The notes beneath the pieces were generated by a model. That model did not search any database and was not told where the DNA came from. It saw nothing but the letters and a program-made list of their open reading frames with translations. Of a stretch of DNA of 64,000 bases, positions 1 to 64,000 are shown piece by piece. The stretch spans positions 62,001 to 126,000 of the forward strand of contig JBPGPT010000020.1 of the NCBI GenBank assembly GCA_051047955.1. The letters are read 5' to 3'. This DNA is from Cystobasidiomycetes sp. EMM_F5. Its lineage: Eukaryota. Each line of letters starts with the position of its first letter. Within the stretch, counting starts at the first letter, position 1. A program made the position numbers and the translations under genes.

Positions 1-329
1 AACGAGAAAAGTCGTCTGTGACGGTCTAAAGATCTGTTATATTCAAATGCTCGAGAGGCAGGTACTCTCACCCATCAGTCATGCTGGCAAAGATCTTGTG
101 AGATGCGTTGTTGCAATGCTCTGCCACATATCATTGTCTTCTTGCTAGGCTCGGCTTTCATTTTATGCCATGAGTAGTCCGTTGACGGTAAGGCTAGGCT
201 CGACGGCAATCTAGAACATTTAGTTTGCGTAACAACAGGATTGAAGTGATTGCTGCGATTGACTAGCATTACTATATGGCTTTGGCGGCTACGTGCGAAG
301 CATGTGAAGCTCCTGCTGCACGAGCGCAA

Positions 330-1549
330 TCATGCGATTTCTACGACACGTGGACCGTCAAAGCGTACCATCGCTTTGTCCCCAGCCTCAGAAGGCCACC
401 CAATTGCCTTGCGTCCGTTGAGTCCGTTGTTCCCGTACGCCGTTGTTAAAAGAACACCAGGATGTCCGCCGCCAATGGTTCGCAGGGATGCCTCGGACGA
501 TTTAGACGAGGCGGAACTGGTGAGAGAGGGGGTTTGAGAAGACACATTTGACGAGGAAGACGAATATGCTTTTGATACCACGCTTGCTGGTGTGCTCCTT
601 TTCTTGATTCCGGAATTGGACCTCAGCACGAGTGCCTTAGACATTGGTTCGGGTCCCGGGTACCATGGCATCTGATGAATGACACCCAAGCCCCCAGACA
701 CGGCGTCAGCATGACACACTACCTTCTTGGCCGGATCCGGAGCTCCCATAATGCGAAGCGGTTTTCGGCGCACAGTGCTGCTATGGTCGCTGCGAGCTGT
801 CACTGTCGAGGCAGCTACCGGCATGCCGCTTACGGCTAGAGGCTTTCTATGATGTAGATTGTATGGCGCCGGCACATTGCTTGGCATGTGCATCAGCTCT
901 CCACCCTGAGTGTCCAAATTTTCGAACCCCTTGCGAACGCCTTGAGGCATATGCCTGTATCGATGTTCGACATGAATCTGGCTTACACTGTCATTCCAGC
1001 CAGGCTCGTCCTGCGGTCGAGGCACAGTGTCAGCATCGGACGAGCGCTTGGAAGACCGCGCGCTTCATTATGACATACATCGTCTTCCTCACGTAGCGAA
1101 TCATCCATGGGGAGTATAGGAGCCTCTTGATTCGCCAAAGCCCGAGCTTGTACTTTTGCGGCCTTATGCTTTTTAGCTTCTCTCGCTTCACTGCGTCTCG
1201 CTTCAAGCTGTTTGCCCGCCACGTATTTTTCGTGTTCAGCTTGGCGAGCCGCCTCCATCTTGGCATGTGTTTTTCGTGCTTCTAGTCTTTGTGCTTCGAG
1301 ATCGAAAGGATTCACATGGTTCTCGCTATGCGACCTCTCTCGGTATTTCTGATTCGTCGGAGAGCTGTTTGCTGTTGCGGAAGGCCTGCGTATATCAGGT
1401 GAAGACCGCGCACGCTTACGTTGATGGCCACGTTGTGCGTGGTGCGCTCCATAAGCAGTGTTGCCGTAGCTGCCTGTCCCTCCCCCTCCTTCATACCGAC
1501 GAGAGCTGCTTATACCTAGCCATCCAAAGATTGAATTCAAGATTGACAT
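330..1549 (-). CDS. Orphan protein, paralog A (~383 aa, 2 exons: 1549-1079, 1010-330)
   Basis: ORFs 983..1549 and 330..1025 join in frame through a 68-nt phase-0 intron at 1078-1011 (GTATGT...GCTGAC...CAG), giving EEDD|DEPGWNDSVSQ. Clear similarity to the gene at 3124-4294. Confidence 0.8.
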
Positions 1550-2086
1550 AGTGTGTGTTTTGGTATGGACCAGCCGCCAGGGATTGTGTAGACGTCAGCT
1601 AAAGAGTCGAGGTAAGCTGGAAGCTCGGAGTATAGAAGCGAGCGAGGATGCAAACAGCAACTGATACGCATGCTGCCCGTATGGATGCATCGCCTAACGG
1701 CATTGCCTCGATGCCAATGTTGGACGGCATTGGGCCGATATAGGCCCCGATACTGAAGTATACGCTCGTCGCGCAGTCTGTCAAGTCGATCTTCCAATAT
1801 TAGTACGCAATGCGTTTCTGCGCCGTAGTCAGCAGTGCGATGAAAACAAGCAGATGAGGCTTTGATCACGATCGGGTGCAAGTAGTGATGGCTTTGCGGC
1901 TTCGCTGCATGATCAGTATGGAGATGTAAGACTGGTATATTTAACTTGACAAGGCTGAGGATATGAGATGGAGGAGTTGTCGTCTGTAGCGAAATTCTGA
2001 TCAGAAGAGCTGCGCACGCACATGATCACAATGCATTTCGGAGCAGAAGCGCCATGTGCTTTCAACTCTCTTTGGATAATCCCTCA

Positions 2087-2452
2087 TCACGCGGTGTTCC
2101 CATGTCGCGGAACTGTGCGACTGTCAGGACTCTGCCCGCGAGAATGATGGCGAGATATGGGCGAGCTGTAACTAGATGGCGCGACACCACCTCCTGGCCT
2201 AGACTGAGCGTATGCAGGGAGCGGTCGATTGGGCTGCGCAATTGGTCGATGTTCGTACGGCGGCGGTGAACGCGATTGTTGCGTGGACGCCAAGTTCGTG
2301 CTCGTGAAACCTGCAGAAGCGTAATACCTGGGGTCCATGCATGAATCGTGTTGATTTTGGGATTTCATTACGCGCCGTTTCTGCGTGGGCTTTGCAAAGT
2401 ATTGATATTGTGCTCTTCTGAAGAATCTGTCGAGGAATGCGTCGAGACCCAT
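2087..2452 (-). CDS. Small orphan protein (~121 aa, MGLDAFLDRFFRR...), Pro/Ser-rich with a PPPY motif
   Basis: ATG at 2452 inside ORF 2087..2608. The composition is protein-like (disordered, SPPPY, LPAY), but I recognise no homolog. Confidence 0.4.
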   Translation of the reverse strand: MGLDAFLDRFFRRAQYQYFAKPTQKRRVMKSQNQHDSCMDPRYYASAGFTSTNLASTQQSRSPPPYEHRPIAQPNRPLPAYAQSRPGGGVAPSSYSSPISRHHSRGQSPDSRTVPRHGNTA

Positions 2453-3123
2453 ACTGTCGCAATGCGCGTGCGACCTATACTCGCGATGTACTGCGGGGTT
2501 CTCCGAGAGGAATCTGAAGCAATATTTTAGAAAGAAAAGCGCCATATTTGAGCTTCCCAAGTATTCATATGCCGCCTTACATCGCCAGCTGCACAGCCGT
2601 TCTGGCACCTATCCGACGCGATGCATTGTATTGATGGGAAGCGCTTGAGAGCTGCTGAAGGGTAACATCAACAGCCTTAGTGCGAGGGCGATGCGGTACT
2701 GAGTACAAGGCTAGACGCCAGTGCAGAGCAAGAACGATGGAAGTTCGCGATGTGCTGATGGGCTGGAGGCACGACGGTCTCTATAGCTGATTGTCAGAAT
2801 GGTGGAACCGAGAGTTGCGTATTGCGCGAGCGATAACGACTGTGTTTGCGCAAAACAGCATGCGAACTGCTGCAATGGTGAGGGGATCGCGGGTTTGCCC
2901 TGCTTGGGGTCCGCTGTCCCAGACCATAGAGGGCAGACCGGAAGTGTATATAGAGAGATCGTGTCGCTGAAGCACCGCACTGACCCAGACCTGACGGTCT
3001 ACGCCACAAGCTGGCCAGCAGACATGACAGATGGCTGGCCGAAGTACTGTGTAGTATAAGAAAGCAAAGTCAAGCAAGAGGACGTAATGCAAGCAAAGTT
3101 GTGCTGACAACGCTCATGCCTGC

Positions 3124-4294
3124 TTATTGGACTTCGACGATACGTGAACCACCAAAAGGTGCCATCGCTTTGTTCCCCAGGCCAGGCTGCCACACTAAGG
3201 CTTTACCTCCGCCCGGTCCGCGTGTAACGTAAGGCATTCGGCTGCCTGCGGTTTGTACAGATGCTTTAGACGATACAGAGGATGCGGAATTGATTAGGAA
3301 CGGCGGCTGAGAAGAAAAGGTTGACGATGAAGCCGAAGGCTTAGAAGCGGCAGATTGATTTGGATGCCAAGGTAATTGATGAACGACGCGCGAGCTAGTT
3401 GTAGCTGACAATCCTGCGTTAGGTTGCTTAACCGACTTTTTGATCAGAGGTGCCATCAGACGAAGCGGCTGATTATGTGTGCCGGCGGAATGCGAGGTGT
3501 GCCCCGACATTATCGATCGGGCCACCTTTACAGGTTCAATTCTCAAATTGTGCCGCACCTCTTCAACCCGGCCATCCAAGCCCTCAAAGCCTTTGCGGAC
3601 GCCTTGTTCCATGTGCATGTATCGGTGACTACTGCCAACTTGGCTTACGCTATCATCGCAACCAGGTTCGTCCTGAAATCAAAGCATGAAATCAGCTTCG
3701 GACACGACACCTCCTTGCCTCATTAGAGCATACATCGTCTTCGTCACGCGGATCATCTTGCATCGGATGTATTGGAGCTCTTTTGTCTGCTAGATCCCGT
3801 GCACGCACTTGCCCGGCTTTGCGCTCTTCAGCCTCCCTGATCATGAGACGCTTTTTTTCGAGCTCCCGAGCGGCCAAATAGCGATCGTGCTCGAGTTTGC
3901 GAGCCTTTTCCATTTGGGCATGTCGCATTTCTGCTTGAAGACGGGCTTGCTCTTTATAGCGAGAGCGTACAATTCTCTCAGCCTCCGGTAACAGAGCATT
4001 TAGAGCTTGCTTCATCTCAGCGTTGTCCCTCAGTTGCTTATGGAAAACGGCCTCCAGGTGCGTATCGCTAGGGCGTCTCTTTCGTTCACTTCGACTTGTG
4101 GAGTGTCCACTCCTGGTTTCAGAAGGCCTGCGCAGTTCGGGAGCAGAATTTGCGCGGTGCTGTCGTTGATTCTCATTGTTGGAAGCCGATCTCGGAAAGG
4201 CGACGTTACCGTAAACCCGAGATCCGTTTCCTCCGCCGTATTGGCGAGAGCCACTCAGGCCCAACCATCCGAAAATCGAGCTCAAGAAAGGCAT
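3124..4294 (-). CDS. Orphan protein, paralog B (~369 aa, 2 exons: 4294-3734, 3672-3124)
   Basis: ORFs 3692..4294 and 3124..3618 join through a 61-nt phase-0 intron at 3733-3673 (GTATGC...GCTGAT...CAG), at the same codon position as in paralog A (DEDD|DEPGCDDSVSQ). Confidence 0.8.
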
Positions 4295-4878
4295 AGCCTG
4301 GTTATAAGCAGACCAGCCGCTTATACGAAAATGAAATCAAATGATGTGAGGAAGCAGTGCGCTCAGAGGGAGAGGTAACGGCTGTACAGAAAGCGGTTCA
4401 AGACCAAAAGAAGAACGTGTCGTAATCTGTGTAGGAACCGACAGAAAGAATAACGTTTGTTTCACAATCCTTTGAATCGCCGCACTGCACCGCATTATGT
4501 ATAGCCTCGCTGGCTGCAATCCGGTTTTATCTTTATATACGGGAGGCCGTGCGTGTGATGAGGATCCGAAAGCGGGTTTTTATAGTATCGGGTGATGACT
4601 GAACCCCTACTGTGTATCCTGAAAAGGCTCGTTCAGGAATGGCCCCAATGACTGGAAATAGGTCAATATCCAGGTGCGTTGTAGGTAACAGGGTGTGATC
4701 AGCCATTAAACGTATCATGTTTAGAGACCCTTTGTTTGCATTCCATGACTCTGGCAGCTTAAACGAGGCTCAGTCCAGGAAAGAAGGTAGAGCACTCAAT
4801 GTACAGCTTTTGCGTCTACTCCGAATTAGCTCAAGATCAAAGAAATAGACGTCATAGTGTATGTGTATTTCAAATGCA

Positions 4879-6204
<1,326 letters not shown>

Positions 6205-6412
6205 TCCAGCAGGGTGGTTACCGCTGACTCCGCTGATGTGCGAGCTGAGTTGTTCCAAACGTGCAGCCATATTGTTGTACTCAGATTACTCTTGAATGGT
6301 CGAAGCAGCAGAGCATTGACTTTCAAAATATTTTCAGATCCTCTTCGGATACATCGGCGACCTTTGGTGCTCTTTGCGGCACCATCTGATCCATCTGCGA
6401 CCACACTGTACC

Positions 6413-7460
6413 ATGTCCAAGATGCTTCAATATCAGCCTCCACTGATTCCGGACGAGGTGGTCAAGCTGTCGTACCCTGCAGAGCATGTCCTCCACATTG
6501 CCATGGACCGGCCAAAGAGCTACAATGCCATGAACAACGCACTCAACGAGACTCTGGACTGCGTGCTGGATTGGTTTGAGAGGGAGCCGTCGCTATACGT
6601 CGTGATCCTGGGCTCGACAAATAGAAAAGCATGGTGTGCGGGGGCAGATCTGAAAGAACTGGTGGGATTTGGCATTGCAATGGAGCTGCATAGGCTAATA
6701 CATGGTGAATGACTGCCCTCAGCGCACGACAGGCAAGCTGAGATACGGCAGGAATGGGTTTGGCGGAATGAGCACACGCTTTACGCGGTCCGTGCGCGTT
6801 TGAATCGCTAACGAGAACGACGAGCTAACGTATTAACGGCTCGTAGCAAGCCAATCATTGGCGCAATCAATGGTTTTGCAATGGGTGGAGGTAGCGAAAT
6901 GGTGGTCAACCTGGACATTGCCATCGCAGGCAAGAGTGCAACGTTTGGCTTTCCTGAAGTCAAGCGGGGCGTCTCGATATCGGCTGGCGGATTGCCCCGC
7001 TTCGTTCGAATAGTAGGGCACCAGAAGGGTAAGCCTTTCCCAGCTTTGAGCTTTCAACAATCTGACCAAATTATCTGTAGCAATGGAATACGTACTGACC
7101 GGCAGAAACATACCTTCGTCCGAAGCGCTTTCGCTGGGAATGGTCAATAAAGTCGTCCCAGATGACAACGTTGAAGCCAACGCACTGGAAATCGCACTCC
7201 AAATAGCAGCAAACAGTCCAGATTCCATAATGGCAATCATGCACGGTCAGTCAACATCCACATTGACAACCCGAATCTGACGCAGGAATTGCTTTGTAGG
7301 TGTTCGTATTACTGGTCAGACGGGATCAGTAGACGAGGCATTCGCTCTGAATGAGACTTCGCTAGAAATGCGCGCATTGTGGAAGGGTGAGAACCTGCAA
7401 GAAGGCTTGTTGGCTTTCCAGGAGAAGCGTCCGCCGAAGTGGAGGCCGAGCAAGCTATGA
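6413..7460 (+). CDS. Enoyl-CoA hydratase/isomerase (crotonase family) with C-terminal PTS1 (SKL)
   Basis: Motifs MDRPKSYNAM, AWCAGADLKE, KPIIGAINGFAMGGGSE and FGFPEVKRG (both catalytic Glu present). The last exon ends ...EKRPPKWRPSKL-TGA at 7458-7460. Confidence 0.9.
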
Positions 7461-7564
7461 TATGTACATCGAAGAAGCGAAGCGAATGAATGCACAATTT
7501 GTAGCAGGGACAGTGATATAGCGCTGTACGGCTGCGAAGGCGTTGTTGAAGTATCTTGGCGTGT

Positions 7565-10500
7565 CTAACGCTCGTCACGATCGCGGGTGTAATTGCCTCT
7601 ACCGCTAGCACCTCTGCCACGACTCCCACCACCTCTTCCTCCCCAGCCCTGGTCTCTCGTCATCATAGATGCAGGCCCGGACGGTATTCCTGACGAATCA
7701 CGTGCGTAAGCCTACGCTTCTTCAACTGTTTCTACAGTTTTGCTAACTTACCGTCGAATCTGCCTCTTTCAGGACGGCCCGAAGCATTCGATCGACTTTC
7801 CCCTCGGCCTTGTAGAGCTCTCGGTCCTGAGGGTGGTTCGCGTTCATAACGTCCTCTTATCGGTCCAGTAGAAGAAGGCCCATTGTATGAAGCCGGGCGG
7901 CTGGACGATTCCGAAGATCGGCACGCTAACCCGCCAGGACCGCTCGAACCGTAGCCTCCGCTGTACGCGCTATCTCTTCCTCTACCACCCGTATATGAAC
8001 CTGTCCCTCTCCCTCGTCCGCCTCGACTACTGCCTCTCGGCCCAGTAGGCGCGTTACGGGGACCAGACGGAATCGAAGACGGCGACGGAGCTCGAGGCGG
8101 TCGGATTGGCCGCTCGTAATTACCTCGCGGAGTTGCTGCTGGCACGCCATTCATGCTTTCGTAGTGTCGTGGAGGACTTCTTTGCCTGTCGGCTGCCCAG
8201 CTGCCTTGCCAGACGCCTTTTCCGTTCGCAAGATTGACGGATTCGTCCACTGGCATTGATCTTTCCGGTGTAGGCGAACGATGCGCCTTGATATCAGCCT
8301 CGCGCTCTGTTGTAGTTTTTGCCTCCTTGTCATATCCCTCTGCGTCAAGCCGTTGGGAAGCTATAGTGTGCGTTTCGGACAGCTCGGGCGAGTAGTGATG
8401 CCGAGCACTTACGCTTTCCTGGATTGGCTCTACAGACATTGGTCGTGGCTCCATGCTCTCATCCTCAAGCTGGAAGATTTCATTAGCTGACCTTTTCGCT
8501 GCGAAAGAAAGTCACATTCAACTGACCTTGACGAGTGTAGCGGAGATCTCCGAGATGTTTGGCTGTACTTCGGTGTTCACAATTGCGCTAGGGTCGGCGC
8601 TTGCACTCTCGACCTCTCCTGGCTCAAGGTCTGCTACTTCCCCTTCTTCTGCATCGATAGATCCCCCTGCAGGCTCGAGGCCATCCCCAGCCGTTGGCAG
8701 ATAAGAAGATTCAAGTGTAATTTCCTCATGACGGGTGGTCGGTGTAACAAAGTCTTGCAAGTCCAGGAATGGGGAAGGCAACCGCGCAGTGATCTTCTCA
8801 GGTGAAGAGCTTTTTGCGATATCGTACGTAGGCTGATCGGCAGCCGGAACGGCTACGACTGTGATGTTCGCCTCCTCCTGTTGCGGTAGTATCGAATGAC
8901 TCTCCGCGACGACAGACTCTGTTTGGATGTCTGCAATGTGAGGAGAAGACGCATCGACTTTGATCTCCCGAATGTCACTGTCAGCCGCTCCATCGCTTGC
9001 GGGGACCTCTGCTGTCGAAATGACCGACGTCAGGTCGCAAGTGTCGGCAGCAGGTCTTGCAAGGTCTTCCACACCTGCATCGACAAGTACAGCAGAAGGC
9101 GGCCCAGCCGCTGGCGTCAATTGTGCTGGGTTACTCGACGGAGAACCCTTGTTCCGCTGAAGATATGCAGCAAAGGAGAGTCTTGCTCGAGGCGGCGGCG
9201 GCGGTGCAGGAGCCGCCAGTATAGGCGGATTCGTCGTCTTAGTCTCATTCGGCTGGATGGCAGAGGTACCCGCTTCATGATCGTGGTCACCGGCAGGCAC
9301 CGTATGGTCTTCGATCGGTAGACGAGACGGTGTTATCGCTTCCGCTTTCTCCAGCATCGGCGTCCCAACAGGGCTGTCAACGATGCTCATGACAACATCC
9401 TCAAAACTGGAGCGTTTTTCTTCCTGCCTGCCGGTTGGCACGATTGCGGCTTGCGTATCAGCATGCTCAGCAGCTTCACTAATCACGAGCTCAGACAGTA
9501 CAGGTTTTGGTGCCGTAATACGTTGTTTGTATGCCTTGAAGCTGAGTCGCCGAGGAGGAGGAGCAGCTGGCTCGGGCGGAGGCGGTAGTAGTTCGGTCCG
9601 AGGGGAGAGGACAATGTCTGTCGTCGTTTGCACCGCATAAACGTCTGTTTCTAATGTCTTCATAACGGATTCTACGGTGTTTGAAGCTAGTTCCTCCGTG
9701 TCCGGTACGGCGCCAGTAGATGCACCAGACCTGTTAATATCGTCTTGTGCGGCAGCAGCAGCAGCCGTTGCGGGGACTGGTGGAGCAGGCGGAAGTTGCG
9801 CTGAAAACAGATCTTCCAGCAGCGGACCAGGCGAGAGCTGCTGGAGAGGAAGGGAGGACGCTATTGGGTCGAGGGTTTTCGCAGCCGTTGAGTGGCTAGA
9901 CTCCGCATCCTTTCGACCTTCTGCCGCGATGGTCTTAGGCGGTGCAGGTAATGAGTGTTCATTATGACGATCGACAGACGTCACAGGCGTTGCGGAGGCC
10001 TTGTCGTTCCGACTCATGGATGCTTGACGCTGGCTCGTCTCTAGTTGATTGGAGGTTCGCATTGTGGCCATGACTGGGCTTCGCTTTGCCTGCTTTTCAT
10101 TTACGACCTTTCGCTTTGGCGGGCGCACAATCTCCTCATCTTCCGATTCGGAAACGCCCTTCTCTCCATCTGAAGGCAGAGGAACAGTCAGATCAGAATC
10201 AGAGCTATCCCCGTCCGAGAACTCCTGCGCGGAGGGTTTGACATCGCTTGCAACAGAGGCAGAAGGTGGGATGAACAGATTTTTCAGGAAGGAAGGTATG
10301 TTGGACTGCATGTCGAATGTTTCCGCTTGTACCATCTCAGCAGCAGCCGCGCTCTGCGTTGTGGCCTGTAATGGTTGTTTCGCTGGCTGCGTAACAGGTG
10401 CTGCTACGGATTCCGACATCAGAATTGTATAATTCAGTACACATATTTAGAGTTCGTGCTTACGAGAATCTACATCCATGTCGTCACTCCGATTTTGCGT

Positions 10501-13500
10501 GTGAGTCACTTTGACGACCGTTTCGTTGGGTTCATCTTCCTCGCTATCCAGCTCCGGGCTATTGAGCAGAGGCGGCAGAGCTGGGTAAGCTTCGATCGGT
10601 TGCGCTTCCCATCCTCTACAGAGGCCGATAAGCGCGCCAATATCTGCGCGTCTACGCTTCGGTGCACCTTGTTTCTTATCCTTTTTACCTCCAGATTTAC
10701 TCGACCTCGATACCGTGGCAGACAGTGGCCGGTCCTCGGAGCTAAGAGCACTCGCTACCGCTGCTTCCAAGCCATTCAAATCGAAATCCTGCAGTGAGAC
10801 TTTGGTCACGCGGGTTCGGTTGCTGCTTTCCGAAAAGGATCCCAATTTCCACAACCAGCTTATCGCACAGTCTCTCCGCTTCTCGCATGCGCATGTATGT
10901 GTTCCAAGAAAGATCAAGCAGGTCGTAGCTGCCAAGCGGGATAGCCTGTAGAGGTGCTTCCTACAGCGCGCAATGTGTGCTTTTTGAGACAGGCTCAAGA
11001 CGGAGTAGGATGAAGTCGTCGGCACGCCATCAGAGTCTGAGGATGCTGCATTATCTGCATTGTGCCGGAAATGGTCGGGAATCTTTGGAAAGACAAGATC
11101 AGGGGAGAAGAGGAGTGTGTGCAGAGCATGTACGACGTGATCATCCGCCCAGTCAAAAGGCAAAACCAGTTCTTCACGCTTCGATATGTCTTGCAGAGCA
11201 TACAAGCCGAATGCGAGCTCGTACTGTTGACCAGTAGCGAGGTTGACGCCATCTGCATCGGCAGAGGTCGAATCGTCATGCCCATCTTTACGACGAGCAG
11301 CAACACCCATCTCTGCCATCTTGGCACGTTTATTGGCTCGACTATTAGTTGCCGGCTGAACGTTCCGTCCATTCGTCGTCAATGTCTTGCGAATGATGAC
11401 TGGCCGAATATGGACATTCGGATGACAACCCTGTCTGATGAATCTCGTTTCGTCACCCCATCTCCGCTGATCAAGCACCAGATCCCAAGGTTGTGCGATA
11501 CCTCTTGTAAAAGGTTTGAGCATCCCCATCTCGTTCCACTGATTCATCGGCTCATTACGGTACTGCTGACCAGAGACGACTTCACCGTGCATAAAGGACA
11601 GAAATGTTCCCGCGTGATGCGATGTAGTCGCAAAGACACCGTGGTACGTTGGGCGAGGATACGGAAACATCATTCCGGTTACGGCAATGGCACCACTGAA
11701 TGGCATACACGCGGGAGGAGCCAGTGCCAACGCAGCGGATGCAATTGGCTTGACGGCCGGTCGGGATTTAGCGGTCGCTGCCATGCTCGATTCGTTCACC
11801 GTGGCAATGATGACGGGCGGAACTGGTGCGGCAAGCGCGGAAGCTACGCCAGACGAAGAGTAGGCAGGAGTAGATGATCCAGACGAAGGACCAGGAGAAG
11901 TGAGACGGGATCCGTTTGTAGACAAGAAAGGAGGGCGTGAAAGATTGAGCGCAGAAGGGCGTGTAGATGCGTCGTATGAAGGCGTCTTTGCAGGCATCGT
12001 GGGTCGTGCATCCCTGCTGCCATCTGTGGACGCAGCAATCTTGGTTGAGCCAGCTTGTGAGACAGCTTGCGTCTGTACTGCAATATTCTCTGCTTCTTCC
12101 TTTACAAATTTCGCAACGAGCGCATCGATCTGTTTTTCGAGTGCCTTGTTGACGTAGCGCAACTTGTCAATCGGGGTATACTCGTACTGCCACGCCTCGT
12201 ACTTCCACTCCGTCTCGTCTTGGAATTCATCGTCGTCTGAAAGTAGACCATCCCGGACATTCAGAGTCGTCACTGGTTGTCCTTGTCCATTCTCGGCCCT
12301 CGACATCGTGGCGCCGAGCGGGAGAGCCGCAGAAAGCAACGCAGAAGACGTCTCCGGAGTAGCTGTTGTCGATTGGTCTTTGAGACCACCTGATCGACTT
12401 TTTGTCTTGAATGGATCTTTCCCACCACCACCACTACTCGGCAATGTAGGACCATCCACATTTTTCGCGTCTGCAGTGACTGCCGCCAGCGCTAGACTTG
12501 CTGCCGACGTCAATTTTGCAGAGGCAGAAAGAGCCTGGCCTGCAGATTTCCTTCGTCGATTCGCCGCACTGCCCGTCGTGGCAGATCCATTCACGTTTGC
12601 ATCCTTCTGAGAAGACATGGCAGGACCAGGCGTTCCTGGTACCATACGTGCATCATCTTTGGTGAAGGAGGAAGAAGTGACAAAACTTCCTGGTGCTGCT
12701 TTTCGTTTTCGAGAGTTTGTACTGCTACTTAATGAGGTGTGCTGACTGGTGCTTGGAATAGTCCTTTCGGCCAGAGGTGGAATGTCAGGCATTGCAGAAG
12801 GGGAAGCGGATTTATTATGTCTCGATATTCCAATGACGCCACGATGGACGGTGTCGTCGAGAAATGTGCCAGACTTGATGGACGCACCAGCTTGAGTGTA
12901 TTGAGGAGCGCTCGACTGCGTCTGATTGAGGTATTGCTGATATTGCAGGGTGTTTGGATGTTGCTGTAGATGAGGGGGCAGACTCTGGTCGATTCTCGAG
13001 ACTGTAGAGATGACTGGCATCGACGTAGCGTGTTTGGATGTTTCTCTCGTTCGATGAGACATGGGCGGACTTCCATCGGACGTGTTGGCATACGGTATCC
13101 TCTCCAGGCTCTTCTGCGCTGCTATCCCTCTCGCTTGTGCTAGCAGTTCATCCTCCCCATTCCCACCATCTTCGCCTGTCTGCGTGAGAGTGAGTCGGTC
13201 GTAGCCTTCTGGGATATACGGATCGGAAGATTCGATGCCCGTCATCCCACTCGAAGAAGGAGGGAGACCGTACAACTCCCTCTCCCTCCTCAGCCTCGCC
13301 TCCTCCTCCCTTCTCAACAACTGCACCCTCTCCGCACGCACCCTGTCCTCCTTACCGACTCTCACCTTTGGATCGCACATTGGACATATAAACGTCTCTG
13401 GTACGCTCTCTGGCGATATCGATACACACAGTCCGTGCAGCCAGCCATAGCATTCCTCGCATTGGATGGTAAATCCGTCATCGTCGTCGAATGGACATAT

Positions 13501-14370
13501 ACAGCGTATCAGACTGCTATCCTCGCTGAGCCGGACGGGGGGCGTATGCATGTGTTCGTCGATGATGGGGGTGTTGGTTAAAGTGGACGTGGATGCCTGT
13601 TTCGAGCGGACGGGGGGCGTATGCGTGTGTTCATCGACGATGGGGGTGTTGGTTAAAGTAGCCGTGGATGCCTGTTTCGAGACATTGTTGGACGGAGCTC
13701 GAGTTCGCTTTCGCGGTGCTGTAGCTGCGCGTCCAGGTACAGAGACTGGAGATGGACGAGGTGCTGCTGATGGAGGTCGCTGGTATTGCACTGGCTGTAA
13801 ATTCATCGACGAAGGATAGGATGGGTGGGTAAAGTGTATTGGGGGGAGAGGGGGCAGCTGAGGGAGAGGGAGTTGCCTCGACTGCTTGTCGGGGGAGTAG
13901 GGTCCAGCGTTTGACAATATGGACGCGAGGGATGCGGGCAGACCGAGAGAGGGTGGGTTGAGCAGTTCGTGCGAGTATGTACTATTCACCAGCGGCGGCT
14001 GCTGGGTGTTTGTATTTGCACTTGTATTTGCACTTGTGTTCCCACTCCCCTCGTCTCCAGACTTGAGCTCAGCCTTGAGCTTCACTCCGCCGACTTCACC
14101 ACTCCCATTACTGCTACTCGCCTCAATGTCGAGCACTATCGTCTCGGTCTCCCAGCTGACGGGCAGCGTCTCTGTCCCGAATGTAGACGTCGACACTCTG
14201 GGTATTGCAGGTCGAGGGGGGCTGTGAGGAGTGATTGCAGATGGGGCATGACTGTGGATGTTCAGATCATCCTCCACTGTTTTACTACTGCCTCTCTCAT
14301 CCTCCACCCCCTTCTCGTCCACCACCTCGTACGCCGCTGCGCTGAGGAGATCCAGCAGCCCTCCCGACAT
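7565..14370 (-). CDS. PHD-finger + SET-domain protein (Set3/Set4/KMT2E-like), ~4 exons
   Basis: PHD finger [28 protein letters not shown]...FICPMC; SET-like DQRRWGDETRFIRQGCHPN and ALQDISKREELVLPFDW. ORFs 10447..14370, 8518..10419 and 7732..8454 are separated by intron-sized gaps, and a final RGG-rich exon ends at TAG 7567-7565. Confidence 0.8.
13532..13681. repeat. In-frame 75-bp tandem duplication (2 copies) in the Set3-like CDS
   Basis: Unit cggacggggggcgtatgc...gatgcctgtttcgag at 13532-13606 and 13607-13681, encoding SKQASTxTLTNTPIxDEHxHTPPVR twice. Confidence 0.95.
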
Positions 14371-14738
14371 GGTGAGCTTAGAGGGATATGGACATGGTTA
14401 TGGTCATGAATGGTGCAGAGTGTAGTGCATGCTGCATGGTGGGGCTGTGAGTTGGGCGAGTTGAGAGGCAGAGTATCAACAATTATGCATTGTAGAGATA
14501 TACCAAAGACATGATTAGTCTATACGAATACACTCAGAGTAGCCGTGATATGATGAATGATACTGCAGCAATGAGCTCGAGAAGTGATTACATCCACTCT
14601 CTAACTCTCTGCTCGCTGTCCTCCTTGCTGTCCTTCGATCGATGCTGCAAATTATCGCACCCTTGCACCCCTCCAACCCTCATCAATATACAAATCACCC
14701 ATTCTTACTCAGTCTTCATCTAGACTGCACTCGTCACC

Positions 14739-17700
14739 ATGGCGGCCTCACAGAGGGGAGGGAAGCGAGACTTGTCTGGGTGAGTTTGTCGAGTTGTGGG
14801 CTGACGATGGGAGAGTAGAGAGGTCTAAGACAACAACGCTGTATGTATTTACCCACTGACTATGCACTGCTGTCTAAATATGCAGGTTTCAATACTCGGC
14901 AATGTCGTCGCTCGTCCTCAACGCCGACCATCGGGGAAGACGGAGCGACGCAGAGCCAACGGGAGAGCCAGAGTCGCTCGTAGGGAGGGTGAATGTAAAG
15001 CAGATGGGGAGCAGAGCATTCCGAGAGACGGCTGGTCAGGAATCGGCAAAGCGAAAGTCCAAGCTGGCAGACAAGGGCAACAGTGATATCTCAAACAACA
15101 AGCGAGCGAAAATGTCGAGTACAACGACGACATCTTCAATGCAAGCGAGGGATATCATTGCTGCCGCAGATCAGATGGAGGGAATGGATTACATTCCCCG
15201 AACAGCAGAGACTCGCCAGACGTACGAGCTCATCCTCTCGGCCGTCCATCAAGCTTTTGGGGGTGAGCAGCCCCAAGACGTCCTCCGCGACGCAACAGAC
15301 TTTGTCATTGTCACCCTCAAGGACGACTCGCTCAAAGACTACGACAAGAAGAGGGATATATCGGCAGCCATCCCTGGCCTGACGACTGAAGTCTTTACGA
15401 CACTCGTAGGACTGGGAAAGCGGATAAACGACTTTGGAGCAGACGATCCCGAGAATGCAGCGACTCGCGATCCAGATCAGGAAAAGAGAGACGGTCGTAT
15501 CGACGACGACGTCGGTGTCGCTGTCGTGTTTGACGAGGACGAACAGACCGGCATCAGGATGGGCGATATCGGAGACGACGACGAGGACGAGGACGCCGCG
15601 TTTGAAGTGCGCGACGAGTCTGACGACGACGAGGATGGAGAGAGTGGTGCACGAGAGGACGCCAATGCCGCTATACAGGCCGAGAACGGAACAGGTGACG
15701 ATGAACAAGGTAACGAAATCATCATTGGCGACACTACATCCACCCAATCTACCACCTCTCGCAAAGCCAAAAAGGATTCCGACGACATACCCGCAAGGGA
15801 TATTGACGGATTCTGGCTACAGCGTCTCGTAGCACAATCCTACCCAGACCCACTAGAGACGGCCGAAAAGACGTCGGAAGCAATGTCGCTCCTCTCTGCA
15901 GACACAAACATGCGAGACTGCGAAAATGCACTCATGGATCTCTTTGACTATGACAAGTTTGCACTCGTAAAGACGCTCACTAAAAACAGGGAAAAGATTG
16001 TATGGTGCACCAAACTCGCGAGATCCGATGAGCAGGGTAGGATGGATGTACAAGTCACGATGCGCGAAAAGGGAGTAGGTTGGATCCTGAAAGACCTTGC
16101 GAGCAGTAGTGGTAGTGGTGGTGAAGGTTCCGCTACGAATGGCTCCACTAACGCAAACATGCAAATCGATGCACCGGCGGGCGTGTCGAGCGTTCCCAAA
16201 GCAAACATTGCAGCTGGATCCCTCGTACAGCCCAAAGGGACTGTCGATCTAGAGAGCATGGCATTCTCTCAAGGTGCACGACTCATGTCAAACAAGCAGT
16301 GCCGACTTCCCGAAGGTTCATTCAAGCGATCAAAGAAGGGTTACGAGGAGATTCACATTCCAGAGCCAAAGAAGAGGACAGTCAAACCTGGTGAACTCGT
16401 TCCAATCACAGACCTTCCAGAGTGGGCGAGAGCGGCCTTTCCAAATACAAAAGAGCTCAATGCCATTCAGAGCAAAGTGTATCCCGTCGCATACGGCCAA
16501 GATGAGCCTATCCTCATGTGCGCCCCCACCGGTGCAGGCAAGACCAACGTAGCGATGCTCACGATCCTCAATGAGCTGAGCAAACACCGCGACGAGCGGA
16601 CTGGGACGTTTGACGTCGACAGTTTCAAAATCATTTACATCTCTCCAATGAAGGCTCTCGTACAGGAACAAGTCGGGTCGTTTTACGCTAAACTCGAATA
16701 CCTCGGTATCAAAGTGGCTGAACTTACAGGCGACCGATCTCTTACAAAGCAGCAGATTCAGGATACACAAATCATCGTGACGACACCAGAAAAGTGGGAT
16801 GTCATTACTCGTAAATCCACAGACACGTCGTATACCAACCTCGTCCGACTCATCATCATTGACGAAATTCATCTCCTGCACGACGATCGTGGTCCGGTAC
16901 TCGAAGCTGTAGTAGCACGTACTATCCGCAGAATGGAGCAGACGCAGGATTATGTCCGTATCGTTGGTCTTTCTGCCACTCTGCCAAACTACGAAGATGT
17001 AGCTCGTTTCCTCCGCGTCAACCCGAAGAAGGGCCTCTTCCACTTTGATGCAACGTACAGGCCGTGCGTCCTTAAACAGCAGTTTGTCGGAGTCACCGAG
17101 AAGAAGGCACTCAAGCGCTTCCAGGTCATGAATGAAGTCTGCTACGAAAAAGTGCACGAGCAGGTCGCGAAAGGCGAACAGGTCTTGGTGTTTGTGCACT
17201 CCCGCAAGGAGACGGCAAAGACTGCAAAGTTTATCCGAGATACTGCGCTAGAAAAGGAGACTATAACAACATTCATCAAACCCGACGGAGGGACACGAGA
17301 GATTCTCCAAGATGTCGCAAATACCTGCACTGACGGAAACTTGAAAGACTTGGTTTCTTTTGGATTCGGTATCCATCATGCCGGAATGAACAGAGAAGAC
17401 AGAGAATACGTAGAGGAACTCTTCTTGAAGGGACACATTCAGGTCCTCTGCTCCACGGCGACCCTCGCCTGGGGTGTCAATCTTCCCGCTCACGCAGCCA
17501 TCATCAAGGGAACTCAAATTTACAATCCGGAAAAAGGCAGATGGACAGAACTTTCGCCACAGGATGTCTTACAGATGCTTGGTCGTGCCGGACGCCCGCA
17601 GTACGATACATACGGAGAGGGTATCATTATCACAAATCATGGCGAGCTCCAATACTACCTGTCAATGATGAATCAGCAACTGCCCATCGAATCGCAGTTT

Positions 17701-20700
17701 GTTTCCAAGCTATCAGACAACCTCAATGCCGAGATTGTCCTCGGCACTATTCGCAATCGCGATGAAGCCGTCACTTGGCTGGGCTATACATACTGGTTCT
17801 GCAGAGCACTCGGCTCACCATCGCTATACGGTGTTCCCGCAGACTTCCGAGACGATGATCCTTACCTTTTGCAGAAACGAGCGTAAGTCGGCATGGGTGT
17901 TCACAACATTTCGCGCACTACTAATCGTCGTTTTACAGCGATATCATTCACACGGCAGCCTCCATTCTCGAGAAGTGTGGTCTGGTCAAGTACGACCGAC
18001 GAAGTGGTCAGCTGCAAAGCACTGAATTGGGCCGTATCGCTTCGCACTACTACATCACCCCCAGCTCCATGTCCACTTACAATCAGCATCTTCGCTCCAC
18101 TATCGGCTTCATCGAGCTATTCCGCGTCTTTGCGCTGTCTGAGGAGTTCAAGTACATTCCGGTCCGCGAGGAAGAAAAGATTGAACTCAGTCGCCTGCTG
18201 GACCGAGTACCAATCCCCATCAAAGAGAGTGTAGAAGATCCCGCTGCCAAGATCAACGTCCTCTTGCAGGCCTACATTTCTGGTTTGAAACTGGAAGGTT
18301 TCGCTCTGATGACCGACATGGTCTACATCACGCAATCCGCTGGACGTATCCTTCGAGCCATCTTTGAGATTTGCATGAAGCGTGGCTGGGCCAGCTTGAT
18401 GTACAAGGCTCTCGACATGTGCAAGATGGTCGAGCAACGAATGTGGCCATCGATGACTCCGCTTCGACAGTTCCCTGGTATTCCTGCAGATATCGTAAGG
18501 CGCGCGGAGCGGAAAGAGTACCCTTGGTTCCGCTACTTTGACCTTGAACCTGCTGTTCTTGGAGAACTGATCGGTCTACCAAAAGCTGGCCGACTGGTTC
18601 ACCAGCTCGTACACAAATTCCCGAAAATCGAAATCGTTGCTCATGCTCAACCTATTACTCGGTCGATGCTGCGAGTCGACCTCACACTGACACCGGACTT
18701 TGAGTGGGACGAGCGGATACATGGCAATACGCAGTCATTTTGGGTCGTCGTTGAAGACGTCGACGGCGAGCACATTCTCTTCAGCGAGCAATTTATGCTG
18801 CGAGAGCGGTTCGCGGTAACGCAAGATGAACATTACCTCACATTCACAATTCCTGTTCTTGATCCTCTACCGCCCAATTACTTCATCACGGTTGTGTCCG
18901 ACAGATGGCTCGCATGCGAGACGCGCTTGCCGCTAGTCCTACGTAACCTGATCCTGCCAGAAAAGTTTCCTCCGCCTACTACGCTCCTCGAACTTCAACC
19001 TCTTCCAACATCTGCTCTACACAATGCCGACTTCGAGGCCATCTACTCGTCAACTATACCCAGCTTCAATAAGATTCAAACTCAGGTCTTCCAAGCGCTT
19101 TATACCACAAACGATAATGTGTTTGTCGGAGCGCCGACAGGCAGCGGTAAAACCATTTGTGCAGAGTTTGCCTTACTGCGACTGTGGTCACAGCGCGAGC
19201 CTGGTAGAGCAGTGTGCATCGAGCCTTTCCAGGAGGTCGTCGACATGCGCGCCGCGGAATGGAAGGCCAAGTTCGGAGAATTGCAGGGCGGAAAGACCAT
19301 CTCAATCCTGACTGGCGAAACTACAGAAGATTTGCGAAGGCTTAAGGCTGCCGATGTTATTATCTGTACACCATCGCAATGGGACGTACTATCTCGCAGA
19401 TGGAAGAACAGGGCGGACGTCAAGAACATCGCACTGCTGATTGCCGATGAGATTCAGATGATTGGCGGGTCCGATGGCCCAACCTACGAAGTGATTGTTT
19501 CAAGAACACGCTACGTAGCAAAGGAGACTGGCAATGATACCAGGATTGTCTGTTTCGGAGTCTCGCTTGCAAACGCTCGCGACTTGGGAGAATGGATGGG
19601 CGCCACTTCGCAAACCATCTTCAACTTCTCTCCGAGCGCCAGGCCACTGCCAATGGAGGTTCATATGCAGAGCTTCAACGTTCCACACTTTCCATCCTTA
19701 ATGATTCAGATGGCGAAACCGGCATACCTTGCAATCGTAGAATATGCTCAGACTCGGCCGACTATAGTCTTCGTTCCGTCGCGCAGACAGTGTCGGCTGT
19801 CAGCGATGGATATTCTCAGCTACTGTCGTGGAGATCAGGACGAAACGCGCTTCTTGAATATGGAGGCTAAGGACTTGGCACCACACTTGGCGAGGATATC
19901 CGACGAGGATCTGCGCGAGACTTTGGAGTATGGCATTGGCTTCTACCATGAAGGTTTATCGAGGCAGGACAAGCTCATAGTGGAACGTTTATATCAAGCC
20001 GGAGCCATTCAGGTCGTCGTCGCCAGCAAAGACACTGCCTGGAGCATGTCCCTCTCGGCTTATATGGTGATACTCATGGGCGTACAGACGTATGAAGGTA
20101 AGCTGATTGATCTAAGCCTTGAACGCTATCGCTGAAGTACCACATTTCAGGTAAAGAACATCGTTACGTAGACTATGCATTCACCGATGTGCTGCAAATG
20201 ATGGGTCGTGCGTGCAGACCAGGCATCGATGAAAGCAGTCGATGTGTCATCATGTGTCCACAGACACGCAAATCCTTCTTTGTGAAGTTCCTGAGCGAGG
20301 GTTTGCCGATTGAGTCGCATCTCCCAATGCAACTACACGATCACTTCAATGCAGAAATCGTTACGAAGACTATCGAAGACACACAAGGTGCTGTCGATTG
20401 GTGTACATGGCAATGGTTCTATCGTCGGCTGGTTGCAAATCCTTTCTACTACAACGTGAGTCACGCTTTGAAGACCGCCTGCGGGCGAAAACTGAATTCA
20501 TTTTTGTATACACAGATACAAGGAGCAACACATAATCACATTTCAGAGTACCTTTCCGATCTCGTTGAGACAACGCTGAGCGATCTCAATAAGGCGAAGG
20601 CTATCGAGATTGTGGACGAAATGGATGTAGCACCATTAAATTTAGGCATGATTGCCGCATACTACAACATACATCACGAGACTGTCGCCATCTTCAACGA

Positions 20701-21631
20701 ATCCCTAACGGAGAAGACCAAACTTCGAGGTCTGCTGGAGATAGTCTCGGCCGCTACAGAATTCGAAAGCATTCCTATACGCCACCACGAGGATGCAATT
20801 TTACGTAAAATCTACGACCGTCTACCTCTCAAGCTACCTCAGCCGGACTTCAATAAGCCAGACACCAAGACCAACATATTATTACAAGCTCACTTCTTGC
20901 GACTTACACTACCTGCCGATCTGGCCTCGGATCAAGCCATTATTCTTGGCAAAGTCCTCAATCTACTCAGCGCTTGCGTTGACGTAATGTCATCGAATTC
21001 CTTCATCAATGCCTTGCAAGCTATGGATCTGTCGCAAATGGTCGTACAGGCAGTGCTCAATACAGACTCGCCCCTCAGACAGATCCCACATTTCTCCAAA
21101 GAAGTCCTGGATAGGTGTTCTGCGGCTGGAGTCAGAGAAGTTGCTGACATTGCCGAACTGGAAGACGCCGACCGTATCAAGTTATTGCAGATGACGAATC
21201 GGCAGCTACAGGATGTCGCGCGCTTCTGCAATGACTATCCGGATGTTGAGCTGTTGCATGAGGTCGAGGACCCGGATGACCTACACGCTGGGTCACCCAT
21301 TAATGTCAAAATCAGCCTGGAAAGAGAAGTCGATGAGGATTCGCAAGGAGCAGTGGTCGCGCCATTCTATCCGGGTTCGAAGAGCGAAAGTTGGTGGCTC
21401 GTTATCGGAAAAAGCAACGCCCTGCTGGCCATCAGAAAATTGCCCTTCAAACCCACCTACGATCCTGTTACACTCTCGTTCCAATTACCACAGGGCAAAC
21501 ACGATCTCACCTTGTACTGCGTTTCTGACAGCTACATGGGTGCCGATCGCACGGTAGAGTTCAGTCTGGACGTCAAAGAAGGAGAAGAGTCAGACGAGGA
21601 TGATGACTCTGATGATGATATGGAAGAGTAA
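14739..21631 (+). CDS. BRR2: U5 snRNP 200 kDa Ski2-like RNA helicase Brr2
   Basis: MAASQRGGKRDLSG|FQYSAMSSLVLNAD; first helicase cassette APTGAGKT/DEIH/QMLGRAGRPQYD, second cassette APTGSGKT/DEIQ, Sec63 domains, acidic tail. ORFs 14902..17886, 18027..20135 and 20189..21631 are joined by GT-AG introns. Confidence 0.97.
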
Positions 21632-21786
21632 GCCAAAAGCGGAAAACGAATGTCGCCGGAGCGGCAGATATTGTAGTTGCAGTATGATGCATGAACTGAG
21701 TAATTGGCTATTATGTACAAATGGATGAAGCTACCTCGCGCTATGTACCGCAAGTGTCGGCAAGCCGAGATGTAGAAATTGGCAGA

Positions 21787-24700
21787 TCAACCTTCTGCGC
21801 CCCCCAATTTGACACTTTCCTCGATGCGCGAGAGAATGTCTTCCAACCTGTCCAGCCGCCTCGTGATCGCGTCGATATCCTCGCTGCCTTCTGATCTGCC
21901 GTACATTTTGGTGAGCGTTAATCTATTCGGCCGTGATCCAGAGCGATTGAGAGATGCATGACGCGCTCCCGGCCTTATTGGCGAATTTGATCGGCCCCTA
22001 CGTTCGTCGGCAGAGGAGTCGCGGCTTATGTTGCTCATCAGGCCATGTCTAGGCAATTCGTCTTCCAGCTCGGGCGGCAGATGCTCAAAGACGAGCTGTA
22101 AATCGTGATGCGGACTCGCATACGTCAAGAAGCGCTTCTTGAGACCCAGCAGTATCCGCCGCGAGGTAGCGAAAAGTGTTCGTCTACGCTCCCAGCCTGC
22201 AATAGCCAGCAGAAAGGGTGCATTCAAAATTCGCGCAGCGATCACGTTCACTTGATGAAAGGCCTTTGCGCTTATGCAGAACCTCTGCAGGGCGAGCGGT
22301 CAGTTGTGCTCGTCTCGAAGTTAAGCAATATTGTTACCAAAGGAAAGAGGATCAGGAAGGCCGGAATACTGTGAGGAGATAGTTAAAAACGGCGGACTCC
22401 GATACGTTGCGGTACTGACTTCAGAGGCTTGAGTGTACAGAATTGGCAATTCCGTCAACAAGCAAAAATGTGCAACGGACGGGACCCGCGACTTACAGGT
22501 TGATAAAGCTGCAAAGTCCACATGTCAGCAGAGGATACGGAATGAGCGTAAGCATGCGTACAAAGATTGCATCACTTTTGATTCCTTCGTGTACTTCCAC
22601 GGCATGGCTGTGATGGTTGCCGCTTAGAAGACGATGATGCGTGCGATTTCTGCGCTTACCGAAAGAGAATCTGACAACCGCGTCAGCCTTAGCAAGCAAT
22701 TCTAAACTATAATCTAAGAAGCTTACCTCTGCAACCGAATCTTCCGCTACCGTGCGGAAAGTATGCGAAAGGACGCTTACCTGATCCGAAGGATGTGGGT
22801 ATCAGTCAAAGAGAACCTGGTCGAGTAGCAAAGACCCTACCATGGTTGTTAGTAGCAGCATTGAAGACAGTGCAGCGTAAGCAACGAAGAGCACAGGGCC
22901 TGCAATACAGATCCGCGTTGAGTAGCGAACCATTCGTGCAGCTGTAAGACAGATCATACCGAAAGTGGGGTGAAACTCTGCAGCCCGAGCGATACCGGTG
23001 CCTAAGGTTAATTCTGTTAGCGAACCTCTAGCATCTCGCAGTGACAAAGTAGCGTACCATCCAGGCCAAAAGTAGTCTTCGCCAGAAATGTACGATCAGC
23101 CTCAAAGAGGAGGCGTACTTTGACAAAGCTAATCCAACACTTACGGCTATCATGAGCTATGGTATTACAGCAAGCATGTTAGAGCAACCTCGTCACGTAT
23201 CATTTGGGAGCTCACCTGCCCGATGTACGCCATCGAGAACTCTCCGGCTCCTAGTAAGAACAGTGCCACAAGGAAGCCAAGGAAGCACCATGAAGCGACG
23301 GCGAGTATGAATAGGAATTGCGAGAACATCAAGCCTGCATGGTATTTCATAGCCTCAGCATGACACCGCTATCCGCAGCAGAGTCAGTAGACTTACGCAG
23401 TCCGAGTATCACACGACTCTTCGAGATGACTAGCACAATGAGCCGTGGGAACAGTACTACCGCTGCACAAGCCAGTATATTGAGCGATTCGGAGTAATAC
23501 TCGACCTTGCGGTTCGAGATATCCAGTAGCCGTAAAAACAGATACGAGGAGAATATGCACATGAAGACTGTATGGCATTGGTGTCAAATGATGCGAATGC
23601 AAATCTTGCAATGCCTGCTCACCTAGATCGATTCCATTCCAAACATTGGACAGGAAGACTGCGCGCATTTCATGAGCGATCAGGGTGGCTATGACTAAAT
23701 GCTAGTAGAGTATCAGCTTACCATTGACACCATGCTCTGTACAATGACAACCTCAGCCAAAGGCTCGCAGGTCACTGCGACAGCGCTTACCCAACACAGT
23801 CGCGAAGCGGTCCAGCGCCCAGCCGCTTGCATAAACCGCAAGCCAGATCTCCCAACCATTCATCCGATTCGGTTGCATTGCTGGGATTCTGGGTCAGTGT
23901 TTGGTATCATCGCGAACTAGACGAAGACATACTGAAGACGACAAAGAGGTACGATACGAAGAGCACCAAGAACTGGACATATTCGAGCGCAGCACGTATT
24001 CTTGGAACGATGAGTCGCTGTTGATTAAGTAAAGGCTCTTCAGAAGCTTCGTACAGCGTTATTGGGACTCGTCTATAATGGTCGGGGAGGAGATCGACGA
24101 AGGAAGTGGGCGAATAGATGACCTCGCCGGTCCATATGGCATCCAAGACCCATTGTACGGGTCGTGACCGTATCAATCGTTTCGCTTCGCCCATTATAGC
24201 TAATTCGAGAGCGTTGCCTTTTGGTATTTCGAGGTGTGATGCTTCGGGGTCTACGGATTCGTGGTATGCTAGTATGTCATCCGGCGCGCCTTGGAAGGGA
24301 GAGAACGCAGAAGCAAACGCATGGGCCAAAAGCAGGAGCTGTAAGGAGTACTTTTGTGAGAGGTTCTGCAAACGAGCTAATTGTCATGCGCCTACAGTTT
24401 CTTCTGAATCGGGATCCGAGTCGTACACTTTGCGCATAATCTTGACGGCGAGTATCTCGCACAGAGCAGCTCGCGAGTTGGCAAGCGAGTATGCAGAAGG
24501 CGTGCCTTGCTGTTGCAAGAAGTGTATCCGGCACACGAGCAGGCTTTTATGAGGGAGACTTGACTTAGATGCGACGCATACGGTACAAGTTCCAGCTTAC
24601 CAGTATATGAGGGAGACATCGTCGAGCTGGAGATATTGCTCCTGAAGGGGCGTGAGAAGATAGGCAAGTCGTGGACTTTCAAATTCCTGTATTGAACATG

Positions 24701-24939
24701 AGCTCTTTGCGTTCTTGCGGCTTTGTCAATACGACACCTACACGAGTGCTCAGCGGAGTATCACACAAGCTCTGAATGTCCCGCTTAATTCGGTGAATGA
24801 GGGTAAAGCAATTCAAGCGCAGTAGGCGCTCCCTCGAGTAGCGAGACTGGGACGGCGGTCTGCCCTTTCCAAAGCTCGAGTCACTCCGACCGAGCAGCGG
24901 ACTGCGCTCTCGCCTGTCGTTGCTGGCCCATCCGCTCAT
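21787..24939 (-). CDS. TRP/Yvc1-like cation (Ca2+) channel, many exons
   Basis: N-terminal ERSPLL dileucine-like signal, NALELAIMGEAKRLIRSRPVQWVLDAIWTGEVIYS, LIVPRIRAALEY, multiple TM exons (LACAAVVLFPRL; AAEFHPTFG..GPVLFVAYAALS), EVHEGIKSDAIF and a coiled-coil end RRLDRLEDILSRIE. Confidence 0.75.
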
Positions 24940-25209
24940 TCCGGCCGTTTCTTCTTTATCGCAGCTTCTTTGACGAGCGAGACTATTGCATACGGTGAAT
25001 TGGGCAACTTGGGCAATACTACCAGCGTCCTGCCTGGTATCAGCGATGTGCAGGCATGCAACAGCTGTCAGAAGTCTAACAGATTTTGGGTCGGAAACAA
25101 TGACAGCCATCAATCATTTAGTGGCCTGACTGGGTTGTGCGACAGCTCAACTGCTAAACATGCGCCGTTACTGTTGCATTGTGCTAGATGTGCTCCCTAC
25201 TACTGCAAC

Positions 25210-28200
25210 ATGACATCCCAGCGCTCGCAGTTGCTGCTGGTCGTGCCATCTCGGGGCGCTGACCATCACCACGGCCACAATCATGGCCCAGCTGGCACTG
25301 CTGCTGTCTGGCGGGACTTTGACGTAGTGCAGCAGGGCCTTGTGCTGCCTGCATATCAGCTGTATGCTGTGGAGCAGTGGTGTGTTGGTGCTGATGAGAG
25401 GCGACGTTTTGTTTGATATCAATTCTGAGGCCATAATCCCGCATTGACAGGCTGGTCGACCGCCAGAGGACAGATACGATCGTGCACAGAACTAATAATC
25501 CATCTCACAAGGTATGCGTGTGGACGTAGAGTCAGCTTCACAGAATAACGGCGCGCTTTCCAGATTATCATCGATGTCATTCGGCCTAGAGGTGCTTCGT
25601 ATGAAGAACGAAAGGCCGTGTGGGACGACACTATCGAGAAGGCAGGTCTTCACACTCTTTCGCAGTGTACAAGCTAAGAATTTCCGACTACTTCTCTAGG
25701 CGCAGCGAGATGGCGCACGTCCGAAGCACACTGAGCTCGGCGTCATCCTTGCAGTCGACCTTACAGAATTTCCGCAAAGTCTGGGGCCCATCCTAATACC
25801 AGACGGATGTTTCGCCAGTGCAAAAGAGTCTCTCTATATCAACGTTAATCTGCGGAGACTCGGAGCTGGAAATAGAAAGCACACTCTGTCCTTGAGCGAT
25901 CCAAGGTTAGTCTAATCTGGGACGACGAGTTTGATTGCGAGCTGAATGTCCTCCGCAGTGCATCGCAACAAGAACGACTGAAGCAGTTGTACAAGCTGCC
26001 AGACTCTGCTATTGGTGCCAACTTCTCGATGACAGTACTCCGGCTAGTATCGCTGGCGCAAGCAGCGCTGTCCCTCTTCGACCTGGGTCCCAACGCCGGT
26101 GGAAATTATTCAGAACCCGATGGGTTGCGTGAGTGAGTACTTTCATAGCATTCCACCTGCTTCTAAGCCTTGCCGCTTCCAACAGTGTGCGATGTGACGG
26201 TCAATTGCATCATGAACTGGAGATTGGATGTCGCTCACGAGTCAGTCGGGCCAGACGTGCGTATACTTCATTTTGATCCGATTACACAACTCTAAGCCGT
26301 CATTTCGGCATTCAGTATGATTTGACGCAATCTGCTGTAGACGATTCGTGTAAATTGCCACCCGACACTCTTGCTTCCCTACTATCCGTCGTGATATGCA
26401 CGAGGAATAGATTGATGGAGCTAGGTGTAAATCACGTACGCACAGACGACACGTCCGTCGACAGGTATTTACAATTGTAATCCGCAGGTCCCTTCAGATC
26501 CCTTTGTCAATCGAGCTTCTTTCGTTCAGGCCTACAAATCCTTTTTAGTAGGCGACAATTTGCTCCTTCGGCTAGGTCTGCACTGACCGCCATTTGCAGC
26601 GCGCTTCGCGACAAAGCGGAGAAGCTCATTACTTGACCAGACGCGGAATCCGGTATATCCAGGCGCAAAGTGCTCGTATTGCCAAAGACGGTTTCAAGCG
26701 CGCTTTACGGCATAGATTCGATGATATGCGTGGTGACACTACCCGTGCAGCATTCAGCGAAGAAACGTCGAGTATCGTCTCTTTCATCGAGACATTGCAG
26801 AATGTGGCGGCGGATGATATTCCCTCGGTGACTTCGCTATGGCGCGGCAGTCTGAAGAGCAGTAGGGATTCTCGTTTCACAAAGACTTTCAGGACGAGTC
26901 ATTCCAGAGACGATTTTGACAGTGCCGACAAAGTCCCTATTGGATATTCCCCAAATGACGGCATTGCCAGTGATAGTGAGGAGGATGAGTGGATTCCGTC
27001 TAGGTTGCTGAAGGGTGTATCCAAGCGCACAAAGAAGCTTGGTGGCAATATGACTGGGTATGCAGGATGATACGAAATTGGATGTGTTAGGCCTGACAGA
27101 CTTGCTTCCTCAGCCTCCTACTACCACGTCCTGAAGGAATGCATCCTCGAAAGCAGCATTCACTTGCCGTGGAGTGAGTAAACAGGATACTCTGCTACAT
27201 GAAATGCAGACTCATTACTCATATTAGGGTCGAAGATGTTCGGAGGAGGCATCGACGTCAAGTACCTCTCCGTGAGTTACGCCAGCGATCCGCCTCGACT
27301 TCCGCTTACCATCTTCTGCAGAAGAGGATTATACCTCAGAACTTCGCGAGTCCGCGTCACATTCCAAAAGCAGCGCCATCCCCTTGTACTCTCCTGCGGA
27401 AACCTTCACAACGCTAGGAGAACCCGACGAAAGTCCCTTGGCTACCCTTCGACCACCCAGTATGAGAAGGGTCGTCTCCGATTCGCATGGTGATCCACAC
27501 TATCTGTCTCGCTCGACAACGGCCGCGATTACACCTCCCAAAGCTTCTATCCCACAAAGACGTAGATACAGCTTCGATTGCGAATATAACCTCCCCGAAT
27601 TGGATGAGATGTTGTCGATTCAGGCCATGCATCTCAGTGCCGAATTGCAGATGACAAGATACCGCCTACGACAGCGCGAGAAACAGTTGGCCAAGACTGT
27701 ACAGACGTTGACCATTATCGAAAAGGCATATGATGACGCTATCAAGATGATGGAGCCCCCTATGCTAAGGCGGGTAAATGACCTGAAGAAGCTGAACGAG
27801 AAGCACAAGAATTTCGCTGCCGCTATGAATGTGTTACTTCCCGAATCGATACGTCACAGAGAATGGTCCGCATCAAGTACGCAAACGCTTGTATTTGGAA
27901 GATCCGAGGACGCCAAAGGCGAAATCGCTCAATTGAGGGACAAAATGGAGACGCTAAACTATAACGACGGTGATGTGCTGGCGGCAAGGATCAGATCAGT
28001 AGCTGACAAGTGGGAAGAGTTCGACAGCGTTGTCGGTGGCAGCGAGATCCTCTACGACCCTTCGATCGTCCCGACTCGCCAGGTCGGCGAGATTGTTGTA
28101 GCCCTTCAAGGAGCCATCATCAAGTCTGAAAAATCCGGCTTGAAAAAGGCGTACAGTATGCTGTGCATGGCTAGGGGAACTCTGAAATATGTAAAACTTA

Positions 28201-28250
28201 GATTTTGGTCGCATTTCAGGCGTGCTAAGGATGTTGTAAAAACCGAATGA
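25210..28250 (+). CDS. Stb2/Stb6-like (Sin3-binding) protein, many exons
   Basis: N-terminal LVLPAYQLYAVEQW resembles the Stb2/Stb6 N-terminal motif. Several GT-AG introns follow, and a coiled-coil last exon (ORF 27384..28250). Internal exon structure is only partly resolved. Confidence 0.6.
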
Positions 28251-28450
28251 AATTTGGATTTGATTTAGCATTGCGCCGATGTCGTGACGACGGATACAAC
28301 TGCAAGAGAACTCGTACGCGGCGACGATACCGGCTGAGCTGAAGTAAACCGTCGCGAAACGGAAAACGGCGAGACAAAATACGCTCGATAGATCCTTATG
28401 AGAATTGGTTTGTTATAGATCTGACCGTGCTTGTCGTGGCTAAGCCTTTT

Positions 28451-28589
28451 GCTTTCTTAGCTCAATAAGTCTTTCTCGATTCCTCAGGGTCGGCCCCGAC
28501 TAATCTGGTTTCTGTCATTACGTGGTAGAGCGCCAGTCTTGTATCATCGTGACAACTGGAGGTCGTTCGTTCGATCCGGGCATGAAGCA
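28451..28589 (+). tRNA. tRNA-Thr(UGU) with two introns: 57 nt at position 14/15 (28465-28521) and 10 nt at canonical 37/38 (28544-28553)
   Basis: Joined exons give a 72-nt cloverleaf: GCTTTCT TA GCTC A|GTGGTA GAGC G CCAGT CT TGT A|A ACTGG AGGTC GTTCG TTCGATC CGGGC ATGAAGC A. Invariant U8, A14, G15:C48, G18G19, U33, T54-T55-C56 and A58 are present, as is the C32:intron G(-3) A-I pair for the 37/38 intron. Confidence 0.9.
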
Positions 28590-28601
28590 TAATCTTGCAT
28601 A

Positions 28602-28606
28602 TTTTT
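28602..28606 (+). terminator. Putative RNA polymerase III terminator (T5) downstream of tRNA-Thr
   Basis: TTTTT begins 13 nt after the discriminator A73. No run of 4 or more T occurs inside the tRNA gene or its introns. Confidence 0.55.
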
Positions 28607-29318
28607 GCTGCAGCCGCTTCCTTTCATCCCCGCTTTCAATTTTCCCTGCAAGCTTAAGAAATGTCAACATCAGGAATAGTGCTTCCTTCTGAGATAGATA
28701 CATGATAAACATCATCTTGAACCTGCAAGGAGCGCTCTCTTCGAGTCCTATTGAAATACTAGCATTACTGCCATTTTACTTGGTGGATTTACTTTTTCTC
28801 GAATTCGAGGAACGTATATACGCAACATGTACAGCACATTTCGTCATCATCAACTATTTCGTTTGCCTTGCAGATGATCACCACATTGCTCCATAATAAA
28901 TTACCACCCTGGGAGCGACTTGTCCAGCGTTCGCGTCTGTACTCGACTTCTCCGCAATCCTGATGCAAGTACCATGCATTGAAGGTGAGATCTGTTTAAG
29001 CTAATTGGCGCGTTGTGCGTTGCTCTAGCCATGCATTCAGGCCATTGAGACTTTTGGGGTAATGCACAGAGGCGGGTCACTCCTTTTCAATTGTAGATTA
29101 TTACTCGCATCTAGATCTATTGGCAAGTATCTCCAAATACCGGTACGAGTACATTCACAAACATTGCTGCGGGTGACGTTGTTTATACGGCAACAATTGA
29201 CCTTCTTCTATCGATATTTGCTCATCAAGAACGCAGACACCCGACGGGCTGGAGAAGATGGTGTGCACTGGCCAAGGGCTGGGCTATATTATATTGTTGC
29301 CCGGTACACACATAATAC

Positions 29319-30077
29319 TTACATCTGAGGGCCATTTACTAACGCTTTCCGCCTATCTCTAGCCTTTTGTATCATATCTTTCGTAAAATCCTCATCATTC
29401 GCATCGATATCTTCTTGCTTTTGCATTTTCTGCTTCTTCCGTATTGGCACTGGTAGGTCGTCGTAAGCTGCTGGTTTTCGAAAAGCTTTTGTATCGGCCT
29501 TGTCTGCTTTCGTGGCTTCGGTTTTCGTGGGCCGCTCGCTTGCGTTTTCTACCGTCTTCTTCTTCCGCTTCTCCGGTGGTGCATCAACATCGACGTCCTG
29601 CATTTCGTGATCATCGTCTGACGCTTGTTGTTTGGCTTTGCCCTTGGCCTTAAATGTGGCGGATCAGAATCATTTGAGGGGTAGATGGAGAACTGGGCAA
29701 GCACACCTTGCCAAAACTCATGCGACCGTTTGTCATACCACCGGTATTTTGCCAGCTCTGAGCTTGCATCGACCCTGATAAACTAGGAAACGCTAGATAG
29801 CTGGCTTCCGTTGTCACCGATCTGCAAATAAATTGGCATTGTCAGCATCGTCATATACAATATGAACAGCATGTTCTTACGGCCTAGCTGCGCGCCCTGC
29901 TCTCGACGTGGAAGCAACAGGAGCATCAGATGCATTTTCTGACTTGACAGGAATTTGTTGCTCAGCCTGAGCTGATATTACAGAGGGAGCTGGCGTCGGC
30001 GCAGATGCAGCTCTCTTCTGCGCCGCACGCTGCATAAACTTCAGATTCAGAGTATTTCCAGATAATTGCGCAGGCAT
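29319..30077 (-). CDS. MPP6-like exosome-associated protein (small, basic, multi-exon)
   Basis: N-terminal LSGNTLNLKFMQRA resembles the Mpp6 LxMKFMQR motif; an internal exon reads YLAFPSLSG...GRMSFG; Lys-rich C-terminus. Confidence 0.55.
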
Positions 30078-30273
30078 GGCTGCTGCAGACCGGGCGGATG
30101 GGCGTGACAACAACAGCGAAACTGTGGTGTTGCGTGCGTATGCGAAAAAGCAAACTAGAAGCTACAGAACGCAGACCATGCGTTGAAAGGCACTAACTGA
30201 GTGTTCGAAATGTGCGCTGACTATCGCTGACTATCCTGATTCTGTACTGGTATTTGCGGAAGCCATTGCTGCG

Positions 30274-32178
30274 TTATGCCAAAGCGAAAAAGGATTCCGC
30301 ACTTTTACCTCTCCATGGAGGGGACAGCCTGTATCGTGCGTGTGATACCGTCAATCGATTATTCAATACGAAATTCGGACCAACTGACTGAGGTAAAGTT
30401 CGGGATCCGCGTAATGCTGCCCTGAAGTACGGAAATGGCGACATAAATACTGGCATGAGTGCAACCATTCCTAGAGGATGTCGGTAGACGGCGCATGCTA
30501 TTGCAGCTGATAGTGCTGCCTTTGACAATGCCCGTGGCGAGAAAGCCGCAAATACTCGCGGTGTAAGGTGGTAGGAGACGGACATAAGTGTAGACAGGAA
30601 CGGTAAGCCCATCTGACTCCATACACTGGGGATCATTATACTGTTGAGTCTTTGTGCAACTTCAATAGCACTCCTGTTCAGCGAATCTGTCAGCTCCACT
30701 TGCTGCGCTGCGGTGGCTTGGATAGTCATCTGAAAGTAGCTATTCAATTGACCATAGAAGACTCAAAAGCCATCATATTTACCTCTTGCTGTTCCGCGAT
30801 GGACAGTATCTCTACTCCCTTTGACTGGAGAGTGACCAGCAGAGTGGCCAGATTCTGACTCTCACGACTGATTCTATCGAGTTGCATGGCTTGATTCTCG
30901 ACGTGCTGGCCAACAAGGCTCTGAAGCAGGTGTTATATTTTTCCTGCCATCATTATTCAAAACTCACGATATTTTGCGTCAATTCGCTCAATTGCGCTGA
31001 AACGATGTTGTACATTCCAGATAGGCGCTCAACGAGTTGAAACATCAGGTTGTGTAAAGTTACGTCATGCTGAGAAGCAGTTATTCATGCTGATATCGCT
31101 GCCCGGTAGTCTTACATACTTCGTGAAGTTGCTGCTGCAAAAGCCGTGTCTGGGTGCGTGTGACCTCGGCAGCAGTATCGCGTAGATGCATAGCATGATT
31201 GCCGAGGTTCGCCTCCAAGTGTGCTGATATCTATTTTCGCTGTCCCTTCAGCCAGAGATCATATGATCCGGAGACTGGACTCACGATAGGAAGAGCCGCC
31301 GTCATTGCGGATGTGACATTGTTGGCGACAAGTTGCTGCTGACGAGCTTCTTCTACTGCCTTGGCTATTGTGCTCAGCATCTGTGCTTGTAGCTGTTCTT
31401 GGGAAGACGCGACTCTCTTCAGTAGCTGTCCCGCTCGGTCAGCCATTTGAGCTTTGAATTCATCAGATAGATACCCACCTCCGTTGTATTTTCGAGATTA
31501 TTGATGGCTGTGTCTGTAGTCTTTTGCCGTTGTTGATGCTTCTTCTGCTCCTCACTGTCTCGTGCAAGTCGGTTCTCACTCTCCTGGAGTATGCCTTTCA
31601 GAAAGTCACTTTGCATCGAGGTCATATTACGATACAAGTTCTTGATGATTGCAGTGTCCTGCCAGCGACTGAGGCTTGAACACATCTTGACGATGTCACG
31701 GGCGAAAGCGACGTATGACGACCAAAATTGCGGGGATCGCGCAAATGCTCTGCAGCACTTCAGTAAGAAATGTGTAAGCATGCAGTTGCATAACCTACTC
31801 GACGCAGATCGATACCGGAATACTCGGACTGCGCATCCAGTCTGTACATTCTTGTGGAACCTTGAGGCCCGCTGCTTTCTCGACTTCACAGATAGTGAGG
31901 GCGGCTGCAAGACGCATACGATCCTCTTCTCGATTTTTGAGAATGTCGCAGTCTGAATGCCACGACTTGACGAAAGATCCATCGCATGTGAATGCGCTTC
32001 TTTCGGCAGCGACGTTTTGAATCCAAGTATTGACCTGTGTCTCCGACTCTGTGTTTGATGGTAGTAAAGCTCTAGGGCCCTGCGCAGGCTGTGATGCCCA
32101 TCGCGGGAGCAGCGTCGAATGCACAATCACGATGTGCGTCAGCATAAGGATAGAGATGGAAGCGGAGATGGTCTTCAT
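30274..32178 (-). CDS. KAR5: Karyogamy/nuclear fusion protein Kar5/Tht1 (GEX1/Brambleberry family)
   Basis: Signal peptide, then the Cys-rich domain CD...DC...RMRLAAALTICEVEKA..VPQEC...CVE|AFARSPQFWSSY...C, coiled coils and a hydrophobic C-terminal region. Confidence 0.8.
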
Positions 32179-32450
32179 GTGTGAGATTGGAATGATGTGA
32201 GGGAGGTTGGTGGGTCAGCGTGAGTGTCAGAAGAGAGGAAAGACTTCGTCTAGAATGCGTCTCATATTGTCGGCGTGATCGGGGACCGTTGAAGCTGGCC
32301 ATAGTCGCCACTGACTCCAGCACGGACCCTCTGACGTTACGGGCAAAGATGGTCTGATCTGATATGGAAAACAAAGCAGAATCATGCTACTATGGCCATG
32401 TGCTACTCGAATTGAAGGTTCAAACATTCAACGACTATGCCGTCCTTCGG

Positions 32451-35400
32451 TCAGCGACGCCGTTTGCTCGGTTGCTTCTGAAAGCCTGTAGAAAGACAAT
32501 CAGCCTCGCTGACATAATGGACTTTAGCCCACACCGACCTGTGAATCTTTTCCCGTTGTCGTCGCTTGAATCCGAGTCGAGCGTAATAGCTTCAGCCATC
32601 CTTGCCGTTCTTCTTCCTGCAGGTTCGGACCCGCCGCGCGCAGTAGATGATTGCGGACGCGACTCCTCGTCCAACTCATCCAGCTCATCTTCCTCTTCCT
32701 CCGACTCGGAAACGACATTCCGGCGGCGCGATTTTGTAGGCTGAGCCGGTTGCTTGCCTTTGTTTTGCGTTGCAGACTTCTTTGGAACTGCCTTTCTCTT
32801 CGAGTTTGCCATCGGCATTTCAATGTCATCCTCCGAGTCCGTCTCACGCGATGCCTCCCTGCCGTAACTCTCCTTCAAGCCGAAGCCAAGTGGTGCCTGA
32901 ATAGTCAGATTTATTGCAGGCCTCTCCTTTCTTCGTGCCCCAATTGATACAGCCCCGTTGCGTCCATCCTTTGGCCTAAAAGCTTTGAAGTTTGGCATGC
33001 CGGCATAGCGCGGGTCTACCGGACCTGCTGCACGTTTCGGTCGCTGTCCGACCATCGAGACAAATCTGATCTGAAAGAAGGTAGCATTGTCGTCTGGCTC
33101 CCATCTGCCTCCGTCTTCCGAATCTTCCTGGAGCTCTTCCTCAACTATATCTCGCTCGTTCCAGCCCATCTTGCGTGCTTCGGGACGCAACGGCTTGACA
33201 ATCTTCAGCCTGTTGAAGTCTTCGTTGAATGCGGCCTCGTCTTTGGTCACTCGCTTCCTTCCAGTCTTAATCTGCAGGTATTTGCTTTCTTTGGACTGCG
33301 TTTGTGCTACTTGCGTTGCGCTATCAACTTCTGACTTTGCTGCGTTTGCAGCAGACTTTGCTGTGGCCTGAGCCCTGGGCTGTTGAGTCTGCTCTGTGCG
33401 TGACCGCTGAGTAGGACGTGGCTGTTCATCGTCGCTGACACCTACAGCAGCAGCAGCCTTCCGCTTCGCTACAGCAGGAACCACTACCTCCTCTACCTCG
33501 GCGTCTTCGACAATACCGGCAAGCGATTCTTGCTCCTTCATTTTCTGCTTTCGCTTGGCAGCTGCTTGTGACATGGCAGACTCCACATCAGGATCAAAGC
33601 TTTTATGCTTCTTGACGGGCGGCTGTACAACCTCAAAATCTGCTTCATCCTGCCCGAGCTCGTGCAGCGGCGTAAGCTGGCTGTTCTCAGTGCCAGCGCG
33701 GCGCTTCAGACCTGCATACTTGCTGTTTGCTCGTGGGATAGTAGTGCTCGCAGCGTTGCCTGTACGAGACGTTGTTGATGCCATGCTAGACCCGGCGTTG
33801 TCTACTTCCATCGTCGAACCGTCGCGGGAAGGTATGCGAGGAGGATGCGATACCAGCTGAGTTTGTATCATATCATCATTGAACATGTCTGCGAGCGGAT
33901 CCACAGCGGGTCGTGCGCCAAGTTTACGAGGCTTGAGATATATATATCGCGTCAGTACTCGTCGGAGTTGCATATGCAGTGCACACCTTCTTCGATGGCT
34001 TGGTAGTGAGGTCGGAAACCGCTACATCTTCCGTGGCAGCTTGCCTGGCAAGAAACGGTCGCTGACCAGCAGCTAACGGAGCGTCATTAGGGTTCGTGGC
34101 AGGGAAGGATATGTCTGCCGTGGCAGCAGGGGCAGAGGGTGTAGGACCCGGGACTTAAATCCTGTCAGCCTGTATCGTCACACCACGACAAAAGCAAGTG
34201 CACACCTTGAGAGGCTGTATTTCGCTGTGAGGCTGGTGGCCGACCGACGTCGCCTAGTGGCATACCATGCATGATCGCATTTGTGATCTCCGCCCATGAT
34301 ACGAACGTTTTGACGCTGACGCTATTCAGAAACTGACGTTAGCACAACGGACCATGGCTAGTCGTTGGCGTTCGTACATCTCTGCACCATCCTCAAGTAC
34401 TTTGCGCTCTTGTGCACTGAGTCCATCAGGTAGCAGCGGACCAAGAGCGTATGATAGCCCCGTAGCTTTTGTGCGATGCTGCTGTTTGAAAGCCCGAACG
34501 TCTCGCTCGAATGCGTCTACATCAGCCAACGACGGCTGACATACGAGACCGCCGGAATTCTCGATGAGGAGGGGAAGATTGGGATCCTGCCCGCGATCTT
34601 TCGTAAGGAAGCACGTCGCGTCAACAAGACATGACAGTACGTACGGAAGAATGATCGATGAAGATGCAGCCTTCGAAAACGATCGATCGAGCATTGTTTG
34701 CTGAATATAATGCGCGTTCTGCAGCGGTCGCTGCGCGATCATCAACAGGCGGGAAAAAGTCCTTCTCATCCGGCCAATTACCTTCGAAGTCTTCTTCCAG
34801 TTTGCTGCGCAACACCCCTGCAGAATTCGCATTTGCTGAAGGCGTTCCTGATTGGAGTAAAGCATCTAGCCATAGAGCATTGACAATGGTGAGATTACAG
34901 GCTGCGGCCATCAGCTGCGGTGGGGTGACATCCTTCTGCAGCTTGTTGGTAAGGTAGTGGGTATGGCTCTTGTTGGGAAGCGTATGCGTGACGTCTCCTC
35001 CCGATGAGGATACTGCTGCTGAGAAGGTAACACCGAGCTTCGCGGCTTGTTCTACGAGCTCGGGCAGATTCTTGCGTCTTGCGGAACGATGGAATACGCT
35101 GACAGGGCAATACTGGAAGCTGCGATAATACGGACCAAGTGAGAAGGATGGACTACAAGCCGACATAGCCCACTCACTATAGCAAGCTGTCGTGATCTGG
35201 CAACGTCTTGATAATCATGCCATCTTGGATAGTGATATGGCCACCTGCTTGAACCTCAATGTCCTGCTTTCCGGCCTGTATGACGAAGACTGCTTTTGCG
35301 CCTGCAACCAGCTCTAGCGTGTATGGCGGCACAATTGTCGCCTGTGGCCCAGACACCTGGACCTTGTTCGGGTCGGCCTGACTGGCATGAATGGTGAAAG

Positions 35401-35634
35401 CAGCATCCTTGCGCGAGTGCCTCTTGTGTGTCAGATAGAATTCAGTCTCCTCGGATCTCGAAGCGCGATACACCCCTCCAGGACGTAACCAGTATCGCGT
35501 ATCTCTTTCCACCTCGGTTCCTGCATTTCCGACACTTCGTCAGTAAGGCGTTGCAGGCGACGCTCGTTATAATCCAACGTGCCTTTCGTAATGCGAAGGC
35601 CCTGCTCCTGCGCCTTCGAGTGCACCGTCCACAT
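32451..35634 (-). CDS. NBS1: Nibrin/Nbs1 (Xrs2), MRN complex subunit
   Basis: MW start, FHA-like and BRCT-like exons, and the Mre11-binding motif PNFKAFRPK. After a 53-nt last intron the C-terminus reads DSSDDNGKRFTGFQKQPSKRRR*, an acidic + FxxF Tel1/ATM-binding-type tail. Confidence 0.8.
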
Positions 35635-36066
35635 TTTCTCGAGTTTCGATATTGTTATACGGCGTCATGTACTCGAATGCGACGCTATAATGACGGCCAG
35701 CAGTAGGCAGGCTTCATGAGTCAACGATTCTCAGAGTTCTGCAGTCACAGTCACAGCTTGGACTTGACATGGTTTCATACTCTTGCGGTAGTATAATTAA
35801 TAACCATTGGACTTGGACAACTAACAATCTGCCCGAGAAGACCATGGCTGATAGGCTGCAAGCAGTCGACATTCTGGATCACAACTACCAGCCTTCATTA
35901 TTACTGACGAGCCGCAACAACATTTCCGACCAGCTTTACCGGCTACAGCGCGCATAGTCTTCGGTCTTCGGCTTCATTCCCGACTGCTCAATATTTCCGG
36001 AAGTTGAAGGTTGTCTACGCTTTTCCCTCTGCGCACCACCCTTACTACCTCTGCCTAATAGCCGCC

Positions 36067-38050
36067 ATGGCTTCCGCAGCTGCAAAAAGAAGCACGATCC
36101 ACCGACTGATGCGGACAGTGACGCACCACAGCTGCTGCCCGTGTCACACATGCCAGACTTCAGGCGGCATGTCGGATGTCGCAAACGCAGCTCAAGCTTT
36201 GATGAGTAGTGGAAGGTCGAGGATCCAGACGCGTGCTGCGACCGTTGCCGGAAATGCCGGTAGTACAGACTATGCCTTTGAAGTCAGCGCTGCCAACCTA
36301 CGTTACGGAGATGGAGTGACGGTGAGCCACGATATTGCTTCTTCGATTGTTTGTGAGTGGTGCTAAAGCGCGCATCACCAGAGGGAGGTCGGCATGGATC
36401 TTGCAAATCAAAAAGCTACAAAGGTCGCAGTCTTTACAGACAAGACGATTGCCAAATTATTGCCAATGAAGGCGTCCATTCAATCACTTGAAGAGAATGG
36501 TGTCAAATAGTAAGATTCGGACTGCTTCTGCTTGTCTCAGCTCGTGTTGACACTTTGGTTTCGTAGCGAGATCTTCGACAGGTGTCGAGTGGAGCCAAAC
36601 TTAGAGAGGTAGTCACATGTGCGAGGAAGCTTTTCAATACTGCATCTGATGTTTCTTTCGATAGCTGGACGGACGCAATCACTTTTGGCAAATCGCAAGA
36701 TTTCAGCCACTTTTTGGCCGTCGGAGGAGGGTCGTCGATGGATACAGCCAAAGTCGCCAATCTCTACTCGTGCTACCCTGACGCAGATATTCTAGATTTC
36801 GTAAATGCACCAGTCGGGAAGGGATTGCCCATCGCAAAGAGACTCAAACCTCTGATTGCTGTTCCGACAACGGTAAGATCTGCCTCGCCTGCATTCGATG
36901 CGAGGTCCAAACTAAGTATTGACACGGTCGGGCGTGATTAGGCTGGAACCGGTAGCGAAACGACTGGAACTGCCATCTTTGACTATACACCTCTCCAAGC
37001 GAAGACAGGCATTGCAAACAGGGCTCTGCGACCAAATTTGGGCATTATTGACCCCTTGAACACGGTAGGTGCATACTGTCTCCACTGGTAATACAAGCTG
37101 AGCGGAATTTGCGTCCTCTTCAGGACTCGTGTCCCCGTGCCGTGCACATCTCCTCCGGTCTGGACGTGCTGTTCCATTCGCTGGAGTCATACACCGCTAT
37201 CCCATACAATGAGCGTGGTCCGCGACCAGACAATCCGCTCAAACGACCAGCGTACCAGGGTCGCAATCCGTAAGTACCAGCGAGACACAGTGCACATTAC
37301 GATTGACGTCAATCGTCAATTTTACAGTATCTCCGACGTCTTTTCGTACTGGGCACTTCAGCAGACCGTCAAATACCTACCGCGCGTGGCAGCAAACCAG
37401 GACGACAAGGAAGCCAAGTCGCAAATGCTTCTCGCCAGTACATTTGCCGGTATCGGATTTGGTAACGCGGGCGTGCATCTGTGCCACGGTTTATCATACG
37501 GTATCAGTGGGCTAAACAAGTCTCTGGCGAAATGGACGGGATCTCTGTACGGCCTGGATTATCCCCTAGTTCCGCAGTGAGTGTATTAGAGCACGAGCCG
37601 TACCAATAAGCTGAAGGACGTATCGTACAGTGGCATCTCTGTGGCCTTGACTGGCCCAGCTGTCTTCCGCTGGACAGCACCGTCGTCGCCAGATCGACAT
37701 CGCCAAGCTGCTGCAATTTTCAATGAGCACAAGCCAGACGGTATCGACGAATCGAGAGTCAGTGATGACGACATTGGCGAACTTCTGCATGATCGTATCG
37801 CAAGATTCTTGGTGGATGTGGATGTACCTAGAGGATTGACTGCTCTAGGGTAGGTACTCGTAACGACTTCTCTAGTGTCACATACTGATTCTCACGCAAT
37901 ATCAAAAGATACAAGAACGCTGATATCCCAGCACTAGTCAAAGCGGCCATCCCTCAACGCCGAGTACTCGATCTCGCACCAAACTTCAACACCGGCTCCA
38001 ACGGTGAAGAACACTTGACGCACATACTCGAGGGCGCTATGAAGTTCTAA
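36067..38050 (+). CDS. Hydroxyacid-oxoacid transhydrogenase (Fe-ADH family, ADHFE1-like), mitochondrial
   Basis: [76 protein letters not shown]; stop TAA at 38048-38050. Confidence 0.93.
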
Positions 38051-38076
38051 GCGATGTTCGTTGATCGGTGTTCTAC

Positions 38077-38449
38077 TTAGAGCATGGTGTAGCAAACCTC
38101 CGTTCCAGTCCCACTGCGGAACAAATCGCATTCTTCGAGCTTTGCCGTTTCTGAGAGGGGCTTGCCGAAGGCTGACGAGCTATATAAGGCGCCTACTGAT
38201 GCTACGCCCGCATCTCGCAACTTGTCTTTGACATCGCTAATCGTGGCTCCAACAGGGATTGTGGCTGAGGGCATCCGGTTGTCACGCTCACGGCAACGCC
38301 ATTTAGGTTACGAGGATCGGCTCACTAACTATCACGGCCTTGATTGGAATTCTATCCGCACAGACAATGCACAGTAGGTCTGTCGTTGGCGGTACTGCAG
38401 TGACTGGTGGAATCCCTCCATTCCGCAACAATCCGAAATGGAAACCCAT
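38077..38449 (-). CDS. Small orphan protein (~103 aa) with a possible ubiquitin-like beta-grasp fold; 2 exons (38449-38326, 38264-38077)
   Basis: A 61-nt phase-1 intron (GTGAGC...CTCAG) joins MGFHFG...LLCIVCADRIPIKAVIV to TTIPVGATISDVKDKL...GKPLSETAKLEECDL in frame. The pattern recalls ubiquitin's TIxxVKxKI and GKxLxDxxTL. Confidence 0.5.
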
Positions 38450-38643
38450 CGGTGCTCTCGAAAGTTAGTATGCGAGTACTCTAATATCATGGCGACGATT
38501 AAACGAAATGCAATGCTCCCCTTGAGAACGTTCCCTTTGTCATCTCCAAATACTGGCTCGCTTACGAAATGCGGTTCCCGTGCCAACAACACGATTCGAC
38601 TCTATTGTGCAACTCTGCAAAGTAATACTGCTATGTAACTATT

Positions 38644-41600
38644 CTACAGTCTGGCTGCTGTCTTCTTCGGATCCTTACCCGTCTCTGCTGTTTCGTGAAT
38701 ACTTGCCGGCTTGCTGCCGGGCCTTGTCCGTGGAATGCCTCGTAACGGCTCGAGGGCCAGCTTGACTCCTTGCAGCGGCTTTGTCTTCGGATGCCAGTTT
38801 TCGAAGTCATCGCGCAGCTGATTTTCGACGGCTAAGCTAGAGTCTACTGAGAATGCATGGAAACTCACCTTTGATATGTCATCCTCGAAGAGCGACCTGA
38901 TCTGAGGATCTTCCAAAACACCGCGGAGTGCCCACGGCAGAAAGTACGGATTCGTCGGCACTCGTGGATCGAAAGGCTCCACCTCGAATAACGGAGGAAC
39001 ATCTTGAGAGGCGTGCGATGGGGAACTCGCTGCCTGCACCACCCCGGTTGTCTCCAACAAATAGCGTGCTGCGTAATAATAGACTTGAGGTTCATCGTAG
39101 ACGGTCGAGTGTCCCACGCCCATCAGCGAACCGGCAAGTGCTTCGGACAGGTGGAAGTCCAGACCGTGTGGGCTGATGCCTGCATTCCGTAGCCGTGTTG
39201 TAAAGACGACCAGGTTGGTCATGAAATCCGCGCTCGTTTCGAAAGCTTGAGAGTCGATGAAGATCGTCCGAAGGAGCGAAGGGTGTGACAGGGAGGAGAA
39301 CAAGGAAGAATAAAGCGGAACGACTTGGTCATTCAGAGAAGCTACCAGGAGGACCTTGACGCCGGCGTTTAGGACATGTTCCATACTACATTGCAGTGGT
39401 CAGCTCGTTCTTAGCTAATCTCTTTGCACGCACCATTCTATGTAGGTTTTCGCTGCAGTGCTGTCGGGATTCTGGAATTCGAACAGTTCCTTTGCCGCGC
39501 CAGTCTCAAAGTACAAGTATGCCCCGGTGTAGATATTGTTAAGCGACACGAACGGGCCTTGGCTGATGGAGCACATGCTCAGCAGCATGCACTTTGTGCC
39601 ATTGATCTCGCCTTCGTTGATGAGCCGACTGAGGAGCATTGTACTGACAATCGAGCCTTGGCTGTGCGCGACTACAAATATCCGGTCGGCGGTGTTGAGA
39701 GCCTCAATCCAATCCTGCCGCCTCATGAGGCTGTTGTACAACCTAGTAGTTGGAGGTCAGTAATGGCTCAAGGTTGCGCAATTTCAAAAGCAGCTTACAT
39801 TGCCAAGCGATCATTGACAGTCCCATCGCCTTCGAGCGCGATTGTCGTTATAGCTTCTTCATTCAAGGCATGGCCAGCGTCCGAGAAGTACTTCTTGACA
39901 GCAGCTTTCATCATTGACGCAAACTTGGTGGAAGTACCGGTCGGTTCCCCGACTACGGACTCTATTGCAAATCGTCAGTTAGCTCAGGACCAACGATGTC
40001 GCATTGTCAGACCCACTCAGATAGCTTTGAATAAACCAGCCGTGTACTCCGATAATGCATATTCGGCCACACCGACAGAGATTAGGGGATTCACCAAGAA
40101 CCGTAAACGATTTGGGCAGCCGGGCTGATTTCTCGCTAATTTTCATGCGAGCTGCACTGGAAGTGGTGGCCGGCCCAGGTTGTGTCGGCAATGCATCAGG
40201 CTTACTATTGCCGCCAGACAGAATGAAACGCAGAGGAGCCGTCACAGCGCGCTTCAATGACGGAGCTGGCTGTTTTACCGGCGTGGACTTTACACTCCTT
40301 GGTGGAGGTTCGCTTCTCGGGAGAGTATTGAAGGTATCTTCAAACGACGGAAGAACCAGGTTCGGACGTGATGGCTTTGTTGGAGCAGCTGAAGGAGGTA
40401 TTGAGGGTGCAATAGAATTTGCAGGTGATAAAGGTTGCGAAGCCGCAATTCCTCGACCGGGCTTGACTTTGGCTGACAGCGCAGCGGAAGCATTGGTTGG
40501 GACAGGGGGAACGAGTTGGGCGGTAGCGGAAGCGGATGACTTTGTCGGTGACATGGTGTGTGAAGCAATCTGTGGGGATGGAGGAAAGGCTATCGCTGAT
40601 CTGAAGGAGCTTGGCGCAAGTCCACTAACGCTACTGGCTCGACTTTGCGATTTGGAAACCTTGACGCTGGACGCTCGGCCAGAATCAGGCTTGCTGGCTT
40701 TGACAGCAGTATGCGGTCCAGCTGTTCGCGATTTAGTCTCACCAGCTTCGCCAGCTTGACTGAAATCGATATCCATCTCTTCAGGAACAGCGTCAGAGTG
40801 GGCATTGACATCGACTCGCTTCTGCGGCATGGCATATCTATTAGCAAAGAAGCCTGACCATGTCGACGCCGGAATAGATTCAAATAGAGGGTTACGACTC
40901 TGCATCAAATTCGGCGACACACGCATCGCACTAGGCCGAGGCGTTACTGGAGGTGGATCTGGGAAGCTTTCGTCAGCCTCTGGAGCAGAAGCTGACGCTA
41001 TCGATGATGCGACTGTCCCGGCGATGGATGGCTGTGGGGAATCTGCAATACCTAGCCCGTATGTTACAGTCGTTGTTGCAGCGGGTGGCCCAGCAACGTA
41101 GCTGGCAAGCCACGATGACCATGTATGAGGTGCAGCGTCAGCAGGTGCAGACTGCTCTTCTGTCTTCGATACGACCGGTGCGGCGACGGTATCAGCACTG
41201 CTAGAGGTGTGTGCGGGGGTCATTGCTGCACTGGCTGCAGAAGGGTGTTCAACTCGAGCAGCTGCTACTTGTTCTACCTCTGTCTTTTGCAAGGGTGCTG
41301 CCCCAGCATGATCATCCGTGTTCATTGCTTGTGTATGCACAGCAGGCACCCCCCTTCCGGACCAAGACCACCACCACGAACCGTCCTGCTGCATTTTTCC
41401 CGAGGCATTATCACTCAAGATGACAGGCTGAGATGTGGGTGTTTCATCTTTCTTGGCGTTCGATGCTTCATCTTCACCCAGGACTACTATTGGAGCTGGC
41501 TTCTTGGAGTCGGCATCGTCCGAATCGTGCCCTTCAGGAGACGCAGCGCTGTCGTATGGTGTCGCCTGGCCATTCGCGAACTTTCGAAGATTGAGGTACG

Positions 41601-42708
41601 ACTTGCGTTTCTTTGACGACATGCCAACGGGGCTGACGCTACGTTCGGGAATATCTGGATTCTCTACTTTCGCTGTCAAGAGATCTGCAGAACGCGATGC
41701 TTCTTCTGACGTGGTAGCGATGGGCAGCGAGGGTGATGGTGTACTTGATGTACTCGAAGAGATCATGACTGCCGGTTCTTCCGATAGAGATGCTATGTCG
41801 CGCAATGTTCTAGATCTGCCAAAGTATGTCGTCCATCGGGTTCCGGTGTCTGAGACTGAACGCTTCGACAGTTCTGAGCTGGAGGTTGTAGGCGGCGCGT
41901 CTGTGACACTGACAGGCGCTGGAGACTCGGCGAAGGGCGTAGACGATGTAGGTTCTGGTATGGCGAGTTGCAAAGACGCAGATTCCGCATCGTTCAGAGT
42001 GTGCGACGACTTCTTTCGTCTCGCTGTCCTGCTTTCGCTCGACTCTGCCTCGAGCCGTGCTTCAGCAACCCGCTTCATCGCGTTAGCTGGCAGTGGTGGC
42101 GGCAATTCTACTGAAGGATGGTCTATCCGGTCATGCGATAGAGGCACCGCTTCACTGCTCGAGGAGGCAGTCCGCAAGTCTGGTATTGAGCCTTCAATAG
42201 GCGCCAACTGGGGGACCGACAGAGTACTTTTCTTTGGCGTCCGACCTAATGAGCCACTAAACACGCTGCTGGAGGAGATGGATCGTTTCGGTGTTGCGAT
42301 AGAAGCTCCGTAGGATGGTCTTTCAGGATTCGAAGGCCTAGACGGTGTCGCGTAGAGTGCCGTGGTACTCTTTCGCAGCGGGCTGCCTGGCGTACTTGTG
42401 CTTCCGTTCTGGACACCGTATGACGACGTGATTGTCGCTGTTGACGGGCTTCGCTTTCGAGCTGCACCCTCAGCAGCCTCAGCGGGTCCACTGCTGCTGG
42501 CTGTGCGTATGCTTCCACTGCTCAGATGCCTGTGCAGCGTACGCCGGCTGGCAGTCTTGTCGCTCAAGCCAGTCTGGACCGGTAAGGCGTCCACTGTAAT
42601 GACCGACAGGCTGTGGGTCGACTGCGACGACGACAGCGTCTTGCCAGGGTGTGGTCGCCGTGGAGCTTCAGGCGAGAGCGCGCTGCTCCCGGCGCGACTG
42701 CTGGTCAT
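38644..42708 (-). CDS. YML020W-like protein: long disordered N-terminus plus a C-terminal alpha/beta-hydrolase-like domain
   Basis: RPNLVLPSFEDTF, ICIIGVHGWF, VVGEPTGTSTKF, IALEGDGTV, AHSQGS nucleophile elbow, LNDQVVPLYSS, GHSTVY, NPYFLPWALRG. The start codon is uncertain. Confidence 0.8.
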
Positions 42709-42862
42709 GCCATGGGTTGGTGGTCGAGTAGCTTGTGAGCGAGAATGAACGTGAAACTGTCGCATATTACATCCATTGCGAAGAATCACTTAAAGTACAT
42801 GGCATGCTGTGAGCTTGTTACATGCGGAATGGTTACACTTGAAAAGCAGGTTATGCTCCTTT

Positions 42863-44953
42863 CTACCGGTCGACTTCACCAAATACCAGCTGTGGACGAG
42901 CAAACACGCGTTAGCCGAGGTTGCAAAGTGAGTCAGCGCAATCGCAATACGTACATCCATAGTTCCGCTGTCGTAAGGAAGGTACAATTCATCAGACTTC
43001 GTTACATTGCAATCCTGCCACACCACGCATTCACTCACATGATGGCCACAGCATCCGGCAAGTAAGTTCCTCTACGAAATGGCGAGGCAACATTAGCAAC
43101 CCTCCCTAAACACTGCCATGTTCCGTCTACCGACCTCGTCATGAAATCGCATCCCGCCAGATGTGCAAAGCCCGGAGCCCGAATCTTGCATCTGTATGGC
43201 CGGTTTGTGCCGTCCGACACGATGTACACTCCCATTTCTCCCTGAACAAGTGAGAGAGTCAGAAGAGCTGGGTAGACGAGACGCTACAGTATTTACCTTG
43301 GGCGCCTCAATGGCAGAGTAGACCTCGCCGGGTGGTACAGTGAAGCCAGAAGAATGTAGGATGAAATGGGAGACTGAAAGTGAAGAAGTCAGCATCATCG
43401 TAAGGGAGGGCTGCACTCTGCATTCTAGACACGTACTCAGACTCTCCACTGTAGCATAGTCGAGCATCAGCTACAACTCTGTGAATCCGTTGCGTGCGAG
43501 GAGACTCACTCGACTCCTTCATGCTGGCCCGAGGTGGCGGCGTGATCTTGTGATCGTCAATCTTGTAATTGCCGCCGGGCATCTTGTTCAAGCATTGTGA
43601 GATGATGCGTAATGACTGTCTAAACTCTTCGATTCTGCACAAGTAACGATCATAGCAGTCTCCATTCTTCCCGACGGGGACATCAAATTCGACTTGGTCA
43701 TACGCGTCATAAGGTTGTGTCTTGCGGATATCGTACGGGATACCGGAACCACGTAGCATGACGCCGCTGAAGCTGTAGTCCAGAGCCTGTTCGGCGGTGA
43801 CGTTTCCAACGCCGACAGTGCGCTGCTTCCAGATACGATTCTCCGTCAATAGCTCCTCGAATTCATCTACACGTTGTGAAAAGGCGGTTGACCACTTGAA
43901 GATGTCATCGAGGAGACCGTGAGGCAGATCGAAAGCGACACCACCGGGTCGGACGTAGGCAGCGTGCATACGGGCTCCAGATACTCGTTCATAGAATTCC
44001 ATGAGCTTCTCTCGCTCCTCGAATCCGTACAAGAAGGGTGTAAGAGCACCAACGTCCATTGCGTGTGTGAGAACAGCCATGAGGTGGTTTAGGATACGGG
44101 TAATTTCGCCAAAGAGGACGCGGATCCACTTGGCACGTTCGGGGACTTCGATGTTGAGAAGCTTCTCCACGCCGAGCGAGTAGCACAGCTCGTTTGTCAT
44201 CATCGATACGTAGTCTGCCGTGCGGAACGTGAGCGGGAAGCATCACCAATATATACTATAAAACCTACCAAGTCTGTCGAAATAAGGAAGTGCTTGTTGG
44301 TAGTTTTTGAATTCAATGAGCTTCTCGGTACCACGATGTAGCAGACCGATGTGGGGATCAGCTCGCACTGTGACGACAATCCGTCAGAGATGGTCGGATT
44401 GCCACCCGAGCTGGGACTGATAGTACATACAGATTTCCTCTCCGTTCAGCTCGAGGATCAATCGGAGTACACCGTGTGCTGCGGGATGCTGCGGTCTGCG
44501 TAGAGGACATGCTTAGTTGCCGAATGACAGCTCATGGCTCGAGAGCTTGCTGGCATACCCAAAGTTGACTGTGAAGCGGAGCAGCATTCAACCATCAGAA
44601 TGAGAAGCCCAGCTTGTAGCACACGAAACCTACCAGTAAAGTGTCTCATCTGGCCCTTCTTGTCTGCAGAGTGCATCGTCTCAGCTACATGCTGCCGTTT
44701 CTCTCACGACTTTGAATCCCAAGTCGCTAGCCCTACCAGCGAGAACTTCGTGGGGAGACTGGTTGTGCAAGTCCTCCACAGCGACGTGTCCGCTCGGCTT
44801 GGTTGGCAGATTTCGAAACTCGTCCACCTGGACTGCCAGACCTCTCCGATGCACGGCGCTGGCTCCGCATCGCAAGCTCGAAGTCCGCAGAGCTGCCGTC
44901 GAGGTCGAAGCTATCGGACGCAGCGACTGGGTGAGGTGTCGCAGTGCAGTCAT
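42863..44953 (-). CDS. NDUFS2: NADH:ubiquinone oxidoreductase 49 kDa subunit (complex I)
   Basis: Mitochondrial presequence, [63 protein letters not shown]-terminal LVFGEVDR*. Confidence 0.97.
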
Positions 44954-45319
44954 GGCTTGGGTATCCTGCTTGAATGGCAGGCTCGCAGTTGCTCTACTTC
45001 AGACAGCGTCAAAGGCCAATCGGCTGCTCGACGATTGAATGCGCCACCGCAGAGGTATGTTTCAGTCTATTGCAATCAGCCAAAAGCACCGATTCTGTAG
45101 CATTATGTCCCAATTATGAGCACGAGCATGTCTCCTGTAGCGTTATCTGAACTGCCGTGATAACCCTGCAAGTTACATTCTGTTTGACTGTCTCCCTGGA
45201 CTCTTGGAGCTCGGCAATTTGGGTACAATATCCCCAAATCATTACCCCCTTCTACCTTGTCATTAGCCGTCTCATTCCTACACGTCGTTTGGAACCTCCG
45301 TTAATCTCCAACACGCATC

Positions 45320-47212
45320 ATGGCAAACGAGCATACCCCTCTTCTCACAAGCCAGAATGGCGGAAATGAACAATCAATACCCAAACAGCCAACGCCAATG
45401 CCATGGAAGTCCGTACTCAGTCTGATGTTTTGTCGCCTAGTCGAGCCTATTGGTGCGATCCCTTTGCTGATCCTGCAGAAAAGAACGTCTAACTTTGGCC
45501 GCTTTGCAGCGTTCAGTGGCGCTTTTCCATTCATTCCTCAAATGGTTGCCGATACTGGTGTGGCTCCGTCGGACGTGGGATACAAAGCTGGTATTGTGGA
45601 GAGGTAATTCTACGCTTGAACCAGGTTTGATCTGCATATATTCATGTTTTCACTTCCGCAACAGCGTCTTTGCAATCTGCCAATTCGCTACAAGTAAGTG
45701 CTAGCTTGCCCGTCTATAGAATTCCCTATACTGACCATACTCCTGCCAGTCTTGCAATGGGGCCGCTTATCAGACAAAATTGGACGAAAGCCTGTCATCG
45801 TAAGCGAGATGCAACATTTCCATTGGTTGTAAGCTTAGGCTAGCGTCACAGCTCACCGGACTGTGTGGAGTCGCGCTTGCGATCATACTGTTCGGCTTCA
45901 GCCGTTCATTTGCAATGATGGTCATTACACGATCACTGTTAGTGCTGTCATATGGCTCAACTCAGCCTTCATGCTGAAATTGGTACAGGGCTGGAGTACT
46001 TAATGGCAACGTCGGGTTGGTGTAACTTGCAGACTCTGACACGTGCGGACTGATCAGTGCATCAAACAGCGTGCTCAAGTCAAGTCTCGGCGAATTGACG
46101 GATGCGAGCAACGAAGCTGTTGCTTTCTCGCTCCTGCCACCTGCGTGGACGATTGGATCAGCATTCGGGCCATTGCTGGGCGGTTATCTGTCCCGACCAG
46201 CTGAAAGATACCCGGACATCTTTGGCAATTTCGAGCTGTTCAAGAAGTACAAGTATGCATTGCCGTGTCTCGTTGCATCCTTGTTCCCTGTCGGAGGCGT
46301 GATCACTGCCTTCTTCCTGTTGGATGAGGTAGGAAATGAAGTAACGAGAGTATTGCTATCCAGCTGACAAAGTCTCCAGAGTCTGCCAAAGCGGAGTCAT
46401 ACACAGGTCGAGAATGGCGATGACGATGATGCGAAAACAAAGCGTCCGCCGACTCCATCCATCAGGCAGATCCTCACTGCAAGAGTACGTGTGACTCTGC
46501 TCAACTATTGCCTTCTAGCCTTTACGAGCGCTGCTGCGCTTCCCATCGTGCCTCTTTGGCTTTTTACGCCAGTAACGTTGGGAGGTTTAGGTTTCAATGA
46601 AGCTCAAGTGAGTAGGGTGACTGTGCGTGAAGGACCCCTTATTGATTGGCATTATGACAGATTGGTAAAGTTCTCTCTGTACAAGCCATTACTTCTGCCG
46701 TCATCTCCTTGACGATGTTTGCACCGATTCAAAAGCGTATCGGTACTATCGGATGCTTTCGTGTCTTTGCCGTATGCTACGTGTTGGCCGCAGCAATGTT
46801 CCCACTCGTCTCATACATCGCTAGAGCTGAGTCTCACACAGCCTGCAGTCCTGAGACTTCTTCGCACACCTGGGCGGCATTGGCATGTTTGATGCTGCTT
46901 CTATCGCTCGGCAATCTCTGCTATAGCTGTAATATGCTCCTCATCAACGCCTCTGCTCCCTCTCCACATGCTCTTGGTGCGCTCAACGGCATTTGCCAGA
47001 TGTGCTCGGCGGCGGTCAGAGCTGCCGCCCTCTTTACGGCACCCAACTTTTTCGCCTACTCAATCAATCATAAATTACTGGGAGGAAACGCTGTGTGGCT
47101 GTGGCTGGGCTGCTGCGGACTCGGTCTATGCGGGACAAGTTGGCTGGTGACGGATAGTAGGGCTTCTTGGCGAGACGAGTTCATAGCGATCCCGCAGGAA
47201 GAAGAAGAATGA
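45320..47212 (+). CDS. MFS transporter (DHA1/ZIFL/YCR023C-like), copy 1
   Basis: EHTPLL sorting-type signal, PTPMPW, WGRLSDKIGRKPV (MFS motif A), GVLNGNV, IGSAFGPLLGG, LGALNGICQ. Confidence 0.88.
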
Positions 47213-47505
47213 GCGGAGGTTACTGTTATGTTCAAGCAGTCAGCTAGTCACTCAGTCGATGTAGTACTTCATAGAGCGTGTATTCAAATGATAGATGCGG
47301 TCAAGCTGAATATTTGGAAGTGCAAAAGTCCCCCTTCTTACAATTGCTGTCTCCGTAACGTCCAAGCCTGGCGAACAATAAAGCTTTGAGCGATAGTGAT
47401 CCCGGAATGCCACGACCCTACACACAGTGCTAAACTTCCATCTTGTCGTCTAACGCGAAAACACCTTTCTTGAATGGCTCACCCCTCCGTTTATCGCCCT
47501 CTCAT

Positions 47506-49430
47506 ATGGCTGCTCCCGCGACTGAGCAGACACGTCTCCTGAATGCTGACGATGACAGTAGGAATAAAGAACCCACACCACTTCCATGGAGATCCGTTTC
47601 AAGCCTGCTGGCCTGCCGGCTCGTTGAACCCATTGGTCCGTCACGTCCCTTGCTCGGAAACGCCTGGTGCATGCTCATCACTTCGACCGACAGCATTCTC
47701 GTCTATACTGCCATTCGTCAATCAGATGGTTGCTGATACCGGAGTAGCACCCGCTGATGTCGGCTATCGGGTTGGCTTTATCGAGGGTAGCTTCATACTG
47801 GCGTCATTCTGCACAGGTGAGCTGTTCCCCGCCGCTACCACATGCACAAGGCTGACGCACAATCATAGTCCTGCAGTGGGGTCGACTGTCAGATCGCATC
47901 GGGCGCAAGCCATGCATTGTGCGTTGAGCACCAGATGTTTGGGCAGACGGATGACAGCTGACGTACAAGCTGGTGTCAGGTTTTCGGCCTGTCTGGAATA
48001 GCACTCTGCGTGGTTGGCTTCGGATTTTGTCGCACCGTCCTGGCGATGGTAATCATTCGCACATTGTGGGCAATTTTGCTGTATAAGCCCGTGAATATAT
48101 ACTCAGACTCACACTCCGCCGTATTAAGAGCTGGCGTATTCAATGGCAATAACGTGTATGCTTCCACAACATCATTTGCTGATCAAGCAAGTTTGGAGTA
48201 ATTCGTTTTTGACGTCCCATTGCTACCCTCCTTAGCGTCATACGTTCTAGTCTAGCGGAACTCACAGATCCTACGAACGAAGCCAGAGCATTTTCGTACC
48301 TATCGTCTGCCTATACGTGCGGTGCAGCAATCGGACCGCTCATTGGGGCAGTAAATTACGAATTTTTGGGCGATGGGCCTCTATTCCAAAATCACAAGTT
48401 TGCTTTACCATGCATCGTAGCAGCGGTATTTCCTATCATTGGCGTTCTGGTCGCAGCACCAAATCTCAAAGAGGTAACGCATAACACGCTTCGTCGCGAC
48501 ACTGCGTTCTTACTGCGTCAGCTTAGACTCTACCGTCAAGATCACATTCTGCAGACGAGACGTCAAGCGAGCACATCCCTCGGACCAAAACATCGCAGCC
48601 TGTCGCCTTGAAAGACATCATGACCCGCCGCGTTCTCATTACAATCCTCACTTTTACCTGTCTGACACTCACAAGTCCCGTTCTCTACGACGTGATGCCG
48701 CTCTTTCTATACACGCCTTCGCATCTGGGAGGGATGGGGTTCACTAGATCACAGGTGAGTGAGGACTATGACTGCGTGCGGGACGGACACGATGATGGAG
48801 CTCCCTGATCTTAGATTGGCAAGGCTCTGTTTGCTCAGGCTACCTGTACTGCATCCGCATCCCTCCTTCTCTTTCCTCCACTGCAGAAACGCTTCGGTAG
48901 TGCGGGCGTATTCCGCCTCACAGCATTTTGCTACGTTCTAGCAAGTGGTCTCTTTCCGCTTGCGAATTGGATAGCGAGGGTGCATCAGGCCGACCATACG
49001 AGCACTTCGTTATTACCCTGGGCAGCTTTATTTCTGGTAATTGCCGCTCTGGCATTGGGAAATGTGGTTCGTCAACGAGACTGCGGACCTTCGGTCATAT
49101 GTTGATAACGCTGAAAGTGTCTCCAAATAGAGCTACAGCTCCAACATGCTGCTGCTTAATGCTGCCGCTCCATCGCAGAGGTCGCTCGGTACAGTCAATT
49201 CTATCGGGCAAATGGCGAGCGCGTTGACGAGGACCCTGGCACTATTCCTCTCGCCCCCATTATTTGCGGCTAGTATCAACAAGCATCTGCTAGGAGGTAT
49301 GGCATACTGGATCGTAGGTCTGCTTTGCGCAGGCTGTTTGTGCATGACGAGCTGGCCCGTCTCGGACGCGCCTGCTGCATGGCGTCAGGAAGCCCAAGAA
49401 GCCACGGACGAAGCCTCCTCAGACAGATGA
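47506..49430 (+). CDS. MFS transporter (DHA1/ZIFL/YCR023C-like), tandem copy 2
   Basis: EQTRLL, PTPLPW, WGRLSDRIGRKP, GVFNGN, LGTVNSIGQ. Intron positions largely match copy 1. Confidence 0.85.
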
Positions 49431-49622
49431 GGTGTCGAATTGTTGTCATTAGTCTGCTTGAACAATTGCATGCCCCACCTTGCCATTTCTGGCTGCCGTT
49501 CTCGCGTTTTCTTGTGCCTGGCTTGCAAGTCCTACGTGTCAGTCTCGGGTCTGCCTTATTATTTTCCAGTCAACTTCTGTGCATTCTTCAATAGTCACAC
49601 TCACTGGCAACAACTGCACACC

Positions 49623-51883
49623 ATGGCCTCCAACCGCAAACTCATCGTAGCTTCCATGGCTGCAGCCGCCCTGGCAGGCGTCGCGGCTGAAATCCCAGTG
49701 TTCGAGGTCAGCGGCTGGAAATGCAAAGACTGCGAGGAGCCATGAATGCAATACTGACAAGCTATCGTGGACCCGTCATACAGCCGATATCGTCAAAGCA
49801 CAGCTCGGCGTTTATCGAACAATTCACGGACGATTGGGCTGAGCGATGGTCGCCGTCTCAGAGCACGAAAACCGACAGAAATCAAGAAGTTTTCAGCTAC
49901 GGTGAGTTTAGATGAGCTGAGCGACGGTCCTTGGACTACAAATTGTACGATTAACGGGGATTGACGCGTGGGTTTGAGCGCAGTCGGCAAGTGGGAGGTG
50001 CAGGAACCTACCGTCTACCCGTAAGTACCAGGCTCCGACACAGCCTTATCGAATGAACTGATATCTTTTGAAGAGGTATAAAAGGCGACAAGGGTCTGGT
50101 CGCGACCTCCGCTGCTGCACACCACGCCATCTCGAGCTTGTTCGATAAGCCTTTCGACCCGAAAGCGAAAGGCTTGGTCGTGCAGTACGAAGTCAAGCTC
50201 CAGAACGGGCTGGAGTGCGGCGGTGCCTACATGAAGCTACTCACCGAGTCGCCCGAAGGCATTCAAGCGCAAGAACTATCTGACAAGACGCCTTATACAA
50301 TCATGTTCGGGCCAGATAGATGTGGTATGTCTCAAATGTCGTTGTCTAGAGCCTTCCCTTACGTCGTCTCTTTTCGGATCAAAAGGCGCAACTAACAAGG
50401 TTCACTTCATCTTCCGCCACAAGAACCCACGAACGGGCGAATACGAGGAGAAGCACCTTCAGGGTCCTCCTATTCCAAAGAACGAGAAGGTCTCTGTTCT
50501 CTACACACTGGTCATCAAACCAGACAACACCTATGACATCAAGATTGACAATGAATCGAAGAAGACTGGTTCTCTTCTCGAAGATTTCGAGCCTGCCGTC
50601 AACCCACCCGCCGAGATTGATGATCCCAATGACACCAAGCCAGCTGATTGGATAGACGAGGCCCAAATCACCGACCCACATGCCACCAAGCCAAGCGACT
50701 GGGATGAGGATGCAGTGTGTTTCGAGCGCACCCCACTCTTGATTGCCATGTGAGTTGACGCTTCTTCTTTTGCAGCCATACGAGATCGAGGATCTAGATG
50801 CGACCATGCCTGAGGGATGGCTCGAGAATGAGGAGGCCAATATCCCAGACCCGGATGCAGAGAAGCCAGAGGAATGGTCCGATGAGGATGATGGCGACTG
50901 GATTGCTCCGTCCATTCCCAACCCAAAATGCGAGAACGCACCAGGCTGTGGGCCTTGGGTCAGACCAAAGAAGTCCAATCCCGCATACAAGGGCAAATGG
51001 TGAGGCTGCCCCCTTTTGTGGAATGGTCAGAACTGAAAATTTCCCGAAACAGGTTTGCACCTCAAATTGACAATCCTGCTTACAAGGGCGTCTGGGCTCC
51101 TCGCAAGATTGATAACCCAGATTACTTCGAGGACAAGAACCCCTATACGCTGAACCCTATCGCCGGTGTTGCCTTTGAGTGGTGGACAATGCAAGACGGA
51201 ATTCTCGTCGACAACGTGAGCACAATTGTCGATCTTGGATTCCGTTCTTCTACTGACGTGCAATTGCGTAGATTTACATTGGAAATTCCGAAAAGGATGC
51301 TCGTGACTTTGCCGCTGCCACCTTCGATGTAAAGAAGCCTCTTGAGCAAGCAGTCGAGGCCAAGGAGAAGCCCGCAGCCGATACCAGCAGCTCCAGTTCA
51401 GTTGTTCCATCCGGTGACTTTAGCGTTCCTGCTTTCCTCGCAGACCCCGTCAACTACTCCCGTACCAAGGTCGTGCAATTCGTTCAAGATGCTGCCAAGG
51501 ATCCTCTAGGTGCATTCAAGGCGACCCCTCAGACCGGCGCCGTTGTCGGTGGCCTGGCAGCTACCTTGATCGGCATGCTCGGACTTCTTCTCGGACTGCT
51601 CGCTCCCAAACCTGCCGTTGTCCAACAAAAGGCCAAGAAGGCATCTGCTGCCGTTCAGCAAAAGGCTGGCGAAGTTAAGGATGCAGCTTCCGCAAAAGCT
51701 TCCCAAGCACAAGATGCAGCATCCGCCAAGACTGCTGAGTTGCAGAACGCGGCTTCTGCTAAAGCTACCAAAGCAAACAACGCGGCGGCTTCAACTGCTG
51801 CAGATGTTGGGCAGGCGATCGAGTCCACTGGAGCAGATATCAAGAAGCGCGCCAATGCCACCAAGATGTACCCGGTCGAGTAA
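49623..51883 (+). CDS. CNE1: Calnexin
   Basis: Signal peptide, [32 protein letters not shown]-domain repeats [26 protein letters not shown], one TM helix, Ala/Lys-rich cytosolic tail. Confidence 0.95.
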
Positions 51884-52254
51884 GTTTAAGATTGAGACGC
51901 GATTTAGCATCGACGTGCACAGAGGGCTTCTAGTAGAGAATATGCGAGGCCGTCCTAGGCGTGCTGCGTTGTCGTCGTATAAAGAAGATTATCAGTCTGG
52001 GCGGCAAAAGTATCTTTGAGACCGAAGCGACGGTGCTTGGATTGCGTACTCTATTGAATCGTTCGATTTTCTACACGCCTATTATTACAAATCAGCCCTC
52101 AAATACTGATGGGGCTACTCTCACAGTTCGGGAAAGCTCGTTGAGAGGCTATACAACTGAGTAAATTACACACTGGCGACGCATATTGTCCGTGGAGAGA
52201 ATTTCATGCAATGAGTGATCGTTATGGTACTTGTATACAGAAAAGTCGGTGGCT

Positions 52255-55200
52255 TCATGAATGTGGCGAGAACGGCCGATTTGGCGGTGCAGCGCCAGGC
52301 GGAAGTGGTGAATGTGAGGCAGCCTGCTCTTGCGGGGAGAGTGCATATGGTGACGCCGAGTCTACGGACTGACGACCGCCCGTCCGGGTGGAGGATCGCC
52401 TATTTCGCTGTACAACACGAACCGCCCCGTTTGCAGCGACTGGACCAGGGTCGTAAAGCGATACTCCCCGAGAGCCAGGTGCAGTCGGCGGTATTTGCGA
52501 CCTTAGTGTGTGTGACGGATTGGGACTGGGTGTCCGTGCTGATGCTCGACTAGGTTCGCTCAGTTGCGGCGACGTGGTCTGCGAAACATCGTATGCGCGG
52601 GGCGACTGCGCGGTAAGGATGGCCTCTCTTTCGGACGCGTCTGCATCGAAACTGCCGTTATAACGGGGACTGCAGGATATATCGTTAGTCCAGCATCAGA
52701 ATTGGCGGAAGCAGTGCTTACTAGTCGTCATCGAATCTTGTCGATTGGTGCAGATTTTCCGAGCTTCCGCTCTGGTAGGGCGAATTCTCGTAGCTATGAA
52801 GAGGTCCTTCCGCTGCGTCATATATCTCGGTCGATGAGGGTACGTGCTGATACGGCTGAGATTGTGGCGTTGCAGACAGAGGTGCTGGCAACTCTAGTAT
52901 TTGGACGCTGTCTACACGCCTGGAGCCACCCGGCGTCGGCGCATTATAACCAGGGCTAGGAGCGCCCCCACGGAATGGGTCTTGCAGACCGCTAACATAC
53001 GTATCAGCAGAAGAGATGATCGATGTGCGATTGTTCGAATGCTGAGGTGAGTGAATGCGGTTCAAGCCCTCGAAAGTCGAATCGCGTGAGCGAGTACCAT
53101 TCTTCCATCGTCGCTCGCGCTCCCATTCTGCCCAACGCTTCATAGTGATGGACTGCGAATCGAATTCCCCGACTTTATCGCCATGTGAAGTGCCCTTCGC
53201 CTCTCCCTCTACTTTTCGAGTGGAACCCCACGTAAAGTCGTCCATATGCTACAGTCCACGTGTCAGTGGAATTTTGGCGAGATGAAGTAGGTGTGTACGT
53301 ACGAAGTAAGCATATGCTGGCAATACAGCATTCCAGATCGGCAGGGAGAACAGGTAGATGACCATCCAGCCCAGGAAAGCGAAGCGTCTGCTTGTGACGA
53401 CGATCAGGATACCAGGAAGACCCAGTATACATGCCAAGAGGATCAAAGGCTAGATCACAGCTCAGTAAAATCTTTGCATGCCATGCATGTATACCTAGCT
53501 CACGATTATCGGTTTTGGTTCTCGAGGTGTGCATGTGAGAACCAGGATGTATAGAGTAAATGCGATGGCTGCCGGCAGAACCAGCGTACCGACTAGTTCC
53601 ATAAAGACGACAAACTGCATCGAGAAGCAAAACGTGCCACACAAGTCTCTAACGAGCAGTAGTTCGAACAAGTTGTGAATGGTCGAGTTGATCCATCTGC
53701 GCCGTTGGGAAAGGAGGACTCGGAAGGTATCTGGTACTACGGTCTTGCAGTACGCTTGAGGACAAAACATCATTTTACGTTTCGGGAATGTCTTGAGCAT
53801 TAGAGTCGTAAGGTATCGATCCTCACCCAGCAACAATAGATTCTTTTTGTGCAGTGTATCGACGACGTTCTCAGAGTAATGTTCGACAATGTCGGGATTG
53901 GCGAGGATTGGTACCCAGTAGCCTTCATCACCCTTCGGTGCTTTGATACGGTACATACTGAAACAGCCGGGCAGACACGTCACGCCACCCCACATTGACT
54001 CGAAAGCCTTTGTTTGATGATGCGAGATGTAATACTCGAAAACTTGAATCATGGTGACCCAAGTTTCACTTTTGTTGGCAATCTTGGTCTCACCGCACAG
54101 ACCCATAATCTCGACATCTTGCTGCATGCAAGCCACCATGCGTGTGACAGAGTCAGGGAAGACTAAAACGGGACAATCAGCGTGACAGTATGTAACGTCT
54201 CCATCCCGTACACACCTTTGGTATCGGCATCGACCATCAATACCTGTTCGAAATTATCGGCAGTGATACCAGTGACGCGCCAAATGGAATTGAAGAGCTC
54301 ATATTCAAAGCTCGTCATTCGTTCGTCAAACATGACTTTTTGCAAGAAGGCCATGAGCACAATTTGAGAATCTCGCTTGCCTCGATTACCGGGTTTCGGA
54401 TCATGGGCTTCGAGTGGATTACCGCATTTTGCAATAAGAATCATTGGCACTCGCTGCTGCTTGCTAAGCTCGACCGTCTCATTATCGTAGTCGTAAAAGC
54501 CGGCGTAGACCTTTGCCATATTATGGCGCTTGTGGCCGTCTGCCACTGCGACGTATGAGGTTGCCTCGACCTCGTCTTTGGCGACCACAAACTCCTTCAT
54601 CATCGTGAGAACAATATCAGGGGTAGTGAGATTGTTGCCTGTACCCTTGACTGCACCATCCGCAATGACGAGAATGAGTTTGTGGCTGTTTGGGTAATCG
54701 GTATTTGCCAGCGAGTCGAGCGTTGTCCGCAGGCCTTCGGTCGACTCCGAGTATGCTGTGACTAGCAATAAAGTATGAGCAAGCGGGAAGCCGAATGGCT
54801 GGAAATCGGCAGGCGGCTGCGGTACATAATTGACATCAGCTGGAAAGGGGAATGGCCTCCCAAGTGCGTCGATCATGTCGTATGATGATGCTCGAGAATG
54901 TGCGACCTGTCAGGTGGTGAGGATATTCAGCCGATGCATCTCACATGTGAATATCGTGGGATGCTTACGGTAGACAGTGGCAAAGATGCGTTGCTCTTCG
55001 AGTTTCGGATGGGCGAATCGGGCGGGGATGCCTTGCCATATTGTGATTGCTGCTGAGACGGCTGCGGTTTCCCACCAAAAGCACCAAAGGTACTTTGGCG
55101 TTTCGAAGCATCGAAGACGGAATATGGTCGAGCGGGATTGGCTGTAAATCGACTAGCTGTCGGCAAGAAGCTTTTTCTCGCATTCTTAACGTTTGGTCTA

Positions 55201-57346
55201 TATTTTGCTGGTGCCGGTCGATAAATGTCGTTTGTCCATTGTTCAACTTCGTCCATTCGCTTTTGTCGCTCCTTTTCGCTTTCCTTCTTGAAACCGCCCA
55301 TCCTTCTCCCAAAGAACCAGGAAAAGACGACTGCCATGCCGAATTTGATACCTACGACGGCAAGAATGAAGACGAGAGAAACGTAGAGTACGATATCTGC
55401 AACTATACATCCCATGGACTGCGAATCGACAAAGCCAACGCGAATTGTATCTTCGAGACATTGCGCAAGTGTCCTGTTTCCGGAAGCGAGTAGTTGCATG
55501 GTCGAGTCTCGGCCGTCATATGTATTGTTACCCGTTGCAAGCGAGTCGAAAATGGCAGGATACGAGACGTATTGCCTGTCTAGCCATCTGAGGAGATTAA
55601 AGTCGAGAACTGCTCCGTTATATACTCCAAGGTTACGCGTCGTGTTTGTGATATTTTGCCAGGTGTAGAATACTGGACCTTGCCACTGCATTCCTCCGAT
55701 GTTTGCATTTCGTGATTGAGAAAACCAAGTTCTCGCTGAAGAGGCTGTATGACAGAGCCGTCCAGAGGCGTAGCCCGTCTTGTTGGGCGAGACGGAGTCA
55801 TACTGATCGTAGATATTGCATGGGAAGTACCATCCCATGTTTCCCTTTGCATCCTGGGTAATGGCCGTACTTCCAGCTGCGCGTGTAATGATACCCTTGC
55901 ACGCTCCATTTACATTTTGAAACATGAAAGATCCGTCTTTGCCACCCGCAGCCCAGTTAGAGTAGAGTGGGTTCGAGTTTGCAGCAATACCCGTCACTCC
56001 CGGGTGTTGGAATTTATCCATTGCGTAATCGTAACCGTGAAAAATCATACTGCCAGCTTGTACTGACCCAGCTTGGAAGTTGAGAGCGTTGTTGGTACAC
56101 ACTGCGTCCGTAAAGCCGAAAGTGAGAAAACCGACAGCCGTCATCAGACAGAGTATGATGGTCAGCAGGCCGAGCTTCTCTCGGAATGCTCTCCGCCTTT
56201 CATCAGAGCGGTAGCCTGATATCATCAGTCGATGTCAGTGCAAAATCGACGGGTATGATCAGAGATGAAAGGCGCACCTATTCGCTTCAGGAGAAAAGCC
56301 GGCAGACAAGCCGTAACGACGTAGCAATAAATCATCCACCAACCGAGGGGTGGCTTCTTTGCTCCTTTTGTCGTATTTCCGCCTTTGGCATTCCTCGATG
56401 CTCTCTTTCCGTCTCGTAGTAGCTCCTCTGGCGAAGCATTCCCATCCGGATCTCTACTCTTTCTACTTCTCGCCAATGTCGCTCCTCGTCTCAGGAAGCT
56501 CAAACCACTCTCGGTCGTCATTCCCTCCTCCCTCGCCAGTATACTCTTTCCTCTCCGTAAATCTGGTCGACCATCCTGGCCTGGCGCTAGACCCATCGAA
56601 GCTACACCACCCGCCCCACCACCGTACGGCAGATCGAGAGTACGCATATAGTTTCCCGGACCGGTCGAGCTCGCTCCTACACGACCTGCAGCCTCTGCTT
56701 CGTAGATGGCTGCATGCTGCCGATAGTTGAATAGCGGATGCTGCGGATCGAGTGGCGCCCTCTCTGGACGAACCAGACTCTTCTTTCGACGAAAGTCCAT
56801 AGCCGTCCCTCCTGTTTCCCCGTTGTGCGCTCCGTAAGATACCGTAGGCTGTAGTACACCCCTGTTGGAAGCATCGGTATCGGCAAACGTCACGCTCGGA
56901 TGGTAGATGTTTCCCTCTTTATCCCGTATGAGCGAGTCGTTTGTAGCTGGTTTGTAGAGTATATCGGGGGTATTGGTGCTGGGTACTGCTCGTGCGGCTG
57001 CGCCACTGTTCACTCGCTCCGACGGCATTGCGCGATGGGCGAGAATGTGAGCGGCAGCAGCTGACGGAGCATTGTTGGGAGCTGTAGGTGGGATACTATG
57101 TGCCAATGCGTGATTCCTCTCTTCACTGCTCGCCCCGCTCCCGGACGAGGTGTAGGATGGGAGTGACGAGACTGCGGGAGGCCCTCCAATTTGCTGACGA
57201 GGGGGCGGACTGCGTGTATTCACATTCGTGTTGATGGTCGCTAGCCCTGGTGGGTGAGACTGGCGCTGTGGATGGTGGAGGGAGCTGTCCGGGTGCGAGT
57301 CTGCCTCATCGGCGAAATGCAGAGGCGGCAGTCGATGGGGATCCAT
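52255..57346 (-). CDS. Chitin synthase, class IV (Chs3-like)
   Basis: [59 protein letters not shown] and QRRRW motifs. The last exon after intron GTAAGC...GCAG ends at TGA 52257-52255. Confidence 0.95.
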
Positions 57347-58298
57347 GGCGGCTAAGCTGAGCGGTACGGCGTGGAGTGAATACTCCGCTGAGCTGAGCTG
57401 GGTCGAGTGCGACTGCCTGGCTCGTATACTCTTGTAATGGCTCGTCCAGCCCAAACACTGAATTTACTGCCCCAGCTCCGAGTAGAGAGTCTCCCGTCCC
57501 CAGTACCGATACGTGGGTCAGTATATCATACTCTGCTTTGCGTGCCAGCAGTCAATGCAGCTTTGTTATTGTGTATGTGTGTCTGCGCTGTGTTTGCCAG
57601 ACTGAGAGAACTTTGGCATGCTCGATTGACTGAGACTGCCCCGTTTATTTCAGGTTGCCACAATTAGAGCCCGTAGTTGCCGATGGGGGCTGTTTAATTG
57701 GCTTAAGGATGGGTCGAGTGGGTGTAATATGCTCGAACTGCTACTCTGCTGCTGCTATTACATCGTGAACTTGGTGTACATTCACACCGGTGTTTGTATT
57801 CTGAGCGGGAAGACGGCGACGGGGACTTGGGGCGATGCAGGCACGGTGCGAGACGACTATGCTTGGCTGCGAGTATTTGCAATACGAGACCGACTGTTTA
57901 TGAGCCTGTACTATTTCATTTCCAATCTGAGACAAAGAATAGTGTGTGGGATTGCATTTATATATTCCCGTTTCTTCAATCGCAATACATCATGATGTGC
58001 TCCTCCAATGCCATTCGAGCACACAGAATATGATTGCTTGAGTGTTTTTGTGCACATATTCAACGTCCATGCCATTACAAAGCACACACTCATCTTGCAG
58101 CTCACACATCTCCGCCTTGAGCTTGTGTTTGTTTATATTGCCTGCCTATCAAATTCTGCCTTTCCCTGCATTCAGGCACACTCTTGTTCAACGACGCGTC
58201 AAGTACACATTGACGCGACTGATCGAGACGGAAAGGGCGTAAACAGCGAACATTGAGTAGAGCGATACATGACTTGTTACTCAGTTGCATAGTGTGCC

Positions 58299-61200
58299 AT
58301 GTCGAGATATTCAGGCTACAACCATGTCGACGACGAGGATATCGACGACGAGGCAGAGGAGCTGCGGAGTGAGACTCTGCCATCGAGCGAGGATGGGGAG
58401 GACGGAAGAGTGCAGCAGGGTGGGAAGCGGGAGAGACTGAGGAGCGTGCTGCTGCCTGCCATCCAGTCCAGAGTGACTGCGTTGGGAGGGTTTGAGGATG
58501 TCGTTCCCGAATTCGACGATGAACACACCGTCAAAGCGTACAGGCTAGGAGACGAGGCACTGGGCTGTCTCAAAGACCTGAAGCGGTTCTGGAAGTTGGA
58601 CGATACAGACGAGGAGAGGACGATTGCGAGGATATTCTTCGAGGCTGGCCTGCTCAAGAATGATCTCGTCCACATTGTCAATGCAGCCGGAAAACCTGGA
58701 GCGTCCACAAGGCAAGAAAAGGCGGCACTGGCAAGTGGTGAGCCATAATCCGACAGAGCTCTATTCAGGCTGTGTCTAATCCATTCAACTGACCACAGCC
58801 GACCTCATGTCCGCAATGACATGGCCCATCAGTCCAATCGAAGAACTACGCGATGCCGAACTGCAAGGAGGGAAGAGCGGTCTGGAAGCTCTGTCAAAAG
58901 TAGACTATTCCGGATTGATTGCCATTCAGAGGGTCTACAAATCCGTCATTCTCAAGAGCGGGGTCGTCGGCACACTCTGTGCAATGTTGGTGCCGAGGCT
59001 ACAAAAGGGCCCGAGGTGGGTTATTTTACGCCAGGACGAATGTGTCGAGAAGCTGATAAATGCCCTATGTTATCTTATCCTACTTTCTTCTACTACATAC
59101 GCTTCGTGCTTTCTAGAGAACGAACCGAACGAGACGAAAATGTAATCAGTCTGATTCTCCACATCTTTCGAAATTTGGCATACATTAAAGATCGGACAGT
59201 CTCGTCTCACCACTCTGCCGAGGCGATAGAGGAGTCTACTCTTCAAGTGAGCATTTCCATCGACGACTTTACTCGGACGAGACTGACGTGTCCTTTGTTC
59301 GAATAGTCTGAATTCATCTGCCAGCTGGCTTCCGAAAACGTCTTTGATATGCTCATCACCATTGCTTCCCTCTCTCACCAATCACAGTACAATCAATGGA
59401 ATATCCTCTGTCTCGAAGTCTTCTTTCTCATCTTTCGATGCGTCGAGCGAGCGGATCTGCTCGTAAAGAAGAGCGAGGATGTAGGCAAGGTGATGCGCGT
59501 CGAAAAGCTGAGCAAGCTACTGGACGCGGAAGCATCTCGCAAAAAGTTGAATGGGAGAAGAGGTGCAACGAGGCATTCGAGGTTTGGAACGACAGTCACT
59601 ATAGAGTCGGGTAAGGATAGAGTAGTCCTCCATAAACAGGCGGCAGTGGCCATGGCCCACATCAATCCGGGCCAGATACTAGATATGGGAAGGAGAAAGA
59701 AGGCAAAGACGGTAAAAAGGGAGAATGACCTAGCTGCTCCAGCGGATCTCACACCGGAAGCTATCAGCATACTACAAGCGGTGGCTATGTCGTTTGTCGA
59801 GAGCGCTTTCAATCGTGCGTATATTCTATCGAGACGCATTCGCGACATTGATCTGACATCGTCTGCATTAAACTATTCTTAGCCTTCTTTGGGTCAGTCT
59901 TGAAGGACATTCGAATGCAGCGACAAAAAGTACGAGAAGCAGACCACGCAAAATACCTCTTCCTCGTCCGTTTCTTCCTGGAATACTTTCTTGCCCTCCT
60001 TGCGTGGGAGAAGAGTAGAAATATCGATCCAGAGTCCGACGACGGACATGACTTTAATCTGGTGGCCGAAATGACGGAACATGCTAGTTTGTTGTACGTC
60101 TGTATGCGCATGCAGAGCGCTATGGAGATGAAGGTGAGTGGAAGCGTTGTAGACGCAGGCGATGGAGTAGAGGAGGCTGACGTGCTGTGTTCGCAGCCCA
60201 TATTATGGACGGACTTGCATGCCGCTGTGGATTGTTATACACAGTTGGTGCGTGTAGAGAGATGTTCAAGCAAAGTCATCGGCTGAATTTTGAATATCGC
60301 AGCTGCTGGTCATTGACGCGCTCGCTTCGTCAAATAACGAGGTCTACCAAGAAGTGGCAGAGAATCTGCAAAGCAAGCTGTACTATCAGGGTGAAACTCT
60401 GGATATCCTGCTTGTCGTCATCAAGAATTACAAGGATCAGTCTCTGAGGTAAGTAACCGCGTCTTGTCAATTGTTGGCATAGTAACACATCACGTCTCAT
60501 CACGTCTGTATAGCTACCTTGGCGCAATTGTAAATATGGCATATGTCAAGCTTCGAATGCTGGAAAAGTATAGCAAGAATCGCGACCATATGTACATCAA
60601 GAAGAAGGCTGGACGCGGTAGAAAAGGCGGAGATGGGAATGATGACGAGGCCGAGCGAGAGAATATAACGAAATACAAAGAATCTGGGTTCGAATTCTCA
60701 AAGTTTGAAAGGGTGAGAGGATGTGAATGTACGGAATGGCAATAAGCAAGCTGATACAGACCTTCTCACGTCCAAAAGAGATTCTCGTCGACGCATTGTA
60801 TTGCAACATACCTCAGATATCTTTCAGGATACAAGGACTTTACGGATGACGAGCAGATGAAGCGGGTCGTCAAGCTACTCTACCGAGCGGCAGTCAATGC
60901 CAAAGGCGAAGGCATGTTCTTCAAGGTATGTGGGCCAACAACTCTTACCTTCTAGGCTGTGTTTGCTGACATGAGAGGTATCCTAGGCCACGACCTTGGA
61001 GTTATTCCGAAGGATCCTTGATGATCGCGCGTATTTACCCCGCACACCTGCTTATGGCGACCTTGCAAAGCTTATTACGTATATACTCAAGACGTTCTTC
61101 AAAGTCGCAAAGGAAGAGCCAATGTTGCTTATCGAGACTTTCTTTACAAATCGATACAACGATGCTCTCAAGGCTGTTCATGGCGCCGAGGACAGCGATA

Positions 61201-62758
61201 ACGATGACGATGAGCCCAAAGTGGGTATTGATGCTTCGCGCACGGATCTAGAGGGCTGAAACCTTGTACCGTACAGCCCCTCAAGCTCAGTGCAGATCTC
61301 ATCTTCAAGCGAAATGTTGAAAAGTCGTATTCCTGGTCTGAGCAAGTCAAGATTGCAGTATCCATTCTCAACGAGAAGAACCGAGACGATCTCATTGAAT
61401 GGGTCAAGGCGAACCTCGCCAAGGTGGCAAAGGAGAGAGATGCTGTCCTTGCTGAAGTCGATGCGAATCGTCAAGAAGAGATTGATGCTTTGCAAGCAGA
61501 GAGCGATGAAGATGATGACGCTTTTGCGATGCGCAAAATGCGCATGCTTACTGGCGGGCCTTCGGATGCTGCAAAGGAAGCTTTGCAGGCGCACGGTAGG
61601 CGAAGTCCACGGACCATTCATGCCGAAAACTGATACCTTTTGCGTGTGATGCAGATGTTGCCTATGCGGATGAGGCTATTGAAAAGGAGGCCACCAAGAA
61701 CAGAGAATTGCGCTTATTACTCAAGCTCCTGCACTGGGAATTCCAGGAATCGGCTTCTGGACTGATCTGGACAGTCCCTGCTTCACGTCTACCATCGGAA
61801 CTGCGCGGCGATATTCGCATTATTGACGACGCACTGCTCGACCCTCTGGATGCTGAGAACAGTAAAGGCTTCCAGGCGATGGTCACTACCAAGGCGAAGA
61901 GCAGACGTGTGCGCGCCGCTTCGTCTGATGACAACAGTGATGACGACGAAGACGACGGCGTTGTGTTTTCGGACCCGGAAGTCGCGGCTGCCGTCGCGGG
62001 CGAGAAAGCCCGGAAGAAGAAGCAAAAGAGAAAGCTGCGAAAGAGTAAATCTGCTGAAGGGCTTAATGAGGATAACGAAATGGAAGCGACTCAGGGTGGA
62101 ACGAGAAGGCGCAGAGCTGCTGCAGAGCATAAGGCGTACCATACTTCCGAATTCATCGTCGATTCTGATGATGACCCTGAAGCGGACCGTGCGTTCTTCG
62201 AGAAGGAAGCTGCGAGAAGAGCTGCCATGGAGGCCGGTACTGCGCATCTCATACCAGCTGCATCTCAGCCAAAGAAGAAGGGCAGGAAGAAGGCAGGAAG
62301 GAATCAGAAGAAGCAGGGCAGCCAATTGCCATCTGGTGATTCTGATCAAGAGGACGGCGGAGACAAAGGTGAATCCGGAGTCATGTTGGTCGCAGGCTAT
62401 AGCTGATGGTGTCGAGGTTACAGTAGCAGTTACCACTGGCGCATCCGACTCTGACACACTCCAGCCAACGCGAAAGGCTTCACAACTTGCAAAACCCCGT
62501 CAGAGAATGAAGAAAAGCGACAAGGAAAGTAAAAACGCTGGCACGAAACGTAAGGCTCGAGTGCCGACTCCGCAGGCGGAGGACTCGGAGCAGAGTTCAG
62601 AGCCTTCTGGAAGCTCGAGGATAGTGAAACGTAGTCGACCAGCTGCCTCGTCTGATGCTGGAGATGGCAGTGATATCGAAAACGCATCGCGCTTGGATGA
62701 TGTTTCCTCGAAGCGGAAAGCTGGGCGGGTGGTTGTGGACAGCGAGGATGACGATTGA
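58299..62758 (+). CDS. TOF1: Replication fork protection subunit Tof1/Swi1/Timeless
   Basis: VTALGGFE..YRLGDEALGCLKDLKRFWKLDD, AMTWPI, ILHIFRNLAYIKD, TRHSRFGT, MLEKYSK, LLHRAAV, RLLLKLL; acidic/basic disordered tail. Confidence 0.92.
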
Positions 62759-62957
62759 GGAGTGTACTACAGTCCAGTACTCATTGAGCGTTGTACTTTT
62801 ATGCTTGACCCTGTTGACGTTCGATCGCGACCGGTCTGACAGGGCCACCTTCTGATGAACAACGGCAGGGCACCAACGGACTCCGACCACCTGTCAGCCT
62901 GTTAACGAACCAGGAAATAAAGCGCACAATCACTTTAAAGCTGCAACAAAGCTCAAC

Positions 62958-64000
<1,043 letters not shown>

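Follow-up and report, generated by a model that had tools for sequence, protein, structure and literature searches.

The 64-kb stretch of DNA that we analysed (hereafter the window) carries, at 28451-28589 on the plus strand, what its sequence identifies as a genuine nuclear tRNA-Thr(UGU) gene body, and this gene is interrupted at 28465-28521 by a 57-nt insert. The interruption is a confirmed and statistically solid observation. Judged by its terminal, branch-site and length features, the insert very probably has the nature of a spliceosomal intron, and the locus as a whole is best explained as a gene with two putative introns of unrelated kinds: a U2-type AT-AC intron of 57 nt between A14 and G15, and a tRNA intron of 10 nt at position 37/38.

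All parts of the gene lie on the plus strand. The 5' exon (28451-28464; tRNA positions 1-14), delimited from the sequence and from the ARAGORN cloverleaf obtained with the insert removed, consists of the 5' strand of the acceptor stem (1-7), T8 and A9, the 5' strand of the D stem (GCTC, 10-13) and A14. The insert, a candidate U2-type AT-AC spliceosomal intron, separates it from the middle exon (28522-28543; positions 15-37, placed by the RF00005 alignment and ARAGORN), which supplies the rest of the D loop with G18 and G19, the 3' strand of the D stem (GAGC), the 5' strand of the anticodon stem, the anticodon TGT and A37. This is followed by the canonical 10-nt tRNA intron (28544-28553; tcatcgtgac according to ARAGORN -i) and by the 3' exon (28554-28589; positions 38-73, placed by ARAGORN and the RF00005 alignment), which contains the 3' strand of the anticodon stem, the variable loop AGGTC, a T arm with the TTCGATC loop/B box, the 3' strand of the acceptor stem and the discriminator A.

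In its intact form the gene goes undetected. ARAGORN called zero tRNAs in the intact 64-kb window, whether its intron mode was on or off; a search of the 64 kb against Rfam at the gathering threshold gave no match at all; and the interval 28300-28750 gave no tRNA match in Rfam at E<=10. Once 28465-28521 was cut out, ARAGORN -i called tRNA-Thr(tgt) with the tcatcgtgac intron at 37/38, and the remaining sequence forms a cloverleaf with an acceptor stem of 6/7 pairs, D, anticodon and T arms and the anticodon TGT. When the Rfam search was begun at 28522, it returned a 5'-truncated RF00005 match over model positions 15-71 (24.1 bits, E 0.0015), which is below the gathering score of 29 bits. Because this alignment opens at model position 15 exactly on 28522, that nucleotide corresponds to tRNA position 15. 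In the 37/38 intron, the G at -3 forms a pair with C32, and the outer helix built from the anticodon stem has 4/4 pairs. These results bear out three claims of the original prediction: that excision of 28465-28521 restores a tRNA-Thr(UGU), as the ARAGORN call after removal indicates; that a separate 10-nt intron with the C32:G pair lies at 37/38, as seen from ARAGORN -i and the pairing count; and that standard finders miss the gene, which holds for both ARAGORN and Infernal/Rfam. Elsewhere in the window, a low-threshold ARAGORN "tRNA-Asn" at 62889-62979 was rejected on account of its poor D arm.

We examined how firmly the borders of the insert are placed. When each border is moved by as much as 4 nt, an ARAGORN call persists for 28 of 81 combinations; ARAGORN alone thus leaves the borders unfixed, and it is homology, read from the compared sequences, that fixes them. 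When metagenomes were scanned with a 20-mer from the middle exon, 63 matches in 59 loci came up. One match (L012) is not a tRNA, and each of the remaining 62 is a Thr(UGU) gene with neither an interruption nor the 37/38 intron; these look plant- or alga-like rather than like close relatives; one that is cut by a contig end (L052) was left out, and 61 gene copies were counted. The nine bases at positions 8-16 that are formed by the 28464/28522 join are identical in 57 of these 61 uninterrupted copies, and positions 37-47 of the gene are likewise identical in 57/61, while positions 17-36 served as the search pattern and are identical to the comparison genes by construction. Sliding the borders of the insert alters the product, since base 28464 differs from base 28521. 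The predicted location of the insert, exactly between positions 14 and 15, is supported by the identity over positions 8-16. A further metagenome scan for the same D arm with an insert of 40-70 nt gave 0 matches, and the metagenome scans yielded no orthologue or paralogue with a comparable insert.

The 5' exon itself is a rare sequence. Scanning for 14-mers with at least 6/7 acceptor pairs, 4/4 D-stem pairs, T8 and A14, we found 4 among 127,972 window positions, the real one counted, and the odds that such a 14-mer lies within about 150 nt upstream by chance are a few in a thousand.

The insert has the layout of an mRNA intron. It begins with the 5' splice-site-like motif ATAAGT (28465-28470), which is the consensus GTAAGT with G1 replaced by A and has just 3 occurrences on both strands of the window. 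The heptamer GACTAAT at 28498-28504 contains the branch-site-like CTAAT (28500-28504), whose putative branch A at 28503 is 18 nt before the end of the insert, and a pyrimidine-rich tail (28505-28521) ends in TAC, that is, YAG with G replaced by C. We compared these features with 38 candidate mRNA introns of the window, a heuristic set unverified by RNA in which a GTRNGY donor is paired with the first YAG that gives a length of 45-70 nt and both flanks have 60 open codons. The length of the insert, 57 nt, is close to the median of 56 nt (range 45-68) for the 38 candidates. Of the 38, 19 have a CTRAY motif whose A is 10-30 nt from the end (at distances of 11-26 nt), versus 6.2% of random 57-mers of the window. 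The branch site GACTAAT, whose A is 18 nt from the end, the agreement in length with the window's mRNA introns, and the pyrimidine-rich stretch with its TAC end had all been predicted, and all stand. The claim that ATAAGT represents this genome's GTAAGT donor with a G1>A change holds only in part: the insert does start with ATAAGT, but GTAAGT opens merely 2 of the 38 candidates, whose donors are described by GTRNGY.

To express this likeness as a frequency, we used a lenient intron template with a [GA]TRNGY start, a CTRAY whose A is 10-30 nt from the end, and a YAG or YAC end with matching termini. It fits 3 of the 127,886 57-mers on both strands of the window, two of them GT-AG and one the insert, which is the only AT-AC 57-mer in the window to fit. 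The chance of such likeness is less than one in a thousand even once it is multiplied by 28, the number of border choices that ARAGORN tolerates. At 30584-30641, within a minus-strand ORF, another ATAAGT...CTRAY...YAC look-alike occurs, for which chance is the best reading; matches of this form become much easier once every length from 45 to 75 nt is admitted. Taken together, the insert displays the features of a U2-type AT-AC intron: the donor consensus except for A at +1, a CTRAY branch site, a pyrimidine-rich tail, a last C and the expected length class.

Several other origins were considered for the insert and rejected. A U12-type AT-AC intron is expected to have 5' ATATCCTT and the branch motif TCCTTAAC at a distance of 10-20 nt from the 3' end. 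The insert opens with ATAAGTCT, and CTAAT is its sole branch-like motif; an ATATCC start and TCCTTAAC are both absent from it, and the predicted lack of U12 signals is correct. It is not an intron of an antisense gene, as its reverse complement starts GTAATG and ends TTAT rather than having GT-AG termini. An introner or repeat origin was rejected within the window, where the insert has no second copy and its best other matches are 9 nt long. The free fold of the 139-nt precursor has a z-score of -0.77 and is uninformative.

The probable lineage of the host is one in which mRNA-type introns are on record in small RNA genes. The window encodes the spliceosomal helicase Brr2, and for a 719-aa piece of this protein the best named relatives are all Microbotryomycetes (Pucciniomycotina), from Sporobolomyces, Leucosporidium, Rhodosporidiobolus, Pseudohyphozyma, Microbotryum and Rhodotorula, at 72-76% identity, with one further protein at 84%. 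Metagenome pieces 99-100% identical to the window occur at low coverage in phyllosphere and plant runs; those from three DNA metagenome runs are 151-184 nt long and map to 27487-27794 and 28771-29999, leaving the tRNA gene uncovered. The Brr2 relatives together with these pieces point to a Pucciniomycotina-like yeast or fungus of leaf surfaces as the host. Going by the titles of Takahashi 1993 and 1996, as cited in PMC5855946, the U1, U2 and U5 snRNA genes of Rhodotorula hasegawae contain spliceosomal introns; this species, now Erythrobasidium hasegawianum, is placed by taxonomy in Pucciniomycotina. In excerpts of the same source, the spliceosome excises an intron from the RNA of the single U6 gene of S. 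pombe, a transcript made by Pol III, fungal U6 genes have up to four introns, and the title of Frendewey 1990 locates a B box inside the S. pombe U6 intron (PMC5855946). The original prediction's statement that spliceosomal introns are known in fungal snRNA genes agrees with these U6, U1, U2 and U5 cases, as excerpted there (PMC5855946). That working introns of the mRNA type are on record for small RNA genes, including one that Pol III transcribes, raises the prior for a spliceosomal intron in a tRNA gene of this lineage.

The surroundings of the gene bear on its possible transcription. A 324-aa plus-strand ORF without a Pfam family has its stop codon at 28250, about 200 nt upstream, and the 3' end of a minus-strand ORF lies about 730 nt downstream; given these orientations, the tRNA gene sits between two convergent genes. 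In an Atlas search the 324-aa ORF gave scores <0.9, pointing to "fungal" only. A Pol III terminator-like TTTTT, putatively used as such, is found on the plus strand at 28602-28606, 13 nt past the discriminator; a T run of this kind ends Pol III transcription. No run of 4 T occurs within the gene (28451-28589), the insert included. The B box/T loop is intact. Two features count against a working gene: a TTTT at 28447-28450, immediately 5' of position 1, and the A box, which the insert cuts after its seventh base.

We propose that the transcript would include both introns and end at the TTTTT of 28602-28606. The most likely polymerase is Pol III, which would act through the intact B box and the half-preserved A box; Pol II read-through from the upstream plus-strand gene would be an alternative. 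The spliceosome would then take out 28465-28521 as a lariat branched at A28503, with a non-Watson-Crick A1...C(-1) pair in place of the usual G1...G(-1). Only after removal of the insert would the D arm and the L-shape be able to form, after which RNase P and RNase Z would trim the ends and the tRNA splicing endonuclease and ligase would remove the 37/38 intron. The tRNA endonuclease gauges the mature domain of its substrate and requires an intact D arm. Because of this measuring, the spliceosomal step would have to precede the endonuclease step; a contact between Sen54 and the D arm is mentioned in an excerpt of PMC4090602.

How probable this is differs from one part of the proposal to another. 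That the insert is a real, spliced spliceosomal intron has, on its sequence features, a nearly even chance. That the gene further gives rise to a functional tRNA, by way of the spliceosome and then the tRNA endonuclease and ligase acting on one precursor of about 140 nt, probably made by Pol III, and that it represents a hidden class in Pucciniomycotina yeasts overlooked by finders, is quite possible, and we put it forward tentatively. A...C termini are the known compensating pair for the major spliceosome. U2-dependent AT-AC introns exist and work, and 24 of 610,067 introns in five species are of this type (PMC1557818, excerpt); AT-AC ends are far rarer in fungal annotations than in those of animals or plants (PMC7072748, excerpt). 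As AT-AC ends are very rare for working and dead introns alike, they are not decisive in this case.

A serious contender, though one we consider rather less than evenly probable, is that the locus is a dead or dying gene copy. Here an mRNA-type intron, or cDNA of a reverse-spliced tRNA, would have been inserted into one member of a Thr(UGU) family; it would be unspliced, or spliced too poorly to matter, and intact copies would supply the tRNA. A change of G1 to A blocks splicing when it occurs alone, and the insert lacks the G that a normal intron has at either end. The split A box fits a dead copy as well, and eukaryotic tRNA genes with insertions in the D or T arm are usually regarded as pseudogenes (PMC4090602, excerpt). 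The predicted spliced cloverleaf is also imperfect. Its acceptor stem has 6/7 pairs with a C6 x U67 mismatch, its T stem has 5/5 pairs of which 2 are G-U, and its energy of -17.5 kcal/mol makes it weaker than any of the 17 distinct genes used for comparison, which range from -18.8 to -28.8 with a median of -24.4. The acceptor mismatch, the two T-stem G-U pairs and the weakness of the cloverleaf count against a working gene. Engineered Pol III transcripts have reportedly remained unspliced in mammalian cells, a point against the spliceosomal reading. Against a dead copy, the core has not decayed, with positions 8-16 and 37-47 the same as in 57/61 uninterrupted genes, and the T loop, the C32:G pair of the anticodon intron and the downstream TTTTT are all intact. 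Furthermore, the terminal changes are exactly the compensating pair and all other intron signals are kept; such a combination with an untouched core is improbable by neutral decay (we estimate about 1e-4 or less). The host lineage's record of working introns in small RNA genes argues in the same direction.

It is very unlikely that the insert is a non-canonical tRNA intron like those of Cyanidioschyzon merolae, nucleomorphs and archaea, and that an endonuclease, either the one for tRNA splicing or another, cuts it out before tRNA ligase joins the exons. Non-canonical D-arm introns are indeed known from tRNA genes of nucleomorphs and red algae, and in Guillardia theta RT-PCR confirmed that they are excised (PMC4090602, excerpt); moreover, the gene studied here already needs an endonuclease for its 37/38 intron. 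However, no bulge-helix-bulge (BHB) occurs at the insert junctions in the required register, where the central, outer and inner helices each have 2/4 pairs. The 37/38 intron of the same gene, used as a control for this test, gave 3/4 (including C32:G) and 4/4, and near the junctions of the insert no other helix between exon and intron exceeded 4 bp. We therefore rejected a BHB-type intron on these helix counts, in keeping with the original prediction that the junctions form no such structure. In addition, nucleomorph introns are 3-24 nt long (PMC4090602, excerpt), whereas the insert has 57 nt, and its fit to the mRNA-intron template would be left as an unexplained coincidence. Least probable of all, and scarcely credible, is that the insert stays in the RNA and enlarges the D loop of a tRNA-like transcript, or that its intron likeness is due to chance: the chance rates are about 2/127,885 57-mers for the intron template and about 3/127,971 positions for the 5' exon 14-mer, and a 57-nt insert in the D loop would block the D/T-loop contact, which, to our knowledge, every cytoplasmic tRNA needs.

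We found no description of a spliceosomal intron in a tRNA gene in the open PMC subset and bioRxiv, a scope in which subscription papers may be missed. A 2025 paper, in the excerpt available, sees no relation at all between spliceosomal and tRNA introns and assigns spliceosomal introns to Pol II transcripts (PMC12530127). If the spliceosomal reading proposed here is true, two splicing systems would be joined on one small RNA that has to pass through the spliceosome before it can fold, and the gene would provide a second natural case, after U6, of a spliced Pol III product. It would also be a natural fungal substrate for the study of how the major spliceosome splices A1...C(-1) introns, and would support the gain of introns via reverse splicing into abundant non-spliceosomal RNAs. 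[quoted passage not shown]

Three known systems invite comparison with this locus. The first is that of C. merolae, the cryptophyte and chlorarachniophyte nucleomorphs and archaea, in which a D-arm intron likewise occurs besides the canonical 37/38 intron (PMC4090602, excerpt). Unlike the BHB-defined introns of C. merolae and archaea, or the introns of 3-24 nt in the G. theta nucleomorph, the insert lacks a BHB, is 57 nt long and carries mRNA-intron signals. The second is that of the U2-type (type II) AT-AC introns, such as those of human SCN4A and SCN5A, with which the insert shares a 5' site of the major consensus except for A at +1, a last C and the lack of U12 motifs (PMC1557818, excerpt). 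The SCN4A and SCN5A introns differ from it in belonging to Pol II pre-mRNAs and in having been shown experimentally to splice, whereas the insert lies in a tRNA gene and is a candidate intron.

The third system comprises the introns of fungal small RNAs (S. pombe U6, U1, U2 and U5 of R. hasegawae, and fungal U3 snoRNA), where, as proposed here, a short intron with a 5' site, a branch site and a 3' site interrupts a highly conserved non-coding RNA. R. hasegawae shares the subphylum Pucciniomycotina with the closest named relatives of the window. In the case of U6, the spliceosome removes an intron from a Pol III transcript, and in the present case both the polymerase and the splicing are proposed. 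In contrast to the U6 introns, which are described with canonical sites (PMC5855946, excerpt), the termini of the insert are AT-AC. The host RNA also differs from those of the U6 and snRNA cases in being a tRNA, with a second, tRNA-type intron in the same gene; and since tRNA, unlike a spliceosome component, has no place in that machinery, an argument based on closeness to the active site does not extend to it.

The 57-nt insert that interrupts the tRNA-Thr(UGU) gene (window 28465-28521), a candidate U2-type AT-AC intron, has sequence features in common with a candidate mRNA intron in the same window. The gene for the spliceosomal helicase Brr2 lies on the plus strand at 14878-21631, in three ORF blocks that encode PWI, plug, DEAD and Sec63 domains. 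The first of its two plus-strand candidate introns (17883-17938; 56 nt, GTAAGT...ACTAATC...ACAG) has the same opening seven bases as the tRNA insert except for its initial G, and the ACTAATC branch motif is common to both; the second candidate lies at 20098-20150. A histone-methyltransferase-like gene occupies 10447-14397 on the minus strand; its long ORF encodes a PHD finger together with a SET domain.

In the 128 kb that the two strands of the window make up together, there are 3 copies of ATAAGT and 19 of GTAAGT, against a uniform expectation of about 31 each; both hexamers are thus below expectation, ATAAGT strongly so. One of the three ATAAGT hexamers opens another intron-like segment, ATAAGT...CTGAC...TAC, 58 nt long (30584-30641, plus strand). 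This segment falls within an ORF of 162 aa on the minus strand and probably reflects chance.

At its 3' end (28507-28520, plus strand), the insert resembles the tRNA 5' exon, with 8 of 14 bases identical, among them 6 of the first 7. This likeness may reflect chance in a T-rich tract or the trace of a local duplication. Position 1 of the tRNA is immediately preceded by TTTT (28447-28450, plus strand), so a Pol III transcript begun further upstream would need to read through it.

Three phyllosphere and plant metagenome runs (X1-X3) yielded single contigs of 151-184 nt, 99-100% identical to window 27487-27794 and 28771-29999, which shows that this organism, or else a very close strain, is present on plants at low abundance. 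Long aquatic metagenome contigs carry Thr(UGU) genes without interruption (loci L008, L018, L019, L032 and L037). At L019, a further tRNA-like sequence within about 10 nt after the Thr(UGU) gene suggests a tRNA cluster.
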